Origin: an uncultured delta proteobacterium | GTDB taxonomy: Bacteria > Desulfobacterota > Binatia > Binatales > Binataceae | DNA length: 64,000 nt | Assembly: GCA_963773975.1 (NCBI GenBank) | Contig: CAVZDJ010000011.1 | Span: 13,223-77,222, forward strand | Reading direction: 5' to 3' | Shown here: piece by piece, positions 1 through 64,000 of the stretch | Layout: the number at the start of each line of letters is the position of its first letter | Position numbering within the stretch: position 1 is the first letter of the stretch | Translations under genes and position numbers: made by a program | The notes under the pieces: model-generated | The model's input: the letters and a program-made list of their open reading frames with translations, nothing else | The model's database searches: none | What the model was told of the DNA's origin: nothing

Positions 1-1030
1 AGAGCTTCCAATAACGCGACAGAAAATAGTGCGAGCGCTCTATTATGGGGATCACGCGAGCGCCGTCCTCGGCCGGCGCGATCGGCTCGTCGGCGGCGCG
101 GCCCAGTTCCTCGATCACGCTGCGTCCTGAATCCGCGAGCGCCTGCAGATCGTAGCCGCCCTCCAGCGCCACCGCCATCCGGCCCGCGCAGCACTCGGCC
201 GCCATCCGCTTGACTCGCCGCGCGAGGGCGGCGAAGCCGCCCTCGGTCACCCGCATCCCGCCGAGCGGGTCGCGAAAGTGCGCGTCGAAGCCCGACGACA
301 CGAGGATGAACTCCGGGCGGTATTGCCGGACCACCGGCGCCAGCAGGTCGTCAAAAATACGCAGGTACTCGTTATCGCCGAACGTCGCCGGCATCGGCGC
401 GTTGACTGTGTATCCGGCGCCGGCTCCGAAGCCTACTTCGTCGATCGCGCCGGTGCCCGGGTAAAACGGAAACTGATGAGTCGAGAAATAAAGCACCTCG
501 GACGAGTCGTAGAAGATGTCCTGGATGCCGTTGCCGTGGTGGACGTCCCAATCGATCACCAGCACGCGTTTGAGGCCGCGGCGGCGGTTAAGATAACGCG
601 CCGCGATCGCCACGTTGTTGAACAGGCAAAAGCCCATCGCGCGCCCGGCGAGCGCATGATGGCCGGGCGGACGGACGATCGCAAAAGCGTTGTCCGCCGC
701 TCCGTCCATCACCGCCTCGACCGCCGTGAGCACACCGCCTGCCGCCAACAGCGCGGTCTGATAGGAGTCGGGTGACGCATGCGTGTCAGGATCGAAGTCG
801 TAACGCGGCATCGCGGCGCTGCGCCGGACTTCGGCCACGTAGGCCGGGTCGTGACACAATTCGAGCTCCGCGGCGGTGGCCTCGCGCGGGCTGAGCGCCA
901 GGATGCCGGCGCGATGAAGCTGCTCGGCCATCTCGATCATCACCGCCGCGCGTTCGGGGCGTTCGGGATGGCTTCGGCCGGCGAAATGCTTCAAAAATCG
1001 GCGGTCGCTAATCAGTGCGGTCCTGAGCAT
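1..1030 (-). CDS. histone deacetylase-family (AcuC/AphA-like) deacetylase, partial; 3' end lies beyond base 1
   Basis: Absent from the ORF track because it has no stop in the window. Reverse-strand translation from ATG 1030-1028 reads MLRTALISDRRFLKH...RPPGHHA...RVLVIDWDVHHGNG...EGGYDL, matching HDAC catalytic and zinc-site motifs. The frame stays open to base 1. Confidence 0.85.
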   Translation of the reverse strand, partial: MLRTALISDRRFLKHFAGRSHPERPERAAVMIEMAEQLHRAGILALSPREATAAELELCHDPAYVAEVRRSAAMPRYDFDPDTHASPDSYQTALLAAGGVLTAVEAVMDGAADNAFAIVRPPGHHALAGRAMGFCLFNNVAIAARYLNRRRGLKRVLVIDWDVHHGNGIQDIFYDSSEVLYFSTHQFPFYPGTGAIDEVGFGAGAGYTVNAPMPATFGDNEYLRIFDDLLAPVVRQYRPEFILVSSGFDAHFRDPLGGMRVTEGGFAALARRVKRMAAECCAGRMAVALEGGYDLQALADSGRSVIEELGRAADEPIAPAEDGARVIPIIERSHYFLSRYWKL

Positions 1031-1127
1031 CGTTGACACCCCGAACTTCGATAACGATCATTAGAATCATTAATCAGACCGCGCGGCCGAGCGCTATGGG
1101 CCGGGGCGGACGGCGGACGGAAGATCC

Positions 1128-1721
1128 TTGGGAATTTTCGAGATACTCCTGTTCCTGGTAATCGCGCTGATCGTCATTCCACCCGACGATTTGCCCCAGG
1201 TGATGCATGCCGTCGGCAAGGTGATGCGCGAGCTGAGGCTGGCGAGTAACACTGTGATGCGCGAGATCTCTGGCGCGATCGGCGACGATGCGCCGTTCAA
1301 TATCCTGCCCCCGCGTTTCGACGACCCGCATCCTGCCCCGATGCCGTCCTCTTCGCCTTCGCCGCCTCCGCCGGCTTTCCTGGCGCCGGAAATCCAGTTG
1401 CAATCGCCGGCAGAAAACTCGCCGGGGGCAGAGCCCGCGGGCGCCCCGCAAGCGGCCGCCACTGGTCCTCTGATAGCGGCGGAGTATCAGGCATCGAATG
1501 AGCCGGCGGCCGAGCCCGCGTCCAAGGTATCCGCCGCCAGTCCTGAGGATTCCACCAGGCCTCGCGATGCCATCAGGCCCCGGGGGACGGGCGAATTGAC
1601 CCCGGCGGAACATCAGGCCCAAGCGGAACTTCAGACGCCGCCCCGGCCGCGCCGCGCTCGGAAACCAAAACAGCCGAGCCCTCGCGAGCGCTCCGTGCCG
1701 CCGCCGGCCGACAAACCATAG
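1128..1721 (+). CDS. tatB: twin-arginine translocase TatA/B/E-family protein, TatB-like
   Basis: TTG start. N-terminal TM helix plus amphipathic helix (MGIFEILLFLVIALIVIPPDDLPQVMHAVGKVMRELR), a long Pro/Ala-rich tail, and a position directly upstream of tatC. Confidence 0.7.
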   Translation: MGIFEILLFLVIALIVIPPDDLPQVMHAVGKVMRELRLASNTVMREISGAIGDDAPFNILPPRFDDPHPAPMPSSSPSPPPPAFLAPEIQLQSPAENSPGAEPAGAPQAAATGPLIAAEYQASNEPAAEPASKVSAASPEDSTRPRDAIRPRGTGELTPAEHQAQAELQTPPRPRRARKPKQPSPRERSVPPPADKP

Positions 1722-1823
1722 CCTGCCCTGCTGCCCGTGGCCAACCTGGAGCCCGACGTCAATCCTCCCACCGCAACGGAGGAGGTCCGCGCCAATCCTG
1801 CCGCCGCAGCGGAGGAGGTCCGG

Positions 1824-2570
1824 ATGCCGCTGCTCGAACATTTGCGCGAGTTGCGCGGGCGGCTGATACGGGCCGTTATCGCGTTAGCGGCGGGATGCGC
1901 CTTGTCGTACATTTTTGCGGACCATCTCTTCGCCTGGCTGACGATGCCGCTGCGCGAGGTCGGAGGGGGCAAGCTGCTGCTGATCGGGACCGGCGTGGGC
2001 GAGGCCTTCTTCACCAAGATCAAGGTCGCGCTGGTGGCCGGGGTGTTCGTCTCCAGCCCGGCGATATTTTACGAGGTCTGGAAATTTATCGCGCCCGGCC
2101 TCCTAGAGTCGGAGCGGCGGATGGCGTTGCCGTTCGTCGTCAGCTCGAGCCTGTTCTTCGCGCTGGGCGGTTACTTCTGCTGGGCGGTGGTATTCAAGGT
2201 CGGCTACGCCTTCTTCATCGCGCAGTACGCCTCGATCGGCGTCACCCCGACGATTCGGATCAGCGAGTACCTGGCGTTCTCGGCCAAGCTGATGCTGGCT
2301 TTTGGGCTGACCTTCGAGATGCCGATTTTCGCGGTCTTCCTGACCCGGCTCGGATTGATCGACTACCGCATGATGCTGCGTTATTTCCGGTACGCGGTAC
2401 TCGGCATCTTCGTGGTCTCGGCGGCGCTGACTCCGCCGGACATGGTTTCGATTTTCCTGCTCGCGATTCCGCTGCTACTGCTTTACGTGCTCAGCGTGGG
2501 AGTTTCTTACATGTTCCGCGCGCAAGCGCCGCTGAACGAACCGGCGACCGAGCCTCCCGCCGCGCTCTGA
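1824..2570 (+). CDS. tatC: twin-arginine translocase subunit TatC
   Basis: MPLLEHLRELRGRLIR... followed by multiple TM segments typical of TatC. ATG 1824 is preceded by GGAGGAGG. The track ORF (1737) probably over-extends the N-terminus. Confidence 0.9.
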   Translation: MPLLEHLRELRGRLIRAVIALAAGCALSYIFADHLFAWLTMPLREVGGGKLLLIGTGVGEAFFTKIKVALVAGVFVSSPAIFYEVWKFIAPGLLESERRMALPFVVSSSLFFALGGYFCWAVVFKVGYAFFIAQYASIGVTPTIRISEYLAFSAKLMLAFGLTFEMPIFAVFLTRLGLIDYRMMLRYFRYAVLGIFVVSAALTPPDMVSIFLLAIPLLLLYVLSVGVSYMFRAQAPLNEPATEPPAAL

Positions 2571-2609
2571 GTGCCCCGCCGGCGCATCCGCAAAAAGGAA
2601 ACCAAGCTG

Positions 2610-5012
2610 ATGGCCATCATCGAGGAAACTCCCCGCGCCTCGGGCGCCCCTGGTATCGAGCCGCGCTGGACCCACAGCGCCAAAGATGTCGTCGGCACCG
2701 CCTACTCCACGGCGAGCCCGATTTGGTTCACCGCCTCGGGCGGGGTGCTCAACGAAGTCTACTATCCGACGATCGATCGGCCCCAAATCCGCGATCTGCA
2801 GTACCTGGTGACCGACGGCGAAACTTTTTTCCACGACGTGCATCGCAACCAGGAGACCCACACCGAGTATCTCGGCGATCGCGGCCTCGGCGTGCGCATC
2901 ACCAACGCCGACCGCGAAGGGCGCTATCGCGTGGTGATGGAGGTCATCACCGACCCGCATCAACCGTGCGTGCTGCTGGACACCCGCGTGGAGGGCGACG
3001 CCGACCTCCTGCGCCGCCTGCGCCTGTTCGTGCTGCTCTCGCCGCATCTGAACGTCGGCGGATGGGGCAACAACGCCAACGTTGCGCGGATGGCGGGGTA
3101 CGAGTTTCTGACCGCGCACAAGGACAACACCTGGCTGGCTCTGGGAGCCAGCGTGCCCTTCGTGCGGCGCTCCTGCGGCTATGTCGGCAAGACCGACGGA
3201 TGGCAGGACCTGAGCCAGAATTTCAAGCTGGATTGGGAGTTCGCCTCGGCGCCTGACGGCAATGTCGCGCTGACCGCCGAAATCGATCTGCCCGAGGACC
3301 GCCACTTCACGCTCGGGCTCGCGTTCGGCAACGGCCTTCATCGCGCGGTGACCTGCCTCTACCAGTCGCTCGGGGTGCCCTTCGCACAGCACGCGGCACG
3401 CTTCCTCGAGCAATGGAGCCGCGCCTGCGGCCACATGTACCCGCTCGAACGATGGACCGGCGACGGCGGCCACCTCTGCCGCAGGACCCGCGAATTGCTG
3501 CTCGCGCACGAGGACAAGCGCTTCTCCGGCGCGCTCATCGCTTCGCTCAGCATCCCGTGGGGCGAGGTCAAGGGCGACGAGGACCTCGGCGGCTATCATC
3601 TGGTGTGGACGCGCGACATGGTCAATAGCGCGACCGGACTGCTGGCCGGTGGCGACCTTGCGACCCCGGTGCGCGCGCTCATCTATCTCGCCTGCTCGCA
3701 GCGCCCCGACGGCGGCTTCCCGCAGAATTTCTGGATCGACGGCACGCCCTACTGGCAAGGCATCCAGCTCGACGAGGTCGCCTTTCCGATCATGCTGGCG
3801 TATCGCCTGGCGCACGCGGGCGCCACGATGGGCCCGTTGGATCCGTACCCGATGGTGCTGGCGGCCGCGGGCTACCTGATCAAAAAAGGCCCGGTCACGC
3901 CGCAGGAGCGATGGGAGGAGAATAGCGGCTACTCGCCCTCGACGCTGGCGAGCAATATCACGGCGCTAGTATGCGCCTCGAACCTGGCTTATGGGCGGGG
4001 CGACACAACCACCGCGCAGTTCCTGCTGGAATACGCCGACTTCCTCGAATCCCACATTGAGCGCTGGACCGTGACCAAACGGGGCTTCCTGGTGCCGGGC
4101 ATTAAGCGCCACTACGTCCGAATCAATCCCGCGGACCCCGCGGCGACAGTGCCTAATGACGACCCCGACCACGGGATGGTGCCGATCCGCAACCGGCCAC
4201 CCAACGCGCCCTACGAGTTTCCGGCCGCCGAGATCGTCGACGCAGGTTTCCTTGAGCTGGTGCGCTATGGCATCCGCCGCCCTGGCGACCCGCTGGTCGA
4301 GGATTCGCTGCGCGTCGTCGACGCGGTGCTCAAGGCCGACTTCCCGGCCGGGCCGTGCTGGAAACGCTACACGCATGACGGCTACGGCCAGCGCGACGAC
4401 GGCGGACCCTTCGTCGGATGGGGAGTCGGGCGGCCGTGGCCGCTGTTGACCGGTGAGCGCGGCCATTACGAACTCGCCGCCGGACGCGACGTCACGCCGT
4501 ACCTGCGCGCGATGGAAAACTTCGCCACCTCGACGCGGCTTTTGGCCGAGCAAATCTGGGATCGGCCGGACCTGCCCGAGGCGCTGATGCTATTCGGCAA
4601 GCCGACGGGGGCCGCGATGCCCCTGATGTGGGCGCATGCGGAGTACCTGAAACTTTTGCGCTCGGCCGCCGACGGCGTCGTCTTCGATCTCATCCCGGAG
4701 GTCGCCGAGCGCTACCGCAACGGCAAGCCGCGCGGGCCAATCGAAATCTGGAAACACAACCGGCAGATCCAGTCGGTCACGCTCCCGTGCAAGCTGCGGA
4801 TCCAGTCCGATGAGCCCTTCATGCTGCACTGGAGCAAGGACGAATGGCATCACCCCAACGACACCCGTTCGACCCATACCGCGGTGGGACTCGATTTCGT
4901 CGATATCGAATTGATTGCCTTCGATCACGCGCCTGTCCGCTTCACCTTCCGTTGGGAAACGCGCGGACAGTGGGAAGGCCGCGACTACGTAATCGAACTG
5001 CGCGAGCGGTAG
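2610..5012 (+). CDS. GH15 glucoamylase / glucodextranase-family glycoside hydrolase
   Basis: About 800 aa. N-terminal beta-sandwich region (IEPRWTHSAKDVVGTAYS...VYYPTIDRPQIRDLQYLVTDG) and (alpha/alpha)6 catalytic region (WTRDMV..., ERWEENSGYSPSTLA) as in bacterial glucoamylases. AAGGA lies upstream of ATG 2610. Confidence 0.9.
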   Translation: MAIIEETPRASGAPGIEPRWTHSAKDVVGTAYSTASPIWFTASGGVLNEVYYPTIDRPQIRDLQYLVTDGETFFHDVHRNQETHTEYLGDRGLGVRITNADREGRYRVVMEVITDPHQPCVLLDTRVEGDADLLRRLRLFVLLSPHLNVGGWGNNANVARMAGYEFLTAHKDNTWLALGASVPFVRRSCGYVGKTDGWQDLSQNFKLDWEFASAPDGNVALTAEIDLPEDRHFTLGLAFGNGLHRAVTCLYQSLGVPFAQHAARFLEQWSRACGHMYPLERWTGDGGHLCRRTRELLLAHEDKRFSGALIASLSIPWGEVKGDEDLGGYHLVWTRDMVNSATGLLAGGDLATPVRALIYLACSQRPDGGFPQNFWIDGTPYWQGIQLDEVAFPIMLAYRLAHAGATMGPLDPYPMVLAAAGYLIKKGPVTPQERWEENSGYSPSTLASNITALVCASNLAYGRGDTTTAQFLLEYADFLESHIERWTVTKRGFLVPGIKRHYVRINPADPAATVPNDDPDHGMVPIRNRPPNAPYEFPAAEIVDAGFLELVRYGIRRPGDPLVEDSLRVVDAVLKADFPAGPCWKRYTHDGYGQRDDGGPFVGWGVGRPWPLLTGERGHYELAAGRDVTPYLRAMENFATSTRLLAEQIWDRPDLPEALMLFGKPTGAAMPLMWAHAEYLKLLRSAADGVVFDLIPEVAERYRNGKPRGPIEIWKHNRQIQSVTLPCKLRIQSDEPFMLHWSKDEWHHPNDTRSTHTAVGLDFVDIELIAFDHAPVRFTFRWETRGQWEGRDYVIELRER

Positions 5013-5102
5013 GGAAGCGCAAGGCCAATCGTCGGTTTAAGCGCTCTTGCTGTAAAGGCTGGACGCTCACTGCGCGTTGATCGCGATGGCCGATGCCAAA
5101 CT

Positions 5103-5489
5103 TCAATCCCTCTCGACCGGATAACCTGCCTTGTTCCAATTCTCCATCCCGCCGCGCAAAACACATACTTGCTCGAACCCTGCTTGCGAAAGCACTTTCG
5201 CCGCGCTCGCCGAGCGCTTCTCGTTTCGTCAGATGGTTATGATCGGTTTCGCCTTGCTCTCGTTCAGATCCGGGATTTTTCCGGATAACTCCCCGATCGG
5301 AATGTTAGTTGCGCCTGCGATGTGACCGAGCGGTCCAAAGAATTCACCGGCGCTGCGGACGTCTATCAGGGCAATTTTCTCGCCGGCCTCCAATCGTCCC
5401 TTGAGGGTTACGGCGTCCATGAAGCGCGGGGCCTTGAGCCGACGGATCAGCCGGGGCAGAAAAGCGATGACGAGATCGCGCTTGTTCAT
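5103..5489 (-). CDS. single-domain rhodanese sulfurtransferase with in-frame TGA (5231-5229) at the catalytic Cys position; candidate selenoprotein (or point-mutated pseudogene)
   Basis: The track ORF ends ...KPIITI at TGA. The same frame continues RNEKRSASAAKVLSQAGFEQVCVLRGGMENWNKAGYPVERD to TGA 5105-5103. The joined product is a complete rhodanese (LIDVRSAGEF..GHIAGATNIP..PIITI-[TGA]-RNEKRS..GGMENW). ATG 5489 overlaps the upstream stop (ATGA). Confidence 0.65.
5186..5228 (-). promoter_or_regulatory. candidate SECIS-like hairpins immediately downstream of the in-frame TGA
   Basis: In mRNA sense, GCGCUC-GGC-GAGCGC lies 12-26 nt after the UGA and GCGAAAG-UG-CUUUCGC lies 28-43 nt after it. Both have G-containing apical loops at the distance where bacterial SECIS loops lie. 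Not validated against a SECIS model. Confidence 0.35.
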
Positions 5490-6337
5490 GCGGCGCTCCG
5501 CAAGGTGATCGCGTACGCACCCGTGGGCCCGCGGAACGGCTGCGACAGCATGCGGTCGAGCCACAATTCACGCGCTACGCGGAACTGCTCGATGCCGATC
5601 GTCATCCCGTCATGGCCGGCGGCGGGCTGATCGCGATAGGTTCCGAGCAAGCGATCCCACCACGGCAGGTTGAAGCCAAAGTTGCTGTTGGTCTCGCCGA
5701 CCACGATCGAATGGTGGACGCGATGCATGTCGGGCGTGACCAGGAGCCATCGAAGATAGCGATCCAACCGGACGGGAATGCGAACATTGCCGTGGCTGAA
5801 CATCGAGGTCGCGTTCAGCAGGACCTCGAAGATAAGCACGCCGAGTGCGGGCGCTCCCAGGACGACGACCACAGCAAACTTGATCAGCATCGAAAGAACG
5901 ATCTCGATCGGGTGGAAGCGCGCGCCCGTGGTTACGTCGAAGTCAAGATCGGCGTGGTGCATACGATGCACCCGCCACAGCGCGGGAACCGCGTGAAACA
6001 TCACGTGCTGTAGATAGATTGCGGCATCGAGCAGCACCATCGAAGCGATCACTGCCATCCACGGCGGAGCCGGGACGTTGTTGAGCAATCCCCAGCCCCG
6101 ATTCGCTCCAAGCAGCGCCAAAACCACGGCTGTGGTTGGAAGCACAATCCGGATGAGAGCCGTATTTAGCGCGACGACCGCCAGGTTGCTGGGCCAGCGC
6201 CTGAACCTCGAATAGGACCTTGTCCGGCGGGGCGCCGCCGCTTCCCACAGGGCCATCGCGGTGAACACCGCAAAAAAGGCTCCCAGTCTTATGGTCGCTT
6301 CGTTAATCGGATTGTTGACTCCAATGACTCCAATCAA
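5486..6337 (-). CDS. fatty acid hydroxylase / sterol desaturase-family membrane protein
   Basis: Multi-TM protein with His-box motifs (HVMFHAVPALWRVHRMHHAD; HRVHHS) typical of the di-iron fatty acid hydroxylase superfamily. Confidence 0.85.
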   Translation of the reverse strand: MIGVIGVNNPINEATIRLGAFFAVFTAMALWEAAAPRRTRSYSRFRRWPSNLAVVALNTALIRIVLPTTAVVLALLGANRGWGLLNNVPAPPWMAVIASMVLLDAAIYLQHVMFHAVPALWRVHRMHHADLDFDVTTGARFHPIEIVLSMLIKFAVVVVLGAPALGVLIFEVLLNATSMFSHGNVRIPVRLDRYLRWLLVTPDMHRVHHSIVVGETNSNFGFNLPWWDRLLGTYRDQPAAGHDGMTIGIEQFRVARELWLDRMLSQPFRGPTGAYAITLRSAA

Positions 6338-6495
6338 AATTCACCTTGACGACCCGCTACCGGATATTCTCGGGATACGATGAGCGTCCCCGTCACCGCG
6401 GAGCTTTCTAACCTCTCTCACTCACATATTGGGCCGCCGCGGTTCACGCTCCAGTTCGTCGTAACCGTACCACGTCCTCGCTCGTGCCCGTATCG

Positions 6496-6624
6496 CTACC
6501 CACGCATCGTATGCCGGTCGGCCCAACAAGAACGGGGTATAATGAAGCAGGTCATCACTCCTTCGAGGTCGTGGCGGTTGAACGCCTGGAAGCAACGCTG
6601 GATCAGTTGTTCCTCGGGCGTCAT
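6496..6624 (-). pseudogene. short SnoaL/NTF2-like N-terminal fragment (42 codons), probable gene remnant
   Basis: An AAGGA RBS is followed by MTPEEQLIQRCFQAFNRHDLEGVMTCF, a typical SnoaL-like N-terminus, after which the frame terminates early. Below the ORF-track size cut-off. Confidence 0.3.
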
Positions 6625-6744
6625 TTCCTTACCCTCGTGGTCAAGTTAAGCCGCGATCATGTTGCAGCACCCTTGGATGACTTCCGCAAGCCCGCGTACC
6701 AGCTTCTTCCGCCGCGAAGAATACGCGGTCAAACTGCGTGAGAG

Positions 6745-6981
6745 CTAGGAGCCGATGCGGCGGATCGAAAAGGCCGCGCTCAGCGAATCGAGCAGCGGGG
6801 CGACCTCGGCGGCCGACTTGGGGTCGAAGTACAAACGCAAATAATGATGGCGCGGGTCTTCGGTGCGCAGCGTCGCCAGGTTGTCGTACGACTCGATGAT
6901 CGCCTTGAAGCGCGCGATCCCGGCCGGCGGCATCGCCAGCAGCACGCTTTGAAATGATGCCTGGTCAGCGGACTCCTTCAT
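6745..6981 (-). CDS. small DUF4911-like protein
   Basis: 78 aa. The motif IARFKAIIESYDNLATLRTEDPRHHYLRLYF resembles the DUF4911 family as I recall it. Divergent from the ArsA-like pair. Confidence 0.6.
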   Translation of the reverse strand: MKESADQASFQSVLLAMPPAGIARFKAIIESYDNLATLRTEDPRHHYLRLYFDPKSAAEVAPLLDSLSAAFSIRRIGS

Positions 6982-7044
6982 GCGAGCGCTCTAAACTACC
7001 GTGACGCGGCAAATGTACTCAACCGATAGCTCGCCGCTGCGCGC

Positions 7045-8094
7045 GTGTCTACATTCGACCTGATGGCGCTCGCGCGGCTAATCCTGGTGACTGGCAAGGG
7101 CGGCACGGGCAAAAGCACGGTCGCCGCCGCGCTCGCGCTCGGTCTCGCGCGACGCCGCCCAACGACGCTGGTCGACCTTGACCAGCGGATGTGGGCGGCG
7201 CGGATGCTCGGTCTCGAGCCGGATAACAACCTCGACCCGATGGCTAAGCGGGACGCGGTAGCCAATCCCGGCGCGATTGCCAACCTGGAAACGATCTCGC
7301 TCAGCGCAAGCACCGAGCTCGAAGCCTTCATCGAACGGATAGTGCCGATCAAGGCGGTCGCGCGCCGGATGCTCCAAAGCCGCACCTTCGGCTACGTCAG
7401 TGCGGCGCTGCCGGGGCTGGAGGCGTTCCTGATGCTCGAGCGGCTGCGAATCGTCGCCGGGCGCGCCGCGCTGGAGGACCGCTACGTGGTGGTCGACGCG
7501 CCCGCCACCGGCAGCGCGCTGGAGTTACTCTCGGTGCCGGGGGCGCTGGAGCAAATCGCTCCGCTCGGAACGCTCAATCGGCTCGCCGCCAATGTTGGGA
7601 GTTTTCTCGCCGACCCGACGCGCTTCGCCGTGATACTGACGCTGACGCCGCAGGAGCTGGCGCTCGGCGAAGCTCTGGAGGCGTCCGCCATGCTCCGCGG
7701 ACGGCTCGGTGTGAGCGTCGCGGCGGCCGCGCTCAACTGCGTACCGGGTCCGTTGTTCAGCGCGCGCGAGATGAAGGCGCTCGACGCGCTCCATGCGTAT
7801 CCAGGATGCGCGCGCCTTGCGCGATGGCGCGACGGCGCGGGACGCTTCGCGGCGCGGGTGCGCCGCGAAGCGTCCCGCGCCGGGCTCGCTGTGGTCGAAC
7901 TGCCGATGCTGTTCAGCCCGGCGATGCGCCGGGCCGAACTCGAAGGGCTGAGCCGCGCGCTGGAAGCGGGGCTGTTCCCGGCCGAGCCGGGAACAGCCCC
8001 GCCTCCAGCGCAAAAAGCCGCGCAAGCGCCGAGCGCCGCGCTGCGCACGGCGCAACCGCCAACATCCCCGGCGAAGCCGCCAACATCCCGATGA
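7045..8094 (+). CDS. ArsA/Get3-family P-loop ATPase (divergent), copy 1
   Basis: GTG start. Deviant Walker A (LVTGKGGTGKST), switch-like DAPATGSALELL, and a low-complexity Pro/Ala tail containing a long palindrome. Confidence 0.8.
   Translation: MSTFDLMALARLILVTGKGGTGKSTVAAALALGLARRRPTTLVDLDQRMWAARMLGLEPDNNLDPMAKRDAVANPGAIANLETISLSASTELEAFIERIVPIKAVARRMLQSRTFGYVSAALPGLEAFLMLERLRIVAGRAALEDRYVVVDAPATGSALELLSVPGALEQIAPLGTLNRLAANVGSFLADPTRFAVILTLTPQELALGEALEASAMLRGRLGVSVAAAALNCVPGPLFSAREMKALDALHAYPGCARLARWRDGAGRFAARVRREASRAGLAVVELPMLFSPAMRRAELEGLSRALEAGLFPAEPGTAPPPAQKAAQAPSAALRTAQPPTSPAKPPTSR
7957..8011. repeat. 55-nt near-perfect inverted repeat (26-nt arms, 1 mismatch, 3-nt centre) inside the 3' end of ArsA-like gene 1
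   Basis: The left arm GCGCTGGAAGCGGGGCTGTTCCCGGC, the centre CGA and the right arm GCCGGGAACAGCCCCGCCTCCAGCGC were read directly from rows 7921-8020. Confidence 0.9.
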
Positions 8095-9233
8095 CCGCCG
8101 CCGCGCCCTCGCCCGGCCTGCTCGACGGCCGCCTGCTCGTATGCCTTGGCCCCGGCGGCGTCGGCAAGACCACGGCGAGCGCGGCGCTGGCGCTTCGCGC
8201 CGCGCTCGCCGGGCGGCGGGTCGACGTGATGACCGTCGACCCGGCGCCCCGCTTGCTCGACGCGCTGGGGCTCGGCGGCGACGACGCCGCCGAGCCCCGC
8301 GAGGTGGCATTGCGAAATCTTCAAAATATGGACGACCCGAGCGGCCGCGCCGATTCAGCGGGTGTGCGCAGGCGGCCGGCGCGACCCGCCGGCCGCCTGC
8401 GCGCACTGCGCCTGGACCCCAAGCGAACCTTCGACGCGCTCGTCGCGCGCCACGCACCCTCGCCCGCCGCCGCCGACGCGATCATGCAAAACCGCATCTA
8501 CCGCAATCTCTCGCAGGCGCTGGCCGGCGTGGGCGACTACATGGCGATGGAGCGGCTGCTCGAGCTGAGTGAGGACCCCTCGACCGGCCTGGTGGTGCTC
8601 GACACGCCGCCCGCGCGCGAGGCGCTGGACTTCCTTGACGCGCCGCGCCGCTTGCTCGACCTGCTCAACTCGCGCGCCGTTACGCTGCTGGGCGGGGGGG
8701 TGCGTCGCGGCTTCAGCGTTGTCGACCTAGCCGCGCGCGCCGTGCTTTCCGCCTTCGACCGTCTGACTGGGCTCCATCTGCTCGGCGACGTGCAGGCCTT
8801 CGTGCGCAGTTTCGACGGGATGTATGCCGGATTTGCCGAGCGCGCCGCGCGGGTGCAGCAACTACTCATCGCCGGCGACACCGCGGTGGTCGTAGTCACC
8901 ACCGCCGAGCCCCAGCGCGTCGCGCAGGCGCAGGAGTTCCTCGCGGCTTTACGCACCGCCGGGATCGCGCCGCGCGCGGTGATCGTGAACCGCACGCTGC
9001 CCGCGATAACGCCGGCGGAGCAGATCGCGCCACTTGCGCCGGCGCTTAGGCGCAAACTCGCGCGGGCGGCCGCGGAGTTCGCGGCGCTGCATCAACGCGA
9101 GGCGGCCGCGATAGCGTCTTTGCGCGCGGGCGGCCCGGCGGGATTGAAGCTGTTCGCTATGCCCGACCTCGGACGCGAGCCGGCCGCGCTTGCCGATCTC
9201 GCCCGGCTCGGGCGGACTCTTACGCTGCTTTGA
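8091..9233 (+). CDS. ArsA/Get3-family P-loop ATPase (divergent), copy 2
   Basis: ATG 8091 overlaps the stop of copy 1 (ATGA). MTAAAPSPGLLDGRLLVCLGPGGVGKTTASAALA..., DTPPAREALDFLDAP. The track ORF start at 7806 is an out-of-gene N-terminal extension. Confidence 0.8.
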   Translation: MTAAAPSPGLLDGRLLVCLGPGGVGKTTASAALALRAALAGRRVDVMTVDPAPRLLDALGLGGDDAAEPREVALRNLQNMDDPSGRADSAGVRRRPARPAGRLRALRLDPKRTFDALVARHAPSPAAADAIMQNRIYRNLSQALAGVGDYMAMERLLELSEDPSTGLVVLDTPPAREALDFLDAPRRLLDLLNSRAVTLLGGGVRRGFSVVDLAARAVLSAFDRLTGLHLLGDVQAFVRSFDGMYAGFAERAARVQQLLIAGDTAVVVVTTAEPQRVAQAQEFLAALRTAGIAPRAVIVNRTLPAITPAEQIAPLAPALRRKLARAAAEFAALHQREAAAIASLRAGGPAGLKLFAMPDLGREPAALADLARLGRTLTLL

Positions 9234-9306
9234 AAACTTGAGCGGCCGCCGCGCTCGCATTCCCCCGCGGCCGCGATTCGACGCCTCCGTCGGGCAGCCG
9301 CTTTTG

Positions 9307-9801
9307 TCAGTCGGGATGGGCGCGGCCCCTGCGCCGGCGCGGCACGGGACGCGGTCCGGGCGCCGGCCGCACGGGCCGAACTCGGCGGACTGGCTCGGCC
9401 AGGCCTGATTCGAACTGATCTGATTCGAACTGATCTGATCGGGTTTGCTCCGCTTCGATTTGGTTTGAGCCGGAGCGCGCGTGGCGCGGCGCGGGCATCT
9501 CGCCCGCCGCCAGCATCCGGTCGATCTTCATGCTAAGGTTAACCAGTTGGCTGGACAGCGTGTCGAGGCGGGACTTCAGTTCGCGGATGTCGCGTTTGGA
9601 AGGGATGTTGACGAAGTCGAGGACGGTCTCGACGTTGCGATCGAAGACGTGCTTGTTGGCCATCAATCGTTCTCCCGCGCGCCCGAGCCCTTTGCGCATC
9701 CGTTCGTTGGCCATCAGCTCGCCCATCACGCTCCCCAGCCCTTCCTCGCTCATCTGGCGCAGCTTGGAAATAATATTTTCAGCGTCGCGGCGTGCCATCA
9801 C
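9307..9801 (-). CDS. phasin-like / PHA-granule-associated-type coiled-coil protein
   Basis: LDFVNIPSKRDIRELKSRLDTLSSQLVNL resembles phasin-family (COG3937-type) proteins. The C-terminal tail is basic and Pro-rich. Confidence 0.55.
   Translation of the reverse strand: MMARRDAENIISKLRQMSEEGLGSVMGELMANERMRKGLGRAGERLMANKHVFDRNVETVLDFVNIPSKRDIRELKSRLDTLSSQLVNLSMKIDRMLAAGEMPAPRHARSGSNQIEAEQTRSDQFESDQFESGLAEPVRRVRPVRPAPGPRPVPRRRRGRAHPD
9405..9440. repeat. 15-nt tandem duplication (CTGATTCGAACTGAT x2 plus a partial copy) within the phasin-like CDS
   Basis: Read directly. Encodes SDQFE-SDQFE on the minus strand. Confidence 0.85.
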
Positions 9802-9912
9802 TCACCACTATAGTCCCGCCCCAGAGCGCCGCAAGCCGGGGGCGGCCGCCCGAGCGGATACGGTAGCTGCAAGTGCCCGGGCCTATGCACGTAGTAGACT
9901 CTGCGTAATCTG

Positions 9913-10179
9913 ATGTGGACGATCGCGGCCATCCTCAACGTGACCTCCGGCTTCGCCCTGATGCGTTATCGCGGGGGGCCGGCCGAGATAATCGCGACCT
10001 CGCTCATAATCGACGCGGCGCTGGCGCCGCTCACCGCGACGATCGCGTCGCGCCGCGGGCGCTCGGCGCTGGTCTGGTCGCTGCTCGGGTTCGCGTTCGG
10101 GATGTGGGCGTTGGCGGCGACGCTGCTACTGAGCCCGCGCGCCCCGGGCGTGCCGCCGCCTACTTCTGATGCCGCCTGA
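9913..10179 (+). CDS. small hypothetical membrane protein
   Basis: 88 aa with 2-3 hydrophobic helices (LIIDAALAPLTATIA; WSLLGFAFGMWALAATLLL). No family recognised. Confidence 0.45.
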   Translation: MWTIAAILNVTSGFALMRYRGGPAEIIATSLIIDAALAPLTATIASRRGRSALVWSLLGFAFGMWALAATLLLSPRAPGVPPPTSDAA

Positions 10180-11332
10180 GCCACGCCAGCATCGGCGCGT
10201 AAACCTCGCTCTGCGCGTGCGTGCCGCAGATCACGTCCAGATGGCCCCATCCGTCGAGCCGCTTGACGGTCACGTCGGCGCTGCCGGTCGCGGCGGCCGA
10301 CTCGGTCACCATCGCCGGCCATTGGGCGAAGATGTTGGTGCTGCTGAACGCGATCACCGGAAGCTTTGAAGCCTTAAGGCGCGCAAGCGCACTGCGGTCG
10401 AACGGATTGTCGTAATCCTGCACCGCCGGCCACCATCGGTCGTAACCAATCAGCACCCGTGCCAGCACCGACGCGTCTGAAAATCCGCCCGCCGGATTCG
10501 CGAGCCCGCCATGTCCTCCAAACACGCCGTCGGCGTCGTGGACCACGTGTTCGAGATTTTCCGCCGCGGTTTTGTATTTGGGCAGCGGCGCCGGACCGCC
10601 GGGATTGCGAATCACCGCTTCCATCAGCGCGCGGCGCTTGTCGTAAGTCAGATGGCGTCCGCCGATATCGTCGGCGACCCGCCCGGCAGGTATCGCCGCG
10701 GCCGGATGGCGCACGATGAAACCGTCGAGGATCACGAGTCCCGCCACTTTTTGCGGATTCGTCGCCGCGAACAAGTAGGCGAAGCTCGCGCCGCGGCTGA
10801 AGCCGGCGATGAAGAGCCTTTCAGTGTGCGTTTCGACGCTCGCGAACGCGCCCGCCGCTTCGACATCGCTTTGGAACAAGCGGTTGGTCCATCCGGTCAT
10901 CACGGCGAGCTTCTCCGCCGGCGTGGCGGGTGGAACGAAGTGAGTGCGATAGTCCATCGCCCACACGTCGACGCCATGGGCCGCCAGGTAAAGCGGCATC
11001 GAGTAGCGCGGATCGTCGATCGCAACCTCGCCGTTCATGTTGGTCCCGGGAAGGTAGAGCATCACGACTCCCGGATGGGCCGTCGCGGCCGGCCCGCTCG
11101 CGAGCCGATGGAGCCCGATGCGATCGAATGGAGAGGACCCGCGCGCGGCGACGAAATGCCATTCGTAAACTCCGGAGGCGCCCTTGAGCGCGCGCGCCGC
11201 TCCGACCTGCGAAAATCCGTACGCCGGCGGCGACGCGAGCGCGCAGCGCTCGGCGTCACGCGCTATCGCGATCGCGAGCATCAGCGCGACACAAAATGCG
11301 CTCGTGATCCGCCGCTTCATTTCGTTGCGCAT
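10160..11332 (-). CDS. secreted alpha/beta hydrolase
   Basis: N-terminal signal peptide (MKRRITSAFCVALMLAIAIA) and nucleophile elbow GFSRG in FIAGFSRGASFAYLFA. Confidence 0.8.
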   Translation of the reverse strand: MRNEMKRRITSAFCVALMLAIAIARDAERCALASPPAYGFSQVGAARALKGASGVYEWHFVAARGSSPFDRIGLHRLASGPAATAHPGVVMLYLPGTNMNGEVAIDDPRYSMPLYLAAHGVDVWAMDYRTHFVPPATPAEKLAVMTGWTNRLFQSDVEAAGAFASVETHTERLFIAGFSRGASFAYLFAATNPQKVAGLVILDGFIVRHPAAAIPAGRVADDIGGRHLTYDKRRALMEAVIRNPGGPAPLPKYKTAAENLEHVVHDADGVFGGHGGLANPAGGFSDASVLARVLIGYDRWWPAVQDYDNPFDRSALARLKASKLPVIAFSSTNIFAQWPAMVTESAAATGSADVTVKRLDGWGHLDVICGTHAQSEVYAPMLAWLRRHQK

Positions 11333-11442
11333 CCGCGCAGTAAAACAGTAAAACTGTAACGCTGTAAAATGATCGTCGCGAATACATCAACAGAGCGATG
11401 ACCGCGGGAATCAACCAAGCGCCTTGACCAAGGAGCCTATCG

Positions 11443-12363
11443 ATGAGCGGAAGAGTCGAATTCGCATTCTGGTCGCCGCAAGCCGGCGCGACCGTCAAGA
11501 CCCTGCTCGATCGCGCCGAGATGGCCGAGCGCCTGGGCTATCATTCGTTCTGGCTGGTCGATCACTTCTGGACCCTCGGCCTGCCCGACGTTGACCTGCT
11601 CGAGGCGATAGCGATGATGAGCGCGATCGCCGCGCGCACCGAGCGCGTGCGTATCGGCACGCTGGTATTGTGCAACTCCTTTCGCAATCCGGCGCTGCTG
11701 GCCAAGTCGCTCACCACCATCGATCATATCTCCAACGGCCGGCTCGAAGTCGGCCTGGGCGCGGGCTGGATGGAGCAGGAGTACCGCGCCAACGGCTACG
11801 AGTTCCCGTCGGTCGGCACCCGGCTGCGCCAACTCGAGGAGGGCCTGCAAATCCTCAAAGCGATGTTCACCGAGAATCGCGCCACCTTCAAAGGCCGCTA
11901 CTACACGGTCGCCGACGCGCCCAACAATCCCAAGCCCGTGCAGAAGCCGCATCCGCCGATCATGATCGGCGGCGCGGGTGAAAAGGTGATGCTGCGGCTG
12001 GTGGCGAAGTACGCCGATCGCTGGAACTGTCCGGCCGGCTACCGCGACTTCAAAAAAACTCTCGGGGTGCTGCACGAGCATTGCCGCGCGGTCGCCCGCG
12101 ACCCCGCGGAAATCACGGTTTCGGAGCAATTGATGGTTTGTATCGGCGCGAACAAGGCCGAGGCCGAACAGAAATGGGAGATGGTCAAGGGGCGTAAGCC
12201 GTTTTCGTTCACCGCGGTAAAGGGCACGCCGGATGAGATAATCAAGCAGTTGCGCGAGCGCGTCGGGTGGGGCATCACGATGTTCACGATCATGTTTGCC
12301 GACATGGCGCCGCCGCAGACGGTGGAGCTGTTCGCGCGCGAAGTGATGCCGGCCTTCGCGTAG
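11443..12363 (+). CDS. LLM-class (luciferase-like) F420-type oxidoreductase
   Basis: AERLGYHSFWLVDHF..., GRLEVGLGAGW..., about 306 aa, typical LLM TIM-barrel family. Confidence 0.9.
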   Translation: MSGRVEFAFWSPQAGATVKTLLDRAEMAERLGYHSFWLVDHFWTLGLPDVDLLEAIAMMSAIAARTERVRIGTLVLCNSFRNPALLAKSLTTIDHISNGRLEVGLGAGWMEQEYRANGYEFPSVGTRLRQLEEGLQILKAMFTENRATFKGRYYTVADAPNNPKPVQKPHPPIMIGGAGEKVMLRLVAKYADRWNCPAGYRDFKKTLGVLHEHCRAVARDPAEITVSEQLMVCIGANKAEAEQKWEMVKGRKPFSFTAVKGTPDEIIKQLRERVGWGITMFTIMFADMAPPQTVELFAREVMPAFA

Positions 12364-12417
12364 GGCCGCGCGCCCCGAACTCCGCGCGCAAAAATCGGTC
12401 CTGCGACTCGTGCAGAC

Positions 12418-12440
12418 GCTCCCTCAGGATGACAGGGGGG
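12418..12440. repeat. short dispersed repeat copy A (GCTCCCTCAGGATGACAGGGGGG)
   Basis: Shares a GCTC-n-CTCrGGATGA core and a GAsTCG..CA left flank with the copy at 12552, and the core with the copy at 14262. Confidence 0.6.
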
Positions 12441-12551
12441 CGGCGCGCTCGGCTAAATCGCCGACGCTTTCTCGATAAATTCACAGCGCCGCAACAATGG
12501 GCGAGGAACGCCCCGAGAATCTCTAGAAAATCCGGGTGGCTCGAGTCGCAA

Positions 12552-12575
12552 GCTCGCTCGGGATGACAAACAGGG
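12552..12575. repeat. short dispersed repeat copy B (GCTCGCTCGGGATGACAAACAGGG)
   Basis: See copy A. Both lie in the about 0.5-kb non-coding stretch upstream of the NHL-like gene. Confidence 0.6.
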
Positions 12576-12880
12576 AGCGATGGCGGCGGCAATCCCTTTT
12601 CCACAACGAAGCCGGCAAATACGCCGCAGATTCGCCATTTTTCGGATTCACGATTTCCCGCATGGGGCGGAAGAAGGGGCAGGTCTGTAATAATTCCCGA
12701 CAAAATTGAAAAAAGGGGTTTCGTCTTAAATAAGCCGAAATAAGCCGAGAAATGAATCCGAAGCATTATCCCAGCTCCTTCACTCGGAATGGATATTGCT
12801 CCTTAGACGCCCCGAGACGAATTACACTCAATATACAACTTTCGTCATGTACGACATCAATTCACGCGAGGGAGGATTCA

Positions 12881-13990
12881 ATGTCAACTTCTGGTATCAC
12901 TATCGGCGGTAAGCGCTGTTCGGCGGTGCTTGGGTTACTCACAACCATATCTTTAGCGCTGCTGTTGCTCGTGGTAGGCGGCGCATGGTCGCCGGCGCAA
13001 GCAACGGAATCCGCACTATGGATGGCGAGCGATATACAAACCGTTCCGCCACTGCCGGGAGACACCGGCGGCGTGGTCCAGGTGCGACCCTTCCAGTTGA
13101 CCACCAGCCATGCACCTTATTTTGTAAAGATTGGCAGTCAGCTCGCACCGCTGGCCAACGCTGGCGGTCTTGCTTTTCAGCCCAACGGGAACCTTTGGAT
13201 CACCACATTCACCAGTGAGGCCAGTGGGGGCAACGCGATCCTGAAATTCACCCCCGCGCAACTGACCAATTTGTCTACAGGAGTTCACCCGCATCCCGCG
13301 CCCGCGGCGAAGATTACGAGCAGTTCCTTCGGGCTGATTTTGGGCGCCGTGTTCGATGCGGATGTTAACCTCTGGGTGGTCGATGGGACGAACGACGCCG
13401 TTTATGAGATTTCCCATGCCCAGTTGGTTGCCGCTACCGCGGCCGGGACTCCCATAACTCCCGCTGTAACGATTACCGATCCCACCGATTTATCCGTGCC
13501 CGCTTTCCTCGAGTTCGACGCAGCGGGTGACCTTTGGGTCTCGAGCGAAGCTAGTAACAAAATTGTGGAATTCACGCCTAGCCAGCTCGCAGCCGGTGGC
13601 GCGCAGGTACCCAAGCTTGTTTTGATCGCCGACAGTAACAGCATCAATGAACCCGGGCAGATGCAATTCGACAGCACTGGCAGGTTGTGGGTAGCGAACG
13701 CGGGTGCTGCCACTGCAGTGGCGTTTGCCCCCGCCACGCTCGCCTTGTCTGGAACAGCAGTACTGGCTCCGGCGGCGGTGACCTTAACCTTAGGTACCAC
13801 TAGTACTTTTGTTCCATGGGGATTGCAGTTCGATTCGACCAATCGGCTTTGGGTATTCGACTACCTACACGGCAGGCTGGTTAAGTTCGGGCCTGGCCAA
13901 CTAGTGGCTAGTGGCACCCCGACTCCGAAGATCGTCCTGACTGGATTACCGCTGTACTCGTCTCAATTGACCTTTGGGCCAGTTCATTAA
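12881..13990 (+). CDS. secreted beta-propeller protein with NHL-like repeats
   Basis: GAGGGAGG RBS plus ATG 12881. Signal peptide ending AQA-TES. At least five about 45-aa repeats of the pattern xxFDxxGxLWVxxxxxxxxVxFxPxQL. Visibly lower G+C than the flanks. Confidence 0.75.
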   Translation: MSTSGITIGGKRCSAVLGLLTTISLALLLLVVGGAWSPAQATESALWMASDIQTVPPLPGDTGGVVQVRPFQLTTSHAPYFVKIGSQLAPLANAGGLAFQPNGNLWITTFTSEASGGNAILKFTPAQLTNLSTGVHPHPAPAAKITSSSFGLILGAVFDADVNLWVVDGTNDAVYEISHAQLVAATAAGTPITPAVTITDPTDLSVPAFLEFDAAGDLWVSSEASNKIVEFTPSQLAAGGAQVPKLVLIADSNSINEPGQMQFDSTGRLWVANAGAATAVAFAPATLALSGTAVLAPAAVTLTLGTTSTFVPWGLQFDSTNRLWVFDYLHGRLVKFGPGQLVASGTPTPKIVLTGLPLYSSQLTFGPVH

Positions 13991-14063
13991 AACTTGACCC
14001 GTCTTGTCGCGCAGGCTCGCCCAATTCAAGCTTGGGCTCAGTCTGCGCGACGGATCTTATCGC

Positions 14064-14106
14064 GGCCGCCGATGGCGCTGAGAGCGCTATCGGCGGCCTG
14101 CTTTTG
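14064..14106 (+). terminator. rho-independent terminator after the NHL-like gene
   Basis: 16-bp stem GGCCGCCGATGGCGCT / AGCGCTATCGGCGGCC with loop GAG, followed by TGCTTTTG. Confidence 0.7.
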
Positions 14107-14261
14107 TGCGCTCCTTAACCATCGAGCGGCATTTGCAGCAGCATCGCGGCCAGCCTCACCCTAACCCACTTCACAATTCACAATGGCGCCCCACCCGGTG
14201 CTGCGCGGAGCTTTGCCTGGCCTCGCGCGCTGCGTTATCAAACAACCAGTGTCCCGGCTAT

Positions 14262-14280
14262 GCTCGGGATGATTCGGTTG
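14262..14280. repeat. short dispersed repeat copy C (GCTCGGGATGATTCGGTTG)
   Basis: Same CTCGGGATGA core as copies A and B, located on the other side of the NHL-like gene. Confidence 0.5.
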
Positions 14281-14309
14281 GGCTGAAACGACGCCGGAGG
14301 AATTAAGCG

Positions 14310-16019
14310 ATGGCCTACGACCTGCTGGTCCGCAACGCCAGCATCTGCGACGGCACCGGGGCACCCGTGCGTCACGGCGCGCTCGCGGTGAAAGACGGCA
14401 AAATAGCCGCGGTCGGCGACGCCGGCGGCTCCGCCCGGCGTGAGATTGACGCCGGCGGCGCGGTGCTGGCGCCCGGCTTTATCGATATCCACACGCACTA
14501 CGACGCGCAGATCTCGTGGGACCCTCTGCTCACCAGCTCATGCTGGCACGGCATCACCACGCTGCTCATGGGCAATTGCGGCGTGGGCGTCGCGCCCTGC
14601 CGTCCCGGCCGGCAATCCACGATGGCGTGGGACCTGGTCAACGTCGAGGCCCTGCCGCACGAGGTGCTGATGCGCGGCGTGGCGTGGGACTGGGAAAGCT
14701 TTCCCCAGTATATGGCGGCGATCGAGCGCCGCGGCGTCGCGCTCAACGTGGGCTTCCTGGTGCCGCTCTCGGCGTTGCGCTTTTACGTGATCGGTGAGGA
14801 AGCGGCCGAGCGCGCCGCGAGCGAAGCCGAGACCGCGGAGATGGCGCGTCTGTACCGCGAGGCGCTCCGCGCCGGCGCGGCCGGCTTCTCGATGAGCCTT
14901 GCGCCGCAGCATATCGGCTTCCAGGGCCGTCCCTTGGCGAGCCGGCTGGCGAGCGACCGGGAACTCGGCGCGCTCTGCCGCACGATGCGCGAGCTGGGCC
15001 GCGGCATTATCGAGATTCTTCCGAGCCGCGGCTCGACCAGCGTGCCCAACGAGGGCGCTTTCGACCTGCTGACGATGCTCGCGCGCGAGAGCGCGCGGCC
15101 GGTGACCTGGCTCGCCTTGCTCGACCTGCCCGGCACGCCACCCGAGGCGCATCAGCAGACGGTCGAGCGGCTCGCGCCGCTGCTCCAGAGCGGACTCAAG
15201 ATTCTGCCGCAGGTCACGCCGCGGCCGATCCAGCAGTACTACACGATGCGCGAGCCGTTCATCTTTGCCGCGCTCGATTCGTGGAAGGGAATCTTCAACC
15301 GCGGCGTCGAGGAGCAGATGACGCTGGTGCGTTCGGCGGATTTCCGCGCCGCGTTCCGCAACGAAATCAAGGACGGCGGCGGCAAGGCGATTTTCCGCGG
15401 CCGCTGGGATCGCGTGCATATCGCGCGCGTGGAAAACGAGCACCATCGCCGCTGGCTCAACCTGAGCATCGCCGAACTGGCCGCCGCGACCGGCAAGGAC
15501 GCGGTCGACGCGCTGCTCGACCTCGCGCTCGACGAACGAATGGAACTGGGCATCACGCTCTCGGTGATCAACGTCAATCCCGAGGTCGTAAGCCGCATCC
15601 TCAAGCTCCCCAATACGCTGATTGGACTTAGCGACGCGGGCGCGCACGTCGCGCAGCACTGCGACGCCGGCCTGACCTCCTACCTGCTGCACGAATGGGT
15701 GCATCGGCGCGGCGTGCTCACGCTGGAGAATGCGGTGCGACGGCTGACCTCGGAGCTGGCCGACTTCCTCGAACTGCGCACCAAGGGGCGGCTCGCTCCG
15801 GGGATGGATGCCGACCTCGTGATTTTCGATCCGGCCACGATCAAACCGCTCGCGCCCCAGTGGGTCAACGATCTGCCGGGCGGCGAGCCGCGGCTTATCG
15901 AGCGCGCCGAGGGAATCGAGTACACGATCGTCGGCGGCGAGGTCCTGTTCGCGCACGACGAATACCAGGGCGGCCTGCCCGGCAAAGTGATGCGCACGGT
16001 TTCGCAAAGCGGCGGTTGA
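14310..16019 (+). CDS. N-acyl-D-amino-acid deacylase (D-aminoacylase)-family amidohydrolase
   Basis: MAYDLLVRNASICDGTG...GKIAAVGD...VLAPGFIDIHTHYD, 569 aa, typical of the family. Confidence 0.9.
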   Translation: MAYDLLVRNASICDGTGAPVRHGALAVKDGKIAAVGDAGGSARREIDAGGAVLAPGFIDIHTHYDAQISWDPLLTSSCWHGITTLLMGNCGVGVAPCRPGRQSTMAWDLVNVEALPHEVLMRGVAWDWESFPQYMAAIERRGVALNVGFLVPLSALRFYVIGEEAAERAASEAETAEMARLYREALRAGAAGFSMSLAPQHIGFQGRPLASRLASDRELGALCRTMRELGRGIIEILPSRGSTSVPNEGAFDLLTMLARESARPVTWLALLDLPGTPPEAHQQTVERLAPLLQSGLKILPQVTPRPIQQYYTMREPFIFAALDSWKGIFNRGVEEQMTLVRSADFRAAFRNEIKDGGGKAIFRGRWDRVHIARVENEHHRRWLNLSIAELAAATGKDAVDALLDLALDERMELGITLSVINVNPEVVSRILKLPNTLIGLSDAGAHVAQHCDAGLTSYLLHEWVHRRGVLTLENAVRRLTSELADFLELRTKGRLAPGMDADLVIFDPATIKPLAPQWVNDLPGGEPRLIERAEGIEYTIVGGEVLFAHDEYQGGLPGKVMRTVSQSGG

Positions 16020-16073
16020 AAGCTACTCCCCGGACCGCGCCCCAACATAACCAGCAAAGCGGAGTTGATTGAG

Positions 16074-17624
16074 ATGAACGGAGCCGAAAGCCTGATCCAG
16101 ACCGCGCTCAATTGCGGGGTCGACGTCTGCTTCGCCAACCCCGGCACCACCGAGATGCCGCTGGTCGCCGCGCTCGACGGCCCCAATCGGATGCGCGCGG
16201 TGCTGGCGCTCTTCGAAGGCGTTGTCACCGGCGCGGCCGACGGCTACGCGCGGATGGCCGATCGGCCGGCGCTTACGCTGACCCATCTCGGACCCGGCTT
16301 CGCCAACGGAATCGCCAACCTACACAATGCGCGACGCGCGCACTCGCCGATCGTCAACGTGATCGGCGACCATGCGACCTGGCATCTGAAGGCCGACGCG
16401 CCGCTCACTTCCGATATCGAATCGCTCGCCCGCCCGGTCTCCGCCTGGGTGCGCCATTCGGCAAGCGCGGGCGCGATCGCCGCCGATACCGCCGAGGCGA
16501 TCGCCGAAGCGATGCGTCCGCCGGGCCATACGTCCACGCTTATCGTTCCGGCCGATTGCCAGTGGAGCGAGGCTGGAGCGCCGGCCACACCGCGTCCCTC
16601 GGCGTCGCGGACGGCGGCGCCGGATAGCGCGGTGCGCGCGGCGGCCGAGATTCTGCGTCGCGACGGCGCGAAGGTCGCGCTGTTTATGGGCGGCGCGGCG
16701 CTTCGCGAGCGCGGGCTGCGGGCCGCGGCGCGAATCGCCGCGGCGAGCGGATGCCGCCTGATGTGCGAGACGTTTCCGGCCCGGATCGAGCGCGGCGGCA
16801 CGATGCCGCCGGTGGAGAAACTGCCGTATTTTCCCGAGATGGCGCTGGAGGCGCTCTCGAAATCCAGTTCGGTCGTCCTGGCGGGCGCGCGCGCGCCGGT
16901 CGCGTTCTTCGGCTATCCCAATACGCCGAGCATCCTGATTCCCGAGGGCCGCACCGTCGCGACCCTCGCGACGCTCGAACAGGACGTCGCGCTCGCGCTG
17001 GAGGCGCTGGCCGATCTTATCGGCGCGCCCAAAGCCGTGCCGGCGCGCGCCGCGAAGGCGGTAGCGGCGCGGCCGACGGGCGCGCTCGATGCGACCACGA
17101 TCGGCGCAACGATCGCGGCGCTGATGCCCGAGCACGCAATCGTGATGGACGAGGCGGCGACCACCGGACTGCCGTTCTTCGGCGCCTCGCTGAGCGCGCC
17201 GGCGCATAGCTACCTCGCGCTGACCGGCGGCGCGATCGGCCAGGGCCTGCCGTGCGCAACCGGCGCCGCGGTCGCCTGCCCCGACCGCCGTGTGATCTCG
17301 TTCCAGGCCGACGGCAGCGGAATGTACACCGTGCAGGCGCTGTGGACGCAGGCGCGCGAAGGACTCAACGTCACCACGCTTTTGTGCAACAACCGCCGCT
17401 ATCGGATTTTGCAGGTCGAGCTCGCGCGCGCCGGCATCACCGAGCCCGGCCCCAAAGCGCGGGCGCTGACCAGCCTCGGCAATCCGAATCTCGACTGGGT
17501 CGCGCTCGCCAAGGGGATGGGGGTGCCCGGAGTTCGCGTCGAAACGGCCGAGGCGCTGGCGCAGGAAATGGAGCGCGCGCTCCACGAGCCCGGCCCCAAA
17601 ATGATCGAGATGGTTATGTCATAA
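16074..17624 (+). CDS. thiamine-pyrophosphate-dependent enzyme (acetolactate synthase large-subunit-like)
   Basis: [38 protein letters not shown]..., C-terminal TPP-binding GGAIGQGLP...DGSGMY...NN. Confidence 0.9.
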
Positions 17625-17696
17625 ATAATTTTGTAATAACGACTTACGATCGCGCGGTCGTATAGCCTATCGCGTCTTAATCGGGAGGCAACTTCG

Positions 17697-18944
17697 ATGG
17701 GTGCAGGCGAATCCGTCAGGAATGTCAGCGGCGCCGGTAAGGCAGGGGTGTCGTCCAGCCGCCAGTGGGCCCCTTACCTGGAGGCCACGAGCGGCTTCAA
17801 GAACCATTGGTACCCCGCGCTGTTCAGTCACGAGCTCAAGGACAACGACGTCAAGGGCGTGCTGATCGCGGGCCACGAGATCGCGCTTCGGCGGGCCAAG
17901 GGCAAGACTTACGCGCTGCAGGATCGCTGCCTGCATCGGGGCGTGCGGATGTCGCGCCGTCCGTTGTGTCTGAGCGACGAGCTGATGAGTTGCTGGTACC
18001 ACGGCTACAGCTATGGCCTGGAAGACGGCGTGCTCAGGACGATCGTGGCCTCGCCCGACGACCCGATTCTCGGCAAGGTGCGGATCCGCACCTACCCGGT
18101 CGAAGAGCGCAACGGCATGATCTTCGTGTTCGTCGGCGACGAGGACTACCAGCCCGTGCCGCCGCTTTCATCCGACCTGCCGCTGCGCATCGGCACCGAT
18201 GAAGACCCAAACGCCGTCGCCTACGTCCTGGATGAACAGGTGTTCGTGCGCGGGATCCATCGTACCGGCAATTCCAACTGGCGCCTGGCGGTGGAAAACG
18301 GATACGACCCGGGCCACTGGCTGGTCCATATGGGCAACACGATCATCGCCAGCGCCGACGTTCTATTTCCGCTCGGCGCGCAGCCGGTTTCGGACGAGGC
18401 GGTTCGCGTGATCGAGGCGGAGGACGGGCCGAAAGGCGTGATGATGATGTACAACCGGCCCGAGGCGTGGAACATGGTGCTGGAAAATCCGGTCCTCGGC
18501 CTGAAGGCGCGCGGCACCAAGCCTTACTACTTGCGGACCTCGATGTACCTGCCGGGAGTGCTGTTGGTCGAGCACTGGCCGATCCCCGGCTGGGCGCAAT
18601 ACGAGTGGTACGTCCCCACCGACGAGACCCATCACGAGTACTGGGAAGTCCTGGTCGCCCACTGCCGCAACGAGGCGGACCTCAAGGACGCCGAGTATCG
18701 GTACAACAACGTGTTCGAGCCGCTGGCGCTGCGCGATTTCAACGACAACGATCTCTTCGCGCGCGAGGCGATGCAGGACTTCTACGAGACCGGGGACGGG
18801 TGGAACAAGGAGACCCTGTGCCAACTGGATAACGCGTTGACCGCCTGGCGCAAGGTGGCGTCGCGTTACAACCGCGGTATCCAGGAGCGGCCGGCCGCGC
18901 ATCAGGCCAACGGCGCCGGCGGCGGCGGCAATGGTCATCGTTGA
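17697..18944 (+). CDS. Rieske [2Fe-2S] non-haem-iron oxygenase, alpha-subunit type
   Basis: Rieske motif CLHRG...(17)...CWYHGY. C-terminal catalytic domain of about 250 aa. Confidence 0.9.
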   Translation: MGAGESVRNVSGAGKAGVSSSRQWAPYLEATSGFKNHWYPALFSHELKDNDVKGVLIAGHEIALRRAKGKTYALQDRCLHRGVRMSRRPLCLSDELMSCWYHGYSYGLEDGVLRTIVASPDDPILGKVRIRTYPVEERNGMIFVFVGDEDYQPVPPLSSDLPLRIGTDEDPNAVAYVLDEQVFVRGIHRTGNSNWRLAVENGYDPGHWLVHMGNTIIASADVLFPLGAQPVSDEAVRVIEAEDGPKGVMMMYNRPEAWNMVLENPVLGLKARGTKPYYLRTSMYLPGVLLVEHWPIPGWAQYEWYVPTDETHHEYWEVLVAHCRNEADLKDAEYRYNNVFEPLALRDFNDNDLFAREAMQDFYETGDGWNKETLCQLDNALTAWRKVASRYNRGIQERPAAHQANGAGGGGNGHR

Positions 18945-18986
18945 GAGCGTGCCGCAAAGCGCCAGGCTACCGCAGGGGAGACTCCG

Positions 18987-20321
18987 ATGGCCGAAAAGAC
19001 CCGCCTCGTTCCGCTCTCAGCCGAGCAGGAAAAATGGTACGCCGCGGCGTGCGAGCGGCTTAATCCGGAGCGTCTGCAAAGGCTGCTGCTCAATCTGATC
19101 GACATCCACAGCCCCACCGGCGCCGAGCGTCAGGCCAGCGAATTTATCGCCGGCTACATGCGCGAGCACCTGGGCGAGCACTCCCGCTATCAGCCGATAA
19201 GCGACGACACCGGTAACGCGATCGGCGAAGTCCGCGGCCACGGCGGCGGCGCCTCGCTCCTGCTCTACGCTCCGATCGACACTCACATCGACGCCGATCC
19301 GGAAAAAGATCTGCCGTGGGTCGGCCCCGCGTTTCGCGCCGACATGCTGCCCAAGGGCTTCGCGCGAGGCGGCCTGGTCTACGGCCTGGGCGCGGCGAAT
19401 CCCAAGGGGATGGTCGCGAGCCTGACCGAAATCGCAACCGCGCTCCGCGAAGCTGACGTACCGATCAAGGGCGACCTGCAGGTGGGGTTTGCCGGCGGCG
19501 GGATGCCGGTCAGCCTGCCCTATCGGCGCAACTACGGAATGAGCGACGGCGTGTATCACATGCTCACGCGCGGAGTGGCGCCCGATTTCGCGGTGATCAT
19601 GAAACCCTGGTGGGCGGTCTTCGCCGAAGAGCCGGGGATGTGCTGGTTCAAGGTCTCGGTGCGCGGCACGATGGGCTATGCGGGAATTACACGCGGGACT
19701 CCCGGCTACCGAAGTTCCATCATCCCGGCGCTTCGGGTGATCGAGGAGCTCGAGGCCTGGCTTCCGCAATACACCGCGCGTAACACGTCGGGCACCGTGC
19801 TGCCCGAAGGCCATATCGCGGCACTGCGCGCGGGATGGCCCGAGCGGCCGGCCTTTCCGTCGGCCACGACCGAAATTTATCTCGACGTGCGATGCAATCC
19901 GCGCACCTCGCCCGGCGAGGTCAAGGCGCAGTTTGCCGAGGCGATGCGCGCAATCCACGAGCGTCATCCGGAAATCGAATTCGACTGGGAGATGTACGGC
20001 GCCGCTCCGGGCGGGGCCACCGACCCACAAAACTGGATCGTGCAATCGAGCTATCGCGGATGGGAACGGGTCGAGGGAAGGCCGCACGGCAACGCGCCAA
20101 AGATGGGCGGGCAGACCGACGGGGCGCTCATCCGCCGCCTCGGCATCCCCTGCGCGCGAATCGGTTATCCGTGGCCGCCTGCCGGCTGCCCGGACGAGTA
20201 CAAGGAAGGGCTGGGCGGGATGGGCGTCGCCAGCGTCAATGATTTCATCAAATCGGCCAGGGCCATCATGTACGTCGTGATCGATACGCTGACCCGCTCG
20301 CGCGCCGACCTCGGACTGTAA
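18987..20321 (+). CDS. M20/M25/M40-family metallopeptidase / deacylase
   Basis: LIDIHSPTGAERQASEFIAGYMREHL, LLLYAPIDTH, about 444 aa, ArgE/DapE-like architecture. Confidence 0.85.
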   Translation: MAEKTRLVPLSAEQEKWYAAACERLNPERLQRLLLNLIDIHSPTGAERQASEFIAGYMREHLGEHSRYQPISDDTGNAIGEVRGHGGGASLLLYAPIDTHIDADPEKDLPWVGPAFRADMLPKGFARGGLVYGLGAANPKGMVASLTEIATALREADVPIKGDLQVGFAGGGMPVSLPYRRNYGMSDGVYHMLTRGVAPDFAVIMKPWWAVFAEEPGMCWFKVSVRGTMGYAGITRGTPGYRSSIIPALRVIEELEAWLPQYTARNTSGTVLPEGHIAALRAGWPERPAFPSATTEIYLDVRCNPRTSPGEVKAQFAEAMRAIHERHPEIEFDWEMYGAAPGGATDPQNWIVQSSYRGWERVEGRPHGNAPKMGGQTDGALIRRLGIPCARIGYPWPPAGCPDEYKEGLGGMGVASVNDFIKSARAIMYVVIDTLTRSRADLGL

Positions 20322-20535
20322 GCGCATCGCATCATCGATGCGTGGTGGACTCTAGCTCCTTCACCTCGTCCAGCATCTTGGCGCGCTTGCTCTGGTCGTC
20401 GTCGGGTTTCTGGGCAATCCCGTGCCCAACGTCGGTCCGCTAAAGAACCTGCCCGGAAAAATTAGCGGCAGACATAGGATCGCAGAAACAGTAGGCTGCT
20501 AACTGACTCGAAATCGGTATCGCAGGAGACAAGTT

Positions 20536-21273
20536 ATGGCCCTGAGCCTCTCGCGGCGCGCTGGAGCGGAATTCATCGGAACTTTTTGGCTGGTGCTGGG
20601 CGGATGCGGCAGCGCCGTCCTGGCCGCCGGCTTTCCCCATCTGGGAATCGGCTTCGCCGGAGTGGCGTTCGCCTTCGGGCTCACGCTGCTGACGATGGCC
20701 TACGCGATCGGCCACATTTCCGGATGCCACATCAATCCCGCCGTGAGCTTCGGATTGTGGGCCGGTGGACGTTTTCCGGGCGGCGAACTCGCGCCCTACG
20801 TGGCGGCGCAGGTGCTCGGCGGAATTTTCGCCGCCGCCGTGCTCTACGTCATCGCCAGCGGCGCCCCCGGCTTCAGCCTGGCCGGCGGCTTCGCGTCCAA
20901 CGGCTACGGCGCGCACTCGCCGGGCGGCTACAGTCTCGCCTCGGCGCTCGTATGCGAGGTCGTGATGACCCTGATGTTTCTGTTCGTGATCATGGGGGCG
21001 ACCGACCCGCGCGTTCCGGCCGGCTTCGCGCCGATTCCGATCGGATTGGCGCTGACGCTGATCCATTTGATCAGCATTCCGGTAACCAACACTTCGGTTA
21101 ATCCTGCGCGCAGCACCGGCCCCGCGCTCTTGGTCGGTGGATGGGCGATCGAGCAACTGTGGCTCTTCTGGGTGGCGCCAATCGCAGGCGCAATCCTGGG
21201 CGGTTCGCTTTACCGAGTTCTGATGGCGGAATCGCCAGAGGCTGAAGCGGCACGCCCGCCGCGGCCTATCTAG
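20536..21273 (+). CDS. aqpZ: aquaporin Z
   Basis: [19 protein letters not shown]...[11 protein letters not shown]...[12 protein letters not shown]. Both NPA boxes are present. Confidence 0.95.
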
Positions 21274-21367
21274 TATCGGGAAGCGGACAGCGCGAGCGCC
21301 GAGTGAGTCAGCCCGATCCTCGATTGGTGGCGGGCAAGTCACGACGCTCGCAACAGGTGGGCTCGCC

Positions 21368-21407
21368 AAAAAAAAGCGGAGCGGAGCCCGCGATGGCCCC
21401 GCTCCGC
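21368..21407 (-). terminator. rho-independent terminator of the ice-binding-like gene
   Basis: In minus-strand sense, GCGGAGCGG...CCGCTCCGC forms a 9-bp stem followed by TTTTTTTT. Confidence 0.75.
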
Positions 21408-21428
21408 GTTCGCGCCGAACCTCCCACT

Positions 21429-23165
21429 CTACGGAGTGGCTTTCACGACCGTATTGTCATCCAGCGTAACCGCGCCCGTCCCGGAAATAGCTCCTGCGAG
21501 CGCTCTGCCGTTCAGCGTCGCGCCGCTCACCATCGTTATTGAAGTATTTGCCAGGATGGTCCCAAAAAACGCTGAGCCCGTGCCGATCGTCGCTGAACTG
21601 CCCACTTCCCAGAATATCTGAGAAGGCTTGGCCCCGCCGGTCAGCGTAACCCCGAAGCCGGATGACGTGGTCAGGGTCGAAGCGATCTGAAAAATAAAGA
21701 CCGCATTCGGGTCGCCCCCCGCATCGAGCGTGAGGTTTCCGCCTCCTGAAATCGCCGTCGACGTCCCGGACCTGTAAAGGCCGGGAGTGAAGGTCAGACC
21801 ACCCACGTTGCCAACGGCGGGAGTAAAGGCTCCGACGCGTCCCTTGGCGTTGTTGTAAGCGACGGTCAGGTCCGCCATGGCAGCCTGCGCAGTGACATCG
21901 TCCACATGTTCCGTGCCCGTGACTGTGCCTGGCGGAAAATTAGTCAATGAAGTGCCCGGCCAAATGCCGAGATCTCCGGTAATCGAAGTCGGAGTCGACG
22001 TGTTGGTGACCGAAGCGGCAGCCAGCACCGCGAAGCTGGCAGCCGAGCCGAGAGGCACCGGGCTGAGATCTGAGCCGGTCGTAAACTGCCATACATAATT
22101 ACCCGACAGCTGATTCCCAGCTAGCGCGTTGCCCATCAGATCGTCCGCCTCGTTGGTAATCGTGGCGGTGTATAGGGTATTCGACAAAAGATTGGCCTTC
22201 GGCACAAAAGTCGCCGTCGTGACCTTGTTGACCGAGTCGTAGGAATAGGTGACGGTGCCAACTGTCTGACCGCCCGACCACGTCAAAAGGAAATCCCCGG
22301 TAGTAATGGTCGCATAGTTCATCGCCTTGCTGAAAGTCGCACTAACCAGCTGATCGACCGGCACACTCGTTGCATTTTCGGCCGGGTTCGTGGAAGTCAC
22401 AGTAGGTTTGACAAGATCCGGACCTGCCCCAGTGTCAAAACTCCATACATAGTTCGCAGCCAACGGATTGTGCGCGAGATCTTTGGCTCCAGTCGTAATC
22501 GTGGCGATATAGTGAGTGTTACTTCTGAGACCGAAAATGGGCCGGAAGGTCACAGATCCGGATGCGTAATTGACTGCTCCCATTACCGCACTTCCTCCCG
22601 GTTTAGTCACCGTGAAGGTTGCGGTCGTGAGCGAACCCGCGGACATCTCCTTGTTGAAAATTGCGACGATTTTCTGGTTCGTGGGTACATTAACTGCGAT
22701 ATTGGCTGGATTCGTAAAACTCACCGTCGGGGCGGTGGCATCGCTCGTAGTACCGGTGGTGAAGCTCCATACATACGCCTGGTCCAGCGGAACCCCTGCC
22801 AGGTCGGAGGCCTCGCGTCTGACTCTGCCCGTATATTTGGTGTTGGGCGCGAGATTGGCAAGCGGCCTCAAGATCGAGGTTCTGCCATAGGTGTTGATCG
22901 TTGCGTTCACAGAGGTTCCGTTAGGTCGTTGCAAAATGAGGCATGCGGCAATCGACGGAACGGACATCTGCTGGCTGAAGGTGACTGTAATCGGCTGGTT
23001 GAGGGTCACGCCAGTCAGGCCATCAGCGGGACTCGTCGCGGTCACCGAGGGCACGATGGAGCCCGGGGTTTCGAATTGTGAGTGACTGACTATTGCCCAA
23101 GTGGACATGAACGCGATCAGGATTATCGCGATGAACCACAGCTTAAGCGGTTCTTGTTTCTTCAT
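21429..23165 (-). CDS. secreted protein with four Ig-like (SbsA/Big_5-type) repeats and a C-terminal DUF3494 ice-binding-like domain
   Basis: Signal/TM segment MKKQEPLKLWFIAIILIAFMSTWA. Repeats of SPADGLTGV..ITVTFS..M. C-terminus LGSAASFAVLAAASVTNT..ITGDLGIWPGTSLTNFPPG..DPNAVFIFQIASTLTT..IFWEVGSSATIGTGSAF.GTILA..SIT...GATLNGRALA matches the DUF3494 consensus as I recall it. Confidence 0.85.
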   Translation of the reverse strand: MKKQEPLKLWFIAIILIAFMSTWAIVSHSQFETPGSIVPSVTATSPADGLTGVTLNQPITVTFSQQMSVPSIAACLILQRPNGTSVNATINTYGRTSILRPLANLAPNTKYTGRVRREASDLAGVPLDQAYVWSFTTGTTSDATAPTVSFTNPANIAVNVPTNQKIVAIFNKEMSAGSLTTATFTVTKPGGSAVMGAVNYASGSVTFRPIFGLRSNTHYIATITTGAKDLAHNPLAANYVWSFDTGAGPDLVKPTVTSTNPAENATSVPVDQLVSATFSKAMNYATITTGDFLLTWSGGQTVGTVTYSYDSVNKVTTATFVPKANLLSNTLYTATITNEADDLMGNALAGNQLSGNYVWQFTTGSDLSPVPLGSAASFAVLAAASVTNTSTPTSITGDLGIWPGTSLTNFPPGTVTGTEHVDDVTAQAAMADLTVAYNNAKGRVGAFTPAVGNVGGLTFTPGLYRSGTSTAISGGGNLTLDAGGDPNAVFIFQIASTLTTSSGFGVTLTGGAKPSQIFWEVGSSATIGTGSAFFGTILANTSITMVSGATLNGRALAGAISGTGAVTLDDNTVVKATP

Positions 23166-23681
23166 TTGGATCTTTCTCCGGCCGAGGGCTACAACTTGAG
23201 ATGCGCCTTGTTATGTGGGTGCGAACTCTCGCACCGGTTTATTGACCTCGCGTTCATAGGGATGGGTATCAAGTTTACGTTTCACTTTATTCTGCGATGA
23301 CTTTCGGAACTATCCTCTCGCCGGTATTATAGGTTACATAGAGAACCAAGCGCGGCGAAGTGATGACTGTGTATCAGGTTTAATATGCACTCAATCACGG
23401 CGAGCGACTGTGGGGAATTCAGAGATGACAGGAACTGACTAAAGAGAAATCAAACAAATACTGAAGGTGCCGTTGGGTTGCGAAGACCGCGACTCCTGTA
23501 ATTACTACTCGTCAGCGCTTGCTTGAAGAAAGCACGCATTATCCTCAATGTATCGCTGACTTCTTGAACCTTGGACGGCAAGGTTTCACAGTACGATTCT
23601 CAGATTCGAGACAGTTAGGCTGTTAACATTGCCTTGTCCAAGGAGAGGGACAGATAGAGGGTCGGGGGGGGGCGCGCGAAA

Positions 23682-24308
23682 CTAGGGCCGCTTGAACATC
23701 CGCTCCAGCGCGGCCGGCACCTCGCTTAGCGTCCCCACGCGATGCGGATGGACGACGCGCGCGCCAACGCCGAGGAAGTGCGCTCCCGCCTCGAGCGCCG
23801 CTTCGGCGTCGATCTGGCTATCGCCGACGTACACCGCGCGCTCAGGGGCGACGCCCGCGCGCTCCAGGCACAGGCGTACGATGTCGGGTGCGGGCTTGGG
23901 GCGAACCTTGTCGCGCGCGCTCGCCACCGCGTCGAACACGCCGTCGAGGCCCAGATGCTCGATCAACCCAAGCGTGGTGGCCGAACGGTTGGTCGCGAGC
24001 GCCACGCGGTAGCGGCGCTTCAATTCGAGCAGGAACGGCCGCAGCTCCAAGGACGGGCGCAAGAGCGCAAAGAAAGGGCCGAAGTCGATCGTCCGCGCGA
24101 CCTCGCGCATCCGCTCGAGCTTGGCCGCATCCTCGCGCGCGCGGAGCTCGAACACCTGCATCGCGGCCAGGAAGATGCACGCCCGCTCCTCGTCGGGGCT
24201 GAGCGGCGGCTCGCCAATCTCGGCGAAGATCGCGTTGTAGTACGCCATGTTGGACTCGGCCGACTCGAACAAAACGCCGTCAGCGTCAAAGATCACCAGG
24301 TCAAGCAT
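23682..24308 (-). CDS. HAD-superfamily hydrolase (phosphoglycolate phosphatase-like, subfamily IA)
   Basis: MLDLVIFDADGVLFES (DxDGxL motif I), ...ATNRS..., VYVGDSQIDAEAA. Confidence 0.85.
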   Translation of the reverse strand: MLDLVIFDADGVLFESAESNMAYYNAIFAEIGEPPLSPDEERACIFLAAMQVFELRAREDAAKLERMREVARTIDFGPFFALLRPSLELRPFLLELKRRYRVALATNRSATTLGLIEHLGLDGVFDAVASARDKVRPKPAPDIVRLCLERAGVAPERAVYVGDSQIDAEAALEAGAHFLGVGARVVHPHRVGTLSEVPAALERMFKRP

Positions 24309-24472
24309 CGCCAGTAACGTCGTCCTCCGTAGTGTCTTCGGGTATCATACCGCGTAAGCAGGAAATCATATCGCATGGCGGAGACGGATCGCGGTTGCAA
24401 GACGGAACCTGATTTGCTCCAACCGAATTGAACCGATAACGATTAGCGACCGTCTGCCAAGGAGCGCATCAG

Positions 24473-25441
24473 GTGAAGGCTATCGTTTTTGAACAAACCG
24501 GCGACCCCAGCGTGCTCAAGTACGTCGAAGTGCCGAAACCCGAGCTCGCCCCCGGAACCGCGCTCGTCAAGGTGCATGCGGCCGGAATCAACTTCGCCGA
24601 CACCTTCTTCATCCGTGGCGAATACATGATCAAACCGCGGCTGCCCGATACGCCGGGAATGGAAGCGGCCGGCGTGATCGAGGCGGTCGCACCCGACGTC
24701 AAGGACCTGAAGCCCGGGATGCGCGTGACCTCGGTTACGCTCAAGGCTTACGCCGAGTATTGCCTCGTCCGGCCCGCGCAGGTGATCCCGCTGGCCGACT
24801 TCGTCAGCTTCGAGGAGGGCGCCGCCTTCCCGATTCAGGTGCTGACCGCGTGGCACATCCTGCATACCGCGCATACCACGGGCGCGGGCCAGACCGTGGT
24901 GGTGCATTCCGCGGCCGGCGGCGTCGGAATCGTCGCGGTGCAGATCGCCAAAGCGGCCGGCGCGCGCGTGATCGGCACGGTGTCGAGCGACTCCAAGACC
25001 GCGCTGGTCAAGCAGTACGGCGCCGACGAAGTGATCAATTACGAAAGCTCCGACTTCGCCGCCGAGACGATGCGCCTGACCGGCGGACGCGGCGCCGATC
25101 TGATCCTGGACGCGGTGGGCAAGCCGACCTTCGAGGCGGGCCTGAAGTGCCTCGCGCCGTTCGGCCACCTGCTGCTTTACGGCCGCGCGGGCGGAGCGCC
25201 CGATCCGCTCAACGTGTTCCGGCTGTTCGAGAAATCGGCCAAGGTGAGCGGCTTCGTGCTGCCGGTGGTGTTCGCGATGCCCGAGCTGATGCGCGAGGGG
25301 ATCGAGAAATCGTTCGCGCTGATGCGCGAGAAGAAACTCGAGTTGTTGATCGGCAAAAGTTTTCCGCTGGCCCAGGCCGCCGAGGCGCTTCGCTTCCTGC
25401 AATCGCGTCAATCAGTTGGCAAACTGGTGCTCGTTCCGTAG
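24473..25441 (+). CDS. qor: NADPH:quinone oxidoreductase (zinc-type alcohol dehydrogenase superfamily)
   Basis: GTG start after AAGGAG. MKAIVFEQTGDPSVLKYVEVPKPEL..VKVHAAGINFAD, AAGGVG nucleotide fold. Confidence 0.85.
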   Translation: MKAIVFEQTGDPSVLKYVEVPKPELAPGTALVKVHAAGINFADTFFIRGEYMIKPRLPDTPGMEAAGVIEAVAPDVKDLKPGMRVTSVTLKAYAEYCLVRPAQVIPLADFVSFEEGAAFPIQVLTAWHILHTAHTTGAGQTVVVHSAAGGVGIVAVQIAKAAGARVIGTVSSDSKTALVKQYGADEVINYESSDFAAETMRLTGGRGADLILDAVGKPTFEAGLKCLAPFGHLLLYGRAGGAPDPLNVFRLFEKSAKVSGFVLPVVFAMPELMREGIEKSFALMREKKLELLIGKSFPLAQAAEALRFLQSRQSVGKLVLVP

Positions 25442-25489
25442 GTACATAGCAGCGCGAGCGGCTATTTCGGCCGCCGTGGGGAGATTTCG

Positions 25490-26218
25490 ATGGCCGCGCA
25501 AGCAAATCAGCCGGGAGTAGCGATGGTGGTCGGCGTGGGACCCGGACTCGGCGCTGCGCTGGTGCGCCGTTTCGCCCAGGGTGGACATCCCGTTGCGATG
25601 ATCGCGCGCTCGCGCGAGTTCATGGACGGACTCGCCGCCGAGGTTAAGGCGGCCGGCGGCCGCACGCTGGCGCTAACCGCCGACGTCGGCGACGCGGCCG
25701 GGATTGGCCGCGCGTTCGACGCCGTGCGCTCGAAACTCGGCGCGCCCGAAGTGCTGTTGTATAACGCCGGCAGCGGCAACTGGGGCACGATCACCGAAAT
25801 CACGCCCGAGCAATACGAAGAATCATGGCGGGCGAACGCCTACGGCGCATTTCTGTGCGCCAAGCAGGCCGTCACCGACATGATCAAGAACAAGCGCGGC
25901 GTGATGCTGTTCACCGGCGCGACCGCCGGAATCAAGGCGGGGCCGATGTCGGCGGCGTTCGGACCGGCCAAGTTCGCAGTCCGAGGACTCGCGCAATCGC
26001 TGGCGCGCGATCTTGGCCCGCGTGGAATCCACGTCGCCTACGTCAACGTCGACGGGATCATCGACATCCCGCATATCCGCTCCCGGATGCCCTCGCTCAA
26101 GGACGAGGACGTGCTCAAGCCGGCCGCAATCGCCGAAGCCTACTGGTACCTGGCCAATCAGGACCCGAGCGCGTGGACCCAGGAGCTGGACGTGCGCCCG
26201 TTCAAGGAGAAATTTTAG
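25490..26218 (+). CDS. short-chain dehydrogenase/reductase (SDR)
   Basis: VVGVGPGLGAALVRRFAQGG (TGxxxGxG-like), NAG, Y..K catalytic region. 242 aa. Confidence 0.9.
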   Translation: MAAQANQPGVAMVVGVGPGLGAALVRRFAQGGHPVAMIARSREFMDGLAAEVKAAGGRTLALTADVGDAAGIGRAFDAVRSKLGAPEVLLYNAGSGNWGTITEITPEQYEESWRANAYGAFLCAKQAVTDMIKNKRGVMLFTGATAGIKAGPMSAAFGPAKFAVRGLAQSLARDLGPRGIHVAYVNVDGIIDIPHIRSRMPSLKDEDVLKPAAIAEAYWYLANQDPSAWTQELDVRPFKEKF

Positions 26219-26260
26219 GGGTCTATCCGGCGCGAGTGCAGCGCAGGGGCTCATTGAGCA

Positions 26261-26884
26261 GTGAGTAATGCGATGAGTGTCCAACCGGCAAGCGGACGTA
26301 AATCGGTGCGGATTCCCAAGGGTCCGGCAAAGGTGATTCCTTTGCCAGCGGGAGGGCGGCGCCGGCGCTATCGGCGCAAAGTCGGGATCGGAATCGCGTC
26401 ATTAGGATTGGCGGCAACGGGCGCGGCGCTGGTATGGCTTTACCTGGTCCCGCTCATCGGGCTCGCGCCCGGCCTGACGGCCGGGATGAGCGCGCAGGAG
26501 GCGGAAATTCTGCGGCTGGTGAATGATGCGCGCAAACGCGCCGGCGCGCCGGCCCTTAAATCGTCGCAACGCCTGGTGCTGGCCTCGCGCGGCCATAGCT
26601 ACGACATGGCGTTGCGCAACTATCTCGGCCACGACGGCCCCGCCGGCGACACTCCCGCCGAGCGCGTGCGCGGCGTCGGCGTCGACTCGGTAGCACTGGG
26701 CGAAAATCTCTACCTGGACCACGAGACCGACCGCGCGCGGTTGGCCGAGCGCGCGGTAAAGGGATGGCTCAACAGCCCCGAGCATCGCGCCAACCTGCTC
26801 TCGCCCGATTTCGCCCAGACCGGCATCGGAATCGCGCGCGCCGCCGACGGCACGGCCTACGTCACGCAAGATTTCGCCAAATAG
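26261..26884 (+). CDS. CAP (SCP/PR-1/YkwD-like) domain protein with N-terminal membrane anchor
   Basis: EILRLVNDARKRAGAPAL...HSYDM...YLGHDG...GENL...GWLNSPEHRANLLSPDF..GIG. Confidence 0.85.
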   Translation: MSNAMSVQPASGRKSVRIPKGPAKVIPLPAGGRRRRYRRKVGIGIASLGLAATGAALVWLYLVPLIGLAPGLTAGMSAQEAEILRLVNDARKRAGAPALKSSQRLVLASRGHSYDMALRNYLGHDGPAGDTPAERVRGVGVDSVALGENLYLDHETDRARLAERAVKGWLNSPEHRANLLSPDFAQTGIGIARAADGTAYVTQDFAK

Positions 26885-26942
26885 ATTCCATCTAGCGGCG
26901 GTGCGAGAACGGCCCCTTCAGAATCGGAATCGCACCCACACT

Positions 26943-27650
26943 TTAGCCCAGCGCCTCGAACGTCCGCTCGAGCCATCGCATCACCTTGGCGTGCGCGTGA
27001 ATTTCCGCCTCGGCGACCGGCGTAAACGGAACGTTGAGCGCGCCGACCTGCGCCGCCACCGCAACGTCGGCGATCGACAATTCCGCGCCGCATAAGAATT
27101 GCCCGTCGACCATCGCGTCCAGCCAATCGAGCGCGGCCCTGAATTTCTCGCGCTGCTCGCCCACTCCAAGGCGTCCCAGCCCCTGTCCGCGCAACTGCCC
27201 GCGCGTCTGCCGCGCGAGGAGCAACTTCACCATCGGCCTCATCGCGGCCGGCACCGGACTAAAGACGACCTCGGCAAACTTCGCGAACTGCTCCGCGACC
27301 TGCCATCGTTCATAGACCACGTGCCAGTACAGCGATTCGTCGGCCCAATCTTCGAGCATCAAGGCCAGCGCGCGCGTACGCGGATTCTGCGGATACAGCC
27401 GCGGCTCCGGATGATGCGTTTCGAGATGGCGGATGATGTCGGTGGAATCGGCGAGCTTCACTCCGTCGTCGATCAGCACCGGCAGCTTGCCGCGCGGGTT
27501 GAGCTTGCGCACCTCGATCGGCGAGGTGGCGTTGATGGTGTCGTACGGGACGCGCTTGTAGCGCATCGCGTCGCGCACCTTGACACAAAAGGGCGACGCC
27601 GATTCCAGATCGCCCAGCGGCCCAAACTGGTAAAGCTGAATTTTCCCCAT
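26943..27650 (-). CDS. glutathione S-transferase-family protein
   Basis: Thioredoxin-like N-domain (SPFCVKVR..KLPVLIDDG..LADSTDIIRHLE) plus a helical C-domain. Confidence 0.85.
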   Translation of the reverse strand: MGKIQLYQFGPLGDLESASPFCVKVRDAMRYKRVPYDTINATSPIEVRKLNPRGKLPVLIDDGVKLADSTDIIRHLETHHPEPRLYPQNPRTRALALMLEDWADESLYWHVVYERWQVAEQFAKFAEVVFSPVPAAMRPMVKLLLARQTRGQLRGQGLGRLGVGEQREKFRAALDWLDAMVDGQFLCGAELSIADVAVAAQVGALNVPFTPVAEAEIHAHAKVMRWLERTFEALG

Positions 27651-27797
27651 AGGTGCCTCTCTCTATCCTGTGGCCATGCCCGGCCGAACCACATTTTCGA
27701 TGCGATCGCTGAAGTAAGACAAGCAACTGGCGCTTGAGCCTCCGAGCGCCTAGAATCAGATGCAAACAAGGAACGACGAAGAACAAGGTAATTATCC

Positions 27798-28334
27798 ATG
27801 GAACGAGTTGAACTCACCCGCGAATGTGAGGCGGTCCAGGTGCCGCTCGGCAGTCCGATCACGCTGGAGAAGGGCCTCGAGGTTTTCATCACCCAGTCCC
27901 TCGGCGGCAGCTTCACCGTGCAGGTGCCAGCCTACGGCGGACTGTACCGCATCAGCGGCAAGGACGCCGAGGCGCTGGGCAAGAAATCCGAAGACGCCGC
28001 TTCGCCGGCCGCCGCCTCGGGCGACCTCGAAGCGATGGTCTGGGAGCAGCTCAAGACCTGCTACGACCCCGAGATTCCGGTCAATATCGTCGACCTTGGA
28101 TTGGTCTACGCGATGGAAGTGGCGCCGACCGACGGGGGCGCCAAGCGGGTCGACGTCAAGATGACGCTGACCGCGCAGGGCTGCGGGATGGGAGCGTCGA
28201 TAGCGATCGACGCGCGCCAGAAACTGCTCTCGCTTCCCGGCGTCGCGGAGGCCAACGTCGACCTGGTGTGGGATCCGCCGTGGACGCCGCAGATGATCTC
28301 GCCCGAAGGCCGCGAGCGCCTGGGCCTCGACTGA
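27798..28334 (+). CDS. sufT: Fe-S assembly protein SufT-like (long form, DUF59/MIP18 domain)
   Basis: C-terminal DUF59 (VWEQLKTCYDPEIPVNIVDLGLVY...MTLTAQGCGMG...VDLVWDPPWTPQMIS) with an N-terminal domain of about 70 aa, as in long SufT. Confidence 0.75.
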   Translation: MERVELTRECEAVQVPLGSPITLEKGLEVFITQSLGGSFTVQVPAYGGLYRISGKDAEALGKKSEDAASPAAASGDLEAMVWEQLKTCYDPEIPVNIVDLGLVYAMEVAPTDGGAKRVDVKMTLTAQGCGMGASIAIDARQKLLSLPGVAEANVDLVWDPPWTPQMISPEGRERLGLD

Positions 28335-28407
28335 CACCGGCTATACCGCGCCGTATCTGACAAAACGCGGTACGCCAGGGGCTGCGTTTTGTTGACTCGG
28401 GCCATAT

Positions 28408-28436
28408 TTGACTTGGCGGCTCGCGTCCGGTAGCTA
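28408..28436 (+). promoter_or_regulatory. candidate sigma-70 promoter for rplU-rpmA
   Basis: TTGACT, a 17-nt spacer, then TAGCTA, about 20 nt upstream of the rplU start. Sequence match only. Confidence 0.35.
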
Positions 28437-28456
28437 AGAAGGTTCGGATCAAAGGC

Positions 28457-28777
28457 ATGTTTGCAATCGTAAGGACAGGCGGAAAACAGTACCGCGTAGG
28501 CGTCGGCGACCAGATAACCGTCGAGCGTATCGTGGGCGACGTCGGCGCCGAAATCGAACTGGCGGACGTGCTCGCGATCGGCGGCGGCGAAACGCCGGTG
28601 ATCGGCACACCGACCGTTCCCGACGCGGCAGTGCGCGCCCGAATCGTGCAGCAGCCGCGCGGCACCAAGGTCATCGTGTTCAAGAAGAAAAAGCGCAAGA
28701 ATTACCGGCGCAAGCGCGGCCATCGCCAGGAACTGACCGTGCTCAAGATCGAGGAGATTAGGCGGGGCGCGGCCTAG
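28457..28777 (+). CDS. rplU: 50S ribosomal protein L21
   Basis: [25 protein letters not shown]...[20 protein letters not shown]. Confidence 0.97.
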
Positions 28778-28839
28778 CGCTCGCATCAAGCTTTTTTCGC
28801 CGGCCCCTCGCGCCGGCACTATCACAGGGAGACAGGCTG

Positions 28840-29157
28840 GTGGCGCATAAGAAAGGACAAGGCTCGACGCGCAACGGCCGCGACAGTCCGGGACAGCACC
28901 GCGGCATCAAGATCTACGCCGGCGAGACCGTTCGCGCCGGCAATATTCTGGTCCGCCAGGTCGGCACGCGGGTTCATCCGGGACGCAACGTCGGTATGGG
29001 CCGCGATTTCACTCTTTACGCATTGGTCGACGGGGTGGTCAAATACGAAACCTACCGCACCGACAAGCGGCGCGTGCGGATCGAGCCGGCGGCGGCGCCT
29101 GCGAGCGAAGAGCGGCCCGAGGCGGCGAACGAGCCGCCGGCCGAAGCGCAAGCCTAG
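28840..29157 (+). CDS. rpmA: 50S ribosomal protein L27
   Basis: GTG start. [48 protein letters not shown]. Confidence 0.97.
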
Positions 29158-29189
29158 GGCCGGCACGGCTTAGAATTTCGATTTCCAAG

Positions 29190-29225
29190 CCCCGCGGCCG
29201 CGCCGCGGGGCTTTTTGTTTGTTTT
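29190..29225 (+). terminator. rho-independent terminator after rpmA
   Basis: CCCCGCGG-CCGCG-CCGCGGGG hairpin followed by CTTTTTGTTTGTTTT. Confidence 0.8.
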
Positions 29226-29280
29226 GTGACGATGGTGCCGCCATTTCGCAATCGGCCGATAACTCTCGGAGGTACTCGCG

Positions 29281-30303
29281 ATGCGACTCGGACTGCTATA
29301 CGGCTTTTCCCATTCCCATGACTCGCTCGGCCTGGTGCTCGAAGCCGAACGGCTCGGCTACGACTCGGTGTGGACCGGTGAGGCCTGGGGTTCGGACACG
29401 ATCGTGCCGCTCGCGTGGATTGGCGCGCTGACCAAAAAGATCCGCCTCGGCACCGCGATCATGCAGATGCCCGCGCGCACGCCCGCGATGACGGCGATGA
29501 CCGCGATGACGCTGGACGCGATGTCGGGTGGACGTTTCATCCTCGGCGTCGGGCCGTCGGGGCCGCAGGTGGTCGAAGGATGGCACGGGGTGCCGTACGG
29601 CAAGCCGCTGATTCGCTATCGCGAGTATATCGCGATCCTGCGCAAAATTTTCGCGCGCGAGGCGCCGCTGGAATTTCAGGGCTCCGAATACCAGATACCG
29701 TATCGCGGCCCGGGCTCGACCGGCTTGGGCAAACCGCTGCGCCCGATCCTCCACGGCCGGCGCGACATGGAGATCTACATGGCGTCGATCACGCCGCGCG
29801 GGGTGGCGCTCGCGGCCGAAATCGCCGACGGCGTAATTCCGGTGTGGATGAACCCCGAGCAATGGGACCTGTTCAAGCCGAGCCTCGAGCGCGGCTTCAA
29901 CAAAGCCGGCGCCGCACGCAACCCGAACCAATTCGACCTCGCGCCGTTCGTGACCTGCGTGATGGGCCCCGACATCGCCAAATGCCGCGAACCGGTAAAG
30001 CAGAACCTGGCGTTCTATATCGGCGGGATGGGCGCGCGCGACAAGAATTTCTACAACGACTACGCACGGCGCGCCGGTTATGAAGAAGCGGCGAGGAAAA
30101 TCCAGGACCTGTTTCTTTCCGGCAAGCGCGACGAGGCCGTCGCCGCAGTGCCCGACAAGCTGGTAGACGAAGTCGCTCTGGTCGGACCACGCGAGCGGAT
30201 TGCCGAGCGCGTCGCGGCGTGGAAAGCCTCGCCGGTAAAAACGATGCTTATCGGGACGCGCCAGGTCGAGGCCATGCGCGCGCTGGCCGAGCTGCTCCTG
30301 TAG
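29281..30303 (+). CDS. LLM-class (luciferase-like) F420-type oxidoreductase
   Basis: [22 protein letters not shown]..., [20 protein letters not shown]. 340 aa. Confidence 0.9.
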
Positions 30304-30334
30304 CCGTCGGGCGCGATCGCAGACACGTCGAGCG

Positions 30335-31349
30335 ATGAAATTCGTCGATGAAGCGCGGGTCTTCGTGGCCGCCGGCAAGGGCGGTGACGGCGCGATCGCG
30401 TTTTTGCGCGAGAAGTATCGCCCCTTCGGCGGACCGGCCGGCGGCGACGGCGGCCGCGGCGGCGACGTGATCTTCGAGGTCAACGAGGGACTCGCGACGC
30501 TGCTCGATTTCAAATACAACCCGCGCCTGGTCGCGCGCGACGGAGAGGCGGGCCGCGGCAAACAACAGTACGGCCATGCCGGCGGCGACCTCGTCGTGCG
30601 CGTGCCGCCGGGCACGATGGTCTTCGACGAGGACAGCGGCGAGATGCTTGCCGATCTCCGTGCTGCCGGGGGCGCGCGCGATCGTCGCGCACGGCGGGAT
30701 GGGCGGCAAGGGCAACATGCACTTCACCACCTCGACGCGCCGCGCGCCGCGAATCGCCACCCCGGGCGGGCCGGCCGAGCAGCGCTGGGTCAAAATCGAA
30801 CTTAGACTTGTCGCTGATGCCGGGTTGGTCGGCCTGCCCAACGCCGGCAAGTCGACGCTGCTCGCCGCCGTCAGCGCGGCGCATCCAAAGATCGCGCCCT
30901 ACCCTTTCACCACGCTCACGCCCAACCTGGGCCGCGTCCAGCTTGCCGACGGCACCGGCTTCAGCCTCGCCGACGTCCCCGGCCTTATCGAGGGCGCGCA
31001 TCTCGGCCACGGCCTGGGCATCCGCTTTTTGCGCCATCTCGCGCGCACGCGGGTGCTGGTCTACGTCCTCGACCTGAGCGCCGATCCCGAGCGCGACTTC
31101 CTGACCGTGCGCAGCGAACTCGCGGCGTTCGATCCGATGCTCTCCGCGCGGCCGGCGCTGATCGCGCTCAACAAGCTCGACCTCGTCGGCGCCGCGCGCG
31201 CGGGAGAGGCGGCGCGCGCGATTGCGTCGCTCGCGGCCGAGCACGCGATCGACTCGGTCTTCGTCGTCTCGGCCGAGCAGCGCATCGGACTCCAGCCGCT
31301 GCTCGCGGCGATCGCGCGATTGCTCGGCTCAGGCGCGATTGAGGCGTGA
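30335..31349 (+). CDS. obg: GTPase Obg/CgtA, reading frame interrupted by one extra G in a G5 run (30668-30672)
   Basis: N-terminal Obg fold in frame A (MKFVDEARVFVAAGKGGDGAIAFLREKY..GGDGGRGGDV..). The remainder is in frame B (ARAIVAHGGMGGKGNMHF...GLPNAGKSTLL...DVPGLIEGA...NKLD). Removing one G restores ...LADLRAAGARAIVAHGG... Confidence 0.9.
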
Positions 31350-32494
31350 TGTCGCAGGTGAGCTACAAGCAGGAGCACGTCGCGCACGCACGCCGGGTCG
31401 TGATCAAGGTGGGGAGCGCCGTGCTCTCGGACGCCGACGGTTTGCGTCCCGAGATTATCGCGCATCTCGCCGCCGAGATTGACGCGATCGTGCGCGCGGG
31501 ACGCGAAGTCATCGTGGTGACGTCGGGCGCGATCGCGGCCGGGCGCGCGCGGCTGGAAAAGCTCGGCGGCGCGGGCGTGGCGGCGCGCCAGGCGGCCGCG
31601 GCCACGGGACAGATCGAACTGATGGGCGAGTGGGCGCGCGCCTTCGGCGCCGTGGGCCGCACGGTCGCGCAACTCCTGCTCACCCATCAAGACCTCGCCG
31701 AGCGCGTGCGGCGCAGCAACGCGATTCATACCATCCAGACCCTGCTCGAAGCCGGCGTGCTGCCGATCGTCAACGAGAACGACACGGTCGCGGTCGAAGA
31801 GATCCGCATGGGCGACAACGACGTGCTCTCTTCGCTGGTGGCCGGGATGGCGCAGGCGCAACTGCTGGTGATCCTGAGCGACGTGCCGGGCGTGCTCACC
31901 GGCGACCCGCGCAAGCGGCCCGACGTGCAACTGATTCCGCTCATCACCGACCCCGAGGCCGGGATGCGCGGACTGGTGGCCGATAGCGCGGGGCCGCTCG
32001 GCAGCGGCGGGATGGCAACCAAGCTCAAGGCGGCGCAGCAGGCGGCGCGCGCCGGAATCGCGGTGATTATCGCGCCGGGCCGCGCCGAGAACGCGCTCGG
32101 CGCCGCGCTCGATCCGGCGCGCGAGTGCGGCACGCTGGTGCTGCCCACGCGGACCAGGCTCAAGAGCCGCAAACATTGGATCGCGTTCGCGCTGCGCCCG
32201 GCCGGCGCGCTGACCGTCGATCGCGGCGCCGCCGAGGCTCTCAGAAAAAAAGGCCGCAGCTTGCTGCCCTCGGGCATCCGCGAGGTCGCGGGCGAGTTCA
32301 AAAGCGGCGACTGCGTGAGCTTGCTCGATCACGAAGGCGTCGAGTTCGGACGCGGGCTGGTCAATTATCCCGCCGCCGATATACTGAAGGTGAAGGGCAG
32401 GCGCTCCAACGATATCTCGCGCATGCTCGGCTACAAGGTCGCCGACGAGATCATCCATCGCGACAACTTCGCACTGATCGAAGAACTGGCATGA
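31349..32494 (+). CDS. proB: glutamate 5-kinase with PUA domain
   Basis: RVVIKVGSAVLS..., VTSGAIAAG, NENDTV, GSGGMATKL. ATG overlaps the obg stop (TGATG). Confidence 0.95.
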   Translation: MSQVSYKQEHVAHARRVVIKVGSAVLSDADGLRPEIIAHLAAEIDAIVRAGREVIVVTSGAIAAGRARLEKLGGAGVAARQAAAATGQIELMGEWARAFGAVGRTVAQLLLTHQDLAERVRRSNAIHTIQTLLEAGVLPIVNENDTVAVEEIRMGDNDVLSSLVAGMAQAQLLVILSDVPGVLTGDPRKRPDVQLIPLITDPEAGMRGLVADSAGPLGSGGMATKLKAAQQAARAGIAVIIAPGRAENALGAALDPARECGTLVLPTRTRLKSRKHWIAFALRPAGALTVDRGAAEALRKKGRSLLPSGIREVAGEFKSGDCVSLLDHEGVEFGRGLVNYPAADILKVKGRRSNDISRMLGYKVADEIIHRDNFALIEELA

Positions 32495-32515
32495 ACGCTT
32501 GCACGAGTTGTTGAC

Positions 32516-33769
32516 GTGAGCCTCGAGACCGAAACGCTCGACGCGCTCAAGCGCGCGCGCGACGCCGCCCGCGCGCTGGCGCTATGTCCCAGCGCGCGCA
32601 AGAACCAGGCGCTCGGCGCGCTCGCCGCGATGCTGCGCGAGGAGCGCGGCGCGATCCTGGCCGCCAATGCCAAGGACCTCGAGCGCGCGCGCGCCCTGGG
32701 AATGGCCGGGGCGTTCGTCGAACGCCTCACGCTCAACGACGCGCGGATCGAGGCGATGGCGCGCGGCGTCGAGGAGGTCGCGGCCCTGCCCGACCCGGTC
32801 GGCGAAGTGATCGCCAGGTGGCAGCGGCCCAACGGGCTGGAGATTTCGCAGGTCCGCGTGCCGATCGGCGTGATCGCGATCATCTACGAATCGCGGCCCA
32901 ATGTCACCGTCGACGCCGGCGTGCTCGGGCTGAAGGCGGGCAACGCGGTGGTGCTGCGCGGCGGCAAAGAGGCGCTGGCCTCCAACGCGTTCCTGGCCGG
33001 GCTGATCGTGCGCGCGCTGGCAAGCGCCGGGATCGCGCGCGACGCGCTCAGCTTCGTCGGAAATCCCGATCGCGAGGTGATCCAGATCCTGAAGCGCCAT
33101 CCCGAAGCGATCGATCTGATCATTCCGCGCGGCGGCCAGGCGTTGAAGGAAGCGCTCGCGGGATCGGCCGTGCCACTGTTGCCGCATTTCGACGGGCTGT
33201 GCCATACCTACGTCGATCGTGCCGCCGATCTCAAAATGGCCGAGGAAATCTGCTTCAACGCCAAGTGCAGCCGGCCCTCAGTGTGCAACGCGATGGAAAC
33301 CCTGCTGGTGCATCGCGAGGCCGCGCCGCGTTTTCTGCCGCCGCTCGCCGCGCGGATGCAACGCGCGGGGGTCGAGTTGCGCGGCTGCGAGCGGACGCGC
33401 GCGATCGTTCCGAGCGTGAAGCCGGCTCGCGACGCCGACTGGGACACCGAGTTCCTCGACCTGATCCTGGCGGTGAAAGTCGTCGACTCGCTCGACGAGG
33501 CGCTGGCGCATATCGCGCGCCACGGCTCGGGCCTCGCCGATGCGATCGTGACCGGCGACAATGAGACCGCCGCGCGCTTTCAGCACGAAGTCGACTCCGC
33601 GACCGTGTACGTCAACGCGTCCACCCGCTTCACCGACGGCTTCGAGTTCGGTTTCGGCGCCGAGACTGGAATCTCCACCAATCGCCTGCACGCGCGCGGC
33701 CCGATGGGCCTGCGCGAGCTGACCATCTACAAGTACCTCGTCACCGGCAACGGACAGGTGCGCATTTGA
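32516..33769 (+). CDS. proA: gamma-glutamyl phosphate reductase
   Basis: GTG start. ...IYESRPNVTVDA..LRGGKEA...CNAMETLLVH...HGSGLADAIVT...YVNASTRFTDG. Confidence 0.95.
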   Translation: MSLETETLDALKRARDAARALALCPSARKNQALGALAAMLREERGAILAANAKDLERARALGMAGAFVERLTLNDARIEAMARGVEEVAALPDPVGEVIARWQRPNGLEISQVRVPIGVIAIIYESRPNVTVDAGVLGLKAGNAVVLRGGKEALASNAFLAGLIVRALASAGIARDALSFVGNPDREVIQILKRHPEAIDLIIPRGGQALKEALAGSAVPLLPHFDGLCHTYVDRAADLKMAEEICFNAKCSRPSVCNAMETLLVHREAAPRFLPPLAARMQRAGVELRGCERTRAIVPSVKPARDADWDTEFLDLILAVKVVDSLDEALAHIARHGSGLADAIVTGDNETAARFQHEVDSATVYVNASTRFTDGFEFGFGAETGISTNRLHARGPMGLRELTIYKYLVTGNGQVRI

Positions 33770-33866
33770 AGACCGGGCGAAGCGCGAGGGTACAGAGCGT
33801 CGCCACCGCATCCGCCCCACCTGCCGCGCTAGCGCGCGGCACATTTGAATTGGACGGCAGCTCATC

Positions 33867-34505
33867 ATGCGCGTAGGACTGCTGGGCGGGAGTTTCAATC
33901 CGATCCACTTCGGCCATCTGCGTTCGGCCGAAGAGGTGCGCGAGGCGCTCAGCCTCGATCTCGTTTATTTCGTGCCGGCGGCGATGCCGCCGCACAAATC
34001 GGCCGAAGGACTCGCGCCGCCCGAGCATCGGCTGGCGATGGTGCGGCTGGCGACCAAGGGCAACCGCCACTTCATGGTCTCGGACGTCGAGATTCGGCGC
34101 GCCGGGCGCTCTTACACGATCGACACCGTGCGCCATTTTCTGGCCACGCTGCGCGCGCCCTCGACGCTGTTCCTGATGATGGGCTCCGACGCCTTTGCCG
34201 AGCTGGACACCTGGAAGGATTGCGAGGAACTGGTGCGCCTGAGTTCGATAGCGGTACATACCCGCCAGCCGGCGGGCGACAATGAGGCCCCGCGCATCTC
34301 GCTTGCCGCGCTTAAACGCTTTGGTTACATTAGGAGTGACGATCATTACGTGCATCCCAGCGGCCAGACACTTTCATTCGTAGCCACCACGATCTTCCCG
34401 GTTTCCGCCACGCTCATTCGTGAAAAGCTTCAACGCCAACGCTCCGTCCGCTATCTGATGCCGGGCGACGTGGTCGACTATATCCAGCGCCACGGGCTGT
34501 ACTGA
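33867..34505 (+). CDS. nadD: nicotinate-nucleotide adenylyltransferase
   Basis: MRVGLLGGSFNPIHFGHL...PPHK...ISATLIR. Confidence 0.95.
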   Translation: MRVGLLGGSFNPIHFGHLRSAEEVREALSLDLVYFVPAAMPPHKSAEGLAPPEHRLAMVRLATKGNRHFMVSDVEIRRAGRSYTIDTVRHFLATLRAPSTLFLMMGSDAFAELDTWKDCEELVRLSSIAVHTRQPAGDNEAPRISLAALKRFGYIRSDDHYVHPSGQTLSFVATTIFPVSATLIREKLQRQRSVRYLMPGDVVDYIQRHGLY

Positions 34506-34547
34506 CGCGCCAGTGATTTTCAAAGCACTATCCGACAAAGTGATTTT

Positions 34548-34988
34548 ATGTTCCGTGTCTGCCGCCGCCCGGCGGCTCCGTCCTTCCCCGCGCCTCGCGT
34601 GAATTCGCAAGAGAAGGCCATAGCCGCGGCGCAGGCGGCGCTCGAGAAAAAGGCGTACGACCTGGTCGTCCTCCAGGTCGAGCATCTAAGCTCGATCGCG
34701 GATTACTTTCTGATCGCAACCGGCCGCTCCGACGTGCAGGTGCGCGCGATTGCGCGCGGGATCGAGGAACGGATGGATCTCGAGGGCGAGCACGCGCTGT
34801 CGATCGAGGGCACCGGCCACGGCCATTGGGCGGTGCTCGACTTCAACGACGTCGTGGTGCACGTCTTCTTCGAGGACACGCGCGAATTCTACCGCCTCGA
34901 GCGCAACTGGCTCGACGCAACCGAAGTTCCGCTGCCCGAGCCGTATCGCAGCCAGGCGCGCGATCTGCGGCTGCGCGCGCTCGGCTGA
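34548..34988 (+). CDS. rsfS: ribosome silencing factor RsfS (iojap family)
   Basis: LEKKAYDLVVLQVEHLSSIADYFLIATGRSDVQVRAIA..., WAVLDFNDVVVHVF. The true start may be an internal GTG near 34599. Confidence 0.9.
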   Translation: MFRVCRRPAAPSFPAPRVNSQEKAIAAAQAALEKKAYDLVVLQVEHLSSIADYFLIATGRSDVQVRAIARGIEERMDLEGEHALSIEGTGHGHWAVLDFNDVVVHVFFEDTREFYRLERNWLDATEVPLPEPYRSQARDLRLRALG

Positions 34989-35000
34989 ACTCCCCCCGCC

Positions 35001-35819
35001 TTACGCGGCGGCGGCGCGATGCTCGAGTAAAAACGCCAGCAGCGCGGCGTTGAACTCTGGCGGCCGTTCGATGTTGGGCAGGTGGCCCGCGTTTTTGATG
35101 ATCGTCAGCCGCGCCCCGGCAATCCGCTCGGCCATCGAGCGCGCCAGCGACGGCGGCGTGAGCAGGTCTTCCTCGCCCACAATCACGTGCGCCGGAACGC
35201 GAATCTTCTCGAGTTCGATCTGCACGTCCGGCCTGGCAGCGCCCTGGAGAGTCTTGATGTAGGACTGCCTGTGCAACGCGCACATGCTGTCGATAAAACG
35301 CTGAAACACCGCCGGCGGCGCGGACTTGCTGATTAGCGATTGCGCGACCCCGGGCGCGATCTCTTTCAGCTCTTTGCCCGCGAGCAGCGGCTCCAGCCGC
35401 AGACGGACGAACTCGCGGCTCTGCTCGGGGCTGATATGGCTGAAGCCGGGCAGCGAATCGCAAATCGTCAGGGTCGCCACGCGCTCGGGAAAGAGCGCAT
35501 TGAAGTCCATCGCGATAAGCCCGCCCATCGAGAGCCCGACCAGATGCGCCTTGCGCGCGCCGAAATGGTCGAGCACGCGCTTGAGGTCGCGGGCGAAGTC
35601 ATGAAAGTCGAGCGGCCCCTCGTAATCGTCGCTCATTCCGTAGCCGCGCGCGTCCCACGACGCGGCGTGGAAATGGCGGCCCAACTCGGGAAGCTGGTCG
35701 TGCCAGTTGGTGCGATTGCCGCCGATTCCGTGCATGCAGATGACCAGCTTGCCCTCGCCCATGTGATCGACGGCGATCCTGGGTGCGGGCGGTACGAGTT
35801 CAGTTTTCCACTGCGCCAT
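35001..35819 (-). CDS. alpha/beta hydrolase
   Basis: Start ATG 35819 (MAQWKTEL...). MHGIGGNRTNW, nucleophile elbow GLSMGG, C-terminal NAGHLPNIE. The 599-aa track ORF is an upstream over-extension. Confidence 0.85.
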   Translation of the reverse strand: MAQWKTELVPPAPRIAVDHMGEGKLVICMHGIGGNRTNWHDQLPELGRHFHAASWDARGYGMSDDYEGPLDFHDFARDLKRVLDHFGARKAHLVGLSMGGLIAMDFNALFPERVATLTICDSLPGFSHISPEQSREFVRLRLEPLLAGKELKEIAPGVAQSLISKSAPPAVFQRFIDSMCALHRQSYIKTLQGAARPDVQIELEKIRVPAHVIVGEEDLLTPPSLARSMAERIAGARLTIIKNAGHLPNIERPPEFNAALLAFLLEHRAAAA

Positions 35820-35975
35820 TTGCAGTCGGCTCCTTTTGCGTGCGGTTGTGAATGCGGCGACGTCCAGCGTGCCCGACACGCGCCGATTGTGCGGCGTCCG
35901 CGCAAAATCTGCAAGAACTTTGCAAGGCGCACGTGCGGCTGTTATCGGGACGCCGCCGGCGCTAACATCCGCATC

Positions 35976-36836
35976 ATGGACCAGCGACGAGGCTCGGGAG
36001 CTATATCGCCGCTCGAAGCCGGAGCGGCGATGAGCGACGCCGCGCAGCCGGGCGAAAGGGCGCCGCAGTCCGCATCCGCGCAGTTCCACCGCAACCCACA
36101 GGCGTTCGCGCGGATGTCGGCGCTGATGTCCTCCAGCGCCGATGCGAAATTTCTTCATTACATGGTCTCGATCTCGGGCGTCGCACGCCAGGACTGCGTG
36201 CTCGATGTCGCCTGCGGCCCGGGCGCATGCACGCTCGCGTTTGCCGACCGATGCCGCCGGGCGGTCGGCCTCGATCCCTCCGCCGAGTTGATCGCCGAGG
36301 CGCGGGCGGCGGCGGTGCGCCGCGGCGCCGGTAACGCCGCATTTATCGTGGGCGAAGTCGAGCGGATGGGTTTTCGCGACCGCGCTTTCGACGCGGCCGT
36401 CTGCCGTTTCTCGTTCCATCACTTCACCGATCCCGCGCGGGTGTTCGCCGAGATGGCGCGAGTGGTCGGGCCGCGGGGATGGATGGTGGTGACCGACGTG
36501 ACGGCTTCGGAGGATCCGGCCAAGGCCGCACTGCATAACCACCTGGAGCGGCTCTGCGATCCGACGCACGTGCGGACGCTCGCGGCCTCGGAGTTCGAGC
36601 GGATTTTCGCCGCCGAGGGTTTCACCGTTGCGATGAAAATCGCACGCCAGTCGCTCAGCACGGTCGAGGAGTGGACGAGTTGGGGATCGGCGCCGGCGGA
36701 AAATATTCCGGTCATCCGCGCGATACTCGAAGAGGCGGTTGACGACGACCGCCCGGGCCTCGCGCTCCAGCGCGACGCCGGCACTATCCGGCTGATGCAT
36801 ACCAGCGTAAGTTTCGTCCTTGAACGCAGCGCATGA
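35976..36836 (+). CDS. class I SAM-dependent methyltransferase (Methyltransf_11-like), paralogue 1
   Basis: VLDVACGPGACTLAFA, FDAAVCRFSFHHF, MVVTDV...HLERLCDPTHVR. The start is uncertain (35976 or 36030). Confidence 0.85.
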   Translation: MDQRRGSGAISPLEAGAAMSDAAQPGERAPQSASAQFHRNPQAFARMSALMSSSADAKFLHYMVSISGVARQDCVLDVACGPGACTLAFADRCRRAVGLDPSAELIAEARAAAVRRGAGNAAFIVGEVERMGFRDRAFDAAVCRFSFHHFTDPARVFAEMARVVGPRGWMVVTDVTASEDPAKAALHNHLERLCDPTHVRTLAASEFERIFAAEGFTVAMKIARQSLSTVEEWTSWGSAPAENIPVIRAILEEAVDDDRPGLALQRDAGTIRLMHTSVSFVLERSA

Positions 36837-37651
36837 GAAAGCATCCGATGAAAGCTCAATCAGACAATCCGGATCAGCCCGACAATCTGGCCGCGGTGCA
36901 GCGGCAGTTCCGCCGCCAATCCGAGGCTTACTCGACGATGAAGGTCGTCACCGACCCGCGCATCCTCGACAACATGGTGGAGATTTCGGAAGTGCGGGCG
37001 GACTCGCGCGTGCTCGACGTCGCCTGCGGACCGGGCTTTGTCGCGATGGCGTTCGCGCCCAAATGCCAAAGCGTGCTCGGGATCGACGCGACCGACACGC
37101 TGGTGGCGCGCGCCCGCGCCGAGACCACGCGCCGCGGAATCTCCAACGTCGCCTTTACGCTCGGCAACGTCGAGCGGATGCCGTTTCGGACCGGCGAGTT
37201 CGACCTTGCCACCTGCCGCTTCGCGTTCCATCATTTCGCTCATCCGCGCGAGGTCCTCGCCGAGATGGCGCGCGTGCTCAAGCCGGGCGCGCGGATGGTG
37301 ATCGTCGACCAGACCACCTCCGAGGACCCGGCAAAGTCGGACTATCACAATCGCGTCGAGCGGCTGTGCGATCCTTCGCATGCGCGCGCGATCCCGGTCT
37401 CGGAGTGGGAGCGGATGATCGCCGAGGCGGGGTTGGAAGTTGCCTATCGCGGCGGGCGCGAGACCAGTTACGACCTGGAATCGTGGATGGCGCATGGCGG
37501 GCCGCCGCCCGAGCGCCGCGTGCAGATCATCGAGATGATGGAAGCGTCGCTCGCGGCCGATCGCTCCGGGCTCAAAGTGCGCCGCCAGGACGGGCAGATC
37601 TGGTTCAGCCACACGGGCGTGACCTACGCGCTGGACAAGCCGATGCGCTAG
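36833..37651 (+). CDS. class I SAM-dependent methyltransferase, paralogue 2
   Basis: VLDVACGPGFVAMAFA, FDLATCRFAFHHF, MVIVDQ...RVERLCDPSHAR. Collinear with paralogue 1, and its start overlaps the stop of paralogue 1 (ATGA). Confidence 0.85.
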   Translation: MRKHPMKAQSDNPDQPDNLAAVQRQFRRQSEAYSTMKVVTDPRILDNMVEISEVRADSRVLDVACGPGFVAMAFAPKCQSVLGIDATDTLVARARAETTRRGISNVAFTLGNVERMPFRTGEFDLATCRFAFHHFAHPREVLAEMARVLKPGARMVIVDQTTSEDPAKSDYHNRVERLCDPSHARAIPVSEWERMIAEAGLEVAYRGGRETSYDLESWMAHGGPPPERRVQIIEMMEASLAADRSGLKVRRQDGQIWFSHTGVTYALDKPMR

Positions 37652-37690
37652 CGGCCGGGAGGCGTTGGCTACACCCGGCCAGGCGCTGGC

Positions 37691-39160
37691 TTACACCCGG
37701 CAGAGATAGATTACGGCCTGGGCGCCGAGGATGGTCACCCGCCTCACCGACTCGACGCGCACGAAACCGCGGTTGGCGACCTCGCGCATCAGCATCCGCT
37801 CCGCCGTCAGCATCACCAGCCTCCCGCCCGGGCGCACCACGCGCGCGAACTCCTCGACCAGGCGCGGATAGAGGCGGCGGTTCTCCCCGTGCGATCCGTA
37901 TTTCGTGCCCCACGGCAGATTCGTGACCAGATGAGTCGCCGCGCCGTCGCCGAGCGGCAAGCGCAACGCGTCGCCCTCAGCGAGCCCGATCGGGCGGTAA
38001 CGCGGACCTATATTTTCGCGCGCCGCAGCGATCGCGCCGGGGTCGCGATCGAACCCGGCCAGCATCGCGTAGCGCCCCAGGTGCGCGCGTTCGATAAGAA
38101 TCGTTCCCGCGCCGCACATCGGGTCGACCACGCGGTCTTCCGCGCCCGGCTGGCTCAGCCATCCCAGGGCGGCGGCCACCGAAGCGCGCAGCGAGCCCGG
38201 CCGATGCGCGACCTTGTACTCGCGATGGCGCATCCGTTCGTCGACCAGCCGCACGGCGAGGAACATCTCGTCGCCGAGCAGGGTCGCCCAGAACTCGACG
38301 TCGGCGTCGTCGCCCGCGATGCGCCATGAATGGTCGCCGCGCTCGGCGATGCCGCGCTCGACGGCGCGCTGGAAATCGAGCCGGCGAAATTCGTGCTCGC
38401 CTGCGATCCGCGCGATCACGCGAAAGCCCAGCTTCCGCCCGGCGCGGCTGCCGGGAGTCATCCGCACCCGCGCCTCCAGCGCGTCTTCGACGTAGGGCGC
38501 CTCGTGCGCGATGGTGCGAACTTTTTCCAGCGTCGCAGGCGCCGTGCCGAGACCGTCGCGATAGCCAGCGAGCGCGAACAAATCCTCGATCGTGCGCGCG
38601 GCGCCGAGCGGATCGGGACGCGGCGCGCTGAAGATTGTCATCCCCGCGCGTTCGGGCACCGTGCGCCGCCCCAACTCGCGGATCGTGGGACCGCCGATGC
38701 CGCGCGCGGCCCCGCTCGCGTAGCGCGATGCGATCTCTTCGGCCGCGACGCCCTCGAAGCCGGGCTGCGTGTGGGCGATATAGATGTTCGGGGTGAGCCG
38801 AAGCGCGGGTCCGGTTGGCTTTACCGCCGCGCGCTCGACGAAGGTGTCCGGCCTGGCAAATTTGGCCGACTTGACGAATTTGCTGGCTTTGACGAATTTG
38901 GCGGGCTTGTCGCGCCGGTCAAACCTGGCCGGCTTGTCACGTCTGGCCGGCTTATCGTGCCGGCCGAAACTGGAAACCTTGACGGTCTTGTCGGACTTGG
39001 CCGGCTGGTCGAATCCGCCGGGCTCGGAAGACTGGAACGGCCTGGCGGCGCGCGCGAGGCCTTTGGGCCGGCCGCGTCGGACTCGACGTTCGCCCGCGGC
39101 TCTCGAATCGTCGGCTGGCGGAGGATTGTCGCCCCGGCCGGGGCGGGGCGAGCGGCGCAC
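37691..39160 (-). CDS. THUMP-domain class I SAM-dependent RNA methyltransferase (UPF0020 type) with Lys/Arg-rich repeat N-terminal extension
   Basis: VDPMCGAGTILIERA, TNLPWG. The N-terminal 110 aa or so are basic with DKPA(R/K)F-type repeats. The GTG start directly abuts the efp stop (TAGGTG). Confidence 0.8.
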   Translation of the reverse strand: MRRSPRPGRGDNPPPADDSRAAGERRVRRGRPKGLARAARPFQSSEPGGFDQPAKSDKTVKVSSFGRHDKPARRDKPARFDRRDKPAKFVKASKFVKSAKFARPDTFVERAAVKPTGPALRLTPNIYIAHTQPGFEGVAAEEIASRYASGAARGIGGPTIRELGRRTVPERAGMTIFSAPRPDPLGAARTIEDLFALAGYRDGLGTAPATLEKVRTIAHEAPYVEDALEARVRMTPGSRAGRKLGFRVIARIAGEHEFRRLDFQRAVERGIAERGDHSWRIAGDDADVEFWATLLGDEMFLAVRLVDERMRHREYKVAHRPGSLRASVAAALGWLSQPGAEDRVVDPMCGAGTILIERAHLGRYAMLAGFDRDPGAIAAARENIGPRYRPIGLAEGDALRLPLGDGAATHLVTNLPWGTKYGSHGENRRLYPRLVEEFARVVRPGGRLVMLTAERMLMREVANRGFVRVESVRRVTILGAQAVIYLCRV

Positions 39161-39724
39161 CTATTTGGCGCGAGCCATGTACTCGCGCGTCTCGGTATTG
39201 ATCGTGATGGTCTCGCCTTCCTGCACGAAATGCGGCACCTGCACGGTCAGCCCGGTCTCCATCGTGGCGGGCTTGAGCGTATTGGTGACCGCCGCGGACC
39301 TCATCCCGGGATCCGTCTGTACGACCTTGAGATTGACCGTCTTGGGCAGCGAGACGTTGAGCGGCGTGGTCTCGTGAAATTCAACTTCTACTTTTAGATT
39401 AGGTGTGAGAAAGCCGACCACGTCCTCGATCAGTTCCTTGGGAATCGTGATCTGGTCGTAGGTCTCGGTGTTCATGAAATGAAAATCGTCGCCTTCCTGG
39501 TAGAGGAATTCCATCTCGATCTGGCTGAGGATGATGCGCTCGACGCGATCTTCAGAACGGAAGCGGTTCTCGGTCTGAGTCCCGGTTTTGACGTTGCGCA
39601 GCTTGGTCTGGACCATCCCGCGCCAGTTGCCGGGCGTTATATGGCTGATTGCCATCACCCGCCACAGGCCGTTGTTGTACTCCAGGATCATCCCGGGGCG
39701 GAGTTGGGTCGCCTGAATCAGCAT
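39161..39724 (-). CDS. efp: elongation factor P-family protein with atypical loop (PGNWRG)
   Basis: Three-domain EF-P pattern: ...HITPGNWRGMVQTKLRNVKTG..., ..DFHFMNTETYDQ..., VVQTDPGMRSAAVTNTLKPATMETGLTVQVPHFV..GE.I.I.T....Y..R. Confidence 0.9.
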   Translation of the reverse strand: MLIQATQLRPGMILEYNNGLWRVMAISHITPGNWRGMVQTKLRNVKTGTQTENRFRSEDRVERIILSQIEMEFLYQEGDDFHFMNTETYDQITIPKELIEDVVGFLTPNLKVEVEFHETTPLNVSLPKTVNLKVVQTDPGMRSAAVTNTLKPATMETGLTVQVPHFVQEGETITINTETREYMARAK

Positions 39725-40012
39725 CGTCGGTGCACTCGCGAGGTATCGGTTGGCTTGGAAATTCTCGGTTGAACTTACAACTCTAACGGACCGGGCGCAG
39801 TCGCGGCAAGTAAGGGGGCTTACTCGGGCGGGCGGTCTTCAAAAAAGAGCGGCTTGCGCTGCCGACCGAACAGACGGCGCAGAACCCTCAGCAGTCCGTC
39901 GCTAGCTGAAGTCGACAGGTACCTGTAGCGGTTAGCCTGACTGGAGGATCACCCTTCGTACCTTGAGGCCGTTGGTTCTTCCGTGACATCCCGACCCCTC
40001 CAACTCGGCGTG

Positions 40013-41728
40013 CTAGTGGCCCGAGGGACTAATCGGCCGCGCGTTGGTGTAGGGATTGATCGGCGCCGCATACGGGTTGACGCCGAACGGAACTGCGCCA
40101 TACGGGACCGCGCCGTACGGACTCGCACCGTATGGACTCGCACCGTACGGACTGATCGGATAGCGCGTGATTCCGTAGGGACTGATATTGATGCCGTAGG
40201 AGGGGGCCGCGCCGTATGGAGTTCCGTACGGGACGCCAAAGGGACTGCCGTATGGATCCATCGGGTACGGATTCATCCCAAAGGGGCTATAGGGATTCAT
40301 CCCATAGGGCGCGACCATGATCGGCGGTGCCGACGCCACCGCCGGCGGCATCGCGATCGACGACTCGACGTACTGATTGCCCGCGCTAAACGCGCGAATC
40401 GTCGCAGTGCCGCCGTTCATCATGAAGGTCGTATGGAAGTTGCTGACGCTGGCGCCGCGGCTGACCGGTAATCGCTTGACCAGCCGGCCGTCGACATAAA
40501 TTCCCGCGCGATTCACGCCCGGTCCGATTATCTGCCCGACCACCTGGTAGACATGTGAGAGCGGGTTAACCGGGTTCACCGACTCGATGTTGATCTGGAC
40601 GTTGCCCACTGGAGCGCCGATTCCTCCGCCCAGGCCGCCGCCACCGAGCCCGCCGCCTATTCCGCCGCTGTCGAGGCCCTCGTCCGTGTCCGGTGCAGAT
40701 TCCCCCAGTCCTGATGCCGGTGCGCTCGCGCTCGGAATCTCGGCGGTGTTGCTGCCGGCGGTCGCACCGGTGCCGCGGTCGACCTCGACTCCCGATTCCG
40801 TGCCAGTGCTGGCCATCGCCGTCGAGTCCTCGCCGAAGACCGACGCGGTCGCCACGCGCCCAGCCTGGTCGATGACCCGCAAGTTGGTCGCAATATCGGC
40901 GTCGCGCAACGAAAGCTGGAATTCGACCTTCTGGCTTCCGAGCACGTGGTCCACCTTGATCGGCTTGACGCTCTGCGCGCCTTCATAGATGCCGGCCGCC
41001 TGGAGCGCGGAGCCCTCGAAGTATCCCTTAAGATGCGTAACGTCGCCGACCACGGTGCGCGACTCGATCTTGATCGTGGGTCCACCGCTATCCGCGGCTC
41101 GGGGCGCGGGCGCGCTCGCCGCCCCCGCGGCGCGGTCCGCCGCCGGCGGCATCACGGCGGCTCCTGGAGCGGCCGCATCGGTGCTTGCAGGCGCGCCTGA
41201 TGCGAGCGGCGGTGAAGCAGGCGGCGGCGCGGCGGATGCGGGCGCGGGCGGAACGCTCTTTTCGATCGCGGCCAGCTCATGCTTCAGCGCGTCCCATCGA
41301 TCGGGCTGGATCGCGGGTTTGATCGCACCGCCATGGGCTTTAAGCGCGGCATCGACAGACGCCGCGTCGGCGTCGAGCGCGGCCGTGGCGCGCCGCGCGC
41401 CGGCCTCGTCGCCCGCCCCCAGTGCCTGGCTGAGCGTCTGCGCGTCGCCCGCGAAGCTCGCGACCGGTCCCATCAGCGCCTTGGAGTCGGGGTTCGCGTT
41501 ACCGTCGGCGGCCGGCGTGCTGAGCGAGTTCAAAAGCTCGAAAGCCTGGTTGCTGAGGTCGGCGGAGGCGGCCCTGGGATCGCCAGCGGCGCGCGCCGCG
41601 GGGACAGACGCGCATATCAGCGCAAACGATATCGTTCCGAGCGACGCGCACTTAAGCGCGCGTCGCCAGCCGCGACGCAAACGCCCCGGCGCGCTCCCCG
41701 TAGCCTCTCTCGTGCGCCGATACCTCAA
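40013..41728 (-). CDS. secreted hypothetical protein with two beta-rich domains, a Gly-rich linker and a C-terminal Pro-Tyr-Gly repeat tail
   Basis: Signal peptide (...ALICASVPAARA-AGD). Last 100 aa or so: PYGMNPYSPFGMNPYPMDPYGSPFGVPYGTPYG...SPYGASPYGASPYGAVPYGAVPFGVNPY. No family recognised. Confidence 0.75.
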   Translation of the reverse strand: MRYRRTREATGSAPGRLRRGWRRALKCASLGTISFALICASVPAARAAGDPRAASADLSNQAFELLNSLSTPAADGNANPDSKALMGPVASFAGDAQTLSQALGAGDEAGARRATAALDADAASVDAALKAHGGAIKPAIQPDRWDALKHELAAIEKSVPPAPASAAPPPASPPLASGAPASTDAAAPGAAVMPPAADRAAGAASAPAPRAADSGGPTIKIESRTVVGDVTHLKGYFEGSALQAAGIYEGAQSVKPIKVDHVLGSQKVEFQLSLRDADIATNLRVIDQAGRVATASVFGEDSTAMASTGTESGVEVDRGTGATAGSNTAEIPSASAPASGLGESAPDTDEGLDSGGIGGGLGGGGLGGGIGAPVGNVQINIESVNPVNPLSHVYQVVGQIIGPGVNRAGIYVDGRLVKRLPVSRGASVSNFHTTFMMNGGTATIRAFSAGNQYVESSIAMPPAVASAPPIMVAPYGMNPYSPFGMNPYPMDPYGSPFGVPYGTPYGAAPSYGINISPYGITRYPISPYGASPYGASPYGAVPYGAVPFGVNPYAAPINPYTNARPISPSGH

Positions 41729-41793
41729 AGAGGTTCCCCAAGAAATCCTGCAAGAGATCCTGAACGAGACGCTGCCGCGGCCGGGCGGGCGGC

Positions 41794-41937
41794 TACGCGT
41801 GACGCTCCGCCTTGTACTTGCCGGCGATCAGCTTGATTTGCCGCGCCAGTTTGAGAAACACTTCGCCTTCGTCGTAGATGAAGAGCGCGAGCGCCGCGCC
41901 GAACCCCACTACAAGTCCAAAAATAAATGTCCCCATA
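41794..41937 (-). CDS. 47-aa hypothetical single-pass membrane protein
   Basis: Below the ORF-track cut-off. GGAGG lies 13 nt upstream of ATG 41937. MGTFIFGLVVGFGAALALFIYDEGEVFLKLARQIKLIAGKYKAERHA. Same strand as, and 65 nt upstream of, the PYG-tail gene. Confidence 0.4.
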
Positions 41938-42037
41938 GGATGTTCGCGCCTCCAAGGGCAGTATACGCAATCCCCGGCGATGATAGAATTGAAAGCGTCA
42001 GGGCCGACGGCGGCCGAATTAGCAGGGAATCGAGCCT

Positions 42038-43126
42038 ATGGACCAGCGAAGCTCCACCGCAGCGCCAGACCACCACGCTATCGGCGGTGCCAGCGCCAAG
42101 GCGGATTACCGCGCGCTCAAAGCGGGCGCCGGAGTGCGCCTCGGCGCCGAGCGTATCGTAATCCGAATGAGCGGGGATGACCGCGCGTCGTTTCTGCACG
42201 GGATGTGCAGCAACGACATCAAGGGACTCAAACCGGGCGGGCTGGTCGCGGCGCTGTTCCTGACCGAGCGCGCCCATTTGATTGCCGAGGCCAACGTGTG
42301 GGCCACCGCCGACGCGCTGCTGCTCGAAATGGAGCGCGCGTCGTGGCCGGCCGTGCACGCCCATCTCCAACGCTTTCTCGTCGCCGACGACGTCGAGCTG
42401 GAAGAAAGCGGCGATTTGGCCACGCATGACGGCGTGATCCAACCAGCTAGCGTTATTCAAATCGACGGGCCGCACGCGGCGGAAGCAGTGGCGGCGGTTT
42501 ACGGCACGCCGGCGTCGCTCCCCGGCGCGTGGCGCTTCGGCGAGGCCGAAGGCGGTGCGCTGATCGCGCAGATGACACGATGGGGGGCGCCGGCCTTCAC
42601 CATTCTCGCGGGGCGCGCGATCGCGCCGGAAATTGTCGCGCGGATGGTCGCGGGCGGCGGCCAAGTGCGGGAAGTCAATCAAGTGCGCGAAGTCGGGATC
42701 GAGGCGGTCGAGATTCTGCGGGTCGAAAGCGGCACGGCGCGGGTCGGCGTCGACACCAACGACAAGACGATTGCGCTGGAAGCGCGGATGGAACCGGCGA
42801 TCTCGTTCAACAAGGGATGCTACATCGGGCAGGAGACGGTCGAGCGGGCGACCGCGCGCGGCGCGTTGAAACGGCGGCTGATGGGGCTCAGGATTGACGG
42901 AGCACGCGTGCCGTCCACCGGCGCGCGCGTGATGCTCGCGGGCAAGGAGATCGGCCATCTCACGAGTCCGCTCTGCTCGCCGCGCCTGGGCGTGCTTGCT
43001 CTCGCCATCCTGCATCACAGCGCGTGGTCGCCGGGCACGGCGGTGACAATCGAGGACGCGGACGGCGAACTCGCGGCGGCGGTGAGCGAATTACCGTTTG
43101 CAAGCGATGCTCGGGCGAGTGAATGA
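42038..43126 (+). CDS. ygfZ: folate-binding Fe-S cluster repair protein YgfZ (GcvT-like)
   Basis: ISFNKGCYIGQETVERATARGALKRRL signature (KGCY.GQE....R...KRR). Confidence 0.85.
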   Translation: MDQRSSTAAPDHHAIGGASAKADYRALKAGAGVRLGAERIVIRMSGDDRASFLHGMCSNDIKGLKPGGLVAALFLTERAHLIAEANVWATADALLLEMERASWPAVHAHLQRFLVADDVELEESGDLATHDGVIQPASVIQIDGPHAAEAVAAVYGTPASLPGAWRFGEAEGGALIAQMTRWGAPAFTILAGRAIAPEIVARMVAGGGQVREVNQVREVGIEAVEILRVESGTARVGVDTNDKTIALEARMEPAISFNKGCYIGQETVERATARGALKRRLMGLRIDGARVPSTGARVMLAGKEIGHLTSPLCSPRLGVLALAILHHSAWSPGTAVTIEDADGELAAAVSELPFASDARASE

Positions 43127-43269
43127 TGATTGAAGAATTGCGCTCGATGCTCTAAAAAGTGCGGGGACCATGCGGCTCGAATTTCGCGCATCGATGTCGC
43201 AACAAAGATTTCAAGACCGGGCACGCAATGGCCGGCCGCTATTAAGACACAATTACGGGAGTCTCGAAC

Positions 43270-43413
43270 ATGGCTAACCAATTGGGCAAGCGCTACCTGT
43301 GCGAAAAATGCGGCACCGAGGTGTTGTGCAACAAGCCGGGCACCGGCGCGATCGAGTGTTGCGACAGCGAAATGAAAATCAAGGAAGCCAAGGCGCTCCC
43401 GTCCTCGGATTAA
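43270..43413 (+). CDS. desulforedoxin-like mini-protein (47 aa)
   Basis: Below the ORF-track cut-off. GGGAG upstream. MANQLGKRYLCEKCGTEVLCNKPGTGAIECCDSEMKI... with CxxC-x15-CC spacing, as in desulforedoxin / the desulfoferrodoxin N-domain. Confidence 0.7.
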   Translation: MANQLGKRYLCEKCGTEVLCNKPGTGAIECCDSEMKIKEAKALPSSD

Positions 43414-43508
43414 AGTCCGGTTGAACTCCAGTCAAAGTCGGGCTGCGCCCGCGGACGCGCCGCAGCGGCGCTCCGTGACGTTTTAACTTCCTTGCACTTA
43501 GTACCCTG

Positions 43509-45062
43509 ATGGCGTTCAAGGCTGACTTGGTTCTGCATGAGGGAGTGATCCTGGGCTATCCCGCCAGCGATTCGATTGCGGTCGCCGGCGGCACAATCCT
43601 CGCTCTCGGGCCGTATAGCGAACTCAAGCCGCTGGTCGGCCCGCGCACTCATCTAATTCGCCTCGCCGGCCGCGTCGTCGCGCCGGGCCTGATCGATTCC
43701 CACCTGCACTTCCTCGAGGCCGCCTCCGCGGCGGCCGGGCTGAGTCTGTGGCGCTGCCGCGAGCTCGACAATCTGATGGCCGGGTTGCGCGTGGCCGCGG
43801 GCAAGACGCCGCCCGGCAACTGGCTGCGCGCGTTCGGATGCGACGAGGCGCTGCTCGCCGGGCGGCGGGGCCCCACGCGCGCGGAACTCGACGCCGCGGT
43901 GCCCAAGAATCCACTGCGCCTGCGTCATCAGACGCTGCATGCCTCGTGGCTAAATTCGCGCGCGATCGCCGCACTCGGTCTCGAAGCGCCCGACTTCAAG
44001 CCGCCCGAAGGCGCGGTGCTGATGCGCGACGCGACGGGCCGTCTGAGCGGTTTGGTGGCCGGGATGGAAAGCTATCTTTCGCGCCGCCTGCCGCGCGTGA
44101 CCCCGGCCGAGCTGGAATCGCGCGCGCGCCTGTTTAGCCGCGAGCTTGCGGCCGCCGGCGTGACCGCGTTTACCGACGCGACCGTGCGCAACGGGCCCGA
44201 GGAGGTCGCGCTGATGGCGCGGATGGTGAGCGGGCGGGCCGTGGCGCAGCGGGTGGCGATGATGCTCGGCGCACCCCACTTAACCGCGCTCGACGCGGCG
44301 GCGCGGGTCGCGCTGCCGGCCGGTATCACGCTGGTCGCGGTCAAGTTTATCGAGAGTCCACGCACCGACTATCGCCCGATCGCGCGCTGGGTCCAGTGCG
44401 CGCGCCAGGCCGGACTCGACGCGGCGTTCCATTGCACCGAGGTCGAAGAACTGGAACTCGCGCTCAACGCGCTGGAGACCGTCGTGCGCGGGATGCCGCC
44501 CGCGGCCGACGGCGGTCCGGTTTTTCGTATCGAGCATGGCGGCGTAATCACGCCCGATCATCTCGAACGCCTCAAAGTCCTCGGCGCGTGGGTGGTAACC
44601 AATCCCGGCTTCTCGTACTACCGCGGCGCCAAGTACGTCACTGAGCCAGGACTGCTGCCCTATCTGTATCGGGGGCGAAGCCTGCTCGAGGCCGGGATCG
44701 AAATTGCCGGCGCCACCGACGCGCCGGTCACCCCGGCACGGCCGCTGGCCGCGATCGCCGCCGCGGCGATGCGCGTTTCGATCGAGGGCTACGAAATCGC
44801 TCTCGGCGAGCGGATTCCTATCGAGCAGGGCTTCAGGCTTTTCACCACGCAGGCGGCGCGGCTGGCGCGGATCAAGGCCGGCGAGATCGCGCTCGGACAC
44901 CTGGCCGACCTTATCGTGCTGCCGCGCGATCCGATGAGGCTCAAGCCGGCCGAGTTGATGAACCTGCCGGTCGATATCACGATTGTCGGCGGCCGCGTAG
45001 TCTTCGAGCGCGGGCGTCCCGAGGTCGCGGCCAGTCCCGGCGCCGACCTGTTCTCGGCCTGA
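43509..45062 (+). CDS. amidohydrolase-family (Amidohydro_3-type) metal-dependent hydrolase
   Basis: ...RVVAPGLIDSHLHFLEA..., FHCTE, ...GATDAPV... 517 aa. Confidence 0.9.
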   Translation: MAFKADLVLHEGVILGYPASDSIAVAGGTILALGPYSELKPLVGPRTHLIRLAGRVVAPGLIDSHLHFLEAASAAAGLSLWRCRELDNLMAGLRVAAGKTPPGNWLRAFGCDEALLAGRRGPTRAELDAAVPKNPLRLRHQTLHASWLNSRAIAALGLEAPDFKPPEGAVLMRDATGRLSGLVAGMESYLSRRLPRVTPAELESRARLFSRELAAAGVTAFTDATVRNGPEEVALMARMVSGRAVAQRVAMMLGAPHLTALDAAARVALPAGITLVAVKFIESPRTDYRPIARWVQCARQAGLDAAFHCTEVEELELALNALETVVRGMPPAADGGPVFRIEHGGVITPDHLERLKVLGAWVVTNPGFSYYRGAKYVTEPGLLPYLYRGRSLLEAGIEIAGATDAPVTPARPLAAIAAAAMRVSIEGYEIALGERIPIEQGFRLFTTQAARLARIKAGEIALGHLADLIVLPRDPMRLKPAELMNLPVDITIVGGRVVFERGRPEVAASPGADLFSA

Positions 45063-45095
45063 ATTCGCCGGAGAGCCGCCCGCTTCGTCGCCCTT

Positions 45096-45938
45096 ATGGC
45101 GCAGGTATCGGACAGCATCAGCCGCTTGCCCCTATCGCGCTCGTCGGCGGGCTTCGCCACGATCCGTTTCGAGAAGCGCGGAGCGATCGCATGGATAACG
45201 CTCAACCGGCCGCGCCAGCTCAATGCCTATAACGTCGCGATGCGCGACGATCTCTTCGGCGCGCTCAGCGCGATCCACGACGATCCCGAAGTCCGCGCGA
45301 TGGTGCTCTGTGGCGCGGGCCCGGCGTTTTCCACCGGCGGCGACGTGAGCGAGTTCGGCACCGCACCCTCGCCGACGGTCGCGCGATGGGTCCGCTTCCG
45401 GCGCGACGTCTGGGGCCGGCTGCGCGCGCTTTCGATTCCGACCGTCGCCGCGGTGCATGGCTACGCGGTCGGCGGCGGCCTCGAGATGATGCTGCTGTGC
45501 GATATCGCGATCGCAACCGAGGATGCATCCTTCTGCCTGCCCGAGACGGGCCTTGGAATGATTCCCGGAGTGGCGGGCACGCAGACCGCTTCGCGCCGCC
45601 TGGGGGCGGGGCGGGCGCTCGACCTTTGCCTCACCGGCCGTTGGATTGACGCAAAGCAGGCTTTAGCAATAGGTTTGGTCGCCGAAGTGGTGCCTGCGGC
45701 GGCGCTGACGCGCGCGGCCGGAGCGCTGGCCCGTCGCCTCTGCCGCCTGCCGCGCGAGCGGGTCGCGATGGCGAAGCTGGCGGTCTGGGACGGCCTGGAT
45801 CTGCCGCTTGGTGAAGGGCTGGCGATGGAGCGCCGGCTCGCCCGCAGGCTCGAAAATTTGCGGCGCGAAAAGCGCACGCCGGCGGCCGTATCCGCCCCCA
45901 AGAGGGCGCGCCGCCCTGGAGGAAACGGAGTACCGTGA
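45096..45938 (+). CDS. enoyl-CoA hydratase/isomerase (crotonase) family protein
   Basis: AWITLNRPRQLNAYN...VLCGAGPAFSTGGDVSEF...VHGYAVGGGLEMMLLCD. Confidence 0.9.
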   Translation: MAQVSDSISRLPLSRSSAGFATIRFEKRGAIAWITLNRPRQLNAYNVAMRDDLFGALSAIHDDPEVRAMVLCGAGPAFSTGGDVSEFGTAPSPTVARWVRFRRDVWGRLRALSIPTVAAVHGYAVGGGLEMMLLCDIAIATEDASFCLPETGLGMIPGVAGTQTASRRLGAGRALDLCLTGRWIDAKQALAIGLVAEVVPAAALTRAAGALARRLCRLPRERVAMAKLAVWDGLDLPLGEGLAMERRLARRLENLRREKRTPAAVSAPKRARRPGGNGVP

Positions 45939-47488
45939 ATACCGTCAGTTTCATCAGCATCCCCGGCTCGATCGCTCCCGACCAGGAAATCCTGGTCTTC
46001 GGCAATCGCAGGCTCAACTACGCGCAGCTCAACGAACTGGTCGGGCGCCTAAGCTCGTCCTTCAAGACCCTGGAGCTGAAACCTCGCGACGTGATCGCCG
46101 CGCTCGACACCAACTCCGATAACTATATCGCCGGCTACTACGCCGCCGCCAAGGCCGGACTCACCTGGCTCCCGCTCAACTACCGCGCCAAGGACGCCGA
46201 GCTCGAATATATGATCAACACCGCCGGAGCCAAGGTGCTGCTCGCCGGCGACCGTTACCTCGACCTCATGGCGCGCGTGTCGCCCAGGCTCAAGACCGCC
46301 AAGGTGGTGGCGTGGGGCGAGGGCAAGGCCGGGATGCCGCGCCTGGCGGATTTGGTCAAAGCCTCCGAGGTCGATGAAGGCGAAGTCGAGGTCGAGGACG
46401 AGGATGTCTCGGTACTGATGTACACCAGCGGCACGACTTCGCTGCCCAAGGGCGTGATGTTACGCTTTCGCGATTTCGCCGCCTATGTCACGGCCAACGT
46501 CGAGATGGCCGACGGCAGCGAGCGCGGCGTCGCGCTGGTGTGCGTGCCCTTCTACCACATCGCCGGCACCACCGCGATGATGACCAACCTGTGGACCGGG
46601 CGGCGCATGGTGGTGATGCCGCAGTTCGATCCGAAGAGCTGGCTGCAACTGGTGGAGCGCGAAAAAGTCACGCACGCTTTCGTCGTGCCGACGATGATGA
46701 AGCAGTTGCTCGACGAGCCGTCATTTTCCAAAACCGATTTTTCGAACCTCACCAATCTCGCGTACGGCGGCGCGGCGATGCCGATTCAGACCATCCGCCG
46801 CGCGATCGAGGCGTTCCCCAAATCCGTCGGCTTCGTCAACGCCTACGGCCAGACCGAAACCACCTCTTCGCTGACCGTGCTCGGCCCCGACGACCATCGG
46901 ATCGACGGCGACCCCAAGACTGTCGAGCTCAAGCTCAAGCGGCTGAACTCGATCGGCCGTCCGCTGCCCGACGTCGAGGTCGCCGTGCGCGACGACGACG
47001 GCTCGCTGCTGGCCGCGGGACAAGTCGGCGAAATCCTCATCCGCACCCCGCGCATCATGAAGGGCTATGCCGGACGCGAGGACGACTCGCGCCTTCCCGA
47101 GGGATGGCGCGCGACCGGCGATCTCGGATGGGTCGACGAAGAGGGCTACGTGTTTTTCGCCGGGCGCAAGGACGACATGATCATCCGTGGCGGCGAGAAT
47201 ATCGCGCCCGCCGAGATCGAGGCCGTCCTGATGAGCCATCCGGGGATCGACGAGGCGGCGGTGATCGGCGTGCCGTCGGTCGAATGGGGACAGACCATCA
47301 AGGCCTTCGTCGTCAAACGGCCGGGACAGAACGTCACCGCGCCCGACATCAGCGAGTTCTGCCGCACGCGTCTGGCGAGCTTCAAGCGGCCCGAAGCGAT
47401 CGAATTCATCGAGGCGCTGCCCAAGAATCCGCTCGGCAAAATCCTGCGCAAGGACCTGCGTGACAAGGGCGAGACGCCGCAGCCCTGA
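45935..47488 (+). CDS. AMP-dependent acyl-CoA synthetase/ligase
   Basis: GTG start overlapping the upstream stop. MYTSGTTSLPKGVM, YGQTE, GWRATGDLG, RKDDMIIRGGENI, LPKNPLGKILRK. Confidence 0.9.
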   Translation: MNTVSFISIPGSIAPDQEILVFGNRRLNYAQLNELVGRLSSSFKTLELKPRDVIAALDTNSDNYIAGYYAAAKAGLTWLPLNYRAKDAELEYMINTAGAKVLLAGDRYLDLMARVSPRLKTAKVVAWGEGKAGMPRLADLVKASEVDEGEVEVEDEDVSVLMYTSGTTSLPKGVMLRFRDFAAYVTANVEMADGSERGVALVCVPFYHIAGTTAMMTNLWTGRRMVVMPQFDPKSWLQLVEREKVTHAFVVPTMMKQLLDEPSFSKTDFSNLTNLAYGGAAMPIQTIRRAIEAFPKSVGFVNAYGQTETTSSLTVLGPDDHRIDGDPKTVELKLKRLNSIGRPLPDVEVAVRDDDGSLLAAGQVGEILIRTPRIMKGYAGREDDSRLPEGWRATGDLGWVDEEGYVFFAGRKDDMIIRGGENIAPAEIEAVLMSHPGIDEAAVIGVPSVEWGQTIKAFVVKRPGQNVTAPDISEFCRTRLASFKRPEAIEFIEALPKNPLGKILRKDLRDKGETPQP

Positions 47489-47492
47489 GCGC

Positions 47493-48269
47493 GTGCGCCG
47501 GGCGGCGCGCGCCGCCGCGGGCCGGATCGAAGTCGCGCGCGCCGGCGGATGCGTCACCGCGACGCTTCAGTGGCCGGCTGGGCGCAACCGCGCAGCGCAT
47601 AAATTGACCGCCGCGATGGCGCTCAGGCTGATCGAGCTTGCCGAGGAGGTCGAAGACGACGCGGACGCCCTGCTGCTCGTGATTCGCGGCGCGGGCGGCA
47701 ACTTCTGCGCCGGCTTCGACGACGGCGTCGATTCGGTCGCGCCGGGCGTGGTCGAATCGATCGCCGTACTCTCCAAGCCGACGCTCGCGATAATCGACGG
47801 CCTCGCGGCCGATGAGGGGATGGAACTGGCGCTGGCGGCGGACCTTCGCGCCGCCGCGCAGTCGGCGCGCTTCTCATTCGGCCAACTCGGGCGCGGACGA
47901 ATGCCGCGTTTTGGCGGCACCCAACGCCTGCCGCGGCTTATCGGCGCCGCCCATGCGTTGCGGATGCTACTGACCGGCGCGGCGATCGACGGCGGCGAGG
48001 CGATGCGCCTGGGATTGGTGACCTACCTCGCACCGGGCCGCGGCGCGCTCGATCGCGTGGCCGGCGAAGTCGTGCACGCAATCACCAGCCGCGGCCCGGT
48101 GGCCACGCGCTTGGCCAAGGAGGCCGTGCGCAAAGGATGCGACCTGACCTTGGATCAGGGTATAAGGCTTGAAGAGGATCTGTACGCCTTGCTACAAACC
48201 ACAGCCGACCGCGCCGAGGGCGTACGGGCCTTTCTGGACAAGCGCAAGCCGCTATTTCGCGGCGCGTGA
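47493..48269 (+). CDS. enoyl-CoA hydratase/isomerase-family protein (divergent)
   Basis: ...LLLVIRGAGGNFCAGFD..., IDGLAADEGMELALAADLR. Start uncertain: GTG 47493 was chosen because the track start 47460 overlaps the ligase by 29 nt. Confidence 0.8.
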   Translation: MRRAARAAAGRIEVARAGGCVTATLQWPAGRNRAAHKLTAAMALRLIELAEEVEDDADALLLVIRGAGGNFCAGFDDGVDSVAPGVVESIAVLSKPTLAIIDGLAADEGMELALAADLRAAAQSARFSFGQLGRGRMPRFGGTQRLPRLIGAAHALRMLLTGAAIDGGEAMRLGLVTYLAPGRGALDRVAGEVVHAITSRGPVATRLAKEAVRKGCDLTLDQGIRLEEDLYALLQTTADRAEGVRAFLDKRKPLFRGA

Positions 48270-48310
48270 AATCGCGCGGCGCATTACATCCGACGGAGCG
48301 ACCAACAACG

Positions 48311-48430
48311 ATGGCTAACCAACTGGGAAAAGTTTACATCTGCGGCAAGTGCGGCTCGCAGGTAATCGTGACCAAGGGCGGCGCGGGCGCGCTCAAATGC
48401 TGCGGTGCCCCGATGGAACAGAAAAAGTAG
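48311..48430 (+). CDS. desulforedoxin-like mini-protein (39 aa)
   Basis: Below the ORF-track cut-off. MANQLGKVYICGKCGSQVIVTKGGAGALKCCGAPMEQKK. Same CxxC-x15-CC spacing and same MANQLGK N-terminus as the ORF at 43270. Confidence 0.7.
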   Translation: MANQLGKVYICGKCGSQVIVTKGGAGALKCCGAPMEQKK

Positions 48431-48473
48431 GCAGCGCGGCCCCGCTGCAACGAGATGGTCGAAATGAAGTGAC

Positions 48474-49115
48474 GTGAAAATCACGCTCAGCTTCGACAAC
48501 GGGCCCGAGCCCGAAGTTACCGACCAGGTCCTCGACGTGCTCGGCGCCGCGCGCCTGCGCTCGACCTTTTTCGTAATCGGAGAGAAGCTCGCCGACCCCG
48601 AGCGTCGCGCTCGTGCCGAGCGCGCTCGCGCCGAGGGCCATTGGATCGGCAATCATAGCCTGACGCATAGCAAGCCGTTTGGCCGGCGCGAGGACCGCGA
48701 CGGCGCCGAGGACGAAATCGGCCGCGCCCAACGGATACTCGGCACGCTCGCCCATCCCGACCGCTTGTTCCGCCCTTTCGGCGGCGGCGGCGCGCTCGAC
48801 TCGGGATTGCTCAACCGCAAGGTAGTCGACTACCTGTGCGCCGGCGGCTTTACCTGCGTGCTATGGAATTGCGTGCCGCGCGACTGGGAAGACCCGGTGG
48901 GGTGGGTCGAACAGGCGCTCGAGCAGTGCCGCGCCACACCCTGGAGCGTGGTCGTGCTGCATGATCTGCCGACCGGTGCGATGCTCAACCTCGAGCGCTT
49001 CATCGAGCGCCTACGCGGCGCCGGCGCCGAAATCGTGCAGGAGTTTCCGCCCGAGTGCGTGCCGATCCTGCGCGGCCGCGTGATGTTTCCGGTCGACCGG
49101 TACATGGCGGCCTAG
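48474..49115 (+). CDS. polysaccharide deacetylase (NodB-homology) family protein
   Basis: GTG start. ITLSFDNGP, TFFVIG, WIGNHSLTHS. Confidence 0.85.
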   Translation: MKITLSFDNGPEPEVTDQVLDVLGAARLRSTFFVIGEKLADPERRARAERARAEGHWIGNHSLTHSKPFGRREDRDGAEDEIGRAQRILGTLAHPDRLFRPFGGGGALDSGLLNRKVVDYLCAGGFTCVLWNCVPRDWEDPVGWVEQALEQCRATPWSVVVLHDLPTGAMLNLERFIERLRGAGAEIVQEFPPECVPILRGRVMFPVDRYMAA

Positions 49116-49155
49116 GCGTTGGCCTTCATAAGACCATCCCAGGAGGCTTCATCGC

Positions 49156-49404
49156 ATGATCGGCGCAATCCTTATCGGACTAATCGCAGGATGGCTGACT
49201 GGCAAGCTGATGAGCGGCGGCGGCTACGGGTTTTTCGCCGACATCCTGCTCGGCCTGGTCGGCGCGGTCATCGGGAGCTGGATCTTCAACTCGCTGGGAA
49301 TCGTAGTCAACGGGGGAATCGGTTATCTCGCGATGGCGACCGTGGGCGCGGTCGTCCTGGTCGGCATCGTGCACCTGGTCAGGAGTCCGTCCTCGGCGCG
49401 CTGA
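49156..49404 (+). CDS. GlsB/YeaQ/YmgE-family stress-response membrane protein
   Basis: MIGAILIGLIAGWLTGKLM.GGGYGFFADILLGLVGAVIGSWIF. Confidence 0.9.
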   Translation: MIGAILIGLIAGWLTGKLMSGGGYGFFADILLGLVGAVIGSWIFNSLGIVVNGGIGYLAMATVGAVVLVGIVHLVRSPSSAR

Positions 49405-49462
49405 GTCCCGTAGTGCGCACCTATTGATGTCGGACGTGCTTGATGTTCGTACATGCATGGGC

Positions 49463-49492
49463 GGCGCGGCCGATCGAACGATCGGCCGCGCC
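49463..49492. terminator. strong GC hairpin between convergent genes (no U-tract)
   Basis: GGCGCGGCCGATCG-AA-CGATCGGCCGCGCC, 13-14 bp perfect stem. May act as a bidirectional terminator or stabiliser. Confidence 0.4.
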
Positions 49493-49545
49493 GTGTTGCC
49501 GAACAAATCCGCACAAATTTGTCCGCCCGCTGCGTTAGCTTTGCC

Positions 49546-50157
49546 TTAATCTTCCCGCTGCCAGTGCGCCGCCGAGATTGGCGTCTGAAAAGTGGTTCCG
49601 CTCGCTGCCTCACCCATGTCGGTGCAGTCCAGTGACTTGCCGGACGGGCCCGACAACGCGCAAAACCATTGGGCTGGCGATCCCGGGCTCGCGGCCCCCG
49701 TGGGCGCGCAACTCGGCACGATGGTCCCGGTACAGGTGACTGTCTTGCAACTGCTGGTCAGGTTGATCGTGACGAACCCCGCCATTGCGCCGATAGGCGC
49801 CGCGCCGACCGTGTAGGTGCCGGTGACCGAGCAGGTGGCCGCGGCGCCGGTGCCCGGAGCGCCGTAGTCTTCGTTGAGAAATCCCACAACATTCCCGCGG
49901 CCGTCGCTGAACATCGCGCCCGACACCGCGGCCGGAATCGCTGGCGGGTTCGGCTCGCTCACGGTGCCCGTAATCGAGGCATCAAAGGCGAGATGCGAGG
50001 TCACGTAGCGTCCGTAGAAATCGTGCCCGTTGACGCCGGCCAGGGCCGGTCCGCTACCCGCCAGCAGCAACAGCCCAATAACCGGTATTGTTGCCAGGAT
50101 CCAACGCGCCAGATAGTCAGTTGCGTTTTCCATGCGTATACCTCTCCTGAAATTCAA
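49546..50157 (-). CDS. secreted Cys-containing hypothetical protein
   Basis: Signal/TM segment (WILATIPVIGLLLLAGSGPALA). Mature part rich in G/T/A with 8 Cys. No family recognised. The start is more likely MENATDY (50133). Confidence 0.55.
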   Translation of the reverse strand: MNFRRGIRMENATDYLARWILATIPVIGLLLLAGSGPALAGVNGHDFYGRYVTSHLAFDASITGTVSEPNPPAIPAAVSGAMFSDGRGNVVGFLNEDYGAPGTGAAATCSVTGTYTVGAAPIGAMAGFVTINLTSSCKTVTCTGTIVPSCAPTGAASPGSPAQWFCALSGPSGKSLDCTDMGEAASGTTFQTPISAAHWQRED

Positions 50158-50395
50158 ATGAGTATCATTCCACTAATGCCCTGACCGTGCCCTGAATCAA
50201 GCGAGCGGAGGCGCGTTGGGAAATTTGTGGTATTACGGCTTGCTAGAGCCGAATTTGATCGTCGAAAGCACGGAAGGGGACTTGTCTCCTCGCACTGCCG
50301 CGCTATGGCAAGTTGGGGCCGCATGCGCCGAAGAGAGCGCGAGTGATATGCACCCGCGCACTACTGTGCATGCGACAGGCGCATCATTGCCGGAC

Positions 50396-50441
50396 AAAAA
50401 AATGCGAAGCCCGGGCTGTCGTCGAAACAGCCGGGCTTCGC
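50396..50441 (-). terminator. rho-independent terminator of the LLM gene at 50539-51576
   Basis: In minus sense, GCGAAGCCCGGCTG...CAGCCCGGGCTTCGC (14 bp, one bulge) followed by ATTTTTTTG. Confidence 0.65.
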
Positions 50442-50538
50442 ACTGCGTAATCGGTTTTGCTCTTTGACGATGCGCTAGTTGCAGCACACGTAAAGATGAA
50501 ACGGCATCGGGAATCGCAAGTCCTCGGCCGACTTGCCA

Positions 50539-51576
50539 TCAGCGTACGTGCGGCATCACCTCTTTGGCGAACAGCTCCATCGATCGGCGCGCCTTGTGCG
50601 CTGGCATTCCCGGCAACTGCATCCACATCACCAGATGCGTCACCCGGCCCGCTTCGCTGTAGCGCTTTAAATCCCGCACGACGTCATCGGGAGTTCCCAC
50701 GGCCAGCGGGGCCTGGAAGAAGCTCAGCCCCGGCGTCTTGCGCATCTCGCCCGGAGGCGGAACGTCGGTGCGCGAAAATACCGCTTCGCTCCACGGCAGA
50801 TCGTTGGCTTCCTTAAAGCGGCGATCGTACGCCGTCATCATGTAGTACAGATGCTGCTCCGCGTCGTCCCACGCCTGCTCACGGGTCTCGGCCACGTAGA
50901 CCGCGCGCAGTTGCGCGATGTAATGGCTCGCGACGTCATGGCCGTGGCTGCGCAGTCCCGCGTCGTACATCTGCTGCAGGTCGACGCCCCCGCTGCCGGC
51001 CAGGTGATATCCCATCCGGGCCACGCGGGCGACCGATTTTTCCGCCATCGCGGCGATCCAGATCGGCGGATAGGGCTTCTGCACCGGCTTGGGCGTCAGA
51101 TTCACGTTCTTCATCTGGTAGTACTTGCCGTCGAAGGAAAAATTTTCCTCGGTGAAGCAGCGCCGGATCAGCTCGACACCCTCCTCGACCCGGCCACCGC
51201 GTTGATTGCGCGCGATGCCGAAGCTGTCGAACTCGCTGACCACGTAGCCCTGCCCTACGCCCAGGTCGAGCCTGCCTTTGGAAAGAATGTCGACCGTCGC
51301 CGCATCCTCGGCGACGCGGACCGGATGATGGAAGGGCAGGATGATGATGAAGGTGCCAAGGCGGATGCGGTGGGTGCGTTGCGCGATGGCGGAGAGAATC
51401 GGCAACAGCGACGGCGACCAGGCGTCGTCGTAGAAATGATGCTCGGTGGTCCAGACGTGATCGTATCCGAGTTCTTCCGCCAGCACGGCTTCCTGAAGAT
51501 GCTCGTCGTAGACCTCGGTTATCGGGCGATGCCATTGCGGCGGGTTGCGAAAGGGCAAAAGAATTCCAAAATCCAT
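50539..51576 (-). CDS. LLM-class (luciferase-like) flavin/F420-type oxidoreductase
   Basis: MDFGILLPF...AEELGYDHVWTTEHHF...GRLDLGVGQGY. 345 aa. Confidence 0.9.
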   Translation of the reverse strand: MDFGILLPFRNPPQWHRPITEVYDEHLQEAVLAEELGYDHVWTTEHHFYDDAWSPSLLPILSAIAQRTHRIRLGTFIIILPFHHPVRVAEDAATVDILSKGRLDLGVGQGYVVSEFDSFGIARNQRGGRVEEGVELIRRCFTEENFSFDGKYYQMKNVNLTPKPVQKPYPPIWIAAMAEKSVARVARMGYHLAGSGGVDLQQMYDAGLRSHGHDVASHYIAQLRAVYVAETREQAWDDAEQHLYYMMTAYDRRFKEANDLPWSEAVFSRTDVPPPGEMRKTPGLSFFQAPLAVGTPDDVVRDLKRYSEAGRVTHLVMWMQLPGMPAHKARRSMELFAKEVMPHVR

Positions 51577-51679
51577 CGGCAGAGTCTCCTTGCGCGAGAG
51601 GTCGTTGAGTTTGCCTTGCGGCCTTCGCCCTTATGCCACACGTGGATGCGCGCCGGGAAATGTCGGCGACTAAAACCTC

Positions 51680-52522
51680 CTACACCGCGTTGAAGCCCTC
51701 ACGGCTGAAGAGCACCCGCTCCGCGCCCATCCGCGCGCGCATCGCCGCCATCAGCTCGCGCTCCGCGCCCGGCCGAAACCATCCCTCGTAGCCCAACCGC
51801 GCATACAGCTCGTCCATCCTGAGCGCGCGCGAGCGCCGGCCGCCCGAGCCGTCACCGTCGAAGTAGGTATCGACCACGACGCGGTCGGCCGCGCCATCGG
51901 CAAGCTCGGCCAGGCGCTTGGGATGGTTCGGCATCATCGGCGCCACCGCGAGCTGGACGAACACGCCCGCCGCGCGGAGCCGGCGCGCCGCCGCGAGCCG
52001 CCGTGCGATCGACGGCGAGGTCGGAGTGAGCGCGCGCCGCACCTGTTCGTCGTCGGTCTCGACCGTGATCGACGCGATGAGCCGCGGCCCAAGCCGCATC
52101 AGCAGGTCGAGGTCGCGCTCGATCATGGGACTGCGCGTCTGCAACAGCACGCGGCGCGGCGGCCGGAGCACGAACAGCTCCAGCGCGCCGCGCGTAAGCC
52201 GCATCCGCCGCTCCATCCCCTGGTACGGGTCGGTTGCGCTCGACATGAAGACGGCCGCGCGCTCGAGCTTGCCCGCTTGCTCCAGCGCGCGCAGCTCGCG
52301 CGCGAGCAATTCGAGCAGGTTCGACTTGGCTACTACCCACGCGCCCCACGGACCGGGCTGGGCCCGCGCCACCGGGAGCGCCCGCACGTAACAGAACGGA
52401 CATCCGCCGCCATCGCCGAAGGCGCATCCGATGTACGGATTGAGCGAGTAGGCGAAGCCGTCGAGGAACCCGCCGGTCGGGGTGAGCGCGCGCGTCGCAG
52501 GCGTGGCCGCATAGTTGCGCAT
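51680..52522 (-). CDS. radical SAM protein, SplB/COG1533-like, with CX7CX2C cluster motif
   Basis: SLNPYIGCAFGDGGGCPFCYVR. Start set at MRNYAAT (ATG 52522). The track start 52642 is probably an over-extension. Confidence 0.75.
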   Translation of the reverse strand: MRNYAATPATRALTPTGGFLDGFAYSLNPYIGCAFGDGGGCPFCYVRALPVARAQPGPWGAWVVAKSNLLELLARELRALEQAGKLERAAVFMSSATDPYQGMERRMRLTRGALELFVLRPPRRVLLQTRSPMIERDLDLLMRLGPRLIASITVETDDEQVRRALTPTSPSIARRLAAARRLRAAGVFVQLAVAPMMPNHPKRLAELADGAADRVVVDTYFDGDGSGGRRSRALRMDELYARLGYEGWFRPGAERELMAAMRARMGAERVLFSREGFNAV

Positions 52523-52653
52523 TTGACTCTCGTGGCGCGGGGCGCGGCAAAAGCCGCCTCTATCCAGCAATACTCCGCGATCGGCAATGCTCCGCGACTG
52601 GCGATGCTCCGCGAGCATTGACATAAACCGCATGGCGGGCACAAACTACGATC

Positions 52654-53097
52654 ATGCGGCGTTCAATGCTTTGGATGGCTCTGGCCCTTGCGCTCGCGAT
52701 GCCGGCAAGCGCGCTCGCGCAGCAGGGCCCGTACAACGACAAGCAGAACCCCAACGAGTATACCGACACCGAAGACGGCCAGGTGCTCAAGCTGTTCAGC
52801 TACGTCATCGCGCCGATCGGCTACGCATTGGAGTGGGGCGTGACGCGCCCACTGCACTACCTCGCGACCAAGACCCCGCTCGCGCCGGCCCTAAGCGGCG
52901 ACACCGAGTACAGCGAGATATACAACCCCGGACTGAACGCGCAACCGATCGTGCCTGTACCGCCGGCCAATACGGCTTCGGCAGGTGAGAGCACCGCGCC
53001 GCCAACCTATATTGAACGCACGCCGGTCGGCCCGGTCGTGGTGCCTCCTCCGCTGGCGCCGCTGACCTCGCCTCCCGCGCAACCCGCGTTGCACTGA
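52654..53097 (+). CDS. secreted hypothetical protein with Pro-rich C-terminus
   Basis: Signal peptide [24 protein letters not shown]. No family recognised. Confidence 0.55.
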
Positions 53098-53122
53098 TTT
53101 TTCGACCGTTTAGCGATTACCA

Positions 53123-53156
53123 ACGGCTGCGGACCGAAACCTCCGCGGCCGTTTTT
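53123..53156 (+). terminator. rho-independent terminator
   Basis: ACGGCTGCGGA-CCGAAACC-TCCGCGGCCGT (11 bp including one G-U pair) followed by TTTT. Confidence 0.7.
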
Positions 53157-53237
53157 ACTTTCACTTTCACTTACGCGCGGCCCATCGATGTGCTGAAATT
53201 GGCGTATGGGACTTATCGCCGCGGAGGGAAAAGCATC

Positions 53238-53654
53238 ATGGCCGACAAGATCGTCGAGGACAGGATCGTAAAGACCGACGAGGAGTGGCGAAAACTCCTG
53301 ACTCCCGAGCAGTACGAGGTCACGCGCAAGAAAGGCACCGAGCGCGCATTTACCGGACAGTATTGGGATTTCCATGACCAGGGCGTGTACCTGTGCGTCT
53401 GCTGCGGCAACGAGCTGTTCGACTCGCAGACCAAGTTCGATTCCGGCTGCGGATGGCCGAGCTTTTACGCTCCCAAGGACGAGCGCAAGGTCGAAAACGC
53501 GGTGGACAAAAGCTACGGGATGGTGCGGACGGAGGTGACGTGCAGCCGCTGCGGCGCGCATCTGGGTCACGTGTTCGACGACGGCCCGAACCCGACCGGG
53601 TTGCGCTATTGCATGAACTCGGCCTCGTTGAAGTTCGAAAAGAAGCAAAAATAA
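53238..53654 (+). CDS. msrB: peptide-methionine (R)-S-oxide reductase
   Basis: GGAGGG RBS plus ATG 53238. Two CxxC zinc motifs (CVCCG, CSRCG), GWPSF, HLGHVF.DGP, RYCMNS. Confidence 0.95.
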
Positions 53655-53658
53655 GCGT

Positions 53659-55827
53659 TCATCCTGGCTGCGTCGCGACGGCCGGCGTGCGATCAGCTCC
53701 CACCAGGCCCGCGGCGCGCGCCCATTGATACTTGGCCCCCAGCACCATAACCGGCTTCTCGGTCGTGTACGGATAGGCCGGAATATTGTGCTCGAACAGC
53801 ACGCGGCATGCCTCTTCGACCTCGACGTCGCCGACCAGCGAGGCCACGATCGGCTTGTCGATTCCCTTGGCGCGCAGCTCCTCGACCACCTCGGTCACGA
53901 GTTTCGCGAACACCAGCGGCGGCGTGATGATCGTATGCCAGTAACCCAGGATGAGCGCGTGGATGCGCGGCTCCTCCAGCCCCAGCCGAAGCGTGTTGCG
54001 ATAAGTCGTGGGCGGTTCGCCGCCGGTGATATCGACCGGATTGCCGGCCGCGCCGAAGGGCGGGATGAATTTGCGGAAGGCCGCGTCGAGGTCGGGCGGC
54101 ATCTCCATCAGCTTGAGCCCGTTATCGACGCAGGCGTCGGAGAGCAGCACCCCCGAGCCGCCGGCGCCGGTGATGATGAGCACGTTCTCGCCCTTGGGCG
54201 AGGCCATGATCGGGAGGCAGCGCGCAAACTCGAGCATGTCGTTAAGGGCGCGGGCGCGCACCACGCCCGACTGGCGCAGCACGTCCTCGTAGATGCGATC
54301 GTTGCCGGCCAGCGCCGCGGTGTGCGAGCGCGCGGCGCGCGCGCCGAGCGCGGTGCGCCCGGCCTTGAGCACGATCACCGGCTTTTGGCGCGAGACGCGC
54401 CGGGCGACCTCGGCGAACGAGCGGCCGTCCTTCAGATCCTCGACGTGCATCGCGATCACCTGGGTCGCGTCGTCCTGCTCGAAAAAAGTCAGCAGGTCGT
54501 CCTCGTCGAGGTCGGACTTGTTGCCCAATCCGACGATCGCCGAGACGCCCATCCGGGTCGAGCGGCTGAATCCGACGATCGCCATTCCCACTCCGCCGCT
54601 TTGCGAGGAGAGCGCCGCCTTGCCCAGCACGTCGTAGGGGGTGCAGAAGGTCGCGCACAGTTTGCGCGGCAAGTAGTAGAAGCCGTAGATGTTCGGGCCC
54701 ATCAGGCGCACGTTGTATTGCCGCCCGATTTTGACGATCTCGCTTTGCAGCTCGACGTTGCCGGTTTCGGCGAAGCCCGACGGAATCAGCACCGCGCCGG
54801 GAATCTTTTTCTCGCCGCACTCCGTGAGCGCGCCCGCGACCAGCGGCGCCGGAATCGCGAACACCGCGACGTCGATCGCGCCCGGGACCTCCTTGACGCT
54901 GCGATAGGCCTTGCGCCCCATCACTTCCGGCAGCTTGGGATGGACCGGGTAGATCTCGCCCTCGAAGCCGCCGTTGATGAGGTTCTTCATCACCGAGTTG
55001 CCGATCTTGCCGTCCTCGGCCGACGCGCCGATGACCGCGATCGCCGCGGGCCGCATGATCCGGTTCATCGCGCGCAGGATTTCCTCGCGCGAGGGCCGAA
55101 AGCGCTCGCGCGGCGGCGTGAAATCCAGCAGCACGCGCACGTCGAGCGCCACTGCGCCGTCGGGCCGCGCCAGTATCGGGTTGAGATCGAGCTCGGCGAT
55201 TTCCGGAAAGTCGGCGGCCAGGATCGAAACGGTTTCGATAATCGCCGCGAGCGCGTCCTTGTCGGCCGCGGCCGCGCCGCGCACGCCGCCCAGAATTTCG
55301 GCCGCCGCGATCCCATCGATCATCGAAAGCGCGTCCGCGCGGCTCGCCGGCGCCAGGCGGAACGTGATGTCCTTGAGCACTTCGACCAGCACGCCGCCCA
55401 ACCCAAAGGCGACCACCTTGCCGAAACTCGGATCGTCCGTGGCGCCGACGATCACTTCCTGGCCGCCGGAGAGCATCTGCTGGATTTCGACGCCGGCGAC
55501 CTTGGCGTCGGGCTTGTACGCGCGCGCGCCGGCGACGATCTTTTCGTAGGCCCGCTCGGCCTCGGCCGCGCTCTGCACGTTGAGCACCACGCCTCCCGCC
55601 TCGGTCTTGTGCAGGATGTCGGGTGAGACAATTTTCATCACCACCGGAAAGCCAACGGCGCTCGCGGCGCGACCGGCCTCGGCGGCGGACGACGCGGTTG
55701 CGGTTTTGGGCTGCGGGATGGCGCAGGCCTCGCAGAGCGCCCTGCATTCGGCAGGCGAAAGCGCGTTTCGCCCGCCTGCCCGTGCCGCGTCGATTACTGC
55801 CCGCACCGCCGAACGATCATAGCTCAT
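53659..55827 (-). CDS. ADP-forming acyl-CoA synthetase (acetate--CoA ligase family), fused subunits with the ATP-grasp part at the N-terminus
   Basis: N-terminal ATP-grasp (GFPVVMKIVSPDILHKTEAGGV), then a CoA-binding domain (IAVIGASAEDGKIGNSVMKNL..GEIYPVHP) and a ligase-CoA domain. 722 aa. Confidence 0.9.
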   Translation of the reverse strand: MSYDRSAVRAVIDAARAGGRNALSPAECRALCEACAIPQPKTATASSAAEAGRAASAVGFPVVMKIVSPDILHKTEAGGVVLNVQSAAEAERAYEKIVAGARAYKPDAKVAGVEIQQMLSGGQEVIVGATDDPSFGKVVAFGLGGVLVEVLKDITFRLAPASRADALSMIDGIAAAEILGGVRGAAAADKDALAAIIETVSILAADFPEIAELDLNPILARPDGAVALDVRVLLDFTPPRERFRPSREEILRAMNRIMRPAAIAVIGASAEDGKIGNSVMKNLINGGFEGEIYPVHPKLPEVMGRKAYRSVKEVPGAIDVAVFAIPAPLVAGALTECGEKKIPGAVLIPSGFAETGNVELQSEIVKIGRQYNVRLMGPNIYGFYYLPRKLCATFCTPYDVLGKAALSSQSGGVGMAIVGFSRSTRMGVSAIVGLGNKSDLDEDDLLTFFEQDDATQVIAMHVEDLKDGRSFAEVARRVSRQKPVIVLKAGRTALGARAARSHTAALAGNDRIYEDVLRQSGVVRARALNDMLEFARCLPIMASPKGENVLIITGAGGSGVLLSDACVDNGLKLMEMPPDLDAAFRKFIPPFGAAGNPVDITGGEPPTTYRNTLRLGLEEPRIHALILGYWHTIITPPLVFAKLVTEVVEELRAKGIDKPIVASLVGDVEVEEACRVLFEHNIPAYPYTTEKPVMVLGAKYQWARAAGLVGADRTPAVATQPG

Positions 55828-55949
55828 AGAGGATTCTGCCTTGTCTTAGCGTTCCCTGTGTGACGTAATTAGCGCGCAGGGCTCAACCCTAACGCCGCGC
55901 GTGCGCGCGCGTCAAATCGCAGTGGCGCCGCGACGGCCGAGGAACTCCG

Positions 55950-56162
55950 ATGGTTGAAAAGACAATCGAACTGACCGGCAGTTCGACCGAGTCGATCGAG
56001 CACGCCGTGGACCTGGCGGTCGCGCGCGCCGCGGTCACGATCTCCGGGGTGCACACGGCCCAGGTGACCAACATCGCGGCCGAGGTCGCGCAGAACAAAG
56101 TGTCACGCTGGAAAGTGACGGTAAAGCTGACTTTCCAGGTGAAGGAACAGCTTCACGAATAA
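55950..56162 (+). CDS. dodecin-family flavin-binding protein
   Basis: 70 aa. KTIELTGSSTESIEHAVDLAVARAA.T........V........N.V..W.V.VK..F matches the dodecin pattern. Confidence 0.8.
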   Translation: MVEKTIELTGSSTESIEHAVDLAVARAAVTISGVHTAQVTNIAAEVAQNKVSRWKVTVKLTFQVKEQLHE

Positions 56163-56317
56163 TCAGTCCCGGCGCCACCTCCGGCCCGCGATCGGCGATT
56201 TTGCCGGCGCGCAAGATTGGAGGAGAATGATCGTAGCGCCGGGCTCTGGCCGGGCGGCAGCGGACCGACGATTGCTGCGGTCACGCGCAAGCGACGCCGC
56301 CCCATAGGCCTTAAGCG

Positions 56318-57310
56318 ATGCTAGCCAAGATCACAGAAGTACAGCGCGGGATTTACGAACTCTTTTTGCCGCTGCCGATGCGGCCGACGATCGTCAACGT
56401 TTATCTGATCGACTGCGGCGGCGGTCAGTGGACGCTGGTCGATACCGGCATGAATACCGCCGACAGCGTGGCCACGCTCAAGGACGCCTTCACCCAGGCC
56501 GGGACCAGGCTCGAAGACCTCACCGTCCTGCTCGGCACCCATCATCACGTCGACCATTTCGGCGCGTCAGGGACGATCAAGGGATTGAGCCACGCCCGCA
56601 CCTACCTGCACGACCTCGAGGTCGAGCGGGTCAACCGGATGCTGAATCTACCGCCGCCATCGGCCAACCCCGAGGTGCTGGCGTTTTTCACCGGCCACGG
56701 CTTTCCAATCGATCGCTACCCGATCGAAGGGATGCGGCCGACGTGGATGGGTACCGACCAGTACAACCCCGTGCCGCAGCCCGACGCGTTCCTGCATGAC
56801 GGCGACGTGATCGCGGTGGGCGAGCGGCGCTTCGAGGTCGTCTGGACTCCGGGCCACGCGCCCGGCCATAGCGTGATTTACCTGCGCAAGGAAAAAGTAA
56901 TGATCGTCGGCGACCATCTATTGCCGCGCATCACCCCGCACGTCGGCATTTATCCCTCGGGACCGAGCAATCCGCTGAGCGACTTCATCGAATCGCAGCG
57001 CAAGGTGCAGAACTTCGAGGTCGAACTGGTGCTGCCGGCCCATGGCGCGGTCTACCAGGACCATCGCCATCGCGCCAACCAACTAATCGAGCATCATCGT
57101 TACCGCGAAGCCGAGATGCTCGACCTGATCAAGCGCACGCCGCATACCGCCTTCGAGGTGGCGCAGGAAATTTTCGGCGATGAGGAGCGGCCGATTTTTC
57201 ACGTGATGGCGGCGACGTTCGAGACCCTCGCCCACCTGGAGTACTCGCGCGTGGAAGGGCGCGCGCGCCGTGTCGAGCAAAGCGGGCGCATCATGTGGCA
57301 GGCGCGCTAG
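56318..57310 (+). CDS. MBL-fold metallo-hydrolase
   Basis: LLGTHHHVDHFG (HxHxDH), TPGHAPGH. Confidence 0.85.
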   Translation: MLAKITEVQRGIYELFLPLPMRPTIVNVYLIDCGGGQWTLVDTGMNTADSVATLKDAFTQAGTRLEDLTVLLGTHHHVDHFGASGTIKGLSHARTYLHDLEVERVNRMLNLPPPSANPEVLAFFTGHGFPIDRYPIEGMRPTWMGTDQYNPVPQPDAFLHDGDVIAVGERRFEVVWTPGHAPGHSVIYLRKEKVMIVGDHLLPRITPHVGIYPSGPSNPLSDFIESQRKVQNFEVELVLPAHGAVYQDHRHRANQLIEHHRYREAEMLDLIKRTPHTAFEVAQEIFGDEERPIFHVMAATFETLAHLEYSRVEGRARRVEQSGRIMWQAR

Positions 57311-57387
57311 CGCTAAGCGACTCCCGCGATCCGCTGGTCTAGCGCTCTGGTTGGTCTGCGCACTGTTGGTCTGGCGCGGAAAAGATA

Positions 57388-58065
57388 TCAGGCGATTGCG
57401 GCCTCCTGGACTTCGATCCGATTCGAAAAGCCGGTGTCCACGCCTCGATGGTTGCCAGTGACGTTTTCGATTGCGCCATCCTGACCGAAACCGAGGCCGT
57501 CGTGTGCGAGGCCATTGCGATGCGGCGTAACGCCGTTGCCGTTGCTGTGGGAGCTGACGTTGCCGTTGCGGTGGCCGTTGCCTGTGCCATTGCGATTGAC
57601 GGCGGCCGCCATACTGCCGTTGTCGCCTGCGTCCACCAGGGCAGCTTTACGCCGGCGGCGCCTAAGCGGAGCGCTTATCCGGCCGACGCGGGTCACCGGT
57701 GAGCGGCGCGTCAGGCGGCGCGGATTGAACCCGTCGAGTTGCTGCAGACGCCATCGGCGCAGCCCCTCGCGCAGACAACTCGGATCGATCCCGAGGGCCT
57801 CGCATACGGTTTCGAAGGCAAACGGGCCGTCGGCCTTGCGATCCATCAGCCAAGCTTCAGCGTCGACAAACAGCCGCCGCTGCGCGCGGCTGCGCGAGCT
57901 CGCACAAGTCTGATAGCAGCGCATCGCATCTTCCAGCACCGCCTGCATCAGGCGCTTGATCGGACGGGCGCAGGAATCGTCGGCACGGATGCCGTCGTAA
58001 TACTGCCCCGGCGTCAAAACATCGGGAATCATTATTCCCGCGATCACGCTGCTCTCCAGTTGCAT
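57388..58065 (-). CDS. hypothetical protein with Arg-rich centre and Asn/Gly/His-rich C-terminal repeats
   Basis: Coding-like ORF on the correct side of a 375-bp upstream region. Tail NRNGTGNGHRNGNVSSHSNGNGVTPHRNG. No family recognised. Confidence 0.55.
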   Translation of the reverse strand: MQLESSVIAGIMIPDVLTPGQYYDGIRADDSCARPIKRLMQAVLEDAMRCYQTCASSRSRAQRRLFVDAEAWLMDRKADGPFAFETVCEALGIDPSCLREGLRRWRLQQLDGFNPRRLTRRSPVTRVGRISAPLRRRRRKAALVDAGDNGSMAAAVNRNGTGNGHRNGNVSSHSNGNGVTPHRNGLAHDGLGFGQDGAIENVTGNHRGVDTGFSNRIEVQEAAIA

Positions 58066-58441
58066 CGTCCCCTCGCCCGTCGTTGCGCTGCGGCTGCCTC
58101 AAGTCAGTCGCACGTTACTTACCGGTGGCCAGAGCAACGGTTGTGCCGAAGAGCGAGGCTATGTCCTTGATGTGCGCAGAACGCGCCGAAGCACGCGATT
58201 TCTCGAATTTTCTAAGGACTTCATTCGCAATTTGCGTGGCTCGGGCCCGGACAATTGCCCCTTATGTAGACGTCCCGTTGGTAAGTTAACCTGGGTAATT
58301 TGGAATTTGGGTTGGAAAAAATGCAAAAGCGCTACTTATCTAGCCACCGGGCCCAAAATATCTCGCATCGGAAGGCCAAGGCCACCGCCATGCGCCTTAC
58401 GACGTTCGTCTTAGCCGGCCTGCGGCCTTCGAATGGTTCGA

Positions 58442-59089
58442 TTAGTTGACGGGGCCGCCGCGGGGACCCGAAGGGCCGAGCTTGCGCTCTTCGATCTTGA
58501 AGGTCAGCACGTCGAACAGGCAGGCGATCCGATCGTCGAGCGCCTCGAGCAGGGTTTGCTTCTCCAGCGGCGTGACGTCGAGATGAAAGCACAGGAAATT
58601 GATCAGGTCGGCATCGCGCAGCCCCTGCTCTTCGACCAGTCCGCGCCAGGCCGAGTCGGCGTTTTCGCCGAGAAACCCGACCAGCAGGTCGCGCAGCGAG
58701 GTCATCTCGGAAGGCTCCAGCCCGAGCAGCCTGCGGCCCGACGGACACCACTGGACCTGGGCCTGCCGGTAGGAATGGGAGCGAATTTCGCGTGTGACCT
58801 GGAATTCGCTGATTCCTTCGAGCTGGAGGTTGAAGCGGCCGTCGGGAAGTTTCTCCAGCGAGCTGATACGGCCGGCGCATCCGATGGTGAAGATGTCGGG
58901 ATAGGCGTAATACTCGCGCTCCCAGTCGCCCTTGAGCATGATCATCCCGACCGTGCCGTGAGTCTGGGCGACGTCGGCGACCATCTCGCGATAGCGCGGC
59001 TCGAAAATATGCAGCGGCACTGTCACGCCGGGAAACAGCACGAAATTGGGGAGCGGGAATATCGGAATGATATCCGGCAACTCGGCCAT
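58442..59089 (-). CDS. LON N-terminal substrate-binding-domain protein (stand-alone)
   Basis: MAELPDIIPIFPLPNFVLFPGVTVPLHIFEPRYREMV. No AAA+ or protease domain follows. Confidence 0.85.
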   Translation of the reverse strand: MAELPDIIPIFPLPNFVLFPGVTVPLHIFEPRYREMVADVAQTHGTVGMIMLKGDWEREYYAYPDIFTIGCAGRISSLEKLPDGRFNLQLEGISEFQVTREIRSHSYRQAQVQWCPSGRRLLGLEPSEMTSLRDLLVGFLGENADSAWRGLVEEQGLRDADLINFLCFHLDVTPLEKQTLLEALDDRIACLFDVLTFKIEERKLGPSGPRGGPVN

Positions 59090-59161
59090 CGTGGCTTTAA
59101 CGTTATGGCCCAGCCGCGGGCCGGTCAAGGCGACCCCGCTCGGGGCTTATTTGCCGCCAGT

Positions 59162-59305
59162 TTAAGGCGTATAAAGTTCCGTGCTCGCCAGGAGGTTGGT
59201 GTCGTTTGTTCCGTTCACGCCGCCCGCGATCAGGACGCGGCCATCGGGCAACAGTTTCGCGGGAAGCGCGAACTCGGTTGTCTTGCGGATCGAATTCAAG
59301 GAAAT
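59162..59305 (-). pseudogene. relic of a Kelch-repeat gene (last repeat only)
   Basis: Stop-to-stop frame reads ...RKTTEFALPAKLLPDGRVLIAGGVNGTNDTNLLASTELYTP*, a single bacterial Kelch-type motif with no plausible start or upstream repeats. Confidence 0.3.
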
Positions 59306-59365
59306 TCAGTTGTGTCTGACGTATCGCGCCATGTAGAGCGGCATATCGCATACAAACCAGCCGGC

Positions 59366-60841
59366 ATGGAAACCAATCTATTCATAGGGGGCAAGTACGG
59401 TGCGGCGGCCGGGGGCGGGCGCTTCACTGATATCGAACCCGCGACCGAGCGCGAACTCGCCCAGGTGGCCGACGCCGGCCCCGAGGACGTCGAGCGCGCG
59501 GTCGCCGCGGCGCGCCAGGCCGCCGACTATGGCCCATGGCCGAAGATGAGCGCCGAGGCCCGCGGCCGCATCATCGGACGTATCGCGGACGGAATCGAAA
59601 AGCGCGCCCGCGAATTGGGGCGGCTCGAGGCCCGCGACGTTGGCAAGCCGGTCAGCGAATGTGTCAACCACGATATCGCGCGCGCCGCGCGCAACCTGCG
59701 CTTCTTCGCCAACGCGGCGGAGGCGTGGACCCAGGAGGCGAGTTACGGCGACGCCAAGTTTCTCGGCGCCGACCTCAAGCTGGTCAGCCTGACCGAGCGC
59801 GCGCCGCTGGGCGTGGGCGCGATCATCATTCCGTGGAACTCGCCGCTGATGCTCGGCACGTGGAACCTCGGACCGTGCCTGGCCGCCGGCAACGCGTGCA
59901 TCTACAAGCCCTCGGAACTCGCGCCGCTGACCGCGATCGCGCTCGGCCAGATCGCCAACGACGCTGGACTTCCGCCGGGCGTGCTCAACGTCCTGCCCGG
60001 CCAGGGCGCGGCGGGCGCGGCGCTGGTAGCGCATCCGGGCGTCGACGGGGTCGCGTTTACAGGCGGCGTCGCGACCGGCAAGCGCGTGATGGCGGCGGCG
60101 GCCGAATCGCTCAAGCGCGTGGTCCTGGAGCTCGGCGGCAAGTCGCCCAACGTGGTCTTCGCCGACGCGGACCTAAAGCGCGCGGCCGCCGGCGTCGCGC
60201 GCTCGATCTTTCGCAGCCAGGGCCAGTCGTGCGTCGCGGGATCGCGCTTGCTGGTCGAGCGGAAAATCGCCGACGATTTCATCGCGATGGTCCTCGGCGA
60301 GATGCGCCGGCTTAAAATCGGCGACCCGCTTGACGACGACACCGAATACGGCCCGCTCATTTCGGCCGCGCATCGCGGCCGCGTCGACTCCTTCGTCAAA
60401 GAGGCCGTTGCCGGCGGCGCGGAGCTTTTGGCCGGCGGCGCGATTCCCGATCGTCCTCGTCCCGGCTACTACTACCTGCCAACCGTGCTCGATCGGCTCC
60501 GGCCCGACGCGCGCGCGGTGCGCGAAGAGATTTTCGGCCCGGTGCTGAGCGTCGAACGCTTCGAGGATGAGGAGCAGGCGGCCGCGATGGCCAATGCGAC
60601 GCGCTACGGCCTTGCGGCCTACCTCTGGACCCGCGACTTGGAGCGCGCGCTGCGCGTGGCCGCGCGCATCAGGACCGGGATGGTATGGGTCAACAGCTTT
60701 TTCCTGCGCGACCTGCGCACGCCCTTCGGCGGTTCGGGACAGAGCGGCGTCGGCCGCCAGGGCGGTCGTTTCAGCCTGGAATTCTGGACCGAGCCCAAGC
60801 TGGTCTGCCTGACCTATCCCGAACACGAGGCATCGCGATGA
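59366..60841 (+). CDS. hpaE: 5-carboxymethyl-2-hydroxymuconate semialdehyde dehydrogenase-like aldehyde dehydrogenase
   Basis: Start ATG 59366 (METNLFIGGKY...). ELGGKSP, SQGQSCVAGSR, EEIFGPV, and an RDLRTPFGGSGQSGVGRQGG C-terminus as in HpaE. The 802-aa track ORF is an upstream over-extension. Confidence 0.85.
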   Translation: METNLFIGGKYGAAAGGGRFTDIEPATERELAQVADAGPEDVERAVAAARQAADYGPWPKMSAEARGRIIGRIADGIEKRARELGRLEARDVGKPVSECVNHDIARAARNLRFFANAAEAWTQEASYGDAKFLGADLKLVSLTERAPLGVGAIIIPWNSPLMLGTWNLGPCLAAGNACIYKPSELAPLTAIALGQIANDAGLPPGVLNVLPGQGAAGAALVAHPGVDGVAFTGGVATGKRVMAAAAESLKRVVLELGGKSPNVVFADADLKRAAAGVARSIFRSQGQSCVAGSRLLVERKIADDFIAMVLGEMRRLKIGDPLDDDTEYGPLISAAHRGRVDSFVKEAVAGGAELLAGGAIPDRPRPGYYYLPTVLDRLRPDARAVREEIFGPVLSVERFEDEEQAAAMANATRYGLAAYLWTRDLERALRVAARIRTGMVWVNSFFLRDLRTPFGGSGQSGVGRQGGRFSLEFWTEPKLVCLTYPEHEASR

Positions 60842-60866
60842 ACCGCCGCGTCAAAGGAGACCCGCG

Positions 60867-61784
60867 ATGGGCGAAATCGTAGCCGCAATTTTCACCACCC
60901 ACGTGCCGCGCCTGATGATTCACGACCCCGAGGCGCGCCGCGCTTACATGGGCAAGAACGTCACCACCTTTTACGACGCGATGGAGCGGCTGGCGCGCGA
61001 GCGGTTGCGCGCGCTCGAGTTCGACACCTTCGTGCTGATCGACACGCACTGGTTTACCACGCTCGAGTACGTGCTGAACGCGCAGGAGCGTCTGCGCGGC
61101 GTCTACACCTCGGAAGAACTGCCGCAAATGATCCACGAATACGCCTTCGATTATCCGGGCGATCCGGAACTCGCCGCGGCGATCGCCGAAGCGGCTCGCG
61201 CAGGCGGACTGCGCGCGATCGCGTCGGGCTACCCCACCCTGCCGCTGCACTACCCGACGCTGAATGTGATGCATTACTTTAATCCGGGCGCGACGCGTCG
61301 CGTCTTGTCGATGGGCGTGTGCCAGACGGCGCGAATCTCCAACGACGTCGCGTTTGGCGTCGCGATGGGTGCCGCGATCCGGGCCTCCAACCGGCGCGTC
61401 GTGCTGATCGCGGCCGGCGGCCTGTCGCATCGCTTCTGGGACTACGACAACGCTTTGCAACACGCCTCGGCCTCGCCGGAGGACATCAGCTCGCTGGCCA
61501 ACCGCTTGTATGACGAAAAATTGATGGAATGGTTTAAAGCTGGCCGGCATGACGAGATTCTGCGCGCGGCCCCCGAGTATCGCGCCGAGTGTTCGCCGGA
61601 GGGCCGCTTCTCGCATTACCTGATGATGGCGGGTGCGCTCGGCGGAGAGGAGTGGAACTGGCGCGGCGAGCAATTCGGCCGCTACGAGGCCGCGCTCGGA
61701 ACCGGCCAGGCGATTTTTTATTTCGCCCGGCCCAAAGCCCCGGCGCACCCGGGCGCGCAGCCGCCGGCAGCAGGAGCGAAGTGA
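60867..61784 (+). CDS. hpaD: 3,4-dihydroxyphenylacetate (homoprotocatechuate) 2,3-dioxygenase, LigB-type extradiol dioxygenase
   Basis: Collinear with E. coli HpaD as I recall it: THVP..., DTHW..., GVYTSEELPQMIHEYAFDYPGDPELAAAIAEAA, GGLSHRF. Confidence 0.85.
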   Translation: MGEIVAAIFTTHVPRLMIHDPEARRAYMGKNVTTFYDAMERLARERLRALEFDTFVLIDTHWFTTLEYVLNAQERLRGVYTSEELPQMIHEYAFDYPGDPELAAAIAEAARAGGLRAIASGYPTLPLHYPTLNVMHYFNPGATRRVLSMGVCQTARISNDVAFGVAMGAAIRASNRRVVLIAAGGLSHRFWDYDNALQHASASPEDISSLANRLYDEKLMEWFKAGRHDEILRAAPEYRAECSPEGRFSHYLMMAGALGGEEWNWRGEQFGRYEAALGTGQAIFYFARPKAPAHPGAQPPAAGAK

Positions 61785-61785
61785 A

Positions 61786-62673
61786 ATGAAACTCGTGCAC
61801 GGAATCCATGCGATGCTGGTGACGCCATTCACTGCGGACTACAAGCTCAACGAAGAGGCGTTGCGCAAGGAGGTGCGATGGGCGCTCGACAACGGCGCCG
61901 ACGGTATCGTCGCCACTCCGAGTATCGGCGAGTTCCTGCATCTGAGCGAAGCCGAGCGCACGCGCGCATTTGAAGTAACACTTGAAGAAACCCGCAAGCG
62001 TCCCGGCGTGCCGGCCACCGCGATGACCTCGGGCGCGACCACGCTCGAGGCGCTGCACTTCGCCAAGGTCGCGGCAAAGATGGGCTACGACGCCCAGCAG
62101 GTTATCCCACCCTACTACTGGCGCTGCGGCGAGGCCGAGGTCGAGCGCCATTACCGGATGATCGCCGAGGCCGGCGATCTGCCGCTGGTGGTCTATCACA
62201 ATCCGGCGCTGAGCAAGTTCAATATCACGCCGAAGTTCGCCGCGCGCCTGGCGTCGATTTCCGGCGTGGTTGCGATGAAGGAAGTCCTGACCGACCTCCA
62301 GCATCTCGAGGAACTCTACGACCAAATCGGCTCGCGGATCGAAATCTACAACACCTTCCGCGCCCTGCTGAGCGGCCTGATGCTCGGCGCGGCCGGCGGC
62401 TTCATCAACATCTTCGCCGTGCCGGCCTCCGCGGCACTGCTCAAGGCCTACCGCGCCGGCGACATCATGCGCGCCCAGGAAATCCAGCGCCGGCTCAATC
62501 GATGCTTCCCGCGCGGCGGCGAGGAGGCGCTCGGCCATCTCGGGGTAACCAAGGTCACCGCCTCGGTCGCGACCGGGATCGACATGGGGCCGGCGCGCCC
62601 GCCCTACATGGCGCCCGAAGACGCCGCCGAGCGGCTGCGCAAACGGCTCCCGCAGTTGCAGGAGATCCTCTGA
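61786..62673 (+). CDS. dihydrodipicolinate synthase (DapA/class I aldolase) family protein
   Basis: GIHAMLVTPFT....LNEEALRKEVRW....GADGIV..PSIGEF..LS..ER. Start ATG 61786, 2 nt after the hpaD stop. Confidence 0.85.
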   Translation: MKLVHGIHAMLVTPFTADYKLNEEALRKEVRWALDNGADGIVATPSIGEFLHLSEAERTRAFEVTLEETRKRPGVPATAMTSGATTLEALHFAKVAAKMGYDAQQVIPPYYWRCGEAEVERHYRMIAEAGDLPLVVYHNPALSKFNITPKFAARLASISGVVAMKEVLTDLQHLEELYDQIGSRIEIYNTFRALLSGLMLGAAGGFINIFAVPASAALLKAYRAGDIMRAQEIQRRLNRCFPRGGEEALGHLGVTKVTASVATGIDMGPARPPYMAPEDAAERLRKRLPQLQEIL

Positions 62674-64000
62674 TGGGCGCGCGCTCGGGCAATAATTATT
62701 TGAGCGCGATGCGCAAGCTCAAGAGCGAAATCTGGATCGGCGGCGAGCGGGTTGCCGACCCCACCACTCATCCCGCGCTCAAGCCGGTCACGCGCTCGCT
62801 CGCCTCGCTCTACGACATGCAAATCGAACACCCCGAGTCGATGACCTATCGCGTCGAGGGCGGCGAGCGCGCCGGCCTTTCCTTCATCCAGCCGCAAAGC
62901 GCCGACGACGTGCGCAAGCGCGGCGCGATGATGCGGCGCTGGGCCGAGTTCAGCGGCGGGATGCTCGGACGCACGCCCGACTACCTCAACGCCAGTATCG
63001 CGGCGATGGCGGCCGCGCGCGAGTTCTTCGCCGCCGCCGACAAGCGCTTCGGCGACCATATCGTCGAGTATTACCGCGCCGCGCGCCACAACGACTGGTG
63101 CGCCACCCATACTCTCCTCAACCCGCGCGCCAGCCGCGCCGCCGGATGGGCCGGGCAGACCGACGCCGACCTCGCCCTGCGCCTGGTCGAAGAGACCCGC
63201 GACGGAATTGTCGTCAACGGCGCGCGCATGCTCGCGACACTCGGACCGGCCTCCGAGGAATTGCTGGTCTTCCCCTCCACCGTGCTCAAGGAGGACCCGA
63301 GCCAGAAGCCCTTCGCGCTGGCATTCGCGGTGCAATGCAACGCGCCGGGGCTCAAGTTTCTCTGCCGCGACGCGTTTGACTCCGAGCGATTGCATTTCGA
63401 CCATCCGCTCGCCTCGCGTTTCGAGGAGATGGACTGTGTCGTCATCTTTGAGAACGTGACGGTGCCGTGGGAGCGCGTGTTCGTATGCGGCAACATGGCG
63501 CGCTGCAACGCGCTCTATGCCGAGACCGGCGCCGTCGTCAACATGATGCATCAGGTGGCGGTCAAGAACGCGGTCAAGAGCGAATTCATGCTCGGCCTGG
63601 CCGCGCGAATCGCCCAGGTCAGCGATGCGATGAGCCTGCCGCACGTGCGCGAGCGGCTGGCCGAGATGATCATAACCACCGAGCTGATGCGCTCGTGCCT
63701 GCGCGCGGCCGAGGCCGATGCGGCCCCTGATAAGTGGGGCGAATACATGCCGGCGCGCCCGCCGCTCGACGCCGCGCGCAATCTTTTTCCGAAGCTCTAT
63801 CCGCGGCTGGCCGAGATCCTCCAGCTCAACAGCTCCTCGAGCCTGATGGCGACGCCGTCGGAGCGCGACTTCAAAAGCCCGATCGCGCCCGAGATCGAGC
63901 GCTACTTCGGCCAGGCCGACGCCGGCGCGCGCGAGCGCGTCGCGCTCTACCGGCTCGCCTGGGACGCCGCGGGCAGTTCGTTCGCCGGACGCCAGGTGCT
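62673..64000 (+). CDS. hpaB: 4-hydroxyphenylacetate 3-monooxygenase, oxygenase component (partial; 3' end beyond the window)
   Basis: Absent from the track (no stop in the window). ATG 62673 overlaps the upstream TGA. MGARSGNNYLSAMRKLKSEIWIGGERVADPTTHPALK...GRTPDYLNA...FDHPLASRFEEMDCVVIFENVTVPWERVF...RNLFPKLYPRLAEIL is collinear with HpaB-family proteins. Confidence 0.9.
   Translation, partial: MGARSGNNYLSAMRKLKSEIWIGGERVADPTTHPALKPVTRSLASLYDMQIEHPESMTYRVEGGERAGLSFIQPQSADDVRKRGAMMRRWAEFSGGMLGRTPDYLNASIAAMAAAREFFAAADKRFGDHIVEYYRAARHNDWCATHTLLNPRASRAAGWAGQTDADLALRLVEETRDGIVVNGARMLATLGPASEELLVFPSTVLKEDPSQKPFALAFAVQCNAPGLKFLCRDAFDSERLHFDHPLASRFEEMDCVVIFENVTVPWERVFVCGNMARCNALYAETGAVVNMMHQVAVKNAVKSEFMLGLAARIAQVSDAMSLPHVRERLAEMIITTELMRSCLRAAEADAAPDKWGEYMPARPPLDAARNLFPKLYPRLAEILQLNSSSSLMATPSERDFKSPIAPEIERYFGQADAGARERVALYRLAWDAAGSSFAGRQV

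Follow-up and report, generated by a model that had tools for sequence, protein, structure and literature searches.

Rhodaneses that contain selenocysteine (Sec) have been reported as a predicted selenoprotein class since 2005-2008 (PMC2398784, PMC9312934, PMC13188914), and the statement in an earlier note on this DNA, that Sec-containing sulfurtransferases of the rhodanese type appear in selenoproteome surveys, was correct. Predictions of such proteins came from bSECISearch and from the GOS selenoproteome, and a 2026 review divides the class into forms 1-5 (PMC2398784; PMC9312934; PMC13188914), with the motifs UxxS, UxxG, CxU, UxxG and UxxxxU, respectively (PMC13188914); representatives of forms 1, 2 and 4 are WP_010941598.1, MBM9537886.1 and MCY3690685.1. 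Fusions of a DedA domain (PF09335) to a rhodanese were noted in a survey of DedA subfamilies, where their function was called unclear (PMC10127716).

The locus described here lies on the minus strand of a 64-kb stretch of DNA, the whole of which is referred to below as the window. Its rhodanese gene comprises the following features:

5103..5489, minus strand: recoded rhodanese reading frame, 128 codons including one UGA (proposed Sec87), then the terminal TGA
5229..5231, minus strand: in-frame UGA in the catalytic-Cys column, proposed Sec codon, opening the active-site loop U-R-N-E-K-R-S
5103..5105, minus strand: true terminal stop TGA; the frame ends there, give or take one codon, in most relatives

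Translation of the minus-strand frame 5489..5103 gives MNKRDL...KAKPIITI*RNEKRSASAAKVLSQAGFEQVCVLRGGMENWNKAGYPVERD*, in agreement with the earlier note, which had described a rhodanese halted by the TGA at 5231-5229 and a frame that stays open for 41 more codons to a second TGA at 5105-5103. The note's further claim, that only the joined sequence makes a complete rhodanese, was borne out: the domain is complete only with both halves joined (128 residues, single domain), and with Cys placed at the TGA the Pfam Rhodanese profile matches residues 28-120 of the joined product over profile positions 4-101 of 102 (E 4.6e-19). The internal TGA had also been placed at the active-site Cys of a CxxxxR(S/T) loop, and it does align to the Cys that serves catalysis in rhodanese domains of known structure, for instance PDB 5ve3 ('TVCRAGGRS'), in a column that is an invariant Cys in 22 full-length homologues. 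The six-residue active-site loop followed by R-(S/T) is present, with the proposed Sec replacing Cys and with conservation of R92 and S93. Judged from its sequence, the product is a complete single-domain rhodanese (PF00581; GlpE/PspE/COG0607 type) with Sec87 as the predicted catalytic nucleophile.

We estimate with a probability of about 0.9 that this is a genuine selenoprotein gene, in which UGA 5231-5229 is decoded as Sec by a bacterial SelB/Sec-tRNA(Sec) system. When homologues are aligned, as the earlier note had suggested, the distant relatives have Cys in the TGA column and each of the 43 close ones has TGA; the close relatives comprise 37 loci from soil metagenomes and, out of 7 species-representative MAGs of the Binatia type, 6. 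TAA or TAG occupies the catalytic codon in none of these Sec-clade loci. The related MAG loci include L085 (CAWENP01), L087 (CAWCMA01), L088 (JAJXYF01), L089 (CAWHOQ01), L090 (DAHVFB01) and L091 (JBOHWL01), and L086 (CAVWAA01) comes from a MAG with the Cys form. The TGA-bearing relatives include more than 30 distinct sequences, diverged to pS ~0.5-0.6. The Sec forms make up one clade in an NJ tree, Cys is found in every outgroup, and two Cys tips, L023 (TGC) and L086 (TGT), are nested inside the Sec clade, which is the usual Sec/Cys pattern. More than 15 database proteins end exactly at '...ITI', which is the truncation by automatic callers that had been anticipated. As the TGA differs from TGC or TGT by a single base, a sequencing or assembly error at a true Cys codon has to be considered, and L001, which alone repeats the sequence exactly, matches the window at 100% identity and hence gives no independent observation of the TGA. 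Dozens of independent samples and assemblies (JGI, ENA, NCBI, Logan) nevertheless have the identical base, and an error of this kind is extremely unlikely.

An internal TGA would also be expected of a pseudogene, in which a TGC or TGT at the catalytic Cys suffered a nonsense change and the downstream codons persist as a decaying remnant. Only one third-base change separates Cys from opal, the DedA domain is also gone from the window copy, and frame trouble elsewhere occurs in a few relatives (L039, L041, L085). Against such an origin stand the recurrence of the same TGA throughout the 43 diverged loci, the conservation of the DedA-less form in several variants that are 81-86% identical, and the state of the downstream codons. 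The reading frame is unbroken on both sides of the TGA in more than 40 loci, and its downstream part is intact in relatives with an end point that is about constant, apart from a few short extensions (3-12 codons in ~9 related loci). Over 38 of the 41 downstream codons pN/pS is ~0.27, indicating purifying selection; the ratio is quoted for the downstream side only, as fixed offsets upstream of the TGA cross indels and make the upstream values unreliable. Codons +1 to +3 vary synonymously among relatives (CGA/CGG/CGC/CGT, ACC/ACT/ACG). The downstream 41 codons, which the earlier note had proposed to check for conservation, are therefore conserved as protein with mostly synonymous change, and the downstream decay in close relatives that it had named as the mark of a pseudogene was not seen. 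We regard a pseudogene as very improbable.

The same codons bear on the possibility that the TGA is a real stop, so that the gene yields an 86-residue non-catalytic fragment while the rest is either untranslated or made from an internal start as the second part of a split rhodanese. This possibility matches the gene-caller annotation, and an ATG or GTG is present at codon +12 in many relatives. However, codons +1 to +11 (R-T-E-K-R-S-A-S-A-A) precede any possible restart and yet are conserved as protein, and codon +12 is not a start in several members, where it reads ACG, GTC, ATC, CTG or TTA. A fragment without the active-site loop would moreover be functionless as a rhodanese, yet R92 and S93 are conserved. 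Termination at this TGA is thus considered highly unlikely, and Sec decoding remains the preferred reading.

Two hairpins had been reported to follow the TGA at distances typical of bacterial SECIS elements:

5203..5217, minus strand: SECIS-like hairpin GCGCUC-GGC-GAGCGC, found in the consensus fold of 23 sequences and marked by frozen synonymous sites
5186..5201, minus strand: second hairpin GCGAAA-GUGC-UUUCGC, predicted in the window sequence

Both exist in the window, but only the first is conserved in relatives. The second is missing from the 23-sequence consensus fold and its sequence varies in relatives, for example in L002 and L011; it probably does not form part of the element and was rejected as such. 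The first has a 6-bp stem and a 3-nt loop with G in first position (-8.3 kcal/mol), starts 11 nt after the UGA, and places its loop 17 nt from the UGA. The bSECIS model (PMC13188914 Fig. 2) allows a loop of 3-9 nt, a stem of 4-16 bp, G in the first two loop positions, a UGA-to-loop distance of 16-37 nt and an MFE <= -7.5 kcal/mol. Application of this model downstream of the TGA, as proposed earlier, gave a fit of the first hairpin at the canonical distance, although the model is loose: of all the TGA trinucleotides that the GC-rich window contains, ~12% pass it. Folding of the 81-nt stretch around the TGA is no better than that of shuffles (z = +1.1, single sequence), and in view of both results the hairpin alone is weak evidence; the argument from it stands on comparison and not on energy. 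Rfam searches found nothing in the whole window at the gathering threshold, and a permissive search of 5080-5300 returned noise only (E > 6).

Among relatives the hairpin follows the pattern GCGCUC-GNC-GAGCGC, with G or U as the second loop base in 28/29. Third-codon positions +14, +17, +20 and +23 are invariant in 29/29 sequences and position +26 is constant in 28/29, the lone change being compatible with a G.U pair, and over the range -12 to +89 there is no further invariant third position except that of a Met codon. These five consecutive frozen synonymous sites, scored over 29-32 distinct Sec sequences, give pS = 0.17 at hairpin sites versus 0.59 in the remaining downstream region. No compensatory double changes in the hairpin were found among 23 sequences, which display only invariance and the one G.U change. 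Six Cys forms encode the same peptide KRSASAA; four of them differ at hairpin sites by synonymous changes that break the stem, a contrast that supports a constraint on the hairpin in the Sec forms, and two have the identical hairpin sequence, which means that codon bias contributes to the hairpin. It also follows from the presence of the hairpin in some of these Cys forms that a single TGC-to-TGA change may have created a decodable site. Overall, it is the comparative data that carry the case for Sec, and not the hairpin by itself; those comparative checks of the earlier note that were run all favoured Sec.

Genes for the Sec machinery (selA, selB, selD and tRNA-Sec) were found neither in the 64-kb window nor in the flanks of Binatia-type loci. 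A tblastn search with E. coli SelA, SelB and SelD matched neither the window nor any of the Binatia-type loci, ARAGORN detected no tRNA in the window, and a Pfam census of 20 window proteins revealed no Sec-pathway domains. Apparent 'SelB' matches in L101 and L107 proved to be IF-2. Within the literature searched, no paper tied Binatota to selenocysteine. A further candidate selenoprotein was encountered on the related MAG contig L087, which carries a Sec rhodanese: its AhpC-TSA gene at L087:2440-2961 has a TGA in the motif W-U-P-K-C and a hairpin 10 nt downstream of that TGA, and in more than 110 database homologues the called protein begins only just past the TGA site. This gene is a candidate Prx-like selenoprotein with a UxxC motif. 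A coding-potential scan for other recoded TGAs in the window and in L003-L041 returned nothing beyond ordinary gene junctions and antisense artefacts; the same scan left the rhodanese TGA itself under its thresholds in most loci and flagged it only in L025, which makes its negative result weak.

The absence of Sec machinery from the window would suit a selenium-free read-through of the TGA by a near-cognate Trp, Cys or Arg tRNA or by a suppressor tRNA, stimulated by the hairpin. Stem-loops are able to stimulate read-through in general. On the other hand, the site needs a chalcogen nucleophile, so that insertion of Trp or Arg would leave the enzyme inactive, and the exclusive use of TGA, the hairpin with a G-first loop at 11 nt and the alternation of Sec and Cys fit SelB specifically. 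The second UxxC-type candidate in a related MAG also speaks against selenium-free read-through, as does the frequency of TGA as an ordinary stop: among the 49 window genes whose stop codon was called, 23 end in TGA, more than in any other codon, so that there is no genome-wide reassignment. Such read-through is judged very unlikely, and decoding by SelB is again favoured.

The genomic context of the Sec rhodanese gene is described by three further features:

5486..6337, minus strand: FA_hydroxylase (PF04116) gene, the upstream partner, with the Pfam label taken from L001
5486..5489, minus strand: ATGA start/stop overlap with the FA_hydroxylase gene (ATG 5489-5487, TGA 5488-5486)
5460..5475, minus strand: in-frame deletion junction (~5467), where ~196 codons of DedA/VTT were lost, located by blastn against L085

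The FA_hydroxylase gene, whose NCBIfam match to OlsE is weak and under the cutoff, lies upstream of the rhodanese in a partnership that is conserved across phyla, and the gene order FA_hydroxylase, DedA, rhodanese is found in ~35 loci. The translational coupling of the two window genes through ATGA, as claimed earlier, is real as an overlap, but the arrangement is inherited from an FA_hydroxylase/DedA-rhodanese pair from which DedA has since been deleted. L002 and L085 share the ATGA overlap and have a full DedA-rhodanese fusion as the downstream gene. A DedA/VTT domain N-terminal to the rhodanese is present in relatives, including the closest, and absent from the window copy; blastn alignments between L085 and the window break at window position 5467, and nothing in the window corresponds to L085:9374-9960. 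By these sequence comparisons, the window copy is derived from a DedA-rhodanese fusion through an in-frame deletion.

Under the Sec reading, the mRNA hairpin at 5217-5203, starting 11 nt past the UGA, would recruit SelB, and the UGA at 5231-5229 would be read as Sec87, resulting in a 128-residue single-domain rhodanese. By analogy with Cys rhodaneses, Sec87 may take up sulfane sulfur (or selenium) as a Se-S(-) or Se-Se(-) adduct, which would then be handed to an acceptor. The reading frame, the pairing of Sec with Cys, the constancy of the TGA, the purifying selection beyond it and the frozen hairpin are observed; Sec insertion as such, the binding of SelB, the chemistry and the physiological role are inferred. 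The clade belongs to Binatia-type soil bacteria, and its ancestor had a DedA/VTT membrane domain fused to the rhodanese, with translational coupling to the membrane FA_hydroxylase and a divergently transcribed gene for an ArsR-HTH-rhodanese regulator. In the window lineage the DedA domain has been removed by the in-frame deletion.

A more speculative proposal is that the conserved module of ArsR-HTH-rhodanese regulator, FA_hydroxylase and DedA-rhodanese is a dedicated system by which selenium (or selenium/sulfane sulfur) is taken up and passed on to SelD, in which the membrane carrier could be DedA and the perselenide carrier the rhodanese. The support for it is circumstantial. SelD (as an NADH-oxidoreductase fusion) or selA-selB-tRNA-Sec lies within 10 kb in 4 of 23 loci of the Cys-form module, and in L100 the sel genes occur alongside DsrE-like, NifS-like and methyltransferase genes; no sel genes were found near other rhodanese loci (~50 surveyed). 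A tie of DedA to selenite resistance is cited in the DedA survey (PMC10127716, its reference 18), and according to the 2026 review no specific high-affinity prokaryotic selenium transporter is known (PMC13188914). We consider this proposal unlikely; if true, the Binatia version would be a selenoprotein that helps to acquire the selenium needed for itself. Both the gene context and the selenium genes that neighbour the Cys forms offer a testable lead on what DedA-rhodanese fusions do. In addition, as automatic annotation cuts the gene at '...ITI', a clade of putative catalytic selenoproteins in abundant uncultured soil Binatia has been invisible in current annotations, and Binatota can be added to the lineages with apparent Sec use. 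The natural Sec/Cys series, consisting of the Sec clade, two Cys revertants and the Cys outgroups, would allow a test of the benefit of Sec to a sulfurtransferase.

Like the known Sec rhodaneses, the window product has a single rhodanese domain (PF00581 / COG0607 type) with the proposed Sec at the catalytic Cys that starts the loop, and in both cases Cys homologues far outnumber Sec forms. The present clade differs in that it belongs to Binatia-type soil bacteria and was ancestrally fused to DedA/VTT. Its loop reads U-R-[TNA]-[EGDQ]-[KRQ]-R-S, mostly as UxxE and as UxxG in two members (L021, L087). Judged by motif alone, most members thus differ from review forms 1, 2 and 4, although the clade may coincide with one of these forms. 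In contrast to form 3 (CxU), the proposed Sec of the window is at the canonical Cys position, and the score with NF041203 (rhodanese_LYCAU) is 57.1 bits, below the cutoff of 115; with NF045694 (TsoB rhodanese/DsbD fusion, form 5) it is 24.3 bits against a cutoff of 805. Among solved structures, the rhodanese domain of the persulfide dioxygenase-rhodanese fusion BpPRF (PDB 5ve3 / 5ve4) is the nearest, 5ve3 being the best solved relative (E 2.7e-17) with the same fold extent and a gapless alignment through the active site 'TVCRAGGRS'; BpPRF, GlpE and PspE differ in being Cys enzymes with another domain context and only moderate identity. The minimal SECIS of E. coli fdhF is an upper stem-loop 11 nt after the UGA. 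The window element resembles bSECIS/fdhF in being a coding-region hairpin directly 3' of the UGA with an 11-nt spacer, but it is very small and has neither a bulged U nor a covariation-supported lower stem. The relatives of the window gene have exactly the DedA-rhodanese architecture of the DedA survey (PMC10127716), whereas the window copy is without DedA, and that survey reported no Sec form and no FA_hydroxylase or ArsR-rhodanese context. The gene in the window almost certainly reads its internal TGA as Sec; the Sec rhodanese is already known as a kind, and the window case is a well-supported new lineage of it.

The internal TGA of the minus-strand rhodanese ORF (5489..5103) is very probably, at about 0.9, decoded as selenocysteine (Sec) through SelB and the hairpin that follows it. 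In the mechanism predicted from the sequence comparisons, SelB with Sec-tRNA(Sec) would bind the hairpin at 5217-5203, Sec would be inserted at UGA 5231-5229, and the resulting 128-residue rhodanese would use Sec87 as its nucleophile, presumably handing a Se-S or Se-Se adduct to an acceptor. The frame that begins at ATG 5489 ends at this TGA with the protein tail ...KAKPIITI*, and beyond it 41 further sense codons, RNEKRSASAAKVLSQAGFEQVCVLRGGMENWNKAGYPVERD, lead to TGA 5105-5103; translation of the minus strand bears out what an earlier note had stated about a rhodanese split by an in-frame TGA. The domain is complete solely in the joined product, as that note had held: with Cys put at the TGA, Pfam Rhodanese matches residues 28-120 (profile positions 4-101 of 102, E 4.6e-19). 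In PDB rhodanese alignments the TGA falls on the catalytic Cys, the nearest solved match being the BpPRF rhodanese domain (PDB 5ve3, 'TVCRAGGRS', E 2.7e-17), and its column is Cys in all 22 full-length homologues, with R92 likewise invariant and S93 nearly so; the proposed catalytic position is thereby confirmed. The ATGA overlap with the preceding gene, also pointed out before, is present.

6337..5486, minus strand: FA_hydroxylase gene, upstream of the rhodanese, ATGA overlap

By themselves, the frame, hairpins and local features of this single sequence are within reach of chance. The local fold around the TGA, using the window sequence alone, is no better than shuffles, and of the TGA trinucleotides in the 65% GC window, about 12% precede something passing published bacterial SECIS constraints.

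The TGA is widespread among relatives. More than 15 database proteins found by protein search (61-86% identity, with the closest, DedA-less variants at 81-86%) all end at '...I(T/A)I' just ahead of the site, in keeping with the expectation that automatic callers truncate such genes, and homologues of about 50% identity run uninterrupted through it with 'LVC(R/K)TDKRSASAA'. TGA occupies the site in 37 further metagenome loci (L002-L022, L024-L037, L039, L041; together with the window, 29 distinct sequences), none of the 37 having TAA or TAG there. It is also found in six MAGs of a one-per-species genome set (L085, L087-L091), a seventh, L086, having TGT; the six carry the labels 'Candidatus Binataceae bacterium', 'Deltaproteobacteria bacterium', 'uncultured delta proteobacterium' or 'uncultured proteobacterium', Binataceae being a family within the candidate phylum Binatota. 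As the L085 MAG shares about 90% DNA identity and about 12 kb of synteny with the window, the source organism is a close relative of it. Genome-wide code reassignment was ruled out because TGA is the commonest ordinary stop in the window (23, vs 18 TAG and 8 TAA).

Homologue alignments have Cys or TGA in this column and conserve the downstream 41 codons as protein, with the frame ending at about the same point (in about nine loci, a few codons past the usual end). Pairwise pN/pS is 0.27 over codons +1 to +38, and codons +1 and +2 change solely among synonymous Arg and Thr codons, which argues that translation goes directly through the TGA with no restart downstream. In the NJ tree the Sec forms make up a single clade and all outgroups are Cys forms. 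A pseudogene, a true stop leaving a split protein, read-through without Sec and sequencing error are jointly improbable; the selenocysteine sulfurtransferase first proposed from the sequence is supported by the TGA conservation, the Sec/Cys pairing, the downstream purifying selection and a frozen hairpin at canonical spacing.

The Sec clade contains two nested Cys tips. In the Binataceae MAG L086, next to L036 in the tree, the codon at 10229-10231 is TGT and the exact hairpin is retained, suggesting a recent Sec-to-Cys change with the hairpin still present; in L023 (TGC) both hairpin and loop peptide are altered. At L034:2282-2290 and L035:2447-2455, Gly replaces the otherwise invariant Arg right after the Sec codon (U-G-T-E-K-R-S).

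5217-5203, minus strand: SECIS-like hairpin GCGCUC-GNC-GAGCGC, the sole element in the consensus fold of 23 sequences

This hairpin begins 11 nt past the UGA, and its 6-bp stem closes a 3-nt loop (-8.3 kcal/mol); the loop opens with G, its second base is G or U in 28 of 29 sequences, and the UGA-to-loop distance is 17 nt. It lies within all four constraints of the bacterial SECIS (bSECIS) model as quoted in PMC13188914 Fig. 2. Both hairpins described after the TGA in the earlier note exist, but the second (5201-5186) is not conserved among relatives and was rejected as part of the element. The first spans codons K-R-S-x-S-A, whose third positions +14, +17, +20 and +23 do not vary in any of the 29 distinct sequences; at +26, 28 have C and one has U, the latter still pairing as G.U. 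Elsewhere from -12 to +89 the sole invariant third position is that of a Met codon, and pS is 0.17 in the hairpin codons vs 0.59 in the remaining downstream region. Compensatory double changes in the stem were absent from the 23-sequence consensus fold. Among six distinct outgroup sequences of Cys forms with the identical peptide K/R-R-S-A-S-A-A, two have the identical hairpin and four have it broken or shortened by synonymous changes (TCA, GCA, GCC, AGT, AAA/AGA). Since the hairpin recurs in those two, codon bias contributes to it, yet does not explain why it is invariant in 32 Sec sequences. In the Cys forms L167 and L170/L171 the KRSASA codons contain exactly this hairpin sequence, GCGCTCGGCGAGCGC. 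These comparisons suggest that the SECIS-like hairpin pre-dated the Cys-to-Sec switch, and that one TGC-to-TGA change could make a decodable site.

The 64-kb window of this multi-megabase genome holds no tRNA, no Rfam match and no tblastn match to SelA, SelB or SelD; Sec-pathway domains were absent from the 20 window proteins scanned, and the flanks of the Binatia-type loci were equally free of these Sec-machinery genes. A second candidate selenoprotein lies on a MAG contig that also carries the Sec-rhodanese.

L087:2440-2961, plus strand: AhpC-TSA/Prx-like candidate selenoprotein, Pfam E 4e-22 across TGA 2572-2574

Its motif is FYRGYW-U-PKC, a hairpin AGCGCC-AGUUGC-GGCGCU lies 10 nt past the TGA, and there are Cys homologues of full length, at 173 residues. 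As more than 110 database clusters of homologues (72-92% identity) are called from just past the TGA only, the family looks systematically mis-called in databases. UxxC proteins of the Prx-like type figure among the listed selenoprotein families (PMC9312934, PMC5029168), and this candidate would lend indirect support to Sec use in the Sec-rhodanese lineage.

In Binatia, Burkholderiales and Gammaproteobacteria alike, a DedA/VTT (PF09335) membrane protein carries the rhodanese as its C-terminal domain, with an FA_hydroxylase (PF04116) gene upstream and an ArsR-HTH-rhodanese gene divergent, together termed the module; in some lineages the hydroxylase is fused or coupled straight to the rhodanese (database protein P0020 and loci L111, L167, L168). 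The window rhodanese has no DedA domain, and its alignment with L085 breaks at window 5467, leaving L085:9374-9960 unmatched.

5460-5475 (about 5467), minus strand: deletion junction, in-frame loss of about 196 codons vs L085

Around the junction, all that is left in frame is the original start (MNKR...) plus the final half-helix (AFLPRLIRRLK). The window gene thus goes back to a DedA-rhodanese fusion that lost its membrane domain by in-frame deletion, and the ATGA coupling is a legacy of the ancestral gene pair that survived the deletion. The short form recurs in four database variants (P0002-P0005, 81-86% identity) and is thus maintained and no one-off accident.

Other irregularities were seen around these genes. 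In L002 an in-frame TAG (4976-4978) stands at the relatives' Tyr inside the DedA domain (GE*VLTS vs GEYVLTS); the DedA-Sec-rhodanese gene is otherwise intact, the gene caller divided it there, and the TAG may reflect an error, a recent nonsense mutation or some other cause. In L039 and L041 (about 3060-3230) the frame changes before the TGA is reached, and at L085:9998-10001, in a MAG that we assume to be a long-read assembly, it changes in the stretch joining the DedA domain to the rhodanese domain; indel errors or real decay may lie behind these changes. Close to the rhodanese gene, the window carries two ArsA-like ATPase ORFs (7045-9233, plus strand) that, as called mechanically, share about 290 nt in different frames, the true start of the second probably being near 8100. 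ArsA, ArsR, methyltransferase and HSP20 genes lie near the module in L002, such neighbours pointing to a possible metalloid or stress context. In several loci (L165:1314-1664, L166:455-826, L100:6692-7144) the gene right after the Cys-form rhodanese is DsrE-like, and a SHOCT-domain gene follows the rhodanese in L165 and on the P0013 contig; both may be further module members.

Selenium genes were found within 10 kb of the module in 4 of 23 Cys-form loci, all four in betaproteobacterial MAGs and possibly not independent; the same scan showed no such neighbours at about 50 other rhodanese loci.

L104, 7772-15178: multihaem cytochrome, then tRNA-Sec, selB and selA from 1.3 kb downstream
L100, 4182-13135: SelD fused to a pyridine-nucleotide oxidoreductase domain, with DsrE-like, methyltransferase, NifS-like and CDF genes ahead of it
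L105, 7469-18343: SelD fused to a pyridine-nucleotide oxidoreductase domain
L106, 100-8074: SelD, copy cut by the contig end

Given these four loci and a DedA link to selenite cited in PMC10127716 (its reference 18), the module may serve selenium acquisition. DedA-rhodanese fusions are recorded in PMC10127716, where their function is called unclear. Our best guess, a tentative one, is that the protein deals with sulfane sulfur or selenium at the membrane, with an ArsR-type sensor in control.

The GOS selenoproteome already included predicted Sec-containing rhodanese sulfurtransferases, in four rhodanese or sulfurtransferase families (PMC2398784), and reviews since then number them as forms 1-5 (PMC9312934, PMC13188914), in agreement with what the earlier note says of selenoproteome surveys. 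The present gene would be an additional Sec rhodanese, possibly of a new subfamily; its value lies in annotation and in Sec/Cys enzymology, and it would be unsurprising to a selenoprotein specialist. By loop motif, most members of the present clade (UxxE) differ from the listed Sec rhodaneses (UxxS, UxxG or CxU), but two are UxxG, and the clade may yet correspond to form 1, 2 or 4. The gene scores below cutoff with both NCBIfam selenoprotein rhodanese models (NF041203, 57 bits vs 115; TsoB, 24 vs 805).
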